A stretch of 64,000 nt of DNA from an uncultured Verrucomicrobiae bacterium. GTDB taxonomy: Bacteria; Verrucomicrobiota; Verrucomicrobiia; Chthoniobacterales; JAFAMB01. A program made the position numbers and the translations under genes. Positions 1 through 64,000 of the stretch are shown in pieces (position 1 is the stretch's first letter; every line of letters starts with the position of its first letter). The stretch is from positions 192,001 to 256,000 of the forward strand of contig CAVXLD010000003.1 of NCBI GenBank assembly GCA_963762565.1, written 5' to 3'. The notes below the pieces were generated by a model. It worked only from the letters and a program-made list of their open reading frames with translations, did not search any database and was not told where the DNA came from.

Positions 1-53
1 AAAATCAACGACACGATGACCGTCAGGAGTAATTGCGAAAGCGATTTATTCAT
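1..53 (-). CDS. 5' end of a gene running off the window (signal-peptide-like N-terminus)
   Basis: Reverse strand reads MNKSLSQLLLTVIVSLI from ATG at 53, with GGGAG upstream. Confidence 0.5.
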   Translation of the reverse strand, partial: MNKSLSQLLLTVIVSLI

Positions 54-217
54 GCTGTAATATACTCCCGCATTCATTCGGCAAAGTTTCAGGAATTAGA
101 TGAAATGCAGCGTCCCCGCAACCTCAAGGCACTCGAGTGGATCAATTCCAGGCCACTGATCCACTCCTAGATACTCAAGTTCAACTACCCAAAAGCGGTG
201 CGTGTGATCTGCGCGGA

Positions 218-1222
218 TTATTCCGTGATTCGGACCACCGTGACAGAGCCGTCGGTATAGTTAGTGACATACGCCTGCTCGCCGTTCGGCGCGATGGCGA
301 CGGCAACAGGCCCAATCCCAACCGTGAACTTAGTGGCCACAGCCTTGGTCGCGGTGTTGATAACGGCAACGCTCCCGTCTTTGGAATCAGTCTGATCCAT
401 CGGCACGTAGAGATATTTGCCGTCCGGCGTCAGCGCGGAAAAATATCCAGTGTGAGCGCCGTAGCTGGAGAGGTCGACGGTGGCGATGATCTCTCTATCC
501 TTGATGACCGAAACTGAAGTAAGGTTTACCACATAAACGATCGTGCCACTCGGCGAGATATTAATGCCGCACGGGTCCTCTCCAACACTGATCGGAAGTC
601 CTTTGATCTTGTTCGTTGCGACATTAATGACAGACACCGTGGAGCTGGAAATATTCGTCACGTAAGCTGCCTCACCGTTCGGCGTGAAAGCAATATCGGC
701 CGGATTAATTCCTACCTTAAGTGATTTAATGAGGGATCCCGAGCCGGCGGTAGAGTAAACATAAACCTTGTTATCTCCTTGAGAGGCGACATAGAGCTCG
801 TTTCCGTTGGGACTAACTGCTAATCCGAACGGATTACTGGTTCCGGTGAGCGTGTCGGTTGTTTGTTGGAAATTGGAGGTGCTGAAACCAATAACATACC
901 CGGTAGGTTGGTCGTCGGTAACCCACAGCGTTTCTCCATTTGGCGATAGAGCCAAATCCGTGACGTAATAGCCCGTAAGCCCGTGTTGGGTAACGGCGTA
1001 GGTCGTCGCATTGATCGCTGCAACGTAATTGCTTCCGTGTTCAGCGACGTAGGCAGTACTGCTGTCCGGAGACACGACGACTCCATACGGCTCGTCTAAT
1101 CCGGTTATGGTGGTCAATATGGTGTTAACGGGCTTAGCCACGACCGGTGCTACCGCGGCCATCCATAATAAACTGATCCAGGCTATCCGGGATGTGCCTG
1201 TCTTGGTTTTCTTCGTCTTCAT
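218..1222 (-). CDS. Secreted YVTN/YncE-type beta-propeller repeat protein
   Basis: Signal peptide; repeated P.G.A.SPDG..AYV.N....VSVI units. Confidence 0.85.
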   Translation of the reverse strand: MKTKKTKTGTSRIAWISLLWMAAVAPVVAKPVNTILTTITGLDEPYGVVVSPDSSTAYVAEHGSNYVAAINATTYAVTQHGLTGYYVTDLALSPNGETLWVTDDQPTGYVIGFSTSNFQQTTDTLTGTSNPFGLAVSPNGNELYVASQGDNKVYVYSTAGSGSLIKSLKVGINPADIAFTPNGEAAYVTNISSSTVSVINVATNKIKGLPISVGEDPCGINISPSGTIVYVVNLTSVSVIKDREIIATVDLSSYGAHTGYFSALTPDGKYLYVPMDQTDSKDGSVAVINTATKAVATKFTVGIGPVAVAIAPNGEQAYVTNYTDGSVTVVRITE

Positions 1223-1557
1223 TCTTCTTTTCTTTCCACAGGTGCTCGATGCACGGTTTGTTTAGTTTGATTGGGCGACTTGATCTACCTGGGAGCACCG
1301 GCTCGGAATCGGACATCGCTAGTGCGTTGGACGGTGAGGCGGGCTCGATCAAAGGCAGCCGGCGGCTGCGATTGGAGGCAGATGCTGGTCATTTATTCTG
1401 TTCTCCCGAAGATTTGCCGGGACGTTTCTGAGAGAAGTGTCGAGCCCGACTTCAGGGAAGGACTCAGGTGCTATACGGCCTAGGGTTTCAATAAATTCGG
1501 GAATAGCTATAGCTCGCCAATGCCCCCTTTTTTCTGTAGATTGGGGGTTATCGATAT

Positions 1558-4368
1558 ATGGGGAGTTCTGCTGCTATCCCAGAGACCGGTGTCTGCCGAA
1601 GCTGCGGCGCGCGCATCCGGCCTGAGGATTCTTACAGCGGTTATTGCTTCGGTTGTTTATTGACGCCGGCGCTGGATTCCTCCAGCGACCGCCTGGCTGA
1701 AGAGAACATCAGGTTCGACCATTACGAGATTCTCACCCACCCGGATGGATCTTTCGTCGAGCTCGGACGCGGAGCAATGGGTGTTACCTACAAGGCGGTC
1801 GACGTTAAGTTGCGGTTTCCGGTGGCGTTGAAGGTAATCAATCCCACAGTGGCAGGCGCGCCAGTAAATCGGGAGCGATTTCTGCGCGAAGCGCAAGCGG
1901 CAGCCAGGCTACGGCATCCGCACGTCGCTAGCGTCCTTTATTATGGTGTCCAGGGCGGCGGGCAGTGCTTCTACACTATGGAATTTGTTGATGGGGAAAC
2001 GCTGGCAACCCGCGTGGAACGCAGTGGTCCACTGCCTGTAGAAGACGCATTGGAGATGATCGCTCAGGTTGCCAACGCATTAACAGCCGCTGAGCAACAG
2101 GGGCTAGTGCATCGAGATCTAAAGCCGGCAAATCTGATGTTGGTGAAGGGCGATGGAATCAACGCAAAGGTGATCGATTTTGGCTTAGTGAAACTCGTCG
2201 GCGAAGATGGGAGTACTGATTCGCTTACGCAGGATGGTTTTGTCGGGACGCCGGCGTTTGCCAGTCCGGAACAGTTCGCCGGAGCGGAGATCGATCAGCG
2301 TTCGGACTATTTCTCGTTGGGGAGCACCCTGTTTTACGCACTAACTGGAAAGCCGCCCTTTAAGGCAGATCGACTGAAAGAGTTAGGAGAACAGATCGGT
2401 ACGGGGACAGTTCCGCTGGATCGCTTGAGAGCGGCGGCGGTCCCGCGTCCGGTCAGAGATTTGGTGGCATCGCTGTTGACTGCGGATCCAGCAAAGCGGC
2501 CGCAAACTGGACGGGCTCTGAATGAAGCCATTGCCAATTGCCAACGCAAAATCGGTGTTGCGAAGACTCCATCGCCGAAGAGAGGCGGATTGGCGGTAGG
2601 AATTATTGCGGCCCTTGGTTTGCTGCTCATCGCCGGAGCAGCAGTCTATTTCTTTACCGCTGAGCCTACGGCAGCGTCAGCAAAATCGATTGCGGTGCTG
2701 CCGTTCGACAATTTCAGTCCGAGCACGGACGAGTCTTACTTTTCAGACGGCGTTCAGGATGAAATTCTGACTAACCTGGCAAAAGTGGCCGACCTGCAGG
2801 TCATCAGTCGCGGCAGTGTCCAAACCTACCGGAGCCCGGCCAATCGACCCTCCCCGGCCGAGATCGGTTCGGCGCTCCACGTACACTACCTCGTTAGTGG
2901 CAGTGTCAGGCGCGCTGGCGATCAACTCCGAGTAACCGCTCAACTGGTAGAAGCCACGACTGGACGCGAGGTCTGGGCAGAACGTTACGAGGGGAATTTG
3001 GCTAATGTTTTTACGATTCAGACACAGATCGCTCAGGAAATATCGCAGGAAGTACGAGCGCAGCTTTCTCCGAAAGAGAAGGAATCGATAGAAGAAGCGC
3101 CGACTCATGACGTAGTCGCATACCAGCTCTATCTGCAAGCGAAGCAATTGTTCCAGAACTACGACGAATCGATCCAGCAATGGGATCCGCTGTATACTGC
3201 GGTACGATTGTTGGACGAAGCGACGACACGCGACCCGAACTTTGTATTAGCCTGGTGCCTGCTCGCCGAAGCACACGATGATCTCTATTGGTACGATGCT
3301 GATCACAGTGATAGCCGGCGAGCTGCTGCCCAGACTGCCATCGACCAAGCGATGCGACTGCACCCTGATTCGGGGCAGGTTCATTTAGCCCTGGCGATCC
3401 ATCTTATGGCCACGCGCAGTGATTATACTGCCGTCCGTCGCGAGTTAGAGATTGCGCGCCAGACGCTGCCAAACTCGAGTAAGCTCATCGGGTTGTTAGC
3501 GAAAGTTGATGCGAGCCAAGGCAAATGGCGAGACGCGGTAAAAAATACCGAAAAAGCGATTATGCTCGACCCGAAGAGCCGCGAGTTAATCACGCAGAGG
3601 AACGATATCTATCAATATCATCGTCGGTACGATGATCTGAAGCGGCTGCTAAGCGATTCGGCGACAGCCGGCATTAGCGCCAGCTCGATCGACTTCACTC
3701 GTGCTGCCATCGCGTGGCAGGAGAAAGGGGATACTTCTGCTTGTCACACCTTGCTCGACCCACCCGTCGGCCCGCTCCGCGCCATTGGGCGAGCCACTCT
3801 CCTGAAGATCCAGTGCGCTCTCGCAGACGGCAATTTTGATGCCGCGCGCAAATTCCTAACTGATGATCCCAGGCAAGAATTTGAAGCGGGTGACAAGAAG
3901 TTTTTTTCCCGGGAGTATATGCTTGCCTGGATCGAGCGATGCGCCGGAAATGAGAAGGCGTCCAGAGAGATCTATATGAAGGCGCGGCCGTTGCAACAAG
4001 CCTATGTCGAGAAGTGGCCGGATGATCCAAATCCACTAATGGTGCTCGCGATCACGGACGCAGGGATCGGGCGCAAAGACGAGGCCATTGCTGAGGCGCG
4101 TGGAGCCGTGGCCAAACGTCCGATCGATCAAAATGCGATGGAAGGTCCGTTGCTGGCTGAAGATCTCGCCCAGGTTTACCTGTGGGTAGGCGAACGCGAA
4201 CAGGCGCTAAGACAACTCGAGACGCTGGAACAAGTCCCGCGCGCGCTCACCTACGGCTACCTTGCCAAAGTGCCGACCTGGGATGCTTTGCGTTCTGAGC
4301 CGCGGTTTCAACAGGTACTATCGAGCCTTGGGCCGATTCCTATTGAGAACAGAGGCGGCGAGAAGTGA
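1558..4368 (+). CDS. Membrane Ser/Thr protein kinase with N-terminal Cys4 ribbon, TolB-like (SIAVLPF) domain and TPRs
   Basis: LGRGAMG, VALK, HRDLKPAN, DFG, GTPAFASPEQ; TM helix; SIAVLPFDNFS..YFSDGVQDEILT. Confidence 0.92.
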   Translation: MGSSAAIPETGVCRSCGARIRPEDSYSGYCFGCLLTPALDSSSDRLAEENIRFDHYEILTHPDGSFVELGRGAMGVTYKAVDVKLRFPVALKVINPTVAGAPVNRERFLREAQAAARLRHPHVASVLYYGVQGGGQCFYTMEFVDGETLATRVERSGPLPVEDALEMIAQVANALTAAEQQGLVHRDLKPANLMLVKGDGINAKVIDFGLVKLVGEDGSTDSLTQDGFVGTPAFASPEQFAGAEIDQRSDYFSLGSTLFYALTGKPPFKADRLKELGEQIGTGTVPLDRLRAAAVPRPVRDLVASLLTADPAKRPQTGRALNEAIANCQRKIGVAKTPSPKRGGLAVGIIAALGLLLIAGAAVYFFTAEPTAASAKSIAVLPFDNFSPSTDESYFSDGVQDEILTNLAKVADLQVISRGSVQTYRSPANRPSPAEIGSALHVHYLVSGSVRRAGDQLRVTAQLVEATTGREVWAERYEGNLANVFTIQTQIAQEISQEVRAQLSPKEKESIEEAPTHDVVAYQLYLQAKQLFQNYDESIQQWDPLYTAVRLLDEATTRDPNFVLAWCLLAEAHDDLYWYDADHSDSRRAAAQTAIDQAMRLHPDSGQVHLALAIHLMATRSDYTAVRRELEIARQTLPNSSKLIGLLAKVDASQGKWRDAVKNTEKAIMLDPKSRELITQRNDIYQYHRRYDDLKRLLSDSATAGISASSIDFTRAAIAWQEKGDTSACHTLLDPPVGPLRAIGRATLLKIQCALADGNFDAARKFLTDDPRQEFEAGDKKFFSREYMLAWIERCAGNEKASREIYMKARPLQQAYVEKWPDDPNPLMVLAITDAGIGRKDEAIAEARGAVAKRPIDQNAMEGPLLAEDLAQVYLWVGEREQALRQLETLEQVPRALTYGYLAKVPTWDALRSEPRFQQVLSSLGPIPIENRGGEK

Positions 4369-4586
4369 ATGGTGAGAAGTGAGACGTGAAAAGTCAGTAA
4401 TAGCCGCGAAAGAACGCAAGGAACGCAAAAAGGTTTGCTTGGAGAAGGCAAGGCGATTGGTGATTGGTGATTTGTGGTTGGTAGTTCCCGGTGTTTTATA
4501 TAAGAATGAGCAGAAGCTCATCCCTAGCGGATTCCGGCCCTCCGAATTGCACTCGTGTAGCGGGTTGAAGTTGCTTTGAGCGCTGG

Positions 4587-5273
4587 CTAACCGTTCTCCC
4601 CACCCACAGCCGTTCCGCCGGAAAACGGGGTGCCGCATCTTGTGGTGACATTACCCTGATACTTATCACCCGAGCTCAGTGACAGACCGGTACCGCAGTC
4701 CGTCAAGAAATTATGGATCATGGCGTTGTCGCTCCCGGTCTCCTCAACCCCCACGTTAAACCCGCTAACTTGGCTGTCGCTAACTTGACTTTCCGCACAG
4801 TCCATTGATATGCCCGGCTGTACATTGCTGGCGTTAGAGGAAACAATAACACAGCTCGCAACGACACAATTCGTGCCTGTCAGACCTACTCCCTTCTCAG
4901 ACACGATGACCTTTAACCCGTTCAGGAAGAATTCCGAACCGGTAAAACTGATACCGTTGCCGAATCCCGATATGATGCCGTTTCTCACAGTCACATTGGT
5001 GGAGTTGCTGCATATAACGCCGGTCCCACCAGAACCGAAAAGCATGTGGCCATTGAGGTTGATCACGACGTTGTTTACATCCGAAGCGATCGTGATGCCA
5101 TTGTCGCCTGACTTAGCCGTCAGATCACTCTCGACGATATATTCGCCGGAGGCAGTGACTTTGTAAGGTAGAGAAGTGATTGTGATTACAGAAGTATTTG
5201 CTTTCGCAGAATACAGCGTCGCCGGTAGTGAGACCGCCACTCCAGCCAGCAGGACTAGATGTTTCAGTTTCAT
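4587..5273 (-). CDS. Secreted right-handed parallel beta-helix protein
   Basis: Signal peptide; ITSLPYKVTASGEY, NVVINLNGH, NVTVRNGIISGF. Confidence 0.75.
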   Translation of the reverse strand: MKLKHLVLLAGVAVSLPATLYSAKANTSVITITSLPYKVTASGEYIVESDLTAKSGDNGITIASDVNNVVINLNGHMLFGSGGTGVICSNSTNVTVRNGIISGFGNGISFTGSEFFLNGLKVIVSEKGVGLTGTNCVVASCVIVSSNASNVQPGISMDCAESQVSDSQVSGFNVGVEETGSDNAMIHNFLTDCGTGLSLSSGDKYQGNVTTRCGTPFSGGTAVGGENG

Positions 5274-5649
5274 AACTTGGTTGTACTATTTTTTTTGCTA
5301 TGTATTCAAGCAGCAAAGGGTAGAGCGGGATACTGGACTTATAAACCGCTAAGACCATTGCTGGGTCACCGGGTAGCCTCGTCCGACCAAACTACTGAAT
5401 TTGGATAACCGTCACAGCACCGGCCTCGTTCTGCACGCACTTCGAAGATGAGACCGCCGGCTATTGGGGATCTTATTCGTGTCACCTTGAAATCGTGGCA
5501 ACAAAGCATGAAACGTTCAGCTTTAGACTCGGGATAATTCGGATATGACGCAATTCCGTCGAAGGTTGGGGGTGCGATCCCCAGATTGTGGGTTAACCAG
5601 CTCGCACTCTTAGGTTTTGCGCTGATTAGTTCCAATAAGGAATGAGTTT

Positions 5650-6105
5650 ATGAAGAAAATCGTCTTAGCATTAATGGCATCGGTTGCGCTCAGTGGGCAA
5701 AGCGAAGCGCAGATCGGCCGTACTCTGGAGCAATGTGAGCAGCAGTATGGCAAGCCCGTGTCGGCACCAAACAGGAACATTGACCCCGGGGTGATTCAAT
5801 ATCATTTCGTATCGGGAAAGTTAGACGTTAGCGTGCGTATTTCTACGAACACGCACACGGCCACGGCGGTCTATTACTCAAAGCTGGACCACGGACCGTT
5901 CTCAGACGCTGAGATTAAGCAGTTACTGCATGAAAGCGGCCCGGAGTTAAATTGGTCGGTAGGTCAAGACGCACATCCAGCCAGATCCGATGACAAGAGC
6001 TGGGTTGGCCAGAAGGGCGGCAAGGCCGTCCTGAATGCGATGTATGCTCATTTGGAGGAAGGCGAAGGTTATGTTCTGAACATCTATCCTTCGACCGGGA
6101 GTTAG
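5650..6105 (+). CDS. Secreted hypothetical protein
   Basis: MKKIVLALMASVAL signal; AAGGA upstream. Confidence 0.7.
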   Translation: MKKIVLALMASVALSGQSEAQIGRTLEQCEQQYGKPVSAPNRNIDPGVIQYHFVSGKLDVSVRISTNTHTATAVYYSKLDHGPFSDAEIKQLLHESGPELNWSVGQDAHPARSDDKSWVGQKGGKAVLNAMYAHLEEGEGYVLNIYPSTGS

Positions 6106-6135
6106 CAGTTAGCAGTTGGCGTTGCCCCATCGCCC

Positions 6136-6317
6136 GGGAGGGATCGCGTCCTCGCGATCCGTTGTTACCGAGGTCGAGGATGTGTCGTGATCGTGGACGA
6201 AAATACATGTTTGGGTTTTGGCACGTCCTCGCGGCGCGCGGGGATCCGACGTCGCCCCTGTGGGAGAAAATCATCTGGATGCACCAGGCTATGTCGGACA
6301 GGCAGCGCGCCCTCCCC
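6136..6317. repeat. REP-doublet family A with a nested ~60-bp element (6245-6304)
   Basis: GGGAGGGATCGCGTCCTCGCGATCC...GCGCGCCCTCCC; related copies at 12380, 17758, 29828, 31166, 50548. Confidence 0.85.
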
Positions 6318-6426
6318 GAATTGCGCGCGGACACGGTTGGATCCGGCTTAAATTCCCCGATCAGTCTCGCAACCTTTCCGAAAAAAATGATAAAACTTTC
6401 GCCAGGGAATTCGGGAAGTCTGAAAT

Positions 6427-8223
6427 ATGCAACATCAATTTCGGCGGGTTCTGAGCGCGAATCTACGCGTTCTGGCGGCGCTGCTCCTGGTTAGCTGCCT
6501 TCTCGCCAGCAGCGGAACAGCGCAAACGAGGTACCGAATTATTCACCTGCCAACGGCGGACGGTTATAACAGCGCCGCCTTTGGGTTAAATGATTCCGGC
6601 AATGTGATCGGCTATAGTTATCAAGACACCATCGCGATCGGTTTCTTGTACAATTATGCGGATGATTCGATGAACGATCTCGGATCGTTCGGAGGTCAGG
6701 CCACAGTCGCGACGGCGGTCGATAACGACAACCGGGTGATCGGCTACAGCGCGGACAATAATGGTCAACGGATCGCTTTTCTGTATACGGCAGAAGCGGG
6801 TCTGACTCCGCTGGGAACATTGCCTGGGGGGTCAAACAGCGAAGCGTTCTCGATCAATAGTTCGGCAGAGGGTGCAGGGGATAGCGAGACACAGGGCGAC
6901 AGCCATCGGCCCGTGATCTTCACGAATCAAACCGCCCAAGATCTCGGGATTGAATCGACCGCATCAAGCCTGCTGGAGACCGCTTACGGAGTCAACGACT
7001 CAGGGCAGATCGTTGGCCGGTACCAGAACGCTGATGGCGCTACTCACGCCTTCCTGTATGCCTCAGGGCAACTAACCGATCTTGGTAGTCTGGGAGGCGC
7101 AAATAGCGAAGCGCTGGCTATCAATGTGAACGGCCTCATCGTGGGTGACAGTCAGATGACTGGGGGAACAATCCATGCCTTCGTTTTCGATAGTGGTGCG
7201 ATGAAGGATCTCGGCACGCTGCCCGGTTTTACGAATGCCAGTTTTGCCCGCGGGGTGAACAACACCGGGCAAATCGTCGGTGAAAGTGATTCGGACAACC
7301 AGAAGCGTGCCTTTGTGTATAACAATGGTCAGATGAGCGACCTGACACAGGCGGCAATCAATATGCGGCAGGCCGGTTTTTCCGCCTTGGATGTGGCGAA
7401 CGGGATAAATAACCAAGGTTGGATCGCTGGGTTCGGCACTACCTTGGATGGGCGGTTAGCCGCATATTTGGCGATACCGGTTGGGGTTACCTCGGATCCG
7501 CCGGGTGGCCCTGATGCGCCGGTTTTTACCTCTGGAGATGTTAGTTCCGTCGCTTGGACCGGAGGCTGGTTTGCGCCCTTGGGTTTGTGGTCGTTGCCGT
7601 TAGCCGGCGGAGCGCTTTATTGGACTGGACAGCACTGGCATCACTGGCCGAAACCGCCTTGGCATAAGCCGCCGGAAAAGCCGCCTTGGCACCCGGGCAA
7701 GCCGCCGAAATGGCCGACGCCGCGGCCAAAGCCGACTCCTAAAGAAACGCCGAAAGGTACACCCATCCATCTATCGACTCCGCGAGGGACACCAAACCAA
7801 TTTCCAAGCGCAACTCCACGAACTACTCCGACGCCGCAAAGAACATTCCAGGATCTTTCGCGGCCGAACAATCCGTATGCTAGCGGAACGCCGGTGAAAA
7901 ATGTGACGCCCGGCGCAACACCGAAACCGAGTGAAGTGGAGAAGAATTCTAATGAGGGATCTCGTCATCAAACCGTCGAAAGCCAGGAGGCGGCAAAAGC
8001 GCATGCGACACCTACGCCGCAGCAAAGTCCGCGAGTGTTAAAGACGGAACATCGGACGACTTCCTCTGGATCTCGCACTGAAAATCGGATTGAGCGTCAT
8101 CCAAGCCCGAAGACCGGGTCCAGCAAAGGCGGACATCCTACAACCAGTAACAAACCAAAGCCGCCTGCTAACAAGCCTGCCCCACCAAAACCGAAACCGA
8201 AGCCTACGCCAAAGAAGAAATAA
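6427..8223 (+). CDS. Secreted HAF-repeat protein with Pro/Lys/Thr-rich C-terminal tail
   Basis: Repeated DLG.LGG..S.A..IN..G.IVG...HAF units; low-complexity tail. Confidence 0.85.
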   Translation: MQHQFRRVLSANLRVLAALLLVSCLLASSGTAQTRYRIIHLPTADGYNSAAFGLNDSGNVIGYSYQDTIAIGFLYNYADDSMNDLGSFGGQATVATAVDNDNRVIGYSADNNGQRIAFLYTAEAGLTPLGTLPGGSNSEAFSINSSAEGAGDSETQGDSHRPVIFTNQTAQDLGIESTASSLLETAYGVNDSGQIVGRYQNADGATHAFLYASGQLTDLGSLGGANSEALAINVNGLIVGDSQMTGGTIHAFVFDSGAMKDLGTLPGFTNASFARGVNNTGQIVGESDSDNQKRAFVYNNGQMSDLTQAAINMRQAGFSALDVANGINNQGWIAGFGTTLDGRLAAYLAIPVGVTSDPPGGPDAPVFTSGDVSSVAWTGGWFAPLGLWSLPLAGGALYWTGQHWHHWPKPPWHKPPEKPPWHPGKPPKWPTPRPKPTPKETPKGTPIHLSTPRGTPNQFPSATPRTTPTPQRTFQDLSRPNNPYASGTPVKNVTPGATPKPSEVEKNSNEGSRHQTVESQEAAKAHATPTPQQSPRVLKTEHRTTSSGSRTENRIERHPSPKTGSSKGGHPTTSNKPKPPANKPAPPKPKPKPTPKKK

Positions 8224-8346
8224 AGAAGAAAAAACGCACGCAAGGGCGCAAAGGCGCAAAGAAATCACGAAATAAGTAGGCCGGGGCTCTGGCAGTATCG
8301 GACGCTTGCGGACGAGCAAAGGAAGAAGGGAAGTTAACTGTGCGTG

Positions 8347-8382
8347 AATCGGCGGCTGTCTTACAGCCGCCGATTTTATTTT
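8347..8382 (+). terminator. Intrinsic terminator-like hairpin between convergent genes
   Basis: AATCGGCGGCTGT-CTT-ACAGCCGCCGATT followed by TTATTTT. Confidence 0.7.
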
Positions 8383-8786
8383 AGCGCTTTCAGCGCCATG
8401 AAGACCTGGATCCCGCCAACGATAAACAGAAAAGCGCAGGCCGGCCAATTACCCAGGCTACGAGACAACCTCATATCACGCCCATCGCTTCGGTTATAGC
8501 GGATACCGATTTGCTGTCCATTTTGCATCGTTAACCAACTGAAAAAATTGATTCTTACCGTGCCCTGACAAGCCGGTTTCGCGTCCGTAGCGCCCACTTC
8601 ACACAGCAGATAGAAACCCGGCAACCTCCAATCGGGACCGATAGTATTGTCCAAATAAAAGTCTTTGCCGACAACGTTGGCTTTCGCTGTTGCTTGCCCG
8701 AGCGAAAACCTGATCTCTTTTGTCAGAAGAAAGAGAGCCAGCCCAATAAATCCTGCGCTAATAAGTCCAGGAATTAACCATTGCAT
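8376..8786 (-). CDS. DUF3592-like membrane protein
   Basis: TM helices at both ends; A.A.VV and G..I.IRYN pattern. Confidence 0.6.
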   Translation of the reverse strand: MQWLIPGLISAGFIGLALFLLTKEIRFSLGQATAKANVVGKDFYLDNTIGPDWRLPGFYLLCEVGATDAKPACQGTVRINFFSWLTMQNGQQIGIRYNRSDGRDMRLSRSLGNWPACAFLFIVGGIQVFMALKALK

Positions 8787-8882
8787 TCGGCCGAGTGTCC
8801 CAAATTCTCGCCCAAATGTCCCGCTAAACCTGGAACCAGAGATACAATGAAACTTTTAGTGTCGGATAAGGGAAAGGACGAT

Positions 8883-10106
8883 ATGAAACGATTCTGTCAA
8901 AGGTTGATGCGCGCTGTCCTGAAATTGTGGACTTGTCGACTCACGCTTCTAGCCCTTGCTCTGATGGGTTCCAGAATGGGTTTGTCTGCTAAGGAATCGA
9001 TCGATACCAATTTGAACTCGACCTATGAAAAACTTATCAAGGAGCACGGCAACGACGTGGCGTTCATATCAGACCTTCGAAACTGGGAACGTGCCTGGGT
9101 AAGCTATCGCGACGCACGCGCTAATTTGGAAGCCTGGATTGTAGGCAAGACAAAACCGGACGAGCCAGCGCGACGTGCCACTGTTGAAAAACTTACCGAC
9201 GCGCAGCTGCAAGCGCTGCGTCAACTCGCAGCCGACGGATCACCATTTGATCCCAATTCGCTTTCGGCGAACCCAAAATGGGAGTGGGCGTGCTGGCGGC
9301 AATATAACTATTATCGCGAGCAGGTTGTCGGCAAGTTCACGTACCTAACTGGTCCTTGGATCTTGGCTCAGAAGGCATGGCTCGGTTATTTGGGAGAGAC
9401 AGAAACTTTTTTGGAAAGCCACGGTCCGGGTACTAAAGGGCAGCTTTCGCAGCTAGTCTCGAATTACGTCGACGAGATGCGTGCGAATGACCTGGATCAG
9501 TTGGCCGGACGGCTTGGGTTGATTCACTATGAACCGAAGGCTGTCTCTAAGGATTCCATTACCGACTGGCGGGATGATCTTACAGTGATCTCAGCGAAAC
9601 AGGATCTACGGGTTGAGTTCACCGACGTCGAAGTACCGGTTGCGATCGCAAATGCTGATAATTCGCGGCAGCAGTTGGCCAACGCGAATCCTGGAGACAC
9701 GAGCAAGGGCAATACCTATGGCTCAGACCTCTTTATTTCGCCGGATTCGCGTTGGATCTTGCAAATTACTTGGAGGGTGCATACGAACCGAGAGAAGAGA
9801 CTAATAGACGCTTTTCTCTACCAAGTTATCCAGATCACGCCGTTGCATCTGCAACGGTATCCAGCCCGGGAGTCGTTTGGCGACTTGGCTATGAGCCTTT
9901 TCCATGTGCCGGACGATTCCTATGCAGACATTCATTTCGTTGAATGGAAGCCGGATGCGCTGGTCATGGCTTTTACTGTACGGCCTGACGTAGAGCCTCA
10001 CCTGGGCGATGATGGTGTGGACTGGCAGTACGAATTTGATTTGCGGAAGCATACGTTTACCAATCCGGCAAGAATGCCAGGGGCTTCTCGGTTGATTGAC
10101 GATTAG
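8883..10106 (+). CDS. Exported protein with LprI/DUF1311-like helical domain
   Basis: DTNLNSTYEKL..LRNWERAWVSYRDA; start uncertain. Confidence 0.6.
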   Translation: MKRFCQRLMRAVLKLWTCRLTLLALALMGSRMGLSAKESIDTNLNSTYEKLIKEHGNDVAFISDLRNWERAWVSYRDARANLEAWIVGKTKPDEPARRATVEKLTDAQLQALRQLAADGSPFDPNSLSANPKWEWACWRQYNYYREQVVGKFTYLTGPWILAQKAWLGYLGETETFLESHGPGTKGQLSQLVSNYVDEMRANDLDQLAGRLGLIHYEPKAVSKDSITDWRDDLTVISAKQDLRVEFTDVEVPVAIANADNSRQQLANANPGDTSKGNTYGSDLFISPDSRWILQITWRVHTNREKRLIDAFLYQVIQITPLHLQRYPARESFGDLAMSLFHVPDDSYADIHFVEWKPDALVMAFTVRPDVEPHLGDDGVDWQYEFDLRKHTFTNPARMPGASRLIDD

Positions 10107-10166
10107 GTTGGGGCCTTCGGCAAGACTTCGACGAGCTCATTCGGGTCGGCGAGGCTCAGGTGAACT

Positions 10167-10429
10167 TGGAGCGCTGCCTCGCTTGCGAGGCCGTGGTGAA
10201 CAAGGGGAGATGGTTAGGTAAATCCCACGATGTTCTACACTCTCACTCTATAGTCTCGACCCTACCGTTCCATACGACAGAGCGTAAGGCGACCACGATC
10301 CTGGTTGCATCAATGTCCTTTGTTCACCACGGCCTCGCAAGCGAGGCGCGCTCCACGGGTCCCGACCGCTTCAGCCTCGCCCCACCAATAGTGGCGACCC
10401 CTCGGCCTCGCAAGCGAGGCGCGCTCCAC
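10167..10429. repeat. REP family B inverted doublet (10167-10356) plus single copy (10403-10429)
   Basis: GTGGAGCGC-GCCTCGC-TT-GCGAGGC-CG core. Confidence 0.85.
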
Positions 10430-10478
10430 AATCACTTTTCGCCTTTCACCTTTTGCCGGTTTCGTGCAGGGTTGCTAA

Positions 10479-10706
10479 ATGGGGCGCGAGCATGAGCCTG
10501 ATCATTGGGGGGAAGATGGGATCACGTTTGGTTCAGTTATCGTCGCGATGATCCCTTTCTGTGCCTTAGTGTTTGGGCCGTTCTTGGCGAATCAGCTCGA
10601 ACCACGGATCTTCGGTCTCCCGTTCTTGCTCGCCTATTGTGTTTTCTGGGTTCTAATGACGCCGGCCTTTCTCTTTATCGCGGACCGGCTAAGGAAGCGT
10701 CGATGA
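10479..10706 (+). CDS. DUF3311-like small membrane partner of sodium:solute symporter
   Basis: NQLEPRIFGLPFLLAY..FWV; overlaps symporter start (ATGA). Confidence 0.8.
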   Translation: MGREHEPDHWGEDGITFGSVIVAMIPFCALVFGPFLANQLEPRIFGLPFLLAYCVFWVLMTPAFLFIADRLRKRR

Positions 10707-12115
10707 ATAGTTTGACTGCGCTTCTCATCGTCCTCTTGGTGATACTGATCACCATCGGGTTCGGGATTTTTGGGGTACGCAGGGTCCGGATGAGTCCGTC
10801 CCAATTTATCCTGGGTGGTCGGTCGTTTGGCGTGATCTTTCTTTGGTTACTGAGCGCCGGGGAGATCTATACTAGCTTCACTTTTTTAGGCGCGGCGGGT
10901 TGGGCTTATGGCAAAGGCGCCCCGGCGTTTTATATCATTTGCTATCTGACCGTCTCCTGCATCACACTTTTTTTCTATTTCCCGCCGGTGTGGAGGATTG
11001 CTCAGCGCGAAGGTCTCCTGACAAACGCCGACTATATCGGTTACAAATATCAAAGCCGGGGTCTTGGGCTCTTGACCGCGCTGGTGGGGGTGGTTTTTCT
11101 TATTCCCTATATCACGTTGCAGCTGACCGGGATTCAGATCCTGTTACAGATCGCCGGTTACGGCACTGTCAACTCGGTGTGGGCGGCCGGGACGGCTTTT
11201 GCGCTGATTGTTGGCTTTGTCTCGGTCGCCGGTCTTCGCGGGGCGGCCTGGGCTAGCCTGATCAAAGACGCTCTGGTGTTGGCGGGGGTTGTGTTTGCCG
11301 GCATTGTGTTGCCCATCCAATTCTTTGGTTCTCCAAAAGGCGTCATTGACGCCGTCCTTAAAGTTGAGCCGCACTGGATGACGTTGGCGAATGGGACGGA
11401 CAATTTTGGAACCGTGTGGTTCGTTTCCACCGTGTTACTATCCGGTCTGGGCGGCTTCATGTATCCACACGCGTTCGCCGCCAATTTAGCTGCCAGCAGT
11501 CCGAACACGATCAGGCGTAACGCGATGATTTTACCATTCTACCAGTTGATGTTGTTGCTGGTGTTTTTTGCCGGATTCACCGCTCTCCTGATGAAGCCTG
11601 GACTCAAAGGAACCGAGGCGGATCAATCGTTTATGCTGGTGGTACAAGAGCATTACCCATCCTGGGTCCTCGGGATTATTGCCGGTGCCGGCTGTTTAGC
11701 CGGGTTGGTCCCTGCGTCGGCCCAGATTCTGGCGGCGGCGAGCTTGCTTTCGCGAAACGTGTTCAGGGTTTCGGAGGACCGAGTCACGTCTTGGACGAGA
11801 CTTTGGATTGTGTTGATGGCGGTGCTCGCCTTTGGTCTTTGGGTCTATAACCGGGCTAGCTTGGTCGGTCTGTTGTTGATCAGTTATAGCGGAACTACGC
11901 AGCTGTTTCCCGGAGTCATCCTTTCATTACGAACGCGTCCGCCGCATCCGGCGAGCGTGGCGGCAGGTATCGTGGTGGCTTTGGTTCTATTAGCGGTTTT
12001 TGCGTTTGAGGGAGTAGGCGTTGTTTATGGTGTGCATATCGGCGCCGCGGCATTGGTCGCAAACACGGTTTGCCTGTTTGTGGTTGAGTATGTTCTGCGA
12101 CATCGGCACGCGTGA
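10703..12115 (+). CDS. Sodium:solute symporter family protein
   Basis: FILGGRSFG, GEIYTSFTFLGAAGWAY, many TMs; start reassigned to ATG 10703. Confidence 0.9.
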   Translation: MNSLTALLIVLLVILITIGFGIFGVRRVRMSPSQFILGGRSFGVIFLWLLSAGEIYTSFTFLGAAGWAYGKGAPAFYIICYLTVSCITLFFYFPPVWRIAQREGLLTNADYIGYKYQSRGLGLLTALVGVVFLIPYITLQLTGIQILLQIAGYGTVNSVWAAGTAFALIVGFVSVAGLRGAAWASLIKDALVLAGVVFAGIVLPIQFFGSPKGVIDAVLKVEPHWMTLANGTDNFGTVWFVSTVLLSGLGGFMYPHAFAANLAASSPNTIRRNAMILPFYQLMLLLVFFAGFTALLMKPGLKGTEADQSFMLVVQEHYPSWVLGIIAGAGCLAGLVPASAQILAAASLLSRNVFRVSEDRVTSWTRLWIVLMAVLAFGLWVYNRASLVGLLLISYSGTTQLFPGVILSLRTRPPHPASVAAGIVVALVLLAVFAFEGVGVVYGVHIGAAALVANTVCLFVVEYVLRHRHA

Positions 12116-12197
12116 GGTTTCGTTCTCGTTCTCGTCGTCGTCCTTCCGACTTCGCCAACGTCCTGGTTGTGGAGCGCGCCTCGCTTGCGAGGCCGAC
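12112..12197. repeat. Family B REP with CGTTCTCGTCGTCGTCC extension
   Basis: Approximate reverse complement of 54106-54190. Confidence 0.75.
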
Positions 12198-12379
12198 TTC
12201 GAGCGATCGGCACTATAGAGCTTGGGCTTCGTCGGACAGGCTGTCCTCGAATCCGGCGGTGCGGATTGATGGAGTACGGGAGTGTCGGAGTAATGCGGTT
12301 GGTCCGAATCGCGGCCCGCGTAGTTGTTACCGACGCCGAGGACCTTTTCTAATCCTGGACGAAATACCCCTCTAGGTTA

Positions 12380-12479
12380 TGGCACGTCCTCGCGGCGCGC
12401 GGAGATCCGACGTCGCCCCGTTGGGAGGAAAATCGATCGGATCCCTTAAGGCTATGTCGGACAGGCAGCGCGCCCTCCC
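12380..12479. repeat. Family A half-element with nested insert
   Basis: GCGGCGCGCGGAGA-TCCGACGTCGCC...GGCTATGTCGGACAGGCA-GCGCGCCCTCCC. Confidence 0.8.
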
Positions 12480-12480
12480 G

Positions 12481-13365
12481 TTACTCCAAGAACTTCCCGG
12501 TTAGCGTGTTAATCCGTTGTTGGACAAACGAGTCTCTTTCGTAGCGTCCGGGCGGTTTTTTGTCTCGTTCGAGCTCCCATTGCTGCTGTTCTGCTGCCAG
12601 TTTGGCTTTGGCATCGGTATCAAGCTTTTGCCAAAGGAGCCCGTAAATTACCTTTAGCTGATGCTGGAGCGACTCCTCGTAGGCCTTTAAAGCCGCAGCT
12701 TCAAATCTTTCATACTCAGAATCCACGTTTTCGCGGACGAGGGCCGACATCGGCCAGACGAAATGTCTGCTTAGCGCGATGATTTGCCCGTTAGCCGGCT
12801 GGTACTCCAAAAACATTTTATCATCATAGAAATTGCCGTCTTTCTGTCCTCGACCGTTAGCGACGAGAACCAACGAATCGTCTTTCCAATATTGGCCGTA
12901 GACGGAATCGAAAGTAAACCCAGGACGGGCACTGTTCTCGAACGTGGATTTTATTTTGGCGTTGAGATCGGCGGTATTCAGCTCATCGAACCGGCGTTCA
13001 GCAACGTGCTTGAACAGGTAGCATCCAGCCCCATGAATTCCGACGCCCAGGTTAACGCAGAGCCAGCGTTCATCCTTCGAGTAGTAGACGCCGGCAAAGC
13101 CTTTGCCCTGGAAGTCGTCACCGATAGCCGACTTTTGCTCTGGATTTGCTGTCTCGATAACAAAGACCCGATGCACCGGCGGATCCTGGTGCGAATCGAC
13201 GGTGGCAAATAAATAGTGGCCGCTCTCGGAAACGACATAGTCGGAGAAGGTTTCGATCGGGGTTGCGTGGCTGCTGAGGGTTAATAACGCCGACATCGCC
13301 GCCAGCGCCGTCATCGCCGGCAACGCCGCCAACGTTTTTGAACAGGAGTGGAGTAGCTTTGGCAT
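12481..13365 (-). CDS. Exported hypothetical protein with LprI-like C-terminus
   Basis: Signal-like N-terminus; LKVIY..L...KAKLAAEQQQWELERD. Confidence 0.6.
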   Translation of the reverse strand: MPKLLHSCSKTLAALPAMTALAAMSALLTLSSHATPIETFSDYVVSESGHYLFATVDSHQDPPVHRVFVIETANPEQKSAIGDDFQGKGFAGVYYSKDERWLCVNLGVGIHGAGCYLFKHVAERRFDELNTADLNAKIKSTFENSARPGFTFDSVYGQYWKDDSLVLVANGRGQKDGNFYDDKMFLEYQPANGQIIALSRHFVWPMSALVRENVDSEYERFEAAALKAYEESLQHQLKVIYGLLWQKLDTDAKAKLAAEQQQWELERDKKPPGRYERDSFVQQRINTLTGKFLE

Positions 13366-14099
13366 TACTTCTTGGTGGCGGCCTCGAGTTTGTCTTTCCA
13401 GCCGTTCAGGTAAGCGGTGTATTTGGTTTTCTCGTCTTCCTTTAGAAGGGCGGCGATCTTGGGGATCGTGTCCAACATGGTTGCGGATCGATCAGCCATG
13501 GCTTGGATCTTGGAGTCGTCGCCGCTATTCATGGCTTTGATTGCATCGAGATAATCTTTGGCGAACTGCTCGTAGGTTTTGATGAACGCGTTCACGTCCG
13601 GGTTGCTGAAGGTCGGCAAAGCGTCGCTCCCATCAGCGACCTGACTTGCCGGAGCGGCGTTTGCTGCGGCATTAGGAGGTTGAGCGGCCACTGACTGGGG
13701 AACGAACGGTTCGGAGTTGGCTGCCTGGAAATAACCTTGGTTGGTATTGGCACAATAAAATGTCGCGTAGTGATCCGGATTTCGCAGATAGCTAGTGGCC
13801 GATTGAGCCTCGTCTTCAGATAGCTTCTGTTTCAAGACGTGGGGTTCGTTCCGGTTCAGGGCACGATCTAACCAGGAACCTTCACCGGGTTGCAGTCCGG
13901 AATCTGCCTTCGCGGTAGCAGGCCGAAACTCGACGGACAGGATACCATCGGCGTAGTTGAGGTTAAGGTTGGCGTTACCCCGAATACGCAGGGGAAAGTT
14001 GGTCTGAGCGGCGCCAATCAGCGGCGCGATAAATGCCATAGCCAGAAGAATCGAGGTTACCCGGGAGAAGTCTCGTTCCAGTTTTTTGTGTTTGCGCAT
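13365..14099 (-). CDS. Exported hypothetical protein
   Basis: Signal-like segment; stop overlaps next start by one base. Confidence 0.65.
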   Translation of the reverse strand: MRKHKKLERDFSRVTSILLAMAFIAPLIGAAQTNFPLRIRGNANLNLNYADGILSVEFRPATAKADSGLQPGEGSWLDRALNRNEPHVLKQKLSEDEAQSATSYLRNPDHYATFYCANTNQGYFQAANSEPFVPQSVAAQPPNAAANAAPASQVADGSDALPTFSNPDVNAFIKTYEQFAKDYLDAIKAMNSGDDSKIQAMADRSATMLDTIPKIAALLKEDEKTKYTAYLNGWKDKLEAATKK

Positions 14100-14195
14100 A
14101 TTTCACTTTCCCGAACTGCTCCGGCGGAGTTTCACGAAAACTGTGTCGTGAGGCTAGTCGATAGTGGCAGCTGTAGAAACAACAGAACTGCTTAG

Positions 14196-14273
14196 CGCTG
14201 GGCCGTACTCGGGAGCCGCCTGCTGCCAACATGCAGAACTTCGAAATTACAAAGCGGCTCCCCTCCAGGCTTG
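14196..14273. repeat. Family E half-element
   Basis: GGGAGCCGC...AAAGCGGCTCCCCTCCAGGCTTG, shared with 28765-29047. Confidence 0.7.
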
Positions 14274-14309
14274 AACGCTCTTCGCGCTTTTGTTTACATC
14301 CTTCGCCAA

Positions 14310-15059
14310 ATGGCTGACTGGCTGAGTTCCACTGCCGGCGGGAGTCTACGATTCGAAACCACACAATGGAGCTTGGTCTCCGCGGCGGCAGCAGAGGACC
14401 AGCAGAACCGTGCCGCCTTCGAGGATCTGTATCGCAGTTATTGTCACCCGGTCTATGCATTCATCCGGCGACGAGGTTATGCCCGTCAAGATGCTCAGGA
14501 TTTAACTCAAGACTTCTTTCTCCATCTCTCGGAGAAGAATGCGTTTATCCGGGCAGATCCCAATCGGGGGAAGTTTCGTAGCTTTCTTTTAGGATCCCTG
14601 CAGTTCTTTCTGCAACATGCTGAAGAACGGGCGAGAACCGAAAAGCGCGGGGGTCATGCCAGAATGATTTTTATCGATGATGAAACTGCCGAGGCCAAAT
14701 ATCAATTGACGGATCAGAGACAAAACGCGGAACAAGTCTTTGACGCACGCTGGGCGGCAACGCTGATCCAAGGCACGGTCAACCGTCTAAAGACGGAGAT
14801 GGAGTCGGCGGGAAAAGCGGGCTTATTCGAGCAAATCCGTGGGTTCTTGATTGATGGCGAAGATGCTTCTTACCAGGAGATCGCGGAGCGGACTGGGTTA
14901 ACCCTGGGGGCAGTCAAGTTAACGATTCATCGAATGAGAGCGCGCTACCGGGAACTACTGCGGGCGGAGGTCGCGAGAACGGTGGTCAGTTCGGCGGATT
15001 TCGAGCAAGAGATACAAGCGCTGCGGGAATCCTTACAAAGCGGTTATTTGGCGGCTTGA
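14310..15059 (+). CDS. ECF sigma-70 factor, kinase-associated type
   Basis: FETTQWSLV, DAQDLTQDFF, GKFRSFL, SYQEIA..G.T.GAVK; followed by a kinase gene. Confidence 0.9.
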   Translation: MADWLSSTAGGSLRFETTQWSLVSAAAAEDQQNRAAFEDLYRSYCHPVYAFIRRRGYARQDAQDLTQDFFLHLSEKNAFIRADPNRGKFRSFLLGSLQFFLQHAEERARTEKRGGHARMIFIDDETAEAKYQLTDQRQNAEQVFDARWAATLIQGTVNRLKTEMESAGKAGLFEQIRGFLIDGEDASYQEIAERTGLTLGAVKLTIHRMRARYRELLRAEVARTVVSSADFEQEIQALRESLQSGYLAA

Positions 15060-15060
15060 A

Positions 15061-15167
15061 CTTGTGTCCTGTCCCATAAATAACGTGGCTTTCGTTGCGA
15101 TCAAAATGGGCCGCCGGCAAGGCGGCTGCCGGGCGAAAGCCACGTTACTTATGGGACAGGACACTAG
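15061..15167. mobile_element. 107-bp MITE-like element
   Basis: 34-bp terminal inverted repeats with 2 mismatches (CT[T/A]GTGTCCTGTCCCATAA[A/G]TAACGTGGCTTTCG). Confidence 0.7.
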
Positions 15168-15235
15168 GCACCGGGTGGCAGGAGAGGTTAGCGATTGCCC
15201 GTAGTCTGCTTTTCCGCTAATGCGTTATCGGAATT

Positions 15236-17644
15236 ATGGGTCCTGCCGGTCCGCCGAATCTCGCTGTTTGCCGGCATTGTGGAGCCCAGATCGCTTCGGA
15301 GGATTCTTACTCGGGGTATTGTTTCAGCTGTCTCCTGGCGCCGGCTGTAGCTCCTGACGACCAAATGGCGATGGATGCAGACGCGCGGTTTGATCACTAC
15401 GAGATTTTGACGCATCCGGATGGATCGTTGGTCGAATTGGGACGCGGTTCAATGGGGATAACCTATCAAGCGGTTGACAGGACCTTACAGTTCCCGGTCG
15501 CGCTAAAGGTCATTAATTGGCGAACGCCGGGAGAAAAGATTTTGCAGGAGCGTTTTTTACGGGAGGCTCGCGCCGCAGCCCGGCTGAGACATCCCCATGT
15601 TGCCAGCGTCCTGTACTATGGGGTTAGATCGGACGGCCAATGCTTTTATACGATGGAATTCGTGGAGGGCGAGACCCTGGCTAAACGAATCCAACGCAGC
15701 GGCCCGCTACCGGTTGCGGAGGCGCTGGAAGTGGTAAGTCAGGTGGCAGACGCCCTGGGAGCTGCGGAAAAGCACGGGCTAGTGCATCGGGATCTCAAGC
15801 CGGCAAACCTGATGCTATTGAACGGGCCGGGGACTAAGGTAAAGATCATTGACTTTGGTCTGGCCAAGTCAATCGGAGATAATGCGGACACCGTTACGAT
15901 TACCCAATCCGGATTTCTGGGGACGCCAGCATTTGCGAGTCCGGAACAGTTTTCCGGCGCCCCGATAGACCATCGTTCGGATTATTTTTCTCTCGGCAGC
16001 ACGTTCTTCTATTTGCTGACTGGGACGGTTGCCTTCCGGGCAAACGAAATTGGCGGTGTCGCGGACGGGCTGAAGAACAGCGAGAAGCCGGTCGAACGAC
16101 TTAAGAAGGCCGGAATGCCTTTGCCGGTGCGGGAATTGGTCGGCGCGCTCTTGAGCGCCGATCCGGCAAACCGACCGCAAAACGGAACTGCCCTCAGCAT
16201 GGCAATTGCCAAGTGCAAACAGGAAGTGGCGGATCTGAAGCAGAGAGAAAAGGTTAACTGGAGATCGGTTAGGGGCTTAGCGCTGGCAGTGGGAATCGCG
16301 CTGATCGCGGGAATCGGAATACTAATCTACGCTCTGAATGTCAGGAACGAGACACCCGCAAAACCAATCGGAAAGGCGGCTTCGAATGACCCGATTGCTT
16401 ACGAGCTTTATTTGCACGCGACCGATCTCATGCAGCATGCCGACGAACAAAGCGGAGCGGAACCTTATTTTACGATGGTCAGATTGTTGGAAGAGGCAAC
16501 CAGGCGCGATCCTAATTTTTTTGCCGCTTGGGAAGAGTTGGCCGTGGCTGATGATGGGCTCTACACGATGAGAGCCGATTATAGCCCGGGTCGCCGGGCA
16601 CTAGCGGAAGCGGCCATTAACACCGCGCTAAAACTGCAGCCCGATAATCCTGACGTTCATTTGGAAATGGCGATTCACGTGTTTTCGACTGAGCGCGATT
16701 TTAAGCGTGCTCTGGAAGAAGCGAAAATCGCTACGCAGTCAACGGTACAGGCACATCGGGCCTATCTTCTGATCGGCGAGTTTAGTTGCTGCCTTGGGCA
16801 ATGGAAGGATGCGCTAACGAGCTATCAAAAGGCATACGAGATCAATCCGAAGATTCACACAATGCTCGAGGACCAGATAACCTTGTACCAGCGCCATCGC
16901 GATTACGCTGAAGCGCTTCGGGTTCTCGATCAGGCTGCTTCCACGGGTTCATCATTCCCAAACGTTGTCGAGCAGATGCGGGCGGAGATTCTATGGCAGG
17001 AGAAAGGCGATACGTCGGCCTACCAGGCCATCTTTGACGACCCGAGCGGATCATTACATCCGAATGGAACAGCAACGCCGCTGAAAATTATGTGCGCACT
17101 AGCCAACCGCGATTTTGCCGGAGCCCAGAAGATTCTAGACGCAGATCGGGCCGAAGAATTCAGTAATGACGCCGGACAGTTTACGTCTCGAAACGATCTG
17201 CAAGGCTGGATCGCCCGCTCAAAGAGTGACGAAGCGGGGGCTAGGAATCCGTATGAAAAGGCGCGAACCTATTATCTAACGAAGGTCCAGAAATGGGCGG
17301 ATGATCCGGTTCCGTTGATGTCGCTGGCCATAACGGACGCTGCTCTTGGTCGGAAAGACGAAGCAATTCAGGAGGCAACCCAAGCCGTTGCCATGAGGCC
17401 GATGAGCAAAGACGCGGTGGACGGTCCGCCGCTTTTGGTGAATCGAGCTCAGGTCTATCTCTGGTTAGGAGAAAAGAATTTAGCTTTGGAGCAGTTAGAA
17501 GCGCTGCAGAATGTTCCTAACGGTCTTACCTACGGTGATCTCAGCAAATCACCAACGTGGGATGCTCTTCGTTGGGAACCGCGTTTTCAGAAGCTGTTAG
17601 CCGGCCTAGGGCCGATCCCGATCGAGAACCGAGGCGAAAAGTGA
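15236..17644 (+). CDS. Membrane Ser/Thr kinase with Cys4 ribbon and TPRs (paralog of 1558..4368)
   Basis: Same kinase motifs; shared C-terminus LGPIPIENRG(G)EK. Confidence 0.92.
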   Translation: MGPAGPPNLAVCRHCGAQIASEDSYSGYCFSCLLAPAVAPDDQMAMDADARFDHYEILTHPDGSLVELGRGSMGITYQAVDRTLQFPVALKVINWRTPGEKILQERFLREARAAARLRHPHVASVLYYGVRSDGQCFYTMEFVEGETLAKRIQRSGPLPVAEALEVVSQVADALGAAEKHGLVHRDLKPANLMLLNGPGTKVKIIDFGLAKSIGDNADTVTITQSGFLGTPAFASPEQFSGAPIDHRSDYFSLGSTFFYLLTGTVAFRANEIGGVADGLKNSEKPVERLKKAGMPLPVRELVGALLSADPANRPQNGTALSMAIAKCKQEVADLKQREKVNWRSVRGLALAVGIALIAGIGILIYALNVRNETPAKPIGKAASNDPIAYELYLHATDLMQHADEQSGAEPYFTMVRLLEEATRRDPNFFAAWEELAVADDGLYTMRADYSPGRRALAEAAINTALKLQPDNPDVHLEMAIHVFSTERDFKRALEEAKIATQSTVQAHRAYLLIGEFSCCLGQWKDALTSYQKAYEINPKIHTMLEDQITLYQRHRDYAEALRVLDQAASTGSSFPNVVEQMRAEILWQEKGDTSAYQAIFDDPSGSLHPNGTATPLKIMCALANRDFAGAQKILDADRAEEFSNDAGQFTSRNDLQGWIARSKSDEAGARNPYEKARTYYLTKVQKWADDPVPLMSLAITDAALGRKDEAIQEATQAVAMRPMSKDAVDGPPLLVNRAQVYLWLGEKNLALEQLEALQNVPNGLTYGDLSKSPTWDALRWEPRFQKLLAGLGPIPIENRGEK

Positions 17645-17704
17645 GCATCGCTCTATTCCTTAAATTTGGTTTTGCGCCGGATTAATCTCTGGGAAGCGAC
17701 AGGG

Positions 17705-17879
17705 GGCGGAACGGCGAAAGGGCCAAAGGGCGAAAGGGCGAAAGGGCGAAAGGGCGAGGGGAGGGATCGCGTCCTCGCGATCCGTTGTTCGCGGAGATGG
17801 GCGGGTTTGGGTAAAGAGGAATCCAATAAACCGGTAGGTTTGGAACGTCTTCGCGGCGCGCGGGGACGCGATCCCTCCC
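17705..17879. repeat. Octamer tandem (GGCGAAAG-like) followed by an uninterrupted family A doublet
   Basis: About six octamer units, then GGGAGGGATCGCGTCC...GGACGCGATCCCTCCC. Confidence 0.8.
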
Positions 17880-18057
17880 CTCGCCACATCGCCCGCACGG
17901 CTGATCATTTCGGGCGTCGGCGCGTTTACTCGGAAAAAAACTCCGAAACCTTGCGCGTGGAATCCGTGATTTGTGGATTATGCGGCTTAAGCGTAAGCAA
18001 GTTTGTAAATCCGGCATATCGATTCTCACGGCTTGCCGGCCTATGATCATGCGATCC

Positions 18058-18501
18058 ATGAGAAGAATCAGTCTCGTAATATTCTGTTGCCTGTTCCCGT
18101 TTGTTACCGGAATTGGTTTAGCGAATCCCTCCGAAGCGCTTAAACAGCTCGAAAAGGCCCCATTTTTTCCCTTTGGCGGGGTCGGAGTTGTGGGAAGCCG
18201 GTCGCCCAGCGACACCCTTTTTCTTGAACTCGTGAACGACCCGAATAAGGCCGCGTTGTTTCATTCTCTCTGGGAAGGGGGAAACGACCAAGCCAAGTGC
18301 TATGCTCTACTCGGGCTCTATTGGCTAAAGGATCCGGACGCCGATCGATTTGCTCAGCACCTCATTTTTTGGCATGTATCCGTCGCGACCGCTCACGGCT
18401 GCATGGTTGGGATGAAGGAAGAGGTTGCCACCTTCATTGATAGCCTTAAGTCGGGTCAACATATCAGGTATTATTTTCCTGAATTAGTGGCCGCGCATTA
18501 G
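18058..18501 (+). CDS. Exported hypothetical protein
   Basis: MRRISLVIFCCLFPF signal-like; start uncertain. Confidence 0.6.
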   Translation: MRRISLVIFCCLFPFVTGIGLANPSEALKQLEKAPFFPFGGVGVVGSRSPSDTLFLELVNDPNKAALFHSLWEGGNDQAKCYALLGLYWLKDPDADRFAQHLIFWHVSVATAHGCMVGMKEEVATFIDSLKSGQHIRYYFPELVAAH

Positions 18502-18537
18502 GCCGGAAACAAAACAAGAAATGGACACATTCACACG

Positions 18538-19311
18538 ATGAAACTCTCACAAGTCGCCGCCCAGCTTTACACCGTCCGAGATTATCTTTCGGACTCAGCT
18601 TCGTTTGCCAAGAGTGTCGAACGCTTGAAAGCGATCGGTTATCAAGCGGTTGAGCTGATTCCTTCCAATACGATCAGCGACAAAGAGGTTGCGGCCATCT
18701 GCCGGGATGCGGGCGTCGCGGTCGCTGCCGCGCATCTGCCGGGCAAGACGCTGTTGGAAGAACCAAAGGCGATGGTGGAAAAATTGCAGACGGTAGGGGC
18801 GAAGCTTGGGGTATACGCTTTTCCCGGTGGAGTCGACCTGAGTTCGGGGGAGCGAGTTAATCGTTTAGCCGACCAGCTTGAGAAGGCCGCCGCGGTTCTC
18901 GTCGGGCACGATCTGATTCTGGCTTATCATAATCATGCTTTTGAGTTTTCCCGGCTTGATGGTGAGCTGGTGTTCGAAATTCTGCAGAAACGCGCTCCGG
19001 CTATGTCGTTCGAGTTCGATACTTATTGGGCGCAATACGGTGGCGTCAGTCTCGAACGATGGATCCAGCGACTAGGCAGTAAGCTGGTAAGCCTACACAT
19101 GAAAGATTACGGGGTGCCGGCGAAACATAATGATCCGCCTTTTATGGCCGAGGTTGGTTACGGTAACCTCGATTTTCAAATTCTGGTTACCGAAGCGGAA
19201 AAGGCCGGCTGCCAATGGTTCGTAGTGGAACAGGATTTCACCCAGCGAAACGCGTTCGATTCGCTGGAAATGAGTTTTCGGTATGTGAAAGAGAAGCTGG
19301 TGGGGGATTGA
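18538..19311 (+). CDS. Sugar phosphate isomerase/epimerase (TIM barrel)
   Basis: QLYTVRD, YHNHAFEF, EFDTYW, HMKD, VVEQD. Confidence 0.88.
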   Translation: MKLSQVAAQLYTVRDYLSDSASFAKSVERLKAIGYQAVELIPSNTISDKEVAAICRDAGVAVAAAHLPGKTLLEEPKAMVEKLQTVGAKLGVYAFPGGVDLSSGERVNRLADQLEKAAAVLVGHDLILAYHNHAFEFSRLDGELVFEILQKRAPAMSFEFDTYWAQYGGVSLERWIQRLGSKLVSLHMKDYGVPAKHNDPPFMAEVGYGNLDFQILVTEAEKAGCQWFVVEQDFTQRNAFDSLEMSFRYVKEKLVGD

Positions 19312-19602
19312 TTGGTAGGGCGAGGCTCCCGAAGGGCCTGAGAGGGTGCGCAACGCGAGTCGCGTTTGCTGTATGTCCGTCTGCAGTGCCGAAGAGTTGC
19401 CGAGCCGAGACCCAGCGTGTGCCACGTTGGGTTAATCGATTGAAGGGCGGCGGGTGAAGACGGAACCACGTTCGACGTCTTAGGGCCCGACCCCGTGATA
19501 GACCCGGCTCGGCGGCGCATCGGCCCAATGCGTAAAACCGTGGTTCAAGTGCAGTAGTCTCTGGAAAGCCGAAAGGATCGTGCGGGAGCCTCGCCCCACC
19601 AA
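19312..19602. repeat. Family C long inverted-repeat element
   Basis: TTGGTAGGGCGAGGCTCCCG...CGGGAGCCTCGCCCCACCAA with inner GCCGAGCCG/CGGCTCGGC. Confidence 0.85.
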
Positions 19603-19656
19603 ATTCTAGCCGCTTGTCTATATCCTACTGGTATGGTAGGCATTGTGGCGTAACCG

Positions 19657-20619
19657 ATGAACCTGCCGAACCGCATCATCCCAAAACTCCGACACTGCGT
19701 AACTCCGATACTCCGCTGGTTCGCTGCTGCTATCCTCGTGAGTCCCATCGCTTGTAACGCGTTGACTCTCCGGATCGGATACCAAAAGGCGGCCAGCACG
19801 TTGGTCTTGCTGAAGGCTCATGGCACGCTGGAAAAGAAGCTCGCGCCGTCACACGTCGACGTGAAATGGCTCGAGTTCGCTGCCGGTCCGCAACTTTTGG
19901 AGGGATTGAACCTCGGCTCAATCGATTTCGGATATGTCGGCGAAGTGCCGCCGGTTTTTGCTTTAGCGGCCGGAGCGCCCCTGGTTTATACCGCGTACGA
20001 GTTGCCCTCTCCCGAGGCCGAAGGGATTTTGGTGCCGAAAGATTCGCCAATTCAGACGATCGCCGATCTAAAGGGGAAAAAGGTTGCTTTCAACAAAGGA
20101 TCCGATGTGCATTGGCTGGTGGTGAAGGCGCTGGAAGACGCCGGGTTGAAGTATGGTGACATTCAGGCTGCTTACTTGACTCCTGCGGATGCCCGGGCGG
20201 CTTTTCAGAATGGCGCCATCGATGCCTGGGCGATTTGGGGTCCTTTTTTCGTCGCGGCGCAGAGACAGCTTGGGGCTCGCGTACTGACCACGGCGAAGGG
20301 AATCGTCAATCGGCATCAATATTTCGTCAGCACGCGCAGTTTTGCCGAGCAGAATCCCGAAGTCCTAAAAATCGTGATACAAGAGCTGGGTGAAGTTGGG
20401 CAATGGGTCCGGAACAATTATTCGCAAGCCGCAAACGAATTGGCCCCGATTCAGGGACTCGATCCTGATATTATCGAGGCGAGTCTCCGTCACTACCAGC
20501 ACGTCTACAAACCGATCGATGACGCCGTGCTGGCCGACCAACAACGAATCGCCGATACGTTTTACGAATTGAAGCTAATCCCGCAAAAGCTTTCGGTGAA
20601 GGACGCGGTGGTGAAGTAG
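19657..20619 (+). CDS. ssuA: Aliphatic sulfonate ABC substrate-binding protein
   Basis: LRIGYQK, W.EF.AGPQLLE.LN.GSIDFG, DLKGKKVAFNKGS, DAWAIW. Confidence 0.85.
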   Translation: MNLPNRIIPKLRHCVTPILRWFAAAILVSPIACNALTLRIGYQKAASTLVLLKAHGTLEKKLAPSHVDVKWLEFAAGPQLLEGLNLGSIDFGYVGEVPPVFALAAGAPLVYTAYELPSPEAEGILVPKDSPIQTIADLKGKKVAFNKGSDVHWLVVKALEDAGLKYGDIQAAYLTPADARAAFQNGAIDAWAIWGPFFVAAQRQLGARVLTTAKGIVNRHQYFVSTRSFAEQNPEVLKIVIQELGEVGQWVRNNYSQAANELAPIQGLDPDIIEASLRHYQHVYKPIDDAVLADQQRIADTFYELKLIPQKLSVKDAVVK

Positions 20620-20625
20620 GCAAAC

Positions 20626-20843
20626 TTTGGTGGGGCGAGGCTCCTGAACCAACTACGGATCCCCCGAAGCAAACAAGCTTGCTTCGCGTTCAATCAATTT
20701 GTTAGGCCGGTATACGCGCCGAGCCGCGTCCAGTGCTGGGTCACGGCTCGGCGCGCTTGTAGGCCTAATCAAACGATCCAGCAAGACGACCTTGGCTGCT
20801 TCGGGAAATCTGGTGGAACGTTCGGGAGCCTCGCCCCATCAAA
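20626..20843. repeat. Family C element forming one long hairpin
   Basis: Same outer and inner inverted repeats; lies between convergent genes. Confidence 0.85.
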
Positions 20844-20845
20844 AT

Positions 20846-22135
20846 CTATCCAGCCCCTTTCGCCCAGTCTGGAGATTCGCGTAGGCGGAACAACATTTCT
20901 CCGGCTTTTGGGACTAACAGGACGCCCTCATCTTCGCGGTTGGCGTAGTCTTCCGCTCGAATTTCATCCGGGTTGCGGTAACCGAAATTGATTTTCCGGC
21001 AGAGCTCGGGTGAAAGTTGCGTCGCCAGCGTGACCCGGGCGCGCGCTTTTTCTACGCCGTTCTCGTAGGTGCCAATCCCATGGACATGAGTGGAATGGGC
21101 CAGCACGCCCCAAGGATAATGCTTAAACTTGTCCCACTGCTTCAAAAAATAGTCCCGGCAATGGTAACCGATTTCTTCTATCAGCTTACCGTGGGTCACC
21201 GAGATCTCTTTCAGGTGCGGCGCATAAATAATAAGCTCTCCGCCGTCGGCCAAGACCGGCTCCAGCTTATACATGCACTTACCTGCTACCCACATCTCGT
21301 CGTACATCGGCGGGGCGCACGATAAGATGGTGTGAAACGGTTTGTCTTTGTACGTGATATGATACCGCCGGGATAACTCGCTGGCTTCAGGCCAGGTGGC
21401 TTCAGGCGACCCCGCAAAGATACCGGCCAGTTCTCCGTGATCGACTACGAGGCAAAAACAAAGTTTGCTGATCTGAACCATTGCGGCGGATCGATCCACA
21501 ACTCGGCGCACCGGAGTCCACTTGTGCCCGATGATCATTGGGTTGGTGATAACGGCGCCGAGCCAGTGGAAAAAATTCAGAACCTCGGGACCTGAGACAC
21601 CCGGGAACAGATATTTGTTGCCGCCGGAAAAGCCGACGACCTCGTGCGGGAAGACCGGGCCCACGATGATCACTTGATCATATTCAAACAAGCGCCGGTT
21701 TATCTTCACTTCCACCGGCATCGAGAAGAGACCATTCGAAAGCGCAGCTATTTCCTGTTCTGGAATGACACCGATTGGCTGAAGTGAATCCGGATTGTCC
21801 CAATGATGATTAAATACGCCGACATTTCCGTACTGAGTGGACCGTTCGCTGCTCGAGATTTCTAAGCGCTCGCAGATGGCTTCTTCGCTCATGGGAGGAT
21901 GGGTCCCCAGCGCGATCAACACGTCAAACGCGCTCGTTACCGAACCGATCTGAGCATGCAACGTCTTGAATAGAAGCCCAATCGGAGCGGTGCGAGTTCC
22001 GTCCGGGATAATCAGTAGGACGCGTTTTCCCCGGTAATCTTTAGAGGGGCAAACCTGTTCGATCAGACTTTGGACATCTCTGGCACCGAGAGTGGTTCCT
22101 GCCTCAGCCGTTTTTGAAATAACCGCCTGGCTCAT
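20846..22135 (-). CDS. Lactate racemase (LarA) domain protein
   Basis: IIPDGTRTAP, ALGTHPPM, PHEVVGFSGGNK. Confidence 0.85.
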   Translation of the reverse strand: MSQAVISKTAEAGTTLGARDVQSLIEQVCPSKDYRGKRVLLIIPDGTRTAPIGLLFKTLHAQIGSVTSAFDVLIALGTHPPMSEEAICERLEISSSERSTQYGNVGVFNHHWDNPDSLQPIGVIPEQEIAALSNGLFSMPVEVKINRRLFEYDQVIIVGPVFPHEVVGFSGGNKYLFPGVSGPEVLNFFHWLGAVITNPMIIGHKWTPVRRVVDRSAAMVQISKLCFCLVVDHGELAGIFAGSPEATWPEASELSRRYHITYKDKPFHTILSCAPPMYDEMWVAGKCMYKLEPVLADGGELIIYAPHLKEISVTHGKLIEEIGYHCRDYFLKQWDKFKHYPWGVLAHSTHVHGIGTYENGVEKARARVTLATQLSPELCRKINFGYRNPDEIRAEDYANREDEGVLLVPKAGEMLFRLRESPDWAKGAG

Positions 22136-22149
22136 AAAGCTAATATTCA

Positions 22150-22493
22150 CCACAGAGACACAGAGAACACGGAGGAATTTTCACCACAAAGACACAAAGG
22201 ACACGAAGACGGAAAACGAACCGCAGATTAGAGAAAATTTAAATATCCGCAGATTACGCAGATTACGCAGATTTCGTTTTGTGGCTGCGGCCCGATCGGG
22301 GTTCATTCCTGGCTCGGTTCCCAACGTTGGCCTGTCTTTAAAAGCGCCTTTTCTTTGTAACCTTTTGCTTCCGAGAACACGGAAAGCCGTGCCGCTACAA
22401 AAGGCTTGTTTAAGTTAGTGGTATACCCGACTGCGACCGAAATCTGCGTAATCTGTGTAATCTGCGGATAATCCAATCTCTTCATCTGCGGTT
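22150..22493. repeat. Nonamer arrays plus family D inverted element (22219-22493)
   Basis: CACAGAGA-like tandem; AACCGCAGAT..(CGCAGATTA)n...(TAATCTGCG)n..ATCTGCGGTT. Confidence 0.8.
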
Positions 22494-22552
22494 AGATTTT
22501 TGGTCGTGGTCCTTCGTGTCCATTCGCGGTTAATCGTGGTAAGAGGGGTGCG

Positions 22553-23269
22553 ATGGGATCCCAAGATATAACGCATAACTCCAGCTTTTATGTGAGCCTA
22601 GGCTTGCAGGCGGCGGCTATCCTTGTGCTGCTGGGACTAGCGATCGTTGGAATTGTTATTGCCGTCCGGGCAAAGACAGGAACCGGTAAGGGGTGCGGCG
22701 TTGTGATGGCAATTGCCTTTGCATTGCAATCCTGTTTGGTCGTGCTCTGGTTTCTAATCTCCTTGGCTGCCGGTTTAGAATCCAGCTCATCTAAAGCAGG
22801 CCAGATGCAGACGGTTCAGGCTAAGGATGGTTCTTGCGAAATCTCCGTGCCTAAATCTTGGGTTGATTGCGGGGATCTAAGTAAAGAAGCCGTGCTCGGC
22901 TCCAAAGACCCGACTGGGAATGAATATGTTCTCGTCTTTGTACACTCGAAGCAAGACTACGCGGGAGGCTTGGATGATTTCGCCAAGGATTATACCGATT
23001 CGTTGCGACAGAAAATCCAGACGCCTCAAGTAGAACCGCCGACTTCGATGTCGATCAACGGAAGGTCCGCCGTCCGTCAGCTCGTGCGTGGCGAAGTCGA
23101 TCGACTGCGAATCGTCTATCGCATCACCTATTTCGAAGGCCGCGACAATTTCTATCGGATATTCTGCTGGAGCCTTGATTCGAAAGCCGCGTCGGTGGCG
23201 GCTGACTTCGACAAGATAGCGGAGTCATTGCATGAAAAGGTCGCTACCAAGGGTGAAGACCACATCTGA
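22553..23269 (+). CDS. Membrane protein with two TMs and a PsbP/DcrB-like domain
   Basis: ISVPKSW..., SINGRSA..., FDKIAESL. Confidence 0.6.
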   Translation: MGSQDITHNSSFYVSLGLQAAAILVLLGLAIVGIVIAVRAKTGTGKGCGVVMAIAFALQSCLVVLWFLISLAAGLESSSSKAGQMQTVQAKDGSCEISVPKSWVDCGDLSKEAVLGSKDPTGNEYVLVFVHSKQDYAGGLDDFAKDYTDSLRQKIQTPQVEPPTSMSINGRSAVRQLVRGEVDRLRIVYRITYFEGRDNFYRIFCWSLDSKAASVAADFDKIAESLHEKVATKGEDHI

Positions 23270-23470
23270 ACCGCAGATGAAGAGATTAGATTATCCGCGG
23301 ATTACGCAGATTACGCAGATTACGTTCTGGGTCTGCGAGGCGGTGGCACGATAAACACATCACCTCGCAGCATCCGCGCTCTGTTTTACCCGGCAGCATC
23401 CCGCGCCTAGAAGCGAAATCTGCGAAATCTGCGTAATCTGCGGATAATCCATCTCTTCATCTGCGGTTCA
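23267..23470. repeat. Family D inverted element
   Basis: ~55-bp imperfect arms TGAACCGCAGATGAAGAGAT.../...ATCTCTTCATCTGCGGTTCA. Confidence 0.85.
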
Positions 23471-24430
23471 GGGGGCGGCGAGTGTGGCGGCAAACAGGTC
23501 GCTATCGATGTTGCCGCCGCTGTGGATGACGGCGACCCGCCGGCCCTGCATTTGGGCGCGTTCTTGCAGGAGCGCTGCTAACGGCGCGGCAGCAGCGCCT
23601 TCCGCTGCATTGTGGGTATCAGCGAAGAGATAACGGATCGCACCGCCGATCTCGTCGTCAGTGACTGACACAATGCGAGCGACCCCGTTGAGAATGACGT
23701 CCAAAGCGTTTAGATCCGGAACTCGGCAGCTAATCCCGTCTGCCATGGTATTGACGGTCTCGGTAGTGATTTGGCGCTTAGCCTCAAAAGAGAGGGCGAA
23801 AGCCGGCGCGCCAGTAGCACAGACACCGATAACCTCGGTCTTGAGTCCCAGGGCGTTCCGAGCTGCGACCACACCGCAGACTCCCGACCCCATACCGATT
23901 GGAACATAAACCGTGTCCAAACCAGAGACATTATCGAACAACTCCAGGGCATAGCTGGCGACGCCGCGGACGAGTGCTTCGTCAAAAGAAGGGACGAAAT
24001 GCAGCCTCTCTTTTTCGGCGAGTACCGCAGCGTACTCTAGTGCTTCTTGAAAATCTTTTCCGCGGACGATCAAGTCAGCGCCGAGCGCCTGCATGGCGGC
24101 GTTCTTCTCTACGCTGTTCCCGTGCGGGACAACGATCACGGCGCGCAGCCCGGTACTTTGAGCGGCGAAAGCGATACTTTGACCATGATTGCCTCGCGTG
24201 GCCGTGATCACACCCGTTACGTCGGGCTCTCGCTGCTTGAGCTCGTTCATGTAAACTAAGCCGCCGCGTACCTTAAACGAGCCCACCGGTTGATGGTTCT
24301 CGTGCTTAACCCAAACCTCGGCGCCGGTTCGTTGGCAGAGCAACGGCCAACAGATTTGCGGCGTCGGCGGCAGAATGCTGTGAACAAATTCTGCGGTTGT
24401 CCGGAGCTGTTTAAGCGTGGACGAGAGCAT
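23468..24430 (-). CDS. PLP-dependent threonine/serine dehydratase family protein
   Basis: KHENHQPVGSFKVRGG, TRGNHGQ, PIGMGSG, SGGN. Confidence 0.9.
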   Translation of the reverse strand: MLSSTLKQLRTTAEFVHSILPPTPQICWPLLCQRTGAEVWVKHENHQPVGSFKVRGGLVYMNELKQREPDVTGVITATRGNHGQSIAFAAQSTGLRAVIVVPHGNSVEKNAAMQALGADLIVRGKDFQEALEYAAVLAEKERLHFVPSFDEALVRGVASYALELFDNVSGLDTVYVPIGMGSGVCGVVAARNALGLKTEVIGVCATGAPAFALSFEAKRQITTETVNTMADGISCRVPDLNALDVILNGVARIVSVTDDEIGGAIRYLFADTHNAAEGAAAAPLAALLQERAQMQGRRVAVIHSGGNIDSDLFAATLAAP

Positions 24431-24580
24431 GAAGAAATAGCAAATAGCAGATAGCAAATTTAGCCGAGTGCCCTGGTCATCCCCATCCAGCGCTTCCCTA
24501 TTTATTGGCGTCTCTATCTGCGTAAATCTGCGTTCATTTCACCCCGGAGAATTTCGGGGCTGCGGTTAAGGTGTCTTCTA

Positions 24581-25048
24581 CTAGCCTGGGAGAACATCGA
24601 TGATCGCCTCGATCTCAACGGCGATGCCCTGGGGGAGGCTACCGACTCCGATTGATGTCCGAGCATGCCGGCCGGCGTCACCGAGCAACTCAACAAAAAG
24701 GTCGGAACAACCGTTGATGACCGCCGGTTGATCTCCAAATTCTGGGGCAGAATTTACGAATCCGTTAACCTTAAGAATTCGTTTCACGCGAATTAAGGAA
24801 CCGAGTGCGCCGTTAATCACGGCCAAGATCTGAATTCCGCACAATCGGGCAGCTTCATAGCCTTGTTCTTTGGTGAGATCCTTACCGACTTGTCCGTGAA
24901 CCCAATCGCCATCCTTTGTCTTTGGCCCTTGGCCGGAGACGTAAAGAAGATTATCGGCCCGGGTGAACGGCACGTAGTTCGCCATCGCCTGCGGCAAAGG
25001 CGGCAATGTAATTCCAAGCTTAACTAAACGATCTTCGATGGTTTCCAT
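24581..25048 (-). CDS. RidA/YjgF family protein
   Basis: ANYVP, YVSGQGP, INGCSDL, GRHARTSIG, VEIE. Confidence 0.9.
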   Translation of the reverse strand: METIEDRLVKLGITLPPLPQAMANYVPFTRADNLLYVSGQGPKTKDGDWVHGQVGKDLTKEQGYEAARLCGIQILAVINGALGSLIRVKRILKVNGFVNSAPEFGDQPAVINGCSDLFVELLGDAGRHARTSIGVGSLPQGIAVEIEAIIDVLPG

Positions 25049-25187
25049 GGGTGGGAAGGGATGGGACGTGGATTGGTGGAGTGGCGGAGTAATGGAGTGA
25101 TGGGGTTTGCTTGAGAATGGTAGCCGTGAATCCGCATGTCGGACAGGTACAGATCGCGGGATTTTTTGAGAGTGGTTGCCAGGAGCC

Positions 25188-25455
25188 TTGCATTCCGCGT
25201 TGTTCGACCGCGGAGGGGAGCCACATTAGAGACCTCCGACCTCCAGACGACGATCCGGTCTGCTACTGGGCCCGACCTAAACCGTATTCGGCCGTGGCTC
25301 CCATACGCGTGGAACAACCCAAGACATTATCCACGCCCAGGTTGCCGAACGTGCTCCGTGCCCCAGGGCGTCGCGTCTATCCGAACGAGCGAGCTGTAGA
25401 CGATTCCCGCGTCGAGATACCGGCGACCCGAGAACACGGAATGCAACGCCCCTCC
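25188..25455. repeat. Degenerate inverted-repeat element related to family E
   Basis: TTGCATTCCG../..CGGAATGCAA and GGGAGCCAC/GTGGCTCCC pairs. Confidence 0.5.
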
Positions 25456-25512
25456 GACCTTGGGCTATTAGACCGATCCGCCTAGCTCCTAGATTCTAGC
25501 TCCTAGCTCCTG

Positions 25513-25974
25513 TCAAATCCGTTTCTCGAAACAGAGGGCGGTACTATCGTTCTCGAACGGCGGGAAGTTTGGTATCCGATAAAAGCCTGACTTACCATAC
25601 AGGGCGATCGATTCAGGCTGTTTAGTACCAGTCTCGAGACGGATACGATCGTAATCGAACCCCTGGGCAAGACTTTGTAACCCGTCCAGGATTTTCTTGG
25701 CGATACCATGTCCTCGTTCGTTCGGAAGAACGAACATGCGCTTAATTTCGACAACATCGTCTTCCATGGGGACCAAGGCGCCGCAGCCGACAGCCCGGCC
25801 CTCAACTCGTGCGACCAAGAAGGCGCTTTTTGGCCCTGAAACCAGGGACGGATCGAAATAACCGACATCCGCTGGAGCCGCATCATACCGGTGCCGGACC
25901 TCGTCGACAAAGGCACTCAACAGCGCTTGGGCTTCGGCAGTACTGGGATCTTCGGGGGAAACAGTAATCGTCAT
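25513..25974 (-). CDS. GNAT N-acetyltransferase
   Basis: EIKRMFV...RGHGIA, LETGTKQPESIALY..GF. Confidence 0.9.
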   Translation of the reverse strand: MTITVSPEDPSTAEAQALLSAFVDEVRHRYDAAPADVGYFDPSLVSGPKSAFLVARVEGRAVGCGALVPMEDDVVEIKRMFVLPNERGHGIAKKILDGLQSLAQGFDYDRIRLETGTKQPESIALYGKSGFYRIPNFPPFENDSTALCFEKRI

Positions 25975-26176
25975 ACAACGAAAGCTTAAAGATCCCCAAC
26001 GTCGCCTCGAGCCGCTACGGTTGCAAGAGGCGAACATGGCCCCACCAAGTTTCCACCACTCCAATCCTTCTTTGCTATTTGTCATTGCCGCGTAGCGGCT
26101 CGACTACTCCTTCGGTTACCTTAGCTTCGCCAGAAAGTTGCTGCGGTCTGGCTGTCGATCGGGCATAGATGGGCCC

Positions 26177-27160
26177 ATGAAGTGTTCTCTAAGCCTGCTT
26201 TTCATGCTTTCGGCTGTCCTCGCATTGGCGACGCCGGTATCCGCGGCCGGACCGAATGTTTACCCCATTCAGGAAGGTTACGTCGATGCCCACGGTGTGA
26301 TGATCTATTACGTCGAGATGGGTCATGGTTCACCTCTTCTGGTGGTGCATGGCGGCCCCGGCGCTTCACACGATTATTTTCTGCCTTGGTTACTGCCTTT
26401 GGCGCGAACGAATCGGCTCATCTTCATTGACGAGCGCGGATGCGGCCGTTCTGAACGTCTCGAAGATGTCCATCAATACACTATCGAGAACATGGTGGAG
26501 GACGTGGAAGCGGTCCGCACCGCGCTGGGACTCAGTAAGATCAGCTTACTCGGGCATAGCTATGGGGGAGAGCTAGCTCAGGCTTACGCACTCAAATATC
26601 AGGGAAACCTCACTCATCTCATCCTGGCATCGACTTTCCCTTCAGCCAAACAGATGAACGAGGTCCTGGCGCACGAGAAGGCGCAAATGCCGGCCGACAA
26701 ATTGGCTCGACTCGACGAATTGGAGAAGGCGGGCCTTTACGGTAAGGGAGCGATTTGGGAGCATGGCCGTTACTCTGAGGAATACGAAAAACTGGCTTGG
26801 GGCGACGGTTATTTCCCGTTCCTTTTTGGAGCTCATCCTGATTCGAACTACGATCCCACCACGGACAACGCAGGGATGAACTGGGAACTCTACCGCGAGA
26901 TGTGGGGCTCAAATGGCGAATTCGTGATCGACGGCAACCTGAGTTCGGCCGAGTACGTGGACCGTTTACCCACAATCAAAGTGCCGACCCTGGTTATCTG
27001 CGGCGATCATGATGAATGTGATCCGTCTCTTTCCAAGGAAATGCATGAAAAGATCGCCGGCTCGAAACTGGTCATCTTGCCAAATTCGGGTCATATCGCT
27101 TTTGAGGACCAGCCCGGTTTGTGGATCGGCAGTGTCCGAGATTTTATCAATGGGAAGTGA
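26177..27160 (+). CDS. Exported proline iminopeptidase-family alpha/beta hydrolase
   Basis: HGGPG, GHSYGG, GDHD, GH; signal peptide. Confidence 0.88.
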   Translation: MKCSLSLLFMLSAVLALATPVSAAGPNVYPIQEGYVDAHGVMIYYVEMGHGSPLLVVHGGPGASHDYFLPWLLPLARTNRLIFIDERGCGRSERLEDVHQYTIENMVEDVEAVRTALGLSKISLLGHSYGGELAQAYALKYQGNLTHLILASTFPSAKQMNEVLAHEKAQMPADKLARLDELEKAGLYGKGAIWEHGRYSEEYEKLAWGDGYFPFLFGAHPDSNYDPTTDNAGMNWELYREMWGSNGEFVIDGNLSSAEYVDRLPTIKVPTLVICGDHDECDPSLSKEMHEKIAGSKLVILPNSGHIAFEDQPGLWIGSVRDFINGK

Positions 27161-27172
27161 GAGGTGACCCCC

Positions 27173-27465
27173 GTGGAGCGCTGCCTCGCTTGCGAGGCCG
27201 AAAGGGGTCGCCACCCGTGGAGCGCGCCTCGCTTGCGAGGCCGAAGGGGTCGCCACCCGTGGAGCGCGCCTCGCTTGCGAGGCCGTGGTGAGCAAGGGGT
27301 AACGATTCAGCAGGCCTATCATTTGTCGGCCCTCTTTAGTGCGAATTGTGGTCCAACAGTGGGGCAGACTCTCGAACCCACGTGACATAGAGCGCAGATA
27401 GGATGTGGGTTTGTCTAACATCACGCCTTGCTCACCACGGCCTCGCAAGCGAGGCAGCGCTCCAC
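27173..27465. repeat. Family B: three tandem REPs plus an inverted partner
   Basis: 42-44-bp tandem units with near-identical linker; third unit pairs with ~27427-27465. Confidence 0.88.
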
Positions 27466-27504
27466 GAGGCCTTTCACTTTTTACCTTTCACGCTACGGTG
27501 CCCT

Positions 27505-28698
27505 GTGACTACAGCTCCAACGTTATCTGACGCCACAAAGCTCGGGTTCTCACCTCAACGGCTTGAACGGCTTCATCGGCAAATCGAATCGTTCGTCGGC
27601 GACGAGAAACACGCTGGTATCAGCGTCCTCTTGCTTCGCAAAGGCCGAGTAGCGGATTTTTTTGCGGTTGGACTGCGAGACCGGCAGACAGGAGCACCGA
27701 TGCAGGGCGATTCGATCGTCCGGATTTATTCTCTGACCAAAATAATCACGAGTGTGGCGGCTCTGACCCTTATCGAAGAAGGGAAACTGGGTTTGCAACA
27801 TCCCATCAAACAATATCTGCCTGAGTTCAACGAGATGCAGATCCTGGTGGGCGGCACTGCGCAGCATCCGGAACTAATTGCAGCCAATGTCCCAATCGAC
27901 GTTCATCATTTGTTCACTCATACCACCGGATTTACTTACGGGGATAAGGAAGGGCTAATCGACGAGATTTATCAGGGCGCTGGTTTGGAAAAAGCTGAGT
28001 CATTGGCGGATCTGGTCAGAATGTTAGCGACGCTACCGCTAAAGAGAGAGCCAGGGCTCATGTTCCAATATGGTTTCTCGACCGACATTTTGGCGCGCGT
28101 CGTGGAGGTCGTTAGCGGCCAATCATTCGATCTCTTTGTCAAAGAACGGATCTTGGATCCACTTGGGATGACGGATACCGGGTTCAGTGTCGGCCCGGAG
28201 AAACTCGATCGCTTGGCCAAGGTTTATGAGCACGGCAAAAACGGAGAGCTTCAGCCCGTCCAACGTTTCGAATTTGAAGAGATCGAGGGACGAAAGGATT
28301 TTCCGATGGGCGGTTCAGGTCTATTTTCGACGATCGAAGATTACAGCCGTTTCGCGCAGATGTTGTGTAACGGAGGTGAGCTCGACGGGGTAAGAATCCT
28401 GGGCCGAAAAACGTTTGAGCAGATGACAGTTGATCATCTTGCAGGCAAACCGGTGGTGGACCAGCCCTTTACCCAAGGATACGGCTTTGGACTGGGAGTC
28501 GCAGTCCGCATCAATAATGGGTTAGCCGGTACATTAGGAACGCTGGGTGCATTTGGCTGGAGCGGTAAAGCGACTACTCTGTGCGTCATGGACCGGACAG
28601 AAGAACTGGTACTGCTCGTCTTCAGCCAACACTTCCCATACGACGAACACGGTCTGTTCGAGCGGTTCACGAACCTGGTTTACCAGGCGGTGGTGTGA
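27505..28698 (+). CDS. Serine hydrolase, beta-lactamase-like family
   Basis: IYSLTK (SxxK), LFTHTTG, FQYG, GGSGLFST, FGWSG. Confidence 0.88.
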   Translation: MTTAPTLSDATKLGFSPQRLERLHRQIESFVGDEKHAGISVLLLRKGRVADFFAVGLRDRQTGAPMQGDSIVRIYSLTKIITSVAALTLIEEGKLGLQHPIKQYLPEFNEMQILVGGTAQHPELIAANVPIDVHHLFTHTTGFTYGDKEGLIDEIYQGAGLEKAESLADLVRMLATLPLKREPGLMFQYGFSTDILARVVEVVSGQSFDLFVKERILDPLGMTDTGFSVGPEKLDRLAKVYEHGKNGELQPVQRFEFEEIEGRKDFPMGGSGLFSTIEDYSRFAQMLCNGGELDGVRILGRKTFEQMTVDHLAGKPVVDQPFTQGYGFGLGVAVRINNGLAGTLGTLGAFGWSGKATTLCVMDRTEELVLLVFSQHFPYDEHGLFERFTNLVYQAVV

Positions 28699-28764
28699 GG
28701 AGCGGGGCGGAGCCGAAACCCAAAAAGTCTAAATCTCACGCAAAGCTCCGTGTTTGCTCAACTT

Positions 28765-29042
28765 CTGGAGGGGAGCCGCTTTGGCCCGTATATCGCCACC
28801 CTCGCAAAGTTCGTCTCAACGCGCGTGCGGCCTAAGCGCGTGAAAAACAGGCGGCTCCCGAGAACGGCCCAACGGTCTGCAGTTCTATCGGTGGGGCGTG
28901 AACGAAATCGGAAGGCGCAGGCTAAATGCAGCACGCTGGGTGGTTTCCGGGAGCCGCATGTTGTGACATTTTTTGGCCGGATGAAGCACTGAAACGAACA
29001 GCGCGAGACCGTACGATAAATTCCAAAGCGGCTCCCCTCCAG
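28765..29042. repeat. Family E element
   Basis: CTGGAGGGGAGCCGCTTTGG...CCAAAGCGGCTCCCCTCCAG, 20-bp perfect terminal IR with inner GCGGCTCCCG/CGGGAGCCGC. Confidence 0.85.
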
Positions 29043-29081
29043 GCTTGGCAAACGTCGAGGCGCCGGTGACTTTAATCAGCT

Positions 29082-29759
29082 GTGCGTCCTTTGATCAGCA
29101 TCATTGTTCCGGTTTGGGGAGACGACGACTTGGTAGCCGAGTTAGTGAATGGCTTGCCAAGTGCTAGTGAGCTTTGCGAATGGATCGTGGTGGCAGTTCG
29201 TCCTGGCGAAGTGCTCACAGATTTGGATCGGCAAGGGGCGATCCGATTGATTCCCTGCAATCAACCATCACGCGGCAGGCAACAGAATCTGGGCGCGAGC
29301 GTTGCCCGGGGAGAATTGCTTTGCTTTCATCATGCCGATTCTGAGCTAAAGCCTGAACATTTGGCTGCGCTGGCGGAAGCAGCGAAAAATGAGCAAATCG
29401 TGGGAGGCGCTTTTCATCGCCGATTTCATCCGGCGAGAATGCTATGGCGAGAGCCATTGGTGCGGGCTATCAGCCGCTTTGCTGGACCGCTGTTTGGTGA
29501 TCAATCTCTATTTGTGAGGTCCACGGTCTTTCGAGAGATGGGTGGGTTCGCCAATTTCCCTTTGATGGAAGACGTCGAATTTTCCCGGCGCCTGCGGCGC
29601 GCTGGCCGCGTTGAATTGCTGGATCCGCCACTATGGTCACCGCCCCGGCGGTCCGGTACCTGGAGAACGGCGATACGGAACGCGGCGCTGATCGGCCTTT
29701 TCTATCTTGGGATTGAGCCTCGCGCCTTGCATCGCTGGTATTATCGGCGGGAGCGGTAA
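29082..29759 (+). CDS. GT2 glycosyltransferase, TIGR04283-like (ArsS-associated)
   Basis: ISIIVP, RGRQQNLGA, F.HADS, FGDQSLF, PLMEDVEFSRRL. Confidence 0.85.
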   Translation: MRPLISIIVPVWGDDDLVAELVNGLPSASELCEWIVVAVRPGEVLTDLDRQGAIRLIPCNQPSRGRQQNLGASVARGELLCFHHADSELKPEHLAALAEAAKNEQIVGGAFHRRFHPARMLWREPLVRAISRFAGPLFGDQSLFVRSTVFREMGGFANFPLMEDVEFSRRLRRAGRVELLDPPLWSPPRRSGTWRTAIRNAALIGLFYLGIEPRALHRWYYRRER

Positions 29760-29827
29760 TTGTGCGAAAGGGCGAAACAGCGAAGGAGCGAAGGAGCGAA
29801 AAAGCTTGGCCGGGCGAGGCAAATTGG

Positions 29828-30034
29828 GGGAGGGCGCGCTGCCTGTCCGACATAGCCTTATGCATCCAATCGGTTTTTCTTCGAGCGGGGCGACGTCGGA
29901 TCCCCGCGCGCCGTGAGGACGTGCCACAACCCAAACGTGTATTTTTGTCCGCGATCGGAACACGTACTCGGCTTCGGCAACCATGGATCGCGAGGACGCG
30001 ATCCCTCCCCGGACCGGAGCCTCGCCCCACCAAA
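29828..30034. repeat. Family A doublet with nested insert, plus a family C arm
   Basis: Reverse-orientation match to 6136-6317. Confidence 0.82.
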
Positions 30035-30086
30035 CTTTTTTTTGCGTTCCTTGCGCTCTTTTGCAGCTATGCTTCTTCACTGTCTT

Positions 30087-31079
30087 GTGACTACGCCCAC
30101 CAATAGTCGAGTGGATAGGCAAAGCTTTTCTGGGACCTTGACGGCTCACGGTCTAACCTTGCGCCGAAGCCGGACCGAGATTTTGCAGCTGAACCTCGGC
30201 AAACTATGCGACCTCACTTGTGTTCATTGTCATGTCAATGCCGGGCCGAAACGTAAAGAGGTTATCACCCGCGAGACCGTCGAGCGAATTCTTAGCTGGT
30301 TAGCGGTTACCAACATTCCGATCGTGGATATCACGGGAGGCGCACCAGAGATGGCGCCGGACTTTCGTTATCTTGTCGAAAAGATCCGGCAGATGCCACA
30401 GGTCGAAAAGATTATCGACAGGTGCAACCTGACAATTCTACTTGAACCCGGCTACGAATGGGTTGCTGAGTTTCTGGCTGTTCAGCGGGTGAAGATTGTC
30501 GCTTCCATGCCTTGTTATCAGCCGGCGAATGTCAATGCCCAGCGTGGAGACGGCGTTTTTGACCTCAGTATCCGCGGTCTCCAGCTCCTCAATCGTCTCG
30601 GTTACGCTCGTCGGCCAGATCTGACGCTTGATTTGGTTTACAACCCGAACGGCGACTTTCTGCCGCCAGACCAGACCGAACTTGAGGCGGATTATAAACG
30701 CGAACTGAAGCTGAACTTCGACGTCGATTTTAACCGGCTTTACACCATCACCAACATGCCTATCGGACGATTTGCCGCTCGGCTAAGACACAATGATAAA
30801 CTGGACGCCTATACGGATTTGCTGATGGAAGCCTTCAATCCTGCTTCCGTCGCCGGTCTTATGTGTCGGAACACCCTCAGTGTCGGCTGGCGAGGCGAGG
30901 TCTATGATTGCGACTTTAATCAACAATTGGGGATGCAACGGGGTAAAGGAAAACCGCTCTTCGTTTGGGACCTCGATCCGGAGCAACTGGCCGGCCAAGC
31001 AATTATGGTGGGTAACCACTGTTTCGGATGCACGGCGGGAGCAGGCAGTTCGTGTGGAGGAGCGCTGGTGGCCTCCTGA
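30087..31079 (+). CDS. arsS: Radical SAM/Cys-rich protein of the arsenosugar ArsS family (TIGR04167-like)
   Basis: LQLNLGKLCDLTCVHCHVNAGP, LMCR..SV, YDCDFNQ, HCFGCTAGAGSSCGG; start approximate. Confidence 0.88.
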   Translation: MTTPTNSRVDRQSFSGTLTAHGLTLRRSRTEILQLNLGKLCDLTCVHCHVNAGPKRKEVITRETVERILSWLAVTNIPIVDITGGAPEMAPDFRYLVEKIRQMPQVEKIIDRCNLTILLEPGYEWVAEFLAVQRVKIVASMPCYQPANVNAQRGDGVFDLSIRGLQLLNRLGYARRPDLTLDLVYNPNGDFLPPDQTELEADYKRELKLNFDVDFNRLYTITNMPIGRFAARLRHNDKLDAYTDLLMEAFNPASVAGLMCRNTLSVGWRGEVYDCDFNQQLGMQRGKGKPLFVWDLDPEQLAGQAIMVGNHCFGCTAGAGSSCGGALVAS

Positions 31080-31165
31080 ATAGCAAATAGCAAATAGCAG
31101 ATAGCAAATGGCCGCTGGGCAGAGGTTGGCGCGCCCACCCCAGCGAGGTCGCATGGTGCAAATCG

Positions 31166-31406
31166 GGGAGGGCGCGCTGCCTGTCCGACATAGCCTGGTG
31201 CATCCGGATGATTTTCTCCCACAGGGGCGACGTCGGATCCCCGCGCGCCGCGAAAGCGTGGCAACACCTCAGGGCGTCGAGTAACCCAGGGTTGGGAACA
31301 CGATGGGCTTTGCGAAAGTCGGATCGCGAGGATCCGCCGTCGCCATTTTGTTTAAGAAAACGGTGATTAAAACCAGGGCTATGGCGGACAGGCAGCGATC
31401 CCTCCC
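31166..31406. repeat. Family A doublet with nested inserts in both arms
   Basis: Left insert differs from 6245-6304 at one base; right arm carries TCCGCCGTCGCC...GGCTATGGCGGACAGGCA. Confidence 0.85.
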
Positions 31407-31468
31407 GGGCGATGGAGCCGCAAGCCGTCAGTTGCCGAACAATCGTGGCAGGATAGGCTGACTATTGG

Positions 31469-32533
31469 ATGAAAATGGCGGAACGCACAAGAGGGGTGAC
31501 GGTGGCGTTTTTGGCAGCGGTGCTGTTTGGGGCGAGTACGCCTTTCAGCAAATGGCTGCTTGGCCAGATCAATCCGCTGTTGTTAGCTGGTCTCCTTTAT
31601 TTGGGTTCGGGCATCGGCTTGACCCTGTGGATTGGTTTTCAGCGCTTGATACTCAAGGCAAAGAGTCAGGAAGCACAATTAGGTTTCAAAGATTTGCCGT
31701 GGCTGGCAGCCGCGATTTTAGCCGGCGGCGTGGTTGCCCCGATTCTTTTGATGCAGGGATTGGCGGTTACTCCTGCGTCTTCTGCTTCGCTGCTGCTGAA
31801 CTTGGAAGGCGTGTTCACGGCGCTGCTGGCCTGGTTCGTTTTCAAGGAGAATTTCGACCAACGAATTATGCTGGGTATGGCGGCAATCCTTCTGGGTGGA
31901 GTCTTGCTATCCTGGCAATCGCGATCCGAGCTAGGCATACCCTGGGGCGCCATCGGCATCGTCGGCGCCTGTTTAGGCTGGGCTATCGATAACAATCTGA
32001 CTCGCAAAGTCTCCGCGGCCGACCCCGCGCAGGTGGCTTGTATTAAAGGGCTGGTTGCGGGTACCACAAACGTATTGTTAGCAGTTTCGATCGGCGCGCG
32101 ATTGCCTTCGACGATCGGGCTGGTTGCGGCGGGTCTGCTCGGGTTCTTAAGCTATGGTGTTAGTCTTACCTTTTTTGTATTAGCTCTCCGGCACATCGGC
32201 ACGGCCAGGACTGGCGCCTATTTTTCTACCGCGCCGTTCATCGGTGCTCTGTTGTCATTACTGATCCTGCATGAACACGTGTCGTTCCTTTTCTGGATTG
32301 CGGGCGGACTGATGGTCTTGGGCATTTGGCTTCATCTCACTGAACGCCATGTTCATTTACACCGTCATGACCCAATCACCCACGAGCATCTTCACTCGCA
32401 CGATGAGCATCATCAACACGCTCACTTACCGACGGATCCGCCGGGCGAACCGCATTCACATCAGCATCGGCATGAGGAGTTGACCCACGCACATCCGCAC
32501 TACCCGGATCTTCATCATCGCCATCAACATTGA
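31469..32533 (+). CDS. EamA/DMT transporter with His-rich C-terminal tail
   Basis: FGASTP..K, SLLLNLE, W.IDNNLTRK, GTARTGAYF; H-x-H-x-H tail ending PDLHHRHQH. Confidence 0.9.
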   Translation: MKMAERTRGVTVAFLAAVLFGASTPFSKWLLGQINPLLLAGLLYLGSGIGLTLWIGFQRLILKAKSQEAQLGFKDLPWLAAAILAGGVVAPILLMQGLAVTPASSASLLLNLEGVFTALLAWFVFKENFDQRIMLGMAAILLGGVLLSWQSRSELGIPWGAIGIVGACLGWAIDNNLTRKVSAADPAQVACIKGLVAGTTNVLLAVSIGARLPSTIGLVAAGLLGFLSYGVSLTFFVLALRHIGTARTGAYFSTAPFIGALLSLLILHEHVSFLFWIAGGLMVLGIWLHLTERHVHLHRHDPITHEHLHSHDEHHQHAHLPTDPPGEPHSHQHRHEELTHAHPHYPDLHHRHQH

Positions 32534-32706
32534 TTCAGGTCGGTTCGATTGGGGAAGGCTCGCTCGGAATTATAGCTCATCCGAATAAGTCTGGAAAACA
32601 TAAGCCTGGTTTGGATAACCTCCGTGGCTTGTGCGAGCTCGCCCTGTTTTCTAGGGATGCCCGCAAGCCAAGCCAATACAAACCCGACAACCAAAGAGCA
32701 AAGCAT

Positions 32707-33831
32707 ATGAAGTTCATTCAATGCACAGCCTTTTTCGCGATGGCCATACCGGCGTTTTTCGCCGTTTCATCTCAGGCCGAGGACCGTATTCCGGTGAAAG
32801 TCGTGGTCATTACTACCTTCCAAAACGGTAAAGACGACGATCCGACCGGGGGAGAACTCGGCAATTGGGTTCTCAACCTACCTTTGCGTGAGACTATTCC
32901 TTTCCCACAAGGTTACCACCACCTGCGTTACAACCCTGAGCTCCAAGTCCTCGGCATCGTCACTGGCGAAGGCAAATCCCATGCGGCGGCTTCAATCATG
33001 GGCCTGGGCATGGACCCACGGTTTGATCTCTCGAAGGCGTACTGGATTGTGGCCGCTATTGCCGGAGTCGATCCAAACAAAGGCAGCGTGGCCTCGACCG
33101 CTTGGGCCAAATTCGTTGTGGACGGTGATCTTGCCTATGAAATCGATGCCAGACAGATTCCAAGACGATGGTCTACCGGTTTCGTCCCATTGGGGCGTTC
33201 GAAACCTTATGGAAGGCCCTCCCAACCGTTCAATTCCAATGGTGTTCAGCAGGTTTTTCAGCTCAATGCCTCACTCGCCGATTGGGCATTCAAATTGACC
33301 AAAGACACCCAGTTGCCGGATGACCCCACTCTCCGAAAAGTCCGCGCTGGTTACCCGAGCTATCCCATTGCTCTGCTACCTCCTTTCGTGTTGGAGGGCG
33401 ACGATCTCGCTGCTGATACTTTCTGGATCGGCGACCTCTTGAATACGCGGGCCGAAAACTGGATTTCCTATTGGACCCTCAAAAAGGGCAGCTTCGCGAT
33501 GTCTGATTTTGAGGACGCCGGCGTGGGGCAAGCGCTCCAATTTCTGTCCCAAGTTGGCCGCGCCGACCAGAATCGTCTCCTGGTGCTTCGCAGCGCCAGC
33601 GACTACACCATTCAGCCTGAGGGTGAGACTCCGGCTGAGTTCCTGGCCAGTGATAATTCAGGCGGCTTGTCTGGTTTCGTGGAAGCGCTGAGCGACGTTT
33701 ATGAAATCGGCAGCATCGTCGTAAAAGAAATCAGTTCCAACTGGGACACCTACGCGGATCACACTCCCTCGCCGGCTTCGCTGCCAGCGGTGCCGATTGG
33801 CGCCAAGAACCAAGCAATCCTTAACCCTTAA
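32707..33831 (+). CDS. Purine nucleoside permease (NUP) family exported protein
   Basis: KVVVITTF, DPRFDLSKAYWIVAAIAGVDP, VLRSASDY. Confidence 0.82.
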   Translation: MKFIQCTAFFAMAIPAFFAVSSQAEDRIPVKVVVITTFQNGKDDDPTGGELGNWVLNLPLRETIPFPQGYHHLRYNPELQVLGIVTGEGKSHAAASIMGLGMDPRFDLSKAYWIVAAIAGVDPNKGSVASTAWAKFVVDGDLAYEIDARQIPRRWSTGFVPLGRSKPYGRPSQPFNSNGVQQVFQLNASLADWAFKLTKDTQLPDDPTLRKVRAGYPSYPIALLPPFVLEGDDLAADTFWIGDLLNTRAENWISYWTLKKGSFAMSDFEDAGVGQALQFLSQVGRADQNRLLVLRSASDYTIQPEGETPAEFLASDNSGGLSGFVEALSDVYEIGSIVVKEISSNWDTYADHTPSPASLPAVPIGAKNQAILNP

Positions 33832-33949
33832 CGACCCGGTGAGTCCGGAGAAAAAAACTTTCAATGTGGCAAGCACTGGAACTAAGAACCGAATTTGTTG
33901 ATTCTAAAGCCCGAAATTCTGTAATGACGTACTTGGTCTTTTTGAAAGA

Positions 33950-35311
33950 GTGTCTATCGCTTCTCACGTTCAGTCCGGGTGTTTTCGGATAAAGCCGTTT
34001 TGCTGCTTGCTTTCACTTGCTATTGCCTATGCTGTGTGTGCATTCGGGTCGCAGCCGCAAGAGTCAGGCGAGTCCATCACTTTGGCACGTGCCTTAGCCT
34101 TAACACTGGAACGTAGTCCACAGTTGGCTGCTTTCTCTTGGGACATCCGGGCCGCCGAAGCACGCATCCTTCAGGCTAAGCTTGTCCCGAACCCCGAGAT
34201 CAGTTGGGACGGCGAGGATTTTACGAGGGCTGGGGTACAGTCGGCTACTGAGAGCATGCAGAACACGCTTGTGCTTAGCCAACTGATCGAACTCGGAGGA
34301 AAGAGAGGCTCGCGCGTTAGGGAGGCGCGGTTGGATCGCCGGGCGGCGGAATGGGATTATCAGGTAAAGCGATTGGATGTTCTCAAAGCAACTAGTCTCG
34401 CCTTCATCGACGTGCTAAGCGGGCAACGAAAGGTCAGTTTGGCCGAGGAGAACGTTCAGCTAGCCGAACGAGAAATACCTGTAACCCAAAAAAGGGTCGA
34501 AGCGGGGCAAGCATCGAGCGTTGAACTGATCCGAACAAATACGGAGGTAGCAAAGGCTCGGATTGAGCTGACAGAGGCCACCCACGATTTGGAGGCAGCC
34601 CGTGTGAATCTGGCAGCTCAATGGGGGGCAAAGAAGGCAACCTTCGCGAGGGTATCAGGAAATCTGGAACAATTGAGACCGATTCCTTCCCTAGAATCCC
34701 TGAAGGCGAAGCTGCAAGCGAATCCGGAGCTAGCGAAATGGGCGACGGAACGCCAAAAACGTGAGGCTACTCTGAATCTTGCTCGCGCAGAAGCAAAGCC
34801 GGATCTGACGGTAAATGCTGGTCCTCGTTTGCTTGGAGCAAATCATGCAGATATGTCGGTGGTAGCCGGATTCTCAATTCCGCTGCCGCTTTGGAATCAA
34901 AATCAAGGGAAAATCGCAGAGGCAGAGGCAAACGTTGCAAAGACCAGTGACGAACGGGCGACCGCTGAGGCCGAAGCATACGCTGAGCTCAATGAAGCTT
35001 ACCAGACCTTACAGCGGGCCGCAGAAGAAGTCCGTATTCTCCGCGACACGGTGTTGCCGGGGGCCAAAAGCGTGGTTGAGCAAACTACAGAGGGATATGC
35101 GACGGGTCGCTTTAGCCAGCTAGATGTCCTCGATGCTCAGAAGAGCTATATTGAAACGCGCACCCAGTACGTTCGAGCCCTCTCGGATTTCCAGAAAGCG
35201 GCCTCTCAAATCGATGCGCTTACGGCGGGACCGGTGGAGTTGCCATCTAATGGAACGGTATCAATAACCTACCCCGGAAAGGGACAGAAAAAGACAAAGT
35301 CGGCGCCGTAG
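33950..35311 (+). CDS. czcC: TolC-family outer membrane protein, CzcC-like
   Basis: PNPEI, SQLIELGGKR, SIPLPLWNQNQG, LDVLDAQ. Confidence 0.85.
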   Translation: MSIASHVQSGCFRIKPFCCLLSLAIAYAVCAFGSQPQESGESITLARALALTLERSPQLAAFSWDIRAAEARILQAKLVPNPEISWDGEDFTRAGVQSATESMQNTLVLSQLIELGGKRGSRVREARLDRRAAEWDYQVKRLDVLKATSLAFIDVLSGQRKVSLAEENVQLAEREIPVTQKRVEAGQASSVELIRTNTEVAKARIELTEATHDLEAARVNLAAQWGAKKATFARVSGNLEQLRPIPSLESLKAKLQANPELAKWATERQKREATLNLARAEAKPDLTVNAGPRLLGANHADMSVVAGFSIPLPLWNQNQGKIAEAEANVAKTSDERATAEAEAYAELNEAYQTLQRAAEEVRILRDTVLPGAKSVVEQTTEGYATGRFSQLDVLDAQKSYIETRTQYVRALSDFQKAASQIDALTAGPVELPSNGTVSITYPGKGQKKTKSAP

Positions 35312-35331
35312 GGGTGTGCTGGAATTTACCC

Positions 35332-35546
35332 GCCGCGGCGGGTAGCAGAGATTAGCCCAGGGTTTTAACCCTGGGTTGGGAGGTTTCGAGATTCGCCCTG
35401 AAAGCGGCGGCCGAGAGGCTTATTCAGGCGCTTATGCGTCGATTTTATCGGTGGTGCCAACCTCGGGTGCCGCTTTCAGGGCACCTCTCTAACCAAGCGA
35501 ACCCAGGGCTGAAGCCCTGGGCTATAGTCTTAAGCCGCTTCGCGGC
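35332..35546. repeat. REP-like family F multi-hairpin element
   Basis: AGCCCAGGGTTTTAACCCTGGG / CCCAGGGCTGAAGCCCTGGGCT and GCCCTGAAAGCGGC / GCCGCTTTCAGGGC. Confidence 0.8.
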
Positions 35547-35566
35547 ACTTCGATACACGCCTGTGC

Positions 35567-36325
35567 TTAAAAGTACGCTCCTGACTGAATGCGGACTCGG
35601 AACGAGTCCATAAAGTCATGCATGGCTTGATCGCTTAACTTGGAAACCAGAACGTAGTTACACTGCGCATTACTCCAAGTGGAGACCCGGTAACCGTCAA
35701 TTGATCGCTCGCTTGTGGACAAGTGTTCCTTATCTGGCGGCCAGCAGAACAAGCTGACAACATTGTTGTCATGTTTGTAAATGACGGTCGCGACTGAGCG
35801 ATTTTCAATTTCATCCACCCGCCCTCCAATAAGGGAATACCCGGAAGCCGGCGAACCGACCAGCGGCGGAGCGAAATCGAGTCTCGCAGTTAGCCATGGC
35901 TTGACAACCACCGGATTCGGCGAAGCGACATCTACCAAATGAGACGTGGAAAGCGAGCGGGAATGAAGCAAAACCGCTTCTCTTGAAAGCTCTTTCTCAG
36001 CGTCCGGGAAAAGTATTCTCAAAGCCAGCCAGACGCTGATTGCCACCACCGCGGTGGCATAGATCCACGGCTGCCGCCTGAAGGAAAACTTTTCCTTCGC
36101 CGGCCTAGGCCGGATCGCAGCCAAAACCCTCGCCTCCAGTTGAGGGGGCGCTTTATACTGGCTGAGGGCGGTGACGAAGAAGGCTCTAAATGCCCGGCGT
36201 TCTTCTAAGAGAGACCGACACGATTGGCAGTTGACCAAATGCTGCTCCAGCTCTTCCTCTCGGACAAACTCGAGTTCGCCGTCCAAGTAGGCATCTATGA
36301 AGTGATTGATTTCTTCGCACTTCAT
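35567..36325 (-). CDS. Membrane anti-sigma factor with zf-HC2 domain
   Basis: MKC..AYLDGEL..HLVNCQSC; TM; HLVDVAS..VKPW...LDFAPP. Confidence 0.88.
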   Translation of the reverse strand: MKCEEINHFIDAYLDGELEFVREEELEQHLVNCQSCRSLLEERRAFRAFFVTALSQYKAPPQLEARVLAAIRPRPAKEKFSFRRQPWIYATAVVAISVWLALRILFPDAEKELSREAVLLHSRSLSTSHLVDVASPNPVVVKPWLTARLDFAPPLVGSPASGYSLIGGRVDEIENRSVATVIYKHDNNVVSLFCWPPDKEHLSTSERSIDGYRVSTWSNAQCNYVLVSKLSDQAMHDFMDSFRVRIQSGAYF

Positions 36326-36326
36326 T

Positions 36327-36842
36327 TCATGATTCCCTGGGTTGAACTTTCGCGATTTCTTCGCGCAGCTGTAGGCGGGCCCGACTTAACCGGGACATGA
36401 CCGTCCCTGGCGGCAGGTTCAGCGCTGATGCTAATTCCTTGTACGACCACCCTTCGATATCACGGAGCACCAATATTTCCCGAAACTCGACTGGCAGCTT
36501 GGCCAATGCCTCATGGAGCTGGCGGACCCGCTCTTCGTAGGACGACTCGGGAAGTGACTCCTGGGTCGGTGGCTGATGAACTGTTTCGTCGAACGGGACT
36601 AAATTGTTGTCGGCGTGATGTCTCTTGAGCCAAGTAAATGCCGTGTTTCGGACGATCATGAGTATCCACGCTCGAGCATTGCCTCCGCGAAATCCTTCGA
36701 AAGCCTTTAGAGCTTTGATGTAGGCGTCCTGAACAATATCCTGCGCGTCTTCATCGCGTTTGACCAACAGTCGTGCGAGCCGATAGGCGGCATCCAAGTG
36801 AGGCAGAACCAATTCTTCAAATCGTGCCTGTTGTTCTCTCAC
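36327..36842 (-). CDS. ECF sigma-70 factor
   Basis: PHLDAAYRLAR, DAQDIVQDAY, RAWILMIVRN, GTVMSRLSRAR. Confidence 0.92.
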   Translation of the reverse strand: MREQQARFEELVLPHLDAAYRLARLLVKRDEDAQDIVQDAYIKALKAFEGFRGGNARAWILMIVRNTAFTWLKRHHADNNLVPFDETVHQPPTQESLPESSYEERVRQLHEALAKLPVEFREILVLRDIEGWSYKELASALNLPPGTVMSRLSRARLQLREEIAKVQPRES

Positions 36843-36849
36843 TTAGAAT

Positions 36850-36875
36850 TGACCATTTATTCTTGGTTTTATTCC
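36850..36875 (-). promoter_or_regulatory. Putative autoregulated ECF promoter
   Basis: GGAATAA-N15-GTCA, 7 nt before the GTG start. Confidence 0.7.
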
Positions 36876-36960
36876 GACAGGTTCGTTCTCTGCTATCCTC
36901 AAATCTAACCAAGTAATGCGTTTGGACGTCTCAAAAGTAACCGGTAGACTGTTTTCGCAC

Positions 36961-37959
36961 ATGAACAAGCAGGTTCTCTTGCTTCCAGTCTTAGTCGGAC
37001 TTTTGCAATTCGCCGGCTGGCGAACCCGGGCAGCGGAGCAGCGCCCAGAGATGGCCGAAATGCAAGCGAACTCTGCCGAAAAAGATAAAGACGAGCGCAA
37101 AGCTGGCGGAACCAATATTAGAGAAGGGCCAGAACCGAACGAACTTGGGCGCGTTGAACTGAGTGAGAAGCAAGCCAAGAACGCGAAGTTGGATGTGGAG
37201 GTAGCCGGCCCGGCCAAGATCAATGTGTCGCTGGAATTAACCGGCAAAATCACCTTTAACGAGGATGCGATGGCGAATGTATCTGCGCGTTATCCCGGCG
37301 TCGTCAAGGCGGTGTACAAGGGCCTGGGCGACCGGGTGCAAAAAGGTGAAGCGCTGGCCTTGATTGAAAGCAGCGAAAGCCTGCGCGACTATCAGGTGAA
37401 TTCAGACATTTCCGGAACGATCATAAAAAAAGAGGTCACGATTGGCGAGCTCGCGCGAGATGATAAACCGATCTTCATGGTGGCTGATCTCAGCACGGTC
37501 TGGGTCGATTTCAGCGTTTTCCCGCGGGATTCCAAGCGTGTGAAACTGGGCCAGGTTGTTCAGATTGATTACGCGGACAATCTTAGTACCAGAAGTAAAA
37601 TCAGTTATATCGCGCCTTTTGGATCTGAAAATACGCAGTCGACGTTGGCACGAGCTGTTGTCCCAAATCCGGACGGGCTGCTCCGACCAGGATTGTTCGT
37701 GACTGGCGAACTCTTTGTCGAAGAAATCGAGGCGCCGGTCGCGGTGCGGCCAAGTGCGATTCAGAACGTCAATGAAAAGACGGTGATCTTTACCGCGGAA
37801 GGCGTTGTGTTCGAAGCGCGAGAGGTTGAGCTCGGTACAAACGACGGCAGTTACGTACAGGTGTTATCGGGCCTGAACGCCGGCGATCGTTACGTTGCCG
37901 GAAATAGCTTTCTGCTCAAGGCAGAGCTCGGCAAGAGTGAGGTTCAGGACTCGGACTGA
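36961..37959 (+). CDS. czcB: RND periplasmic adaptor, CzcB-like
   Basis: G.V..V...LGDRV.KG, ADLSTVWV, PNPDGLLRPGLFV, SFLLKAEL. Confidence 0.85.
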   Translation: MNKQVLLLPVLVGLLQFAGWRTRAAEQRPEMAEMQANSAEKDKDERKAGGTNIREGPEPNELGRVELSEKQAKNAKLDVEVAGPAKINVSLELTGKITFNEDAMANVSARYPGVVKAVYKGLGDRVQKGEALALIESSESLRDYQVNSDISGTIIKKEVTIGELARDDKPIFMVADLSTVWVDFSVFPRDSKRVKLGQVVQIDYADNLSTRSKISYIAPFGSENTQSTLARAVVPNPDGLLRPGLFVTGELFVEEIEAPVAVRPSAIQNVNEKTVIFTAEGVVFEAREVELGTNDGSYVQVLSGLNAGDRYVAGNSFLLKAELGKSEVQDSD

Positions 37960-38007
37960 GCGCGATGCCGGTTGGTTTGCAACTGTCTATTAGTGAGGTC
38001 TCAAGTC

Positions 38008-41173
<3,166 letters not shown>

Positions 41174-41376
41174 TAGGTGAGAAGTGATTAGTGATTGGTG
41201 ATTGGTAGGTCGACGCGCCAGAAAGATCCAGCGATCCCGGCACCCTGTCGAGACCGAGCTATGCCGTATACAGCTCAGCACTTGTCAGAAAGGTGCTTCC
41301 TGTCGAGTTATTGGTAAAACCGCAAGCTGCCAGAGCTTGTTCGGTGCAAGACGTTGGCGTTTCGGTCTAACCGATG

Positions 41377-42498
41377 CTATTTTGGAGTTAACACGACGGC
41401 GCGTTGTACACCGCTCGAATTTTTCGCGTTGCAGAGGATCTGACCGAGATCATTGATTCCGACAGCATCGGTGATGGTAAAGCCGGAGTTGGAGGAAACG
41501 AGCGTGTCCAGGTCAACCAACCCGCCGTTACTATAGATAAAGGCAACGTGCTTCCCTGGCCTGAAAGGATGATAGCTCTGAACCGGAAAGAAAGCGGTCC
41601 CGACAACCTGTGCCGAGCTGTTGACTCCGGTGGCCAAGTTCCCCGAGGTTGCCCCAGGAAAAGCTCCTAAGTCAACCCACTTTCCGTTGTTGTATACGGC
41701 GGCATGGGTGGGTCCGCTTGCGAAAAAAAAGAGCGCCGGCGATTAGTTTGCCGGTGCTATCAATAGCGTCGGCCTCGATCCGTTCGTGCTCGCGGGGAAG
41801 CCCAATGAGATCATCTTCCCGTTCGAATATAGGAAAGCCACAGTACTCGTACCACTGGTGCCGACGATCTGCCCTACATCGTTGATCGCGGAAGGCCAAT
41901 CCGGAAAGCCTAAATCGGTCATGTGTCCACCCGCGTACAAAAAAGTGTGATAGCTGTAGTTGGTTACCCAACCTACGCCTACCACCGTCCCCGAGCTATT
42001 TATTCCAGTGGGCTGAGTGCCTGAAGGAAATAGAGAGTCCGATTGGATGTCCGTCATGCTTCCGTTGCTGTACACAAAGGCTCGGAAAGTAGGGCTCGGA
42101 TTCGAATAAAAGATGTTATAGCCTGTCGCTTGGCCGGAGCCGCTGATTGCAGTGGCGACGGAAACGCTGGCGTTCAGCGTATTCATATTCGTGGCCTTAC
42201 CGTTGCTGAACAAAGTCGCGATCGCCGCACCACTGTCCGATGTACCCACTGCCTGACCGAGATTGTTGAGGCCATAGGCCTTTGTCGTCGTGTTCCCTGG
42301 CAGCGCTCCTAAATCGGCGATGGTATAGGTTTGTGCGTGCAAATGGATAGAGCTTTCTACCCAAACAAGTAAGATAGGCAGAAGGCGGAGACTCAGCCTT
42401 CTTAAACCAACCATAGACCGCATTCGTCGGCTCGATTTAGCCGACGACAAAAGATACGCCGCACAGAGGGAAAAACGGGGGGTATTTCCAGTCTTCAT
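41377..42498 (-). CDS. Secreted HAF-repeat protein, copy 1, with two compensating indels near 41720-41780
   Basis: Both ORF pieces are in one frame; intervening segment AIDSTGKLIAG is in another. Confidence 0.75.
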
Positions 42499-42566
42499 AA
42501 TAACTTTCGCCAGTTATTAGCGCCTGATGCTTCTCGAAGCGTGGAGACGGTTCGCTCCACTACTTA

Positions 42567-42592
42567 AGACTGAGAAATCTGCTGATTATTTC
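42567..42592 (-). promoter_or_regulatory. Putative ECF promoter
   Basis: GAAATAA-N15-GTCT. Confidence 0.6.
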
Positions 42593-42719
42593 AAAAAACT
42601 ATTGAAATGTTTGAAGTTTTTGAGTGGCCGGGATCCACTGCACTTAGTCTCGGATCCGATCTGTGAACTTATCGAGGTCACGATCACTTAATGTGTATAC
42701 GGCCACAATCAGTTTTCCG

Positions 42720-42745
42720 GGAATAAGCATGCAGGCCTGTAGTCT
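42720..42745 (+). promoter_or_regulatory. Putative ECF promoter
   Basis: GGAATAA-N15-GTCT. Confidence 0.65.
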
Positions 42746-42841
42746 TCCTTGGTGAAGCGATCGAATTATCTAGCTCGGCTTAAAATCGCCTCCCCGGGTT
42801 GAAATCGCCTCCCCCTCTTTTGAAGAAACCTAACAGAACCT

Positions 42842-44053
42842 ATGAGCACATCAGACAAGCATTCTGTGACCTCTTCGTCACAGCTCCCGTCACTTGACGG
42901 CTTTGGCGGAAATCAAGCGGCCAGTCACGGCTTAAAACGTCGTTCATTTCTTAAGGGGTTCGGCGCCACGAGCGCCCTATTGCTACCCATGACAGCGATG
43001 TTGGCCAACCGGGCCAAAGGAGCCAGTACCAATGCAAGCGGACCTATATCAAGCGGCGATGCAGCGATTTTAACTTTTTTAGGTGCCGCCGAGATTCTGG
43101 AAAGCGATCTTTGGATCCAGTATTGGGAGTTGGGAGGAACGCAAGACAATGAGTTTGCGAGAATGACAGGCGGGAATCCCTTTTACACCGACGCTTTGGG
43201 CATTCTGGACAGTGATATGGCCCAATACGTCCATGACAACACAGACGACGAGATCACTCATGCCGCCTTTATCCGCGCCTACTTAGCATCGAGAGGGGCC
43301 TCCACGGCCGATCTCGATCTATTAAATGGGCATACCTTCCGTACGCTTAAAGGGAGTACAGCCCAGGGGTCGTCAGGAAAGTTACGACTCACGAACCTGA
43401 CCGCGCTCAATGTAGACACGAGCTTTTGGACACGTTATCGCAGCGACGCTAGGAATCCTGATCTTGATCCTGGATTTAAGTTTGGCCAAGCTCAAAACCG
43501 GCCGCAGGGAATTAAGAATCGGACAGCGATTCCCCGAACCGACGCAGATACAGCAGGAAGTAGCATTGGCAACCCGACTACACACCTGAAAGCAATTGCG
43601 TTCACGGCTGGGTTTCATTTTGCTACAATTGAGCAGGGCGGTACCAGTCTCTACCCTTCGTTGGCCCAACGCGTGCAGGATCCTGAGGTGTTACGGGTCG
43701 TACTGAGTATAGGTCCGACTGAAGCAATGCATTTCCAGACTTGGCAAGACAAAGCAGGTAACGCAACTCCGCTGACTAATACGGATCCGATCACGGGATC
43801 GGTAGTAACCTTTGTTGATCTTACAACAAACCAGCCACAATCACTGCAGGGGAACCTGATAATGCCGGAGCCCTGCCCATTCCTGAGTTCAAGCTTACCG
43901 ATTTGCTCCATTGTCCGTCCGACAGAGACACAAGGGGCCGCCACCGGGGCAATGAATTTCCTAACTGCAATGAACCTTTTCGCCGGCCAAAGCGGACAGT
44001 TCTTTGAACTGTTAGCTCAGATGGCAACCGACGCAGACGCCGCAAATGGTTAG
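42842..44053 (+). CDS. Tat-exported ferritin-like domain protein
   Basis: KRRSFLK signal; AAEILE, DDEITH, IEQGG, TEAMH di-metal-type motifs. Confidence 0.82.
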   Translation: MSTSDKHSVTSSSQLPSLDGFGGNQAASHGLKRRSFLKGFGATSALLLPMTAMLANRAKGASTNASGPISSGDAAILTFLGAAEILESDLWIQYWELGGTQDNEFARMTGGNPFYTDALGILDSDMAQYVHDNTDDEITHAAFIRAYLASRGASTADLDLLNGHTFRTLKGSTAQGSSGKLRLTNLTALNVDTSFWTRYRSDARNPDLDPGFKFGQAQNRPQGIKNRTAIPRTDADTAGSSIGNPTTHLKAIAFTAGFHFATIEQGGTSLYPSLAQRVQDPEVLRVVLSIGPTEAMHFQTWQDKAGNATPLTNTDPITGSVVTFVDLTTNQPQSLQGNLIMPEPCPFLSSSLPICSIVRPTETQGAATGAMNFLTAMNLFAGQSGQFFELLAQMATDADAANG

Positions 44054-44118
44054 TTCGTACTTTAAGAGCAACGACAGCTAAAGAATTTCAGGACGTTTTC
44101 TAGCTGGTCACACAGCGG

Positions 44119-44152
44119 GCCTATCCTAGCCCTCGATAGGGGCGGGATAGGC
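44119..44152. terminator. Hairpin after the ferritin-like gene
   Basis: GCCTATCC..GCCCT-CGAT-AGGGGC.GGATAGGC; no U tract. Confidence 0.4.
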
Positions 44153-44194
44153 GCCTCCGCGGCGCCAGTCAAACGAGAAAATTTAAGTTGTTTG

Positions 44195-44220
44195 GAAATA
44201 ATCCGCGTATCTCGCGGTCT
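44195..44220 (+). promoter_or_regulatory. Putative ECF promoter with no downstream ORF
   Basis: GAAATAA-N15-GTCT. Confidence 0.55.
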
Positions 44221-44375
44221 TTAGTCGAAATCACATAGCCTATCCTGCCGCAAAAGGGGGCCGGTCAGGGACCGGCCCTCAGCTATTTCGGAGATGCGCG
44301 GGCCACCTACCTTTGGACCCACGATGTCTTTTGCTAGATTTTACGAGCGCAAGACGGTGATCTCGGTCTATCGCA

Positions 44376-45499
44376 TTATTTCGGAGTCAACATGACGGCG
44401 CGTTTGGCACCGCTCGAATTTGTCGCGTTGCAGAGGATCTGACCAGGATCATTGGTGCCGAGTGCATCGGTGATGGTAAACCCGGAGTTAGTGGGGATCA
44501 GCGTATTTAGGTCGACCAAAGTGTGGTTACTGTAGATAAACCCAACGTGCTTGCCAGGTTTGAATGGATGATAACTCTTAACCGGAAATATGGCGGTACC
44601 GACAACCTGGGCGTAACTGTTCACTCCTCTGGCCGAGGTGCCCAAGGCCCCCGGGAACGCTCCCAGGTCTACCCATCTGCCGTTCTTGTGTAGGGCGGCA
44701 TGCGACGTTGCGCCGATATAAATGGCGCGGGGCGATTAGCTTACCGGTGCTATCAATAGCAAAAGCGCTAGAGCGCAGACGCGCCAACGGGGAAGCCCAA
44801 TGAGGTCATCTTCCCATTAAAATACCGGAAAGCCCCAGCGGTTGTGCCATTGCCGACGATCTGCCCCGCATCGTTGATCGCAGCAGCCGAAGCCTGATAC
44901 CCGCCACCCAAATCGATCATGTTTCCGCCGGTGTACAAGAAGGCGTGAAAACTAGAGCTATTCACCCAGCCTTGGCCTACTACCATTCCAGAGCTATTTA
45001 TTCCCCAGGCCTGAGTGCCCGAAGGGAACAATGAGTCCGATTGGATATCGGTCATACTGCCGTTGCTATACAAAAAAGCTCGAAAGATAGGATTCGGATC
45101 CGAATCAAAGATGTTATAGCCGGCTGCTTCGCTGGAACTGCCAATTGATGTGGCGACAGAAGCGCTTGCGTTAAGCGTGTTCATATTCGTGACCGTTCCG
45201 TTGCTGAACAAGGTCGCGGTCGCAGCACCGCTATCCGATGTGCCCACGGCCTGTCCAAGACTGTTGAGGCCATAAGCATTAGTCGTGGTGTTTCTTGGCA
45301 GCGCTCCTAAATCGGTTATCGTAAAGCTTTGTGCATGCAAAGGGATAGGGCTTTCCAACCAAACAAGTAAGATAGGCAAAACGAGGAGGCTCAACCTTTT
45401 CAAACTAACCGTTGGTTGAATTCGGCTATCGCTGGATTTAGCCGACGAGAGAACAGACGCCCGACAGGGTGTGTGACGGGGGGTATCGACAGTCTTCAG
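44376..45499 (-). CDS. Secreted HAF-repeat protein, copy 2, with indels near 44730-44775
   Basis: Collinear paralog of copy 1; start inferred by alignment (CTG opposite ATG). Confidence 0.72.
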
Positions 45500-45567
45500 A
45501 ATAGCTTTGCTGATTGCTGGAGCTGGACTGCTGCTCGAACCGTGGTTACGGTTCGCTCCGTCACTGA

Positions 45568-45593
45568 AGACCACGGAATACGCTGATTATTCC
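45568..45593 (-). promoter_or_regulatory. Putative ECF promoter
   Basis: GGAATAA-N15-GTCT. Confidence 0.65.
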
Positions 45594-45835
45594 AAAAACT
45601 ATTAGAATTTTTACTTTTCCAAAGTGGGATCTAGCAGGCCTGGCAGAAGAATTGATCAACCGTTTCGCATAGATGCCTTCGCCGACGAAACAACCTGAGC
45701 CGGTAAACGGTCGGTCGATTTTCTCGTCCCGCGCCTACGAAGAGAACAAACAGGCAAATCGCAGCGGGCGCCAATTGGCGGAAGGTGCTTTTCATATTCG
45801 TGGCACAAACCCAGCCTGCAGGCCACCCGTAACCC

Positions 45836-46207
45836 TTAACGACCGGGCGAGTCCGGAGAAAACACTGTTAGTGCGGCAAGCTGGGGTTCTTTAATGATTG
45901 GAGATCCATCATCCTTATAAATCTCCAATTCGAATAGCTTCAAGGCGACAGCGTGGAGAAGGATTCTCACAAAGGGACCAACGAGCGGTTCTGTATCCAC
46001 ATCTGAATACCAAGCCTCAACCGGTACTCTGTGATTGACGGGAGCCAGCAGGTCGGATCGAACGTGAAAGAGCAAAGTGCCTGTTTCTTCAATTCTTCTA
46101 ACCAATGTTTCGGATAATTGGAGCTTCAATTCGGTATTCCCAGGGAAAATCTGCCTCCAGTAGCTTCAGGACCAAACGTTTTTCTGCTAGGGTGACTGCT
46201 CGAAATT
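45836..46207 (-). pseudogene. Frameshifted small protein resembling DUF6984 (family recalled, not searched)
   Basis: FRAVTLAEKRLVLKLLEADFP then shift to LKLQL..RVPVEAWYSD..LLH..LFELEIYKDDGS. Confidence 0.5.
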
Positions 46208-46469
46208 GTCGTTCGTCCTTCACTGGATTGCCGGTGGCCTGATGGTCTTGGGCGTTTGGCTTCATCTCACTGAACGCCATGTCCATTTGCACCGTCACGA
46301 ACCCACGACACACGAACATCTGCACTGGCATGATGAGCATCACCAGCATGTCCATGCCCCAACTGATCCGCCTGGTGAACCGCATTCACACATGCATCGG
46401 CATCAGGAACTGTTTCATTCGCACCCGCATTATCCGGATCTGCATCACAGGCACGGGCACAAGGGATAG
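46208..46469 (+). pseudogene. Duplicated 3' end (last TM plus His tail) of the EamA gene
   Basis: Collinear with 32281-32533; 46239-46282 matches 32309-32352 at 43 of 44 bases. Confidence 0.88.
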
Positions 46470-46861
46470 TGAGAGGTGCGAAGTGCGAAGTGATTGGTGA
46501 TTGCCGGTATCTGGGTAATCCGGTACACCCGGGGAATAGCGCTCGCTAGCAAATGCTCTCTTAATGAAAAATGCTGGCGTGCACCTGGAAGGAATACCGT
46601 GGTTGTACTTGTGCGCACCTTGCTTTGAGCGAGTTCCAGCGCTGGACTGAGAAGCCCTTGGCAGCAGGCTAACATCGTGGATTGGCCATTCTCCTGAGCA
46701 CCGGCGCCGTGGCAGTGTTCCGAACAATGGCAGGCGGAAGCAGCCGTGCCTTGAGTGGCCGTCAGCACCCTTAGCAAACAATGTTGAGTCGACGTAAACC
46801 ACGCGAGAGCTGCCACGACAGCAACCATCGAATTTAAAAATCTCGCGCGCCAAAAACGCAT
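46445..46861 (-). CDS. Small Cys/His-rich exported or membrane protein
   Basis: Hydrophobic N-terminus, QHC, CHCSEHCH, CC; C-terminus doubtful. Confidence 0.5.
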   Translation of the reverse strand: MRFWRARFLNSMVAVVAALAWFTSTQHCLLRVLTATQGTAASACHCSEHCHGAGAQENGQSTMLACCQGLLSPALELAQSKVRTSTTTVFLPGARQHFSLREHLLASAIPRVYRITQIPAITNHFALRTSHYPLCPCL

Positions 46862-47042
46862 TCGTGAAACTCTTGCTCCACGAATGATCCGCTCTCAACC
46901 AAAAGATTGCGCTGCCTGGCCAGGATCTTTGAGCGTTGCTGGCAGGTCGTTAATCCGGTAGTGAAAGGTGAAATAGTAAATAGTAGATGGAGGATGTGGG
47001 ATGATAGGTGATGAGGTAAAAAAGGGCAAGAAGCCAAAAAGA

Positions 47043-47840
47043 ATGAAACCTGAGATATTGAGTCCGGCCTGCAAGAATCCTGCTCTGGTGGGCAAATGCG
47101 CGATGGGCATTATGATTAAGACGCCTCGGAACGGGCGCTCCAAAACTCGCCTTTGCCCTCCGTTCTCTCCGGAAGAAGCGGCTGGTATCAGTCGTTGCTT
47201 TTTAAAAGACACCAGCGCGACGATCGAAGCTTTGCGGCGCCAAGACTCTCTTGTGGTCGGGGTTGCGGTTTACACGCCAGTTGGAACCGAGCATGAGCTT
47301 GAACAACTTTTACCATCCGGATTCAAAATGATCGCCCAGCGCGAGACCGATTTTGGCGCTCGGTTATTAGGCGCAGTTCAGGACCTTTTCTCTGTGGGAT
47401 TCGGGGCGGTTTGTCTAATAGACTCCGATAGTCCTACTCTTCCGCTTTCTTACCTGCAAGAAATGGCGGCCGCTCTTAAGGAGGGTAATGATCGAGTCCT
47501 TATCGGGCCGAGCACGGATGGCGGTTATTACGCCATAGGGATGCGGGAAGCGCACGTCAGGCTCTTTCAGGATATCACCTGGGACGCGGATCGGGTCTGT
47601 GACCAAACGATAGAAAGGGCCAAGGAAATTGCCGTGCCGGCGATTACACTGCCTGCCTGGTACGATGTGGATGATCAGTTCTCCCTAGAACGCCTCTTAT
47701 CCGAACTATTTCCGGAGCGTGCAAAAGAGGCGGCGCCAAAAGGGGCGCCTGCTCCAAACACGAGAGCGTTCCTTAACGAGATGTTGGCAAGAGAAGGTAC
47801 CGCCGCATCTGGCCCAACGGAACGCCGTGAACGCCATTAA
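47043..47840 (+). CDS. TIGR04282/DUF2064-like transferase (ArsS-associated)
   Basis: IKTPRNGRSKTRL.P, QR..DFGARL, IDSDSPTLP, GPSTDGGYY.IG, WYDVD. Confidence 0.88.
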   Translation: MKPEILSPACKNPALVGKCAMGIMIKTPRNGRSKTRLCPPFSPEEAAGISRCFLKDTSATIEALRRQDSLVVGVAVYTPVGTEHELEQLLPSGFKMIAQRETDFGARLLGAVQDLFSVGFGAVCLIDSDSPTLPLSYLQEMAAALKEGNDRVLIGPSTDGGYYAIGMREAHVRLFQDITWDADRVCDQTIERAKEIAVPAITLPAWYDVDDQFSLERLLSELFPERAKEAAPKGAPAPNTRAFLNEMLAREGTAASGPTERRERH

Positions 47841-49221
47841 CACCGTGAACGCCGAGAGCGCCGGGAAACGGTGGCTTCTAATCCTCATCGCGTTCGGGGT
47901 TCTGCTGTTGATTGTCGAGCTCTGTTTTTTTGGTGCGCATCGCGACAACCGCTTCTACTGGGAGCTCTTTTGGCTCTTGATATCCGGAATTCCGTTTGCG
48001 TTCGCGGTTTGGTGGACGTTTCGGCAAAAGCGATTTCCACGAAGCACTCTCGTTGTAATCCTGATCGGGGGTGCACTGTTTCGGTTCATCCTTGTTCCCT
48101 TGGATCCTCCGCGACTCTCGACGGATATTTATCGTTATATCTGGGATGGACGGGTCCAGGGAGCCGGCATCAATCCTTATCTTTATCTACCAGTCGATCC
48201 AAGACTTAAGTCGCTGCGCGACGATTCGATTTATCCGAACATCAATCGAAAGACTTATGCTCACACAATCTATCCGCCTGTCGCCCAGATTTTTTTCCTC
48301 GTTGTCACTCGGGTGACCCAGACCGTCCCCGGATTCAAAGCCGTGGTTGTGCTGATAGACCTGGCGACGATGGGGTTGGTAGTGGCTACTCTTAGAGCGA
48401 TCGGTCAACCGGCAGAGCGCGTGATCGTTTACGCATGGCATCCCCTGCCGATTGTCGAATTTGGTGCTTCCGGGCATATCGACGCACTGATGATTTGTTT
48501 TATCGCGATCGCCGTGCTAGCGAGGGTTCATCGGAAATTCGGCGTCGCCGGGGTTGCGTTAGGAGCCGCAACGCTAGTTAAGTTTATTCCGGTCATTCTG
48601 CTGCCGGCAATCTATCGTCGGTGGGGCAAGAAATTGCCCATTGCGTTCTTAATCACGATCATCGTTTGCTACCTGGCATATCTGTTTGCCGCCGGGAAGG
48701 GAGTCCTTGGCTTTCTACCCCAATATGCCCAGGAAGAGGGGCTGCAGAATGGTGGCCGCTACTATCTTCTGGACCTGATCGATTATGTATTAGATTGGTG
48801 CGGGGTGGTGCACGAATTCCCGCCACGGGTTTTCACTGCGATTGCGTTGGGTGGCCTGGGAATACTCGCAGTTTGGGCATTTTATCGGCAGATTCCTTTC
48901 GGGAAAGAAGAGGACGAATTCAGGAGTCAATGGATCTTTTCCGGGTTTGTCTTGGCGGTGACCTTTTCCGCTTTCCTCTCTCCATATTACCCGTGGTACT
49001 ATACTTGGTTAGTCTTTTTCCTCTGTTTCGTTCCCAGTTCGGCTGTACTCGCGCTTACGTTGATCGCCTGGCCTCTCTACCGTTCGCTGTTAGAGCAGTC
49101 GGAGGGTGATCTTTTCCGGTTCCAGTCCCGGCTTTTTCTTCCGTTTTTTGGTCTGCTGATAGTGGCATGGGTAGGGCATCGGATCGGAGTGGTAAGGAGG
49201 AAGGGTTCAGGCCCGGTTTGA
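47827..49221 (+). CDS. GT-C fold membrane glycosyltransferase (GT87-like)
   Basis: LSTDIYRYIWDG, INPY, TIYPP.AQ, YAWHPL...E...GH.D, YPWY. Confidence 0.85.
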   Translation: MNAINTVNAESAGKRWLLILIAFGVLLLIVELCFFGAHRDNRFYWELFWLLISGIPFAFAVWWTFRQKRFPRSTLVVILIGGALFRFILVPLDPPRLSTDIYRYIWDGRVQGAGINPYLYLPVDPRLKSLRDDSIYPNINRKTYAHTIYPPVAQIFFLVVTRVTQTVPGFKAVVVLIDLATMGLVVATLRAIGQPAERVIVYAWHPLPIVEFGASGHIDALMICFIAIAVLARVHRKFGVAGVALGAATLVKFIPVILLPAIYRRWGKKLPIAFLITIIVCYLAYLFAAGKGVLGFLPQYAQEEGLQNGGRYYLLDLIDYVLDWCGVVHEFPPRVFTAIALGGLGILAVWAFYRQIPFGKEEDEFRSQWIFSGFVLAVTFSAFLSPYYPWYYTWLVFFLCFVPSSAVLALTLIAWPLYRSLLEQSEGDLFRFQSRLFLPFFGLLIVAWVGHRIGVVRRKGSGPV

Positions 49222-49239
49222 TTCGGTCTCCGACCGCAT

Positions 49240-49266
49240 CGGCCTCGCAAGCGAGGCGCGCTCCAC
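49240..49266. repeat. Family B single REP
   Basis: CGGCCTCGCAAGCGAGGCGCGCTCCAC. Confidence 0.8.
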
Positions 49267-49317
49267 GGTCGGGTGCTTTACTTTTCACCTTTCACCTTTC
49301 ACTTCACTCTCACTCTG

Positions 49318-50469
49318 ATGCCGTCACACCCTCAAAGAGAACGAGCGCTAGTCACCGGCGGGGCCGGACTCATCGGTTCGCACATTGTGGATCTGCTGCT
49401 GGCGAAAGGTTGGGCGGTCCGGGTATTGGATAATCTCGAGCCGCAAACTCATCGGCAGGGCAAGCCGCCTTGGCTTCAAGCCGCGATCGAGAACGGAGCG
49501 GAGTTCGTAAACGGGGACATTCGCGATCGCGAAGTAGTGGAGTCGGTTCTAGACGAAATCGATGTCGTGTTTCACGAAGCGGCTTACGGAGGTTATATGC
49601 CCGAGATCACGAAGTATGTGGCTGTAAATAGTTTCGGAACGGCTCAACTGCTCGAAATTATTCGGGAGAAAAGGCTCGGCATCCGGAAAGTTATTGTGGC
49701 TTCTTCGCAAGCAGTTTATCCGGAAGGAGCAGGGGAGTGCGCCCACCATGGCATGGTGTTTCCCGGCCTCCGACCGGTTGAGCAACTCCGGCGTGGCGAT
49801 TTCTCAGTCCATTGCCCGATCTGCCAGAGTCCCACAAAATCGGTACCCACACCGGAGTTTGCGCCGTTGGGAGGCGAAACCGTCTATGCCATTACCAAGG
49901 TGGATCAGGAAAAACTCGTGTTAACCTGGGGACGGCAGGTTGGAATTCCGAGCGTAGCATTGCGTTACTCCTGTACCTTCGGACCGCGCCAATCGATATT
50001 TAACCCTTACACCGGCGTCATTGCTATTTTCTGTACAAGATTACTCAATCATCTCGCGCCGGTTATCTATGAAGATGGCGAGCAAACCCGCGATTTCAGC
50101 TTTGTCGAAGACATCGCTCGCGCCAATTTTTTGGCTGCGACTACCGACCAACTAGACGGCAAGGCGGTGAACGTCGGGAGTGGTCAAGCGGTTACGATTA
50201 AGCGAATCGCTGAAATGATTTCTGAGGCGCTAAACATACCGCTCCAGCCGATCATGAACCAGGAATTTCGACCGGGTGAGATGCGGCATTTGATATCTGA
50301 TACGACCCTGATCCGAAAGGCAGGTTATACGCCGGAGGTCAGTTTGGGAGAAGGGATAGAACGGTATCTCGGCTGGATCCGCGAACAAGGAAGCATCAAG
50401 GAGTACTTTGCTGCTGCGGAAACCATTCTACGGGAGAAGGGAATTCTACAGAGAGTGCGGGAGGAATAG
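49318..50469 (+). CDS. NAD-dependent epimerase/dehydratase
   Basis: VTGGAGLIGSH, ASSQAVY, YAITK, QTRDF; Cys-containing insert (CAHHG..CPIC). Confidence 0.9.
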   Translation: MPSHPQRERALVTGGAGLIGSHIVDLLLAKGWAVRVLDNLEPQTHRQGKPPWLQAAIENGAEFVNGDIRDREVVESVLDEIDVVFHEAAYGGYMPEITKYVAVNSFGTAQLLEIIREKRLGIRKVIVASSQAVYPEGAGECAHHGMVFPGLRPVEQLRRGDFSVHCPICQSPTKSVPTPEFAPLGGETVYAITKVDQEKLVLTWGRQVGIPSVALRYSCTFGPRQSIFNPYTGVIAIFCTRLLNHLAPVIYEDGEQTRDFSFVEDIARANFLAATTDQLDGKAVNVGSGQAVTIKRIAEMISEALNIPLQPIMNQEFRPGEMRHLISDTTLIRKAGYTPEVSLGEGIERYLGWIREQGSIKEYFAAAETILREKGILQRVREE

Positions 50470-50698
50470 CAAATAGCAGAAAGTAGATAGCAAAGCGAAG
50501 AGTGGCACTTCGTTCTTGTCCTCCTGAGATGAACAGGGCCCATCGCCGGGAGGGATCGCGTCCTCGCGATCGGTTGTTTTCGAAGTCCATGACAGACCCG
50601 ATCACGCGCTGCATTACACCGAAAATTATAGACCTGTTCGCGGCGCGCGGGGACGCGCGCCCTCCCACTATTTGCTATCTGCTATTTGCTATTTACTA
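50466..50698. repeat. Uninterrupted family A doublet (50548-50666) bracketed by inverted TAGCAAA arrays
   Basis: ATAGCAAATAGCAG... on the left, ...TTTGCTATCTGCTATTTGCTA on the right. Confidence 0.8.
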
Positions 50699-50725
50699 TT
50701 CTAGCCCGTAAAGATGGCGGCCTAG

Positions 50726-51418
50726 ATGGTGTGCTTGGTCATTCCCGCACTCAACGAAGCTGAGGTCATTGGGGAAGTCGTCCGCTCGATTCCACGGACT
50801 GTGGTGGACCACATCATCGTAGTTGACAATGGAAGCACCGACGCCACCGCCCGAATGGCGACTGAGGCGGGAGCGACGGTAGTTGCTCAGCCGATTCGCG
50901 GGTACGGCAGAGCCTGCCGAGCCGGGATGGAGGCCGCAATTAGAACAGGCGCCGATATCGTTGTGTTCATCGATGGCGACGGGAGTGATTGCCCGGAATT
51001 TATGGGCTATTTGGTTCGACCAATTCAAGAGGGCCATTTTGATTTTGTGATCGGGTCGCGTACCCGCGGGATGCGGGAACCCGGTAGTCTTAATCCGCAA
51101 CAGATCGTGGCTGCCTACTTGGCTGGTCGGTTGTTGCGGGTTCGTTACGGCGTGAATTTTAGCGATATGTCTCCTTTTCGGGCGATCCGAACGGAGCTGT
51201 TGCAGTCATTGCCGATGCGAGAGGAAACTTACGGCTGGAACCTGGAAATGCAGATGCTAGTAGCGCAAAAGCATGCCCGGATCTTAGAAGTCCCGGTCAA
51301 TCATCGCCGGCGCCGTGGCGGTATTTCCAAGGTTTCTGGTACAGTCAAAGGAACCGTTCTAGCGGCTTTCCGGATCGCAGCGACGTTCCTTCGGGTGAGC
51401 CTGACGCCGCGCGCATAA
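50726..51418 (+). CDS. GT2 glycosyltransferase (polyprenol-phosphate sugar synthase-like)
   Basis: IPALNE, VVDNGSTD, RGYGRAC, F.DGDGSD, VIGSR, SKVSG. Confidence 0.88.
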   Translation: MVCLVIPALNEAEVIGEVVRSIPRTVVDHIIVVDNGSTDATARMATEAGATVVAQPIRGYGRACRAGMEAAIRTGADIVVFIDGDGSDCPEFMGYLVRPIQEGHFDFVIGSRTRGMREPGSLNPQQIVAAYLAGRLLRVRYGVNFSDMSPFRAIRTELLQSLPMREETYGWNLEMQMLVAQKHARILEVPVNHRRRRGGISKVSGTVKGTVLAAFRIAATFLRVSLTPRA

Positions 51419-51668
51419 CCAATGCCTCGGGAGCCAGGACCTGGACGCAGCTTGGGCTTAGATGCGATCTTGCTGCGAGGTAAGGATGAGCCCGCCAGCG
51501 GCGGTTTCTGGCGGCGATTGGTTCGGCTGCTTTCGTAGAAGGCGATCGCGAATTTGGCTTTTGGCGGATATTTTGATTTCGATTAAAGCCGCAGAGCTAT
51601 TAAACTAGGGACGCAGATCACACCCGGGGCGAATTTAAAATGTAGGAGCGTGGAACCCGGAAGCCGTT

Positions 51669-52703
51669 ATGCAAGCCAAAGCAAACATCGAAGTCGACGC
51701 CGGCACAAAGTCGTTTGCTACTGGATTGCTGCCCGTGCTTATCGCCGCATTACGCCGATGTCGACCCGGCGATCTGATTGCGGTCATTGGCCAGGAAGCG
51801 GCTATTGGGTCAGACCTTGAAACCTGGTGCCGTTTCACGCGCAATACTCTGATTGAGTCGAGTTTCGAGACTGGTGGCATGCGTTGGGTCATCCGGTGTG
51901 GGGAGGCTCCGGCGGAAGACACCACCGATCGTCCAATCGGCTCACGTCTTTGGCTCTACACGAATTTCGATTGTAACTTACATTGTAACTATTGTTGTGT
52001 GCGGTCATCGCCAAAAGCTCCAAGGCGCGAGCTTGGCCTTGTTCGAGTCCGGCAGATAGCTAGCGAGGCAGCCGGGCTCGGCGTCCGTGAAATTTTTGTG
52101 ACCGGCGGTGAACCGTTTCTGCTCAGTGATATCGGCGATATTCTGGCTGCCTGCACCGCGACGGCTCTGACGACTGTACTCACGAACGGCGGGCTTTTTT
52201 CCGGGCGACGCCTTGAAACGGTTCGTTCGCTGCCGAAGGACCGCTTGACGCTGCAGATCAGTTTAGACAGTCCGACCCCGGAACGACACGATTACCATCG
52301 GGGAAAGGGGAGTTGGGAGCGCGCTTTGAACGGGATCGAATCGGCTCGGAGGGAGGGGTTCCGGGTGCGATTGGCAGCAACCGTCTCGAGTGATGATGAG
52401 GCAGACGAGTTCCGCCGGTTCCTGGACGGTCGCGACATTAAGGAGGAGGACCGGGTGATTCGCCGTATCGTGCTCCGAGGTTTCGCCAGCGAAGGGATTG
52501 CGCTCGCACGGGCTGATCTAGTGCCGGAAGTCACTATCGCCGCGGACGGTGTCTACTGGCATCCCGTGGGAGCCGATGACCCAGACCTGCTGGTCACCTC
52601 GAATATCTTTCCTTTGGCCGAGGCTTTTGCAGCAGTGCGCGCTGCGTTCGAACGCGAAAACGAACACCGGCGTAAGTTGGCGACGATCTTTAATTGTGCG
52701 TGA
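51669..52703 (+). CDS. Radical SAM protein with N-terminal TusA-like domain (Rv1681-like)
   Basis: LWLYTNFDCNLHCNYC, TGGEP, LTNG, QISLD, RGKGSW, WHP; ends FNCA. Confidence 0.82.
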   Translation: MQAKANIEVDAGTKSFATGLLPVLIAALRRCRPGDLIAVIGQEAAIGSDLETWCRFTRNTLIESSFETGGMRWVIRCGEAPAEDTTDRPIGSRLWLYTNFDCNLHCNYCCVRSSPKAPRRELGLVRVRQIASEAAGLGVREIFVTGGEPFLLSDIGDILAACTATALTTVLTNGGLFSGRRLETVRSLPKDRLTLQISLDSPTPERHDYHRGKGSWERALNGIESARREGFRVRLAATVSSDDEADEFRRFLDGRDIKEEDRVIRRIVLRGFASEGIALARADLVPEVTIAADGVYWHPVGADDPDLLVTSNIFPLAEAFAAVRAAFERENEHRRKLATIFNCA

Positions 52704-52729
52704 ATCCGTGCTAATCGAGCGTGCTGTGG

Positions 52730-53998
52730 TTAGCCCATGTCTCCCCCCGAGGGACGTGGGAGACGGAGTCCGGCAAGGAGCAGGAGTGTGCATATCCCGA
52801 TGAGCACTGGCTCGATGGTGAATGCGGCGTGCAGTCCGAGGTGGTCGGAGAGGCTGCCCAGGAGGTAGGGAGCGGCGATGACGAACGCGCCGCCGACTAG
52901 CTGCGTGCGGGCGCTGGCGGCGTCAGCATTTCTGGGCGCAGCGGCCAGGGTCAAGGCAAGCGAGAGAGGCCAGAGATTGGCGACGCCCAACCCACAGAAG
53001 AACAGCCCGGCGATCATGAGGACGGGCTGGCCGGCGAGCCAGAACAGCAGGAACCCGGCAGCCGTGACGGCCAGCGATATGCACAGCAGCGGGACGGCCC
53101 GCCCGGCGCGGCGGGTGAGCCACGCTCCTCCGACGCGGCCGGCCAGGCTGCCGAGATAGAAGGCACTCATCGCGATGGCGGCCTGGGCAGTGCGCAGCCC
53201 GGCAGAGGTTAACAATTCAGCGCCGAAGTAGACCATGCAAAACTCGACCGCCATGCCGCCAGCGGCCAGAGTGGCCAGTAGCCAGCAGGCCAACGTTAGC
53301 CGCTCCCCACTTTCGATGCGCCGCCCTTCAGGGGCTGCGGACAGTGGCTGGTGCCGCCAGCGCAGGTAGAGGCCGGCTAGGACAAAGGCGGGCAGAACCA
53401 TCGCCACGCGCCAGCCTCCGGAGGCGCCCTGCAGCAGGCCAAGAAGGAGCGGGGCGAGCACCGCGCAGGCGGAGGCGCCGATGTTGGCTTCGGTCAGTGC
53501 GCGGTCGCGGCCTTCACCGTGTCGGTCAGACAAGATCACCTGGGTGCAGGTGAGTAGGATCGTGCCGGCGAAGCCGAGCACTGCGGCGCCGAGCAGGGTA
53601 AGTGCGATGGTGTGGGTTGCGGCGAAGAGGCCGGCGCCGGCCGTGGCGCCTGCCGCCGAGCCCCACAGCAGCACCGCTCGAGGCAACCGGCGCGCCATCG
53701 CGGCGAAGCTTACCCCGACAAGGACCGTGCCGAATCCCCACAGCGCGGAGTACGCTCCTACCAAGGTGTAGGAAAAATGCATTTCTGCTCGCAGCAGCGC
53801 CGGCGCGAGGCCGAACGCGTACCGCCAGAAGGCGAAGGCCGCCAGCACTGCGTAGCACAGCAGTGTCGGTGTGTCCCGGCGGAAATCCTCACCTCGGGAA
53901 TTGTCCGCTGCCTGATGCGGCTCGTTTCGGCGGATAAATGATCCGTTGCCCCGGCCGAGGAGATTTCTTCTCCTAGCGTACTCAAATTTTGGTTTCAT
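52730..53998 (-). CDS. MFS transporter
   Basis: About 12 TMs, GSLAGRV, PYLLGSLSDHLGL; start uncertain. Confidence 0.82.
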   Translation of the reverse strand: MKPKFEYARRRNLLGRGNGSFIRRNEPHQAADNSRGEDFRRDTPTLLCYAVLAAFAFWRYAFGLAPALLRAEMHFSYTLVGAYSALWGFGTVLVGVSFAAMARRLPRAVLLWGSAAGATAGAGLFAATHTIALTLLGAAVLGFAGTILLTCTQVILSDRHGEGRDRALTEANIGASACAVLAPLLLGLLQGASGGWRVAMVLPAFVLAGLYLRWRHQPLSAAPEGRRIESGERLTLACWLLATLAAGGMAVEFCMVYFGAELLTSAGLRTAQAAIAMSAFYLGSLAGRVGGAWLTRRAGRAVPLLCISLAVTAAGFLLFWLAGQPVLMIAGLFFCGLGVANLWPLSLALTLAAAPRNADAASARTQLVGGAFVIAAPYLLGSLSDHLGLHAAFTIEPVLIGICTLLLLAGLRLPRPSGGDMG

Positions 53999-54105
53999 AT
54001 GGTCACCCCTCCAAGCCGCTCGCTTTCAGGTAACCGGCGGGCGAGGGCGGATTCGAGGACAGCCTGTCCGCCGCAGCCCAATCTTTATGTCGCCACCCGC
54101 TCAAT

Positions 54106-54190
54106 GTCGGCCTCGCAAGCGAGGCGCGCTCCACAACGATGAATCGGCGAAGGCGGAAGGACGACGACGAGGACGAGAACGAAGCGCCTT
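54106..54190. repeat. Family B REP with GGACGACGACGAG extension
   Basis: Approximate reverse complement of 12112-12197. Confidence 0.75.
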
Positions 54191-54466
54191 GTGAGTGGCA
54201 GCGCTCAAAGCCGCAGGACGACCGCCATCAGGGCTGCGAGGCGGACTTGGTTCACAGACAGTTTATCGGCAACCGGGTTAGGCGGCCGCTCACCGGGTTG
54301 TGCGTCGGAGATCGGGACAAATCTGGTGTTCAGGCGCCGGATTGCATGGTTGGCAATTGCAGATCGATGCTCCTTGGGGGAGGCTGGCCCGGTAAACCAA
54401 CGAGAGAGAATAGCAGCATTCATTGTAATAAATTCCTTTCTGAATAGTGTTCCTTTTCGTTTCTAT

Positions 54467-54493
54467 CTTAAACGATTTACTAAATCGATTTAG
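54467..54493. promoter_or_regulatory. LacI-type operator pair
   Basis: Perfect palindrome CTAAATCGATTTAG (54480-54493) plus imperfect copy, next to the start codon. Confidence 0.7.
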
Positions 54494-54494
54494 A

Positions 54495-55589
54495 ATGCAA
54501 GCAGAATTTGATAAAACTTCCTCCCAGAAAAAGCCGACCATTAAAGCGGTCGCTGTCGCTGCCGGCGTTTCTACCGCAACCGTTTCCAACGCTTTTAATC
54601 ACCCGGATCAACTCTCACCCGAAGTACGGGAACGAGTTCTGGCTATCGCTCGCGAACTCGGATACAGCGGCGCTAATCCTGTTGCCCGAAACCTTCGCCG
54701 GATGTCGACCAATACTATTGGCTTTGTCTACAAGGAGTCTCTAGAGTTCGGGATCAATGACCCGGCGTCTCAACAATTCCTGCAAGGAATTGCTCGAGCC
54801 CTAGAAAGCCGCGGACTCGGACTCCTGCTCCTTCCCTACAGCGCGACTGCAAATTCTGAAACTGTTCGAAACGCAGCGGTCGACGGCATCATTTTGTATT
54901 GTCCTCCGATCAACACTCCCCTGGTGCAAGTTGTGAAGGATCGCCGGCTGCCGGCAGTATTCGTCGACTACCCGACTCGCCCCGATTGCACCACGGTCCG
55001 GGTTCGCGACCGCTCGGGGGCACGCGCCCTGGCCGAGCATCTGATCCAACTCGGGCACAAACGCTTCGGCATTATCAGCAGCCGGCTCGCGGAAGATTTT
55101 CGCGAAGGCTTAAGCGATTGGAGTCGCCTCGAACACGGTTTCTATTATCCGGAAAAAGAGCGATTGATTGGTTACCGTCAAGCCCTGGAAGCGGCTAATA
55201 TTGACCTTAGCCGTCACGTCCGAATATTCGAAGGCAAACATAGCGCAACCTTGTTCGGTAGGCGCGCGATGGCCGCTTTTCTGGCCGCTGAGTTTAAGCC
55301 GACGGCAATCCTCGCATTCTCTGATATGCTTGCGATCGGAGCGATCGAACAGTTGAAAGAATCTGGATTCAAGGTGCCGTACGACGTTTCTGTTGCCGGT
55401 TTTGATGATGTGCCAGAAGCGAGCAGGATAGAACCTGCACTGACTACTGTTCGGCAAGATTCGGAAGAAAAGGGGCGGCGCGCAGCTAAGTTTCTCTTGG
55501 AAATGCTCGACGGCCAGGCCGAGGAAAACCGGCATTCAGTTCTTGCGGTGGAATTGATCGTTCGCAAGTCCACCGGTAAAGCGCGATAG
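54495..55589 (+). CDS. LacI family regulator
   Basis: TIKAVAVAAGVSTATVS, LGH.R, SVAGFDD, PALTTVRQ, LIVRKST. Confidence 0.93.
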   Translation: MQAEFDKTSSQKKPTIKAVAVAAGVSTATVSNAFNHPDQLSPEVRERVLAIARELGYSGANPVARNLRRMSTNTIGFVYKESLEFGINDPASQQFLQGIARALESRGLGLLLLPYSATANSETVRNAAVDGIILYCPPINTPLVQVVKDRRLPAVFVDYPTRPDCTTVRVRDRSGARALAEHLIQLGHKRFGIISSRLAEDFREGLSDWSRLEHGFYYPEKERLIGYRQALEAANIDLSRHVRIFEGKHSATLFGRRAMAAFLAAEFKPTAILAFSDMLAIGAIEQLKESGFKVPYDVSVAGFDDVPEASRIEPALTTVRQDSEEKGRRAAKFLLEMLDGQAEENRHSVLAVELIVRKSTGKAR

Positions 55590-55623
55590 CGGTCTATCGC
55601 TGAACGGCAGCCTAGCCAGAGCC

Positions 55624-56460
55624 TTATCGCTCAAAAAACCCCTGTTTGGCCGCTGCTTGGCGCAATGCCTCGTACCCGTCGAGATGCGGTGATTCCCAGT
55701 GATGCAGGCCTTCGGCTTCGAGCACGACACGATGGTTTGGATTATCGTAGCTCATGCCGGATAAGGCTTCAGCGAAGTCTTTGGCTAATGACGGATCAAG
55801 ATCAGCCCGCGCCGTAAACATGCAGTGATTGAACGGCGGTGAGGTCCAGATCTCGGTGAGCGCGCCTTCGGGTACCAAGTGCTGAGCCTGGACCGTCTTC
55901 CAGAAGGGACTGCCGATGGCGCCGGCATCGGCGCGGCCATCAAGCGCAGCTCGAACAACTTCGACTTCACTTGTGCCCGTGTCACCATGTTTCCCGAGAT
56001 CACTATTGAAGCGCACCGTTTGGTAGTCCTTTCCTTCAATCAGACCTTCGCCCTCTAGAAAATAGGCTGGCAAAATGGCAGCATGACCGCTGTCGCGGCT
56101 GCCAAGAGCCAGAGTGCGATTTCTGAGATCAGCCAGCGAAGCGACCGGCCCGCCGCTGGCCGCTACGATCTTGGTGGTCCAACCGATATCGGTGTCGCGC
56201 ATTGCGATCGGCCGGCAGGATTCCTTGCTCCAGGTCTCGGCTTGAAGGTACGCCAGGTTGGTGTTCCAGGCGATGTCAATGCGCGGCGTAGGATCGCCAG
56301 GTTGGGAAAGCAGCGCGGCCACCTGCTTTTCGTAACTCTGGAAGAGGATGACCTCGACAGGCAGGTGCGCTTCTTCGTGAAAGTAACGTCGCATGCCTTC
56401 CCAGATGGTGACCACTTTGGGATCATATGCCACTGCGCCTATCCAGATTGTTCGGCTCAT
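55624..56460 (-). CDS. PhnD-like substrate-binding-fold protein without signal peptide (Rv1680-like)
   Basis: GAVAYDPKVVTIW, IDIAWN, MRDTD, GKHGDTGTSE, HCMF. Confidence 0.8.
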   Translation of the reverse strand: MSRTIWIGAVAYDPKVVTIWEGMRRYFHEEAHLPVEVILFQSYEKQVAALLSQPGDPTPRIDIAWNTNLAYLQAETWSKESCRPIAMRDTDIGWTTKIVAASGGPVASLADLRNRTLALGSRDSGHAAILPAYFLEGEGLIEGKDYQTVRFNSDLGKHGDTGTSEVEVVRAALDGRADAGAIGSPFWKTVQAQHLVPEGALTEIWTSPPFNHCMFTARADLDPSLAKDFAEALSGMSYDNPNHRVVLEAEGLHHWESPHLDGYEALRQAAAKQGFFER

Positions 56461-56545
56461 AAAACGGGGGACGGAGTATTGGAGTATTGGAGTACTGCAG
56501 TGTTGGAGTACCGCAGTGTTGGAGTGCTGGGTGGAGTTTTTGCGG

Positions 56546-57691
56546 TCAGAACAGCGGGATTCCTAGAACTGCCTTTCCAATAAATTCCCGGAGGACATCA
56601 CCCGTCGGCGCCATCACGGCGCCCGCTTGAGCATCACGGAATAGCCGCTCAACATTCAGGTGTTTAGAGAAGGCTGAACCACCGCACACTCGCATGGCGG
56701 TCGAAGTGACGCCGATAGCAGTGTCGCCGCCGGCAGCTTTGGTCTCAAGCACGCGTAACATGGTCGTATCCCGCGGCCGCTCAAGATGGTCAACCAAGTC
56801 GTCGATGCGCGCGGAAAGGCCATCGGTATCGATCTGCATGGTGGCGAGCTGGGCGCGCAATGTGGGTAAGCTTTCTCCGAGTGTTTGTCCGAGATGCTCG
56901 AACCGAGCGGTCTTGAGATGCGTGGCCGTGGCTGCGACCGCGGCGCGACAGAGACCTAGGGCGACGGCCGCCGTACCCAGGCAAAACAGCGGCATTACCA
57001 CGTTTAACATGGCTGGGAAACCTTTCGCGTCGTCGGTGAGCTGGAGCTCCAAAGGGACCTCGCATCCATCGAATGTCATCGGAGCGGACGCGTTTGCGCG
57101 CAACCCCAACCCATCCCAAGCGCCCGCTATTGAAAGCCCGCGCAAACTAGCGGGAACCAGGTATAGTGTGGAATCGGTAGGACCTGTTCCTTCGGGCGCA
57201 AGCGTCGACACTACGTAACTGTGGGCGCAACCAGCGCTCGTTACCCACGACTTCTTGGCTGTGATGTAGACGCCGGCGCCGTTGCGGCGCGCGCGAGAGA
57301 TTGGCGCCCAAAAGTGACTTCGGGAGCCAGATTCGCTGAACGCGAGCGTGGACAAATGCTGGCCACCGGCGATGTCTTTAAGGGTCTGGGCAATGCCGGC
57401 TCCTGGGCGTGCCGCAGCGATGGTTGCGGTGGCACAGATATGCATCAGATACACCATTGCTACCGATGCATCGGACTCCGCCAGGGTTGCGGTAACCGCC
57501 GCAAATGCTCTCGGTCCGAGAGCTGCGCCACCAAGGTCTGCCGGTAACATCAGCCCGAGCAGCCCGGCGTTTCCCAAGGCTTCGATGGCCTCCGTTGAGA
57601 AACGACCTTCTTTATCATTTTGCCGGGCCGCCGGCGCTAGCACCCGGTTGCTTATCTCTTGAGCCTGTGAACACGCTGTTTCATGATTCAT
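56546..57691 (-). CDS. Acyl-CoA dehydrogenase family flavoprotein (Rv1679-like)
   Basis: TLAFSESGSRSHFWAP, KSWVTSAG, WDGLGLRANAS, ERLFRDA..G.VMAPT. Confidence 0.88.
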   Translation of the reverse strand: MNHETACSQAQEISNRVLAPAARQNDKEGRFSTEAIEALGNAGLLGLMLPADLGGAALGPRAFAAVTATLAESDASVAMVYLMHICATATIAAARPGAGIAQTLKDIAGGQHLSTLAFSESGSRSHFWAPISRARRNGAGVYITAKKSWVTSAGCAHSYVVSTLAPEGTGPTDSTLYLVPASLRGLSIAGAWDGLGLRANASAPMTFDGCEVPLELQLTDDAKGFPAMLNVVMPLFCLGTAAVALGLCRAAVAATATHLKTARFEHLGQTLGESLPTLRAQLATMQIDTDGLSARIDDLVDHLERPRDTTMLRVLETKAAGGDTAIGVTSTAMRVCGGSAFSKHLNVERLFRDAQAGAVMAPTGDVLREFIGKAVLGIPLF

Positions 57692-57869
57692 GATGCCTCC
57701 GTGGCGGCCACTCTATAGTGAGTTCTTTCATCAACCCAAGCAGCACTCGCGATGCGTCCCGTGAACCTGGCAAAGCGGCCTCAATTTGATCATTGTATGA
57801 AAAGAATCTCGCTGAGCCACACCAAAGTTGGAGTCTTTTCGCGCTCGTATTCCACGATTCGTGGGTCTC

Positions 57870-58895
<1,026 letters not shown>

Positions 58896-58940
58896 GAGGT
58901 CACGAAAACGTAGTTCGTTTTGCGCTGAGGCGACTATTTA

Positions 58941-59627
58941 ATGAAGCAGTTTTCCCAAGCGTTCAACGTTGTCAGTCAACACCGCCTGCTCAAAGTGCTT
59001 GATGAGACCTCGCAAGAAGGGCTCGCCGGAATCGCCAACTTGCGGGATTATGCCGGGGCTGAAGTTCTCTATCACGAGGGCGAGGACGCGACGGATGTCT
59101 GGGTGGTTGTGACCGGCCAGGTGCAGCTGGTAAAGCTGACCACCAAGGGTCACGAATTCATGATCGAGTTAGCCATACCTCAAGATTTGTTCGGTGCGGT
59201 TTTCTACGCCGACTGCCCGCGGTATCCGGTGACGGCGGTTGCCTTGGAGGCGGCTAGAGTGATCCATTTTCCAATCCGGGAAATGCACGATCTCCTGGCC
59301 CGGAATCCGCGTTTCATGAAGGAAGTGTTAGCTGACACCTGTATGCGCCTTTGTCATGCCCAACACATGCGAGGTTTGACTATTGAAGATGTTCCGATGC
59401 GAATTGCGGGCGCATTGGTTTACCTCTTTGAGAAATTTGGTCCGGAGATCCCGGAAAGCAGGGTCACGTTGGCTAAATTGGCTGGTACCACGGTTGAGTC
59501 CGCGATCCGGTTTTCGCGCCAGCTGGTCGAGGCGAAAATCATCGCCACCGAGCGCGGACGCATCGAGATCCTGTCGTCGAAACGGTTGTACAAATTTGCG
59601 GCTGAAGGTTCGATAGATTCCGAATAG
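58941..59627 (+). CDS. Crp/Fnr family regulator
   Basis: LYHEGE, GQVQL.K....G.E, FG, YPVTAVA, LAKLAGTTVESAIR. Confidence 0.88.
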   Translation: MKQFSQAFNVVSQHRLLKVLDETSQEGLAGIANLRDYAGAEVLYHEGEDATDVWVVVTGQVQLVKLTTKGHEFMIELAIPQDLFGAVFYADCPRYPVTAVALEAARVIHFPIREMHDLLARNPRFMKEVLADTCMRLCHAQHMRGLTIEDVPMRIAGALVYLFEKFGPEIPESRVTLAKLAGTTVESAIRFSRQLVEAKIIATERGRIEILSSKRLYKFAAEGSIDSE

Positions 59628-59634
59628 AAAAAAT

Positions 59635-59666
59635 GGTTCTTTTATGATGGTGATCATAGAAGAACC
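59635..59666. promoter_or_regulatory. Palindrome with Fnr-box-like core upstream of copA
   Basis: GGTTCTTTTATGAT-GGTG-ATCATAGAAGAACC. Confidence 0.55.
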
Positions 59667-59691
59667 GTAGGAGTCAGGGCTACCTTAGCTC

Positions 59692-62076
59692 ATGCAAGAG
59701 AGGCATGGGAACGACTCGGTTCGGCAAATGCCGGTTGAGGGGCACGGTCACGACGGACATCATCACGAGGGGCATCATTGCGCTCACGCCGCGCCTGTAA
59801 CTTCCGCATCGGAAACAGAAACCAAGCCCTATTATTGCCCGATGTGTCCGGGAGTCGAGTCGGAAGAACCTGGCGATTGTCCGAAGTGTGGGATGTCGCT
59901 GGAACCCAATCCCAGCTATCGCGCGTCTGCAGGTAAGGCGATTTATACCTGTCCGATGCATCCCCAGATCGAGCGGGATCATCCCGGCGATTGCCCGATC
60001 TGCGGGATGGCGCTGGAGCTCAAAACGGCCGGATTGGGTGAGAGTGGAGATTCCGAGGCCGAATCCCTGGCCGGAAAGTTTTGGCTGGGCGCGATACTTA
60101 CGGTGCCGATCCTCTTTCTTTCAGTCGGGAAGATGGTTCCGGGCTTAGGTCTCGGCCACCTGGTGCCGGCGCCGATTAACGAGTGGATTCAGCTCGCGCT
60201 GGCGACCGTGGTGGTATTCTGGTGCGGCGGCATCTTTTTCGTGCGGGCGTGGCGCTCGGTCGTCAATCGGAGCCTCAATATGTTTACGTTGATTGGGCTC
60301 GGTGTTGGGGCTGCTTATCTTTACAGCGCGATCGCGACGGTGTCGCCGGGCGTTTTCCCGGAATCGTTTAAGCATCGTGGCGAGTTGGATCTTTATTTTG
60401 AGGCTGCCGCCGTGATTACTGTGCTGGTCTTGCTTGGCCAATGGCTGGAGGCAAGGGCGCGGCGACGGACAGGTAAGGCCATCGAAGGGCTACTCGGTTT
60501 GGCCCCGAAGACGGCCCACCGTTTAACCGAGGCGGGCGTCGAAGAAGAGGTGCCGCTCGAGGCGTTGGAACCGGAGCATCTGGTTCGAGTGCGACCAGGG
60601 GAGAAGGTTCCAGTAGACGGAACGATCACCGATGGGGCGAGCTCAGTGGACGAATCCATGCTAACCGGTGAGTCGCTACCGGTTGAAAAAAACGCCGGTG
60701 ACAAAGTTATTGGCGCAACCCTGAATCAGACCGGTAGCTTTGTGATGCGGGTTGAAAAAACCGGGTCAGAGACGGTTCTCTCTCAGATCGTACAGATGGT
60801 CGCGGACGCGCAACGTAGCCGGGCGCCAATTCAAAAAGTGGCGGATCAAGTCGCAGGGTACTTTGTTCCGGCTGTCATTGCAGTCTCGATTCTCACGGCG
60901 TTGATTTGGGCGATTTGGGGTCCTCCGCCAGCGTTCGGATTCGCTGTGGTCAATGCGGTGGCCGTGCTGATCATCGCGTGTCCCTGTGCGCTTGGTCTTG
61001 CTACTCCCATGTCAATCATGGTGGGGGTGGGGCGCGGTGCGCAAGCCGGTATATTAGTAAAGAACGCTGAGGCTCTGGAAACCGCGGAAAAAATTACCCA
61101 TCTAATCGTAGACAAAACGGGTACCTTGACGGTTGGGAAACCGCAGATCACAGATTTAGTCAGTTCCGCCGGATTTGAGGAAAACGCTTTGTTGTCATTG
61201 GCGGCGGCGGTTGAGGTTCACAGCGAGCATCCGTTAGCTGGCGCGGTTGTCAGCGAGGCGAAGCAGAGAGGTATCCACCTGCGAGAAGCGGAGAAGTTCC
61301 AATCGATAACCGGGGCGGGTATCAAGGGGGTAGTAGATGATAGCGACGTGTTAGTGGGGAACCGCGACTTCTTACTAGGGAACGGAGTTAACGTTTCGGA
61401 CGAACTAACCGACCGAGCGGATCAACTGAGCGATCAGGCAAGAAGTGTGGTTTGGGTAGCGAGCGCGGGCCGAGCGGTCGGGATAATCGGGATTGCCGAT
61501 CCGGTCAAGGACACGACGGCGAGCGCAATCCAGCAGCTCCATGCTATGGGCATTACCATTGTGATGGCAACCGGCGATAATCCAAGAACGGCTCAAGTCG
61601 TTGCGCAGCGATTACGCATCGACGAGGTGCGAGCCGGCCTTAAACCGGAAGATAAACAGCGGCTGGTGCAGGAATTGAAGGCAAAAGGCGCGAAGGTAGC
61701 GGTGGCGGGCGACGGAATTAATGATGCGCCGGCTTTAGCCGCCGCGGACGTAGGTATCGCCATGGGCACCGGTACCGACGTCGCCATGCAAAACGCCGGT
61801 ATAACCTTATTGAGGGGAGATCTGAACGGGATCGCTATGGCGTTAATTCTCAGTAAGCAGGTTATGCAAAATATCCGCCAGAACTTGTTCTTCGCCTTTA
61901 TCTACAACCTGCTGGGAGTTCCGATCGCAGCGGGAATTCTTTATCCATTTGTCGGGCTTTTGCTTAACCCGATGATCGCCGGCGCGGCCATGTCCTTCAG
62001 CTCGCTATCGGTTGTGAGCAACGCGCTCCGGCTCACTAAGCTAAGTTTGGTGGGGCGAGGCTCCCGCGCGGTCTGA
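59692..62076 (+). CDS. copA: Cu(I)-type P1B ATPase
   Basis: His-rich N-terminus, YYCPMC/YTCPMH domains, [35 protein letters not shown]. Confidence 0.93.
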
Positions 62077-62339
62077 GAGCTTTTTCAGGGACTGCGGCCC
62101 GAACAAACATGAGGTATTTTCGGGTGTTGCGCCCGCCGAGCCGGACCCATGGTGTCGCTTTGATCCAAGGTTTTGCATAATACTTAGGTTCGATTATTTG
62201 GCCCGCCCTAGTTCATGATGGGCATTGCCAGGCGCTGGACCGCGGCTCGGCAATTTTTCGGCCCTTCCTGCTATAAAGAGAGACAACTTCAGGCGCCTTG
62301 CTCAGCCATTAAGGAAGATCCGGAGCCTCGCCCCACCAA
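62047..62339. repeat. Family C element overlapping the copA 3' end
   Basis: TTGGTGGGGCGAGGCTCC...GGAGCCTCGCCCCACCAA. Confidence 0.85.
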
Positions 62340-62386
62340 CCCTTTGACCTGCTCCGGCTATTTCCTGTCTTAGCGTTTATGGGGCT

Positions 62387-62611
62387 TTAGCCCTGGTCTC
62401 TCGAAGCGCAACACGCCGGGCCCTGTATGGACGGGCACTTTACTGAGCCGTATGAACAGAACACGCAGCAGTCACCCGGCTTGGGGCGAAGCAGGGTGTG
62501 ACAGCTCGTGCATTCGTAAAAGAACTGGCAGGAGTCGATCGGCATGGTCTCGCGCTTCGCGAAACCGCAGATCGGACAAACTAGCTCAGACTCCAAGATG
62601 GGCGTGTTCAC
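62387..62611 (-). CDS. GDCCVxC domain small Cys-rich protein
   Basis: CPICG...E.MP...C.FFYEC..C...LRPKPGDCCVFCSYG..KCP. Confidence 0.88.
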   Translation of the reverse strand: MNTPILESELVCPICGFAKRETMPIDSCQFFYECTSCHTLLRPKPGDCCVFCSYGSVKCPSIQGPACCASRDQG

Positions 62612-62649
62612 AGCAGATCTCGAAGATGAAATAGATGCAGATTACACAG

Positions 62650-62696
62650 CCCCGAACCCCGAAAGCTGTTCCCCCGGAGGTTTTCGGGGTTCGGGG
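62650..62696. other. Strong hairpin between merT-like and GDCCVxC genes
   Basis: CCCCGAACCCCGAAA...TTTCGGGGTTCGGGG. Confidence 0.7.
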
Positions 62697-62729
62697 GAAC
62701 ATTCTTCGGGGTAAAATTACGCGAATTAT

Positions 62730-63010
62730 TCAGTGTAAGTAGAAGAGAGGGATAAGCCAAGGCAAAGCGATCAAGCCGAAAGCAAGTGCGGACGTAATCC
62801 AAAATGCCAATCGCAAGCTCTTTATTGGGTTGTGTTGGACGCGGGACGATTCGCGATCACAAACCCGGGGGCAATAGATGCGATGAAAGGAATAGAAGTG
62901 GAAGGGTAGTGAGAGGTTAAAGAGTGAGAAGAGATATGAGAGTTAAAGAATAAGTATAGCGCAGCAGAGCTGATTTTAGTAAAAAGAATGTTTTTGTTTG
63001 CGCCTGATAT
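62730..63010 (-). CDS. merT: MerT-like mercuric transporter; 5' part corrupted, start approximate
   Basis: C-terminus reads LRLAFWITSALAFGLIALPWLIPLFYLH*; CC codons at ~62962-62967. Confidence 0.6.
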
Positions 63011-63049
63011 GGGTATCTCTAATCTGAGACGGAAAGGTAATTGGAGTAG

Positions 63050-63700
63050 GTTGTTGTGTTTGTTAAGGGTAAGGGTTTGATTTTTAGTAAATGTTGTTTT
63101 AGCGTTTGGTTTTTCTGGTTAAGATTGCTGTGCGATGTTGAGATGTTGAATGAGTTGCTGCGTTTGCGGATGTGCGTTTGCGAGATAAAAAACGGTGTTG
63201 AAGCGTTTGGATAAATTCAGTGCGTAGTTTCTGATGTCAGGGTGATATTGGCTCTTACGCGGCGCACTATCGCTGCGAGATGTTCGCGCTTCTATTTGCT
63301 AAGAGCATAGATGTCAGCGCTGCGGTACGAGTCGGTTATGGCAGTGAAGCTTTTAGACTCTGTAGCATCAGAGACAATGGTTAACTCATTAAAAGACACT
63401 CGTTTTTTTCAAAATAGATGTACGCTTGGTGATTGATTCGCGGTTGGAGGTTTCGGACAGACAACGGCTAATATGTTCCCGTGCGTTGAGCTAGGCCTCG
63501 CTAATTGCTGGGTCATGCTCGAGCTCGAGTAGAATGGTTTAGATATGCTGCCGCAACGATTTGCGGAGCGGCTTCGCATCTGAATGTACTGCGAAAAAGG
63601 TGACGTCTCCTGTTCTTGCTTTGACGATCGCGTCTTCGGCTAGAGCACACGTGGCACTCAGCAGTGCAAGAAAGCCGGTGGTCAATCTGGTTCTGTGCAT
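63050..63700 (-). CDS. Exported protein with reconstructed C-x7-C motif; many indels, end approximate
   Basis: Signal MHRTRLTTGFLALLSATCALA; frame-corrected FRCEAAPQI(G)CGSISKPILLELEHDPAISEA. Confidence 0.6.
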
Positions 63701-63723
63701 AGGATGAATCGTTCTCGGTAGGC

Positions 63724-63755
63724 ATCCTACACTCCGGAGTAGAGTACGGAGTAAG
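63724..63755 (-). promoter_or_regulatory. MerR-type operator/promoter
   Basis: CTTACT-20 bp-TAGGAT with dyad ACTCCG-N10-CGGAGT; resembles the Tn21 mer operator half-site TCCGTAC. Confidence 0.8.
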
Positions 63756-63765
63756 GCCGCTCTGA

Positions 63766-64000
63766 TCATTCAGCCAGGCTTTCAATAATCGGGCAAGCTT
63801 CAGGATCTCGGCGTTTCGCGCACAGAGATGTTTTAGAGAGAGCGGCCTGTATCCTCCGTAACTGTGTGAGTTTTCTTGACCGAATCTAGGTTTTCTAGAG
63901 CGAGTTTTTGAACTTGTTGGCAGTCAGAGCTGGATAGCTCGAGCAGCGCGCGAATATCCGCGAGTGAAAATCCGAGGTGCTGAGCGCGGCGGATGAAACG
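63766..64000 (-). CDS. merR: Hg(II)-type MerR regulator, 3' part, one frameshift near 63870
   Basis: RFIRRAQHLGFSLADIRALL..DCQQV then LTQLRRIQAAL..LCAKRRDPEACPIIESLAE*. Confidence 0.85.

Follow-up and report, generated by a model that had tools for sequence, protein, structure and literature searches.

A probably pseudogenised, merA-less mer cassette and cytosine-depleted DNA in a Verrucomicrobiae contig

Features of the locus

The right-hand end of the window (the whole 64,000-nucleotide stretch of DNA that was analysed) carries a series of minus-strand features that support its assignment as a mer-type cassette, comprising merR, an operator, merT and a GDCCVxC gene but no merA (Table 1). 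None of the 14 window open reading frames (ORFs) of at least 400 amino acids, that is 13 ORFs plus copA, matched a MerA model, as the sequence-only reading had anticipated, and neither merD nor merC was present. The GDCCVxC gene is the last gene of the set; the next one downstream encodes a convergent copA-like ATPase.

Table 1. Coordinates of the features discussed, in window positions.
Feature	Positions	Strand	Details
3' part of Hg-type merR	63767..64000	minus	PF09278, TIGR02051; gene cut by the window end
Degenerate mer operator/promoter	63724..63755	minus	aligns without gaps to merR-merT intergenic DNA of six canonical loci
Overlapping 90-codon ORF, different frame	63513..63785	minus	holds CEAAPQIVAAAY, the source of the proposed C-x7-C motif
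Orphan ORF with signal-peptide-like start	63539..63769	minus	76 codons; 53 from the ATG at 63700
Possible merP relic	63019..63291	minus	91 codons in one frame, one internal stop
C-depleted tract	62870..63230		plus-strand C 4-10%; mer coding strand nearly G-free
merT relic	62730..62945	minus	last ~60 codons recognisable (62924..62733); stop 62732-62730
Strong GC-rich hairpin ahead of the GDCCVxC gene	62650..62712	minus	-43.8 kcal/mol, z -3.6
GDCCVxC-domain gene, intact	62387..62611	minus	74 aa, GTG start, nine family-invariant Cys

The N-terminal helix-turn-helix domain of merR and its own promoter lie beyond the window end. The remaining 3' part is read in two frames, A (64000..63836, stop 63835-63833) and B (63885..63769, stop 63768-63766; C-terminus ...EACPIIESLAE), with a frameshift at an A-run around 63871-63877. 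PF09278 matched the codons 64000..63836 (E 9.1e-12), and TIGR02051, the best NCBIfam model for both halves, matched frame A with E 1.4e-8 and frame B with E 1.4e-4 (model positions 90-124). A frameshift-aware alignment to the MerR profile joined the pieces with a single shift (columns 52-131, 83 bits); the assignment as an Hg-type MerR holds only across it. The sequence-only reading had described a MerR C-terminal half with three cysteines. This half is indeed present, and its Cys codons (63922-63920, 63822-63820 and 63795-63793) align to conserved cysteines of 25 MerRs from the compared loci, the last two being nine residues apart as in pRA2, but all three share one protein only if the A-run frameshift is bridged.

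The mer-type dyad promoter proposed earlier was confirmed, aligning without gaps to the operators of six canonical loci and with the same spacing. It consists of a -35-like CTTACT, a left half-site TCCGTAC, a right half-site CTCCGGA and a -10-like TAGGAT. The left half-site is identical across all seven aligned rows (the window and the six canonical loci); the right one matches the GTACGGA/G of the other loci at five of seven positions. A generic sigma-70 promoter scan, which admits spacers of 16-18 nt only, returned no promoter, neither at the mer operator nor elsewhere. In canonical loci, merR and merT diverge from the shared operator, whereas here the stop codon of merR, not its start, adjoins it and merR is co-directional with the downstream features.

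Downstream, the C-terminal part of a MerT-like protein was recovered, as the sequence-only reading had claimed. Codons 62915..62739 matched residues 57-116 of the pRA2 MerT (E 2e-12, 41.7% identity), and an HMM built from MerTs of the compared loci gave an i-E of 1.3e-7, with only columns 54-116 aligning; Pfam PF02411 scored 18.2 bits against a cut-off of 32.9. An intact MerT would have ~116 aa, a first helix bearing a CC pair and a cytoplasmic loop with a Cys pair of its own; no such protein was found: an in-frame TAA interrupts the relic upstream (62945-62943), Arg replaces the second Cys of the loop pair, and the N-terminal half was undetectable under every model tried (z <= 2; 12.1 bits with z -0.2 in one case, z 0.6 in another). 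Frameshift-aware reading, suggested earlier as a check on the region, joined merR with one shift and left merT at columns 54-116.

The previously noted hairpin, which separates the merT relic from the GDCCVxC gene, also held up, with none of 200 shuffles folding equally well; no U-tail follows it. A terminator scan gave three terminator-like sites against 2.3 expected. The GDCCVxC gene itself is the only intact gene of the mer remnant and was correctly named from sequence, its product matching NF041374 at 103 bits (E 5.8e-30, cut-off 40) over model positions 1-56 of 58.

DNA between the operator and the merT relic

Reading the 755 nt from the promoter to the merT relic (63700..62946) requires at least six frame switches, compared with two over 3198 nt in czcA and none over 2382 nt in copA, and the stretch yielded neither a protein family match nor a readable frame. 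When 45 stop-to-stop fragments of at least 20 aa from both strands of 62600-64000 were searched against Pfam, two matched (MerR and MerT) and 43 did not. Similarly, the C-terminal pieces of MerR and MerT were all that tblastx against 81 loci recovered, apart from four spurious HSPs; the latter had hinted at a conserved gene at 63321-63229 but were rejected as chance, since in one locus and three related ones they fall antisense to an integrase gene. A blastn search of plasmids with 62380-64000 returned 282 matching records, all through the GDCCVxC gene, and the middle of the region remained unmatched. The ATG at the merT position and the GDCCVxC start lie 1089 nt apart here and 646 nt apart in pRA2, an excess of ~440 nt. 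Codon periodicity gave p > 0.5 even for merR and the merT C-terminus, the test being unable to tell relic and gene apart in pieces under 300 nt.

Relative to the promoter, the place of the merT start is occupied by the 76-codon ORF, whose N-terminus looks Sec-like by inspection (MHRTR, a hydrophobic stretch, then ALA-ED). The sequence-only reading had seen here a signal-peptide protein with a CEAAPQI(G)C motif. Its Sec-like ORF exists, but the motif does not: the DNA reads CEAAPQIVAAAY, in the overlapping frame of the 90-codon ORF, and there is no second Cys. Homologues of the C-x7-C protein had been expected to be linked to merR and merT; among 1,835,955,588 representative proteins, no homologue of the 76-aa ORF was found (E <= 0.001), and a word-indexed search gave none for the 90-aa ORF carrying CEAAPQIV. 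Neither ORF has a Pfam match. NCBIfam gave nothing for the 90-codon ORF and, for the 76-aa ORF, only a chance-level cytochrome c7 row (E 0.059-0.15; 13-14 bits, cut-off 120).

Membership of MerP or the HMA family was likewise absent, the ORF region having C-E-A-A in place of CxxC. Against the MerP profile, the 76-aa ORF scored as noise (equalled by 56 of 300 shuffles), as did the DNA around CEAAPQIV (63400-63640) against MerP columns 20-60 (214 of 500 shuffles). Two by-eye likenesses, of the 76-aa ORF to the first MerT helix and of 'VTFFRSTFRCEAAPQIV' to the MerP metal-binding loop, scored no higher than noise and were discarded. The signal-peptide-like ORF probably arose by chance, or else is what erosion has left of the beginning of a gene once located where merT should start.

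Further downstream lies a stretch that resembles MerP. Its core (63144..63031, 38 codons) aligns to MerP columns 50-87, tblastn with the pRA2 MerP gave E 0.010, and its profile score of 20 bits was reached by 1/300, 0/300 and 1/300 shuffles in separate sets; by hmmsearch the match was not significant (i-E 1.1). An intact MerP, with signal peptide and an HMA fold carrying CxxC, was not found, as CxxC is missing and none of the 45 fragments matched Pfam HMA. The stretch, which probably represents a second fossil, precedes the merT relic although merT comes before merP in canonical loci, implying rearrangement as well as decay. Its presence also counts against the larger, non-MerP exported binder proposed earlier, a protein for which neither a homologue, a family, nor a two-Cys motif was found and which would have to be assembled across the many frame switches described above.

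Cytosine-depleted tracts

The C-depleted tract of the mer region includes C-free runs at 62882-62959, 62971-63000 and 63031-63102. The merT frame runs on into it, and it contains the MerP-like frame, which is exactly 91 codons long. About 4 kb away, a larger tract at 57.9-58.9 kb has plus-strand runs of 240 and 192 nt without any C (within 58298-58784) and ends in ~80 nt of poly(A). The 81 other loci (980,075 nt) contain no C-free run of at least 45 nt. In bacterial sequence of 54% G+C, tracts devoid of cytosine are highly unusual.

The two tracts differ in composition: the large one has A at 0.36-0.46 and T at 0.28, while T reaches 0.41-0.43 in the right half of the mer tract, the value expected from C->T change at genome average composition. 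Cytosines retained in the mer tract are mostly preceded by G (69% versus 32% background, n = 26), with modest CpG enrichment. The C-free tracts are complex rather than repetitive, their distinct k-mer counts being near those of composition-matched shuffles. A 12-mer, GATGGAGTGRTG, occurs four times in the large tract and once more, with one mismatch, at an ordinary locus (25091); these five matches compare with 0.58 expected, and none of 100 shuffles reached five. Smaller C-free or G-free stretches are present in other intergenic regions as well. This recurrence and these further stretches indicate that at least part of the tract is genuine genome sequence.

Several sources of the tracts were considered. 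A genome-wide habit of G-poor 5' leaders was rejected, as mean sense-strand G upstream of 42 ORFs was 0.247 versus 0.255 for C, with G below C in 20 of the 42. Hypermutation of merT and merP from G to A or G to T was scored by restoring the best pre-mutation codon under 12 single and 12 paired base reversals, in comparison with shuffles, and restoration did no better than controls. For MerP, the control reversal (C from T, z 7.95) did as well as G from T (z 6.9) or G from A (z 4.7); z stayed at or below 2 throughout for the MerT N-terminus, and none exceeded 1.5 in one run. The large tract has no fossil codon periodicity (chi2 2.3 versus 47-85 in real genes), and self-BLAST of the window with C/T-collapsed and other collapsed alphabets gave low-complexity matches only, hence no mutated duplicate. 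Rfam, searched over 57000-64000 at E <= 1, returned two snoRNA matches, both well under their gathering scores.

Kataegis denotes strand-coordinated clusters of cytosine deamination, and repeat-induced point mutation (RIP) is a fungal process. As in both, one type of base has gone from one strand across hundreds of positions, and a portion of the mer tract is enriched in T as C->T change would predict. In contrast to both, C falls to 0% over 240 nt, the larger tract has an excess of A rather than T and ends in poly(A), and no duplicated partner sequence exists in the window. The parts of the literature that our search reached contained no description of a kataegis- or RIP-like process in bacterial chromosomes and no natural localised hypermutation in bacteria, only engineered editors and the DddA toxin; a search on polypurine tracts gave nothing directly relevant.

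Decay of a known cassette and competing readings

Classical mer operons of the Tn21/Tn501 type have the order merR-merT-merP-(merC)-merA-merD. The window shares with them the MerR cysteines (one in the dimerisation helix, two C-terminal ones nine residues apart), the dyad operator in an over-long promoter spacer and a MerT C-terminus of the form ...PWL.PLFY, but lacks merA, merD and merC, and its transport genes are not intact. A closer relative is the Tn5563-type locus of pRA2 (NC_005909), which RefSeq annotates as merR, merT, merP and GDCCVxC, again without merA, and whose operator aligns to that of the window. The merA-less merR-merT-merP-GDCCVxC set is therefore already known rather than new. 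A literature search on mer operons lacking merA gave nothing directly relevant. In the accessible part of one published account, the Tn5563 mer locus is described as incomplete and defective (PMC4785139). Genes for MerT, MerP and a MerR-family protein all stand next to the GDCCVxC gene in 19 of 80 related loci, whereas in 53 it has no mer neighbour at all.

The pRA2 locus consists of four intact, tightly packed genes, with merR diverging from merT and merT followed by merP. The window differs in having merR co-directional with its 3' end at the operator, a merP-like piece upstream of the merT relic, relics in place of merT and merP, and a 125-nt spacer with the hairpin ahead of the GDCCVxC gene. 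The operon called hidden and non-canonical earlier has a familiar gene set; what conceals it is its damage rather than any unconventional design.

We favour, with a probability of roughly 0.6, the reading that the locus is a pseudogenised, minus-strand remnant of this known merA-less merR/operator/merT/merP/GDCCVxC mercury-transport cassette. As it stands, it would import no Hg(II) through MerT and MerP. Decay was judged by distant homologues, the nearest related GDCCVxC locus encoding a protein of 79% identity and having no mer genes. Ordinary drift would not be expected to leave a coding strand from which nearly all G is gone over ~360 nt. Counting against decay are the frameshifts elsewhere in the assembly, namely two in czcA near positions 40440 and 40940, and some of the apparent decay could accordingly be error.

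Taken further, this last point would make the whole region a sequence or assembly artefact, the product of template damage or modification, of base-calling errors in long reads or of a chimeric join at low coverage, with intact genes here in the real genome. We consider this unlikely, though the likeliest of the alternatives. In its favour, three frameshifts interrupt otherwise good genes (two in czcA, one at the merR A-run), the loss of one type of base is strand-specific, and the long C-free runs with their poly(A) have no parallel in the other loci. However, indels in czcA amount to ~0.6 per kb, far below the 8 frame switches per kb required here, and the architecture would be non-canonical even with every base right, given the merR orientation and the surplus length. 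The near-shuffle complexity of the C-free tracts, the GATGGAGTGRTG copy at 25091 and the C-free or G-free stretches of other intergenic regions also speak against an artefact.

Improbable in our view is a strand-specific in vivo process, other than ordinary drift, that caused both the decay and the poly(A)-ended tract; candidates would be damage to exposed single-stranded DNA by deamination or oxidation, or inserted filler DNA that was foreign or made without a template. The low plus-strand C of the two tracts, the T excess in the right half of the mer tract, the G-preceded retained cytosines and the coding frames that enter or lie within the depleted DNA are consistent with it. On the other side, restored-G codons scored no better than controls for MerP and the MerT N-terminus. 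The A-rich composition of the large tract is not expected from C->T change of ordinary DNA, that tract lacks codon periodicity and is not a C/T-collapsed copy of other window sequence, and the literature covered offers no natural bacterial precedent. Its most explicit form, that near-complete removal of one base (coding-strand G, plus-strand C) destroyed the mer cassette and also produced the 1-kb tract, we hold to be equally doubtful; if true, it would be a bacterial counterpart of kataegis or RIP, or the trace of reverse-transcribed or non-templated DNA that entered the chromosome. If real, the cytosine-free tracts would be a sign of a mutational or insertional mechanism that has not been described in bacteria.

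Finally, a working non-canonical operon, in which a novel exported two-Cys protein replaces MerP as the partner of MerT and the GDCCVxC protein and only a few sequencing errors hide the genes, is very improbable and this part of the sequence-only reading already largely refuted: the Sec-like N-terminus, an ORF start ~25 nt downstream of the mer-type promoter, a T5 run at the would-be junction of the two frames and the frameshifts elsewhere in the assembly are in its favour, but the second Cys is missing, neither ORF has a homologue or a family beyond chance, too many frame switches precede merT, and merT itself is truncated and interrupted. The case illustrates that manual frame-by-frame reading can build a plausible 'novel protein' from overlapping pseudogene frames.

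On the favoured reading of a decayed cassette, the mer locus is one more, broken, example of a merA-less cassette annotated on many plasmids and matters little in itself. More noteworthy is the GDCCVxC protein, a full-length match, without differences, to the uncharacterised NF041374 family of GDCCVxC domain-containing (seleno)proteins. It may still work, as may MerR if the merR frameshift is an assembly error. The earlier suggestion that metal may be bound and withheld instead of reduced would concern this protein only. That its gene outlived its transport partners, together with the many relatives devoid of a mer neighbour, suggests a role independent of MerT and MerP. The protein is 69.7% identical to its pRA2 counterpart and keeps 19 of 19 invariant columns of a 38-sequence alignment, including all nine invariant cysteines; the name 'GDCCVxC' did not occur in the searched literature. 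A predicted model (pLDDT 82.5) had no match at E <= 0.001 among the 479 PDB matches listed at E <= 10, hence no solved structural relative. The weak top matches were zinc-ribbon or zinc-finger proteins, and the protein is most plausibly a small, cytoplasmic, zinc-ribbon-like one with nine conserved cysteines, predicted to bind soft metals.

The mer-type locus and its known counterparts

The sequence-only reading had placed a hidden mer-like operon at 62387..64000, with an uncharacterised exported Cys protein in the position of MerP. This observation is partly confirmed: of the six elements, five hold up, but the crucial Cys motif does not occur. The interpretation, too, is partly supported: the cassette is mer-type and lacks merA, but it is decayed and of a known kind.

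Features of the mer-type locus and the large C-depleted tract
Feature	Position	Strand	Remarks
merR piece, frame A	64000..63836	minus	PF09278, E 9.1e-12; stop at 63835-63833
merR remainder, next frame	63885..63769	minus	TIGR02051 positions 90-124, E 1.4e-4; ends ...EACPIIESLAE, stop 63768-63766
mer operator/promoter	63755..63724	minus	ungapped alignment to merR-merT intergenic operator/promoter of six canonical loci
90-codon ORF holding CEAAPQIVAAAY	63785..63513	minus	overlaps signal-peptide-like ORF in a different frame
Signal-peptide-like ORF	ATG at 63700	minus	53 codons; 76 counted from previous stop
Possible merP relic	63144..63031	minus	MerP columns 50-87; tblastn E 0.010; upstream of merT relic
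merT C-terminal half	62915..62739	minus	pRA2 MerT residues 57-116, E 2e-12
Hairpin	62650-62712	minus	-43.8 kcal/mol, z -3.6; GDCCVxC gene follows
GDCCVxC gene, intact	62611..62387	minus	NF041374, E 5.8e-30, 103 bits against cut-off 40
Large C-depleted tract, ~1 kb	57870-58900	plus	between divergent fadE16-like and crp-like genes

The GDCCVxC gene matched 282 plasmid records at ~77% DNA identity. In RefSeq, plasmid pRA2 (NC_005909) carries merR (divergent), merT, merP and the GDCCVxC gene consecutively, adjoining a Tn3-family transposase; this locus is Tn5563, whose mer locus is called incomplete and defective in PMC4785139. We further fetched 80 related loci with the window's GDCCVxC protein (best identity 79%; the source genome itself is not among them) and compared crude ORFs with pRA2 proteins by blastp; for 71 of these loci the upstream sequence extended over 1.5 kb or more. 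MerT and MerP were encoded within 1.5 kb of the GDCCVxC gene in 22 and 24 loci, respectively, and a MerR-family gene within 2 kb in 22; all three were nearby in 19 of the 80 and none in 53, while a copA-like ATPase lay within 5 kb in eight. No merA was found in the window, where 0 of 14 ORFs of at least 400 aa matched a MerA model. The proposed pairing of merT with a Cys-rich cytoplasmic protein in the absence of merA is thus, by the pRA2 annotation and the neighbour counts, an already known arrangement. The closest GDCCVxC relative (L002, CAVTKZ010000001.1, locus coordinates 7369-8210, 79% identity) lies without mer genes, beside an ORF that by eye resembles an ECF sigma factor.

For the first merR piece, the best NCBIfam model was TIGR02051 MerR (E 1.4e-8). 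Frameshift-aware alignment to a MerR profile built from 25 sequences of the related loci covered columns 52-131 with one shift (83 bits), located at the A-run at 63871-63877. The three Cys of the MerR C-terminal half are present, the last two with the nine-residue spacing seen in the pRA2 protein, and would fall within one protein only if this frameshift is crossed. The shift may be an assembly error, since the window holds other frameshifted genes: the czcA-like RND gene (37972-41172) is divided among three frames that change near 40440 and near 40940, which points either to an assembly prone to indels or to decay of a second metal-resistance gene.

The operator/promoter lies directly 3' of the merR stop. 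Its left half-site, TCCGTAC, is the same in all seven aligned rows, whereas the right one reads CTCCGGA here and GTACGGA or GTACGGG elsewhere; the -35-like and -10-like hexamers line up with those of the canonical loci. The mer-type dyad promoter is therefore real by this alignment to six canonical loci, though imperfect. In those loci merR starts at the operator and runs the opposite way, whereas here its 3' end abuts the operator.

The MerT-like C-terminus is likewise genuine, a locus-built HMM matching MerT columns 57-116 at i-E 1.3e-7, with Pfam PF02411 at 18.2 bits, under its 32.9 cut-off. Only this half is recognisable: a search of all of 62916-63766 did not reveal the N-terminal half (12.1 bits, z -0.2), an in-frame TAA occupies 62945-62943, and in the loop pair Arg stands opposite the second Cys. 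The MerP-like stretch is probably a merP relic, judging by a profile score of 20 bits that 1/300, 0/300 and 1/300 shuffles reached; by hmmsearch it stayed below significance (i-E 1.1).

The GDCCVxC gene and the strong hairpin before it both proved real. All 19 invariant columns of a 38-sequence alignment, including nine Cys, are kept, and an AlphaFold model from this alignment (mean pLDDT 82.5) has two short hairpins and a small helical end. In a Foldseek search nothing in the PDB matched it at E <= 0.001, the weak top matches being zinc-ribbon or zinc-finger proteins, and the family name was not found in the literature searched. Given its nine invariant Cys, and neighbourhoods with mer genes or copA, we consider the product a putative zinc-ribbon-like cytoplasmic soft-metal binder. 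A perfect 18-nt inverted repeat lies on the gene's 3' side, its left arm (62047-62064) within the final codons of copA-like coding sequence and its right arm (62322-62339) ~50 nt past the GDCCVxC stop; the arms are 257 nt apart and may delimit a MITE-like insert or pair as a long-range stem.

The region between operator and merT remnant

The start of the 53-codon ORF resembles a signal peptide by inspection. The reported motif CEAAPQI(G)C does not occur; the DNA gives CEAAPQIVAAAY, in another frame. Neither this ORF (76 aa from the previous stop) nor the 90-aa ORF matched a Pfam family. The former had no phmmer match at E <= 0.001 among 1,835,955,588 representative proteins and a single NCBIfam row, at chance level (cytochrome c7, E 0.059-0.15; 13-14 bits, cut-off 120); the latter had none among 5.8 billion clusters in a word-indexed search. 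Against a MerP profile, 56/300 shuffles scored as highly as 63296-63766, where the signal-peptide-like ORF lies, and 214/500 as highly as the CEAAPQIV-holding DNA (63400-63640) against MerP columns 20-60. With no homologue, no family and no Cys motif, a novel exported binder finds no support.

Sequencing errors at the rate seen elsewhere in the window would not account for the missing genes. Among 45 stop-to-stop fragments of at least 20 aa from both strands of 62600-64000, two matched Pfam (MerR, MerT) and 43 did not. A stop-free reading of 63700..62946 requires at least six frame switches in 755 nt, compared with two in 3198 nt of czcA and none in 2382 nt of copA; the window's assembly error rate is an order of magnitude too low for an operon hidden there. 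Moreover, the ATG at the merT position lies 1089 nt from the GDCCVxC start, versus 646 nt from the merT start in pRA2, so that even a perfect sequence would not yield the canonical layout.

C-depleted tracts and other features of the window

The unusual base composition is the sole feature here that might be new, at substantial risk of being an artefact. The mer tract (62870-63230), coinciding with the mer relic, has 4-10% C on the plus strand, leaving the mer coding strand nearly G-free, with C-free runs of 78, 30 and 72 nt. In the large tract, C is 0% over 58298-58537 (240 nt) and 58593-58784 (192 nt), and a poly(A) of ~80 nt with a few interspersed G (58817-58900) ends it just upstream of the crp-like gene. 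No C-free run of at least 45 nt occurred in 980,075 nt of 81 other loci. Both tracts are complex, without tandem repetition; the large one showed no codon periodicity (chi2 2.3 versus 47-85 for genes of similar length) and no Rfam match over the gathering score.

Against a pure artefact stands the 12-mer GATGGAGTGRTG, with four copies in the large tract (58093-58329) and a fifth, differing at one position, in ordinary intergenic sequence (25091-25102), five against 0.58 expected; shorter C-free or G-free stretches also occur in other intergenic regions of the window. The tracts might instead be a lineage-specific kind of non-coding DNA, or stem from mutation or insertion in a strand-specific event. 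In its right half the mer tract shows the T excess that C-to-T conversion predicts, whereas the large tract is A-rich. A C/T-collapsed copy of other window sequence was rejected for the large tract, none matching within the window, and G restoration in codon scoring did not raise scores above controls.

The 12-mer belongs to an ~45-nt unit found both in the C-free tract and upstream of minus-strand gene 24581..25048. Short (30-70 nt) intergenic three-letter stretches lie at 4455-4486, 41164-41210, 46957-47026 and 49276-49316, C-free on the plus strand except for the G-free one at 49276, several consisting of GTGATTG-like or GGTGAAA-like units; a T-free run (17691-17766) is composed of GGGCGAAA-like tandem units.

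The interval 29913-57691 has many rare and metal(loid)-related clusters: arsenosugar genes (an arsS-like radical SAM and a TIGR04282 glycosyltransferase), parts of an exporter resembling ihpA/ihpB, and an Rv1679-Rv1681-like trio of acyl-CoA dehydrogenase, SBP-like protein and radical SAM. Five WACTCCR repeats (56472-56538, minus), three at 8-nt spacing, occupy the leader of the gene for the Rv1680-like binding protein; the whole window holds 42 against 24.6 expected, two within the mer operator-like site.
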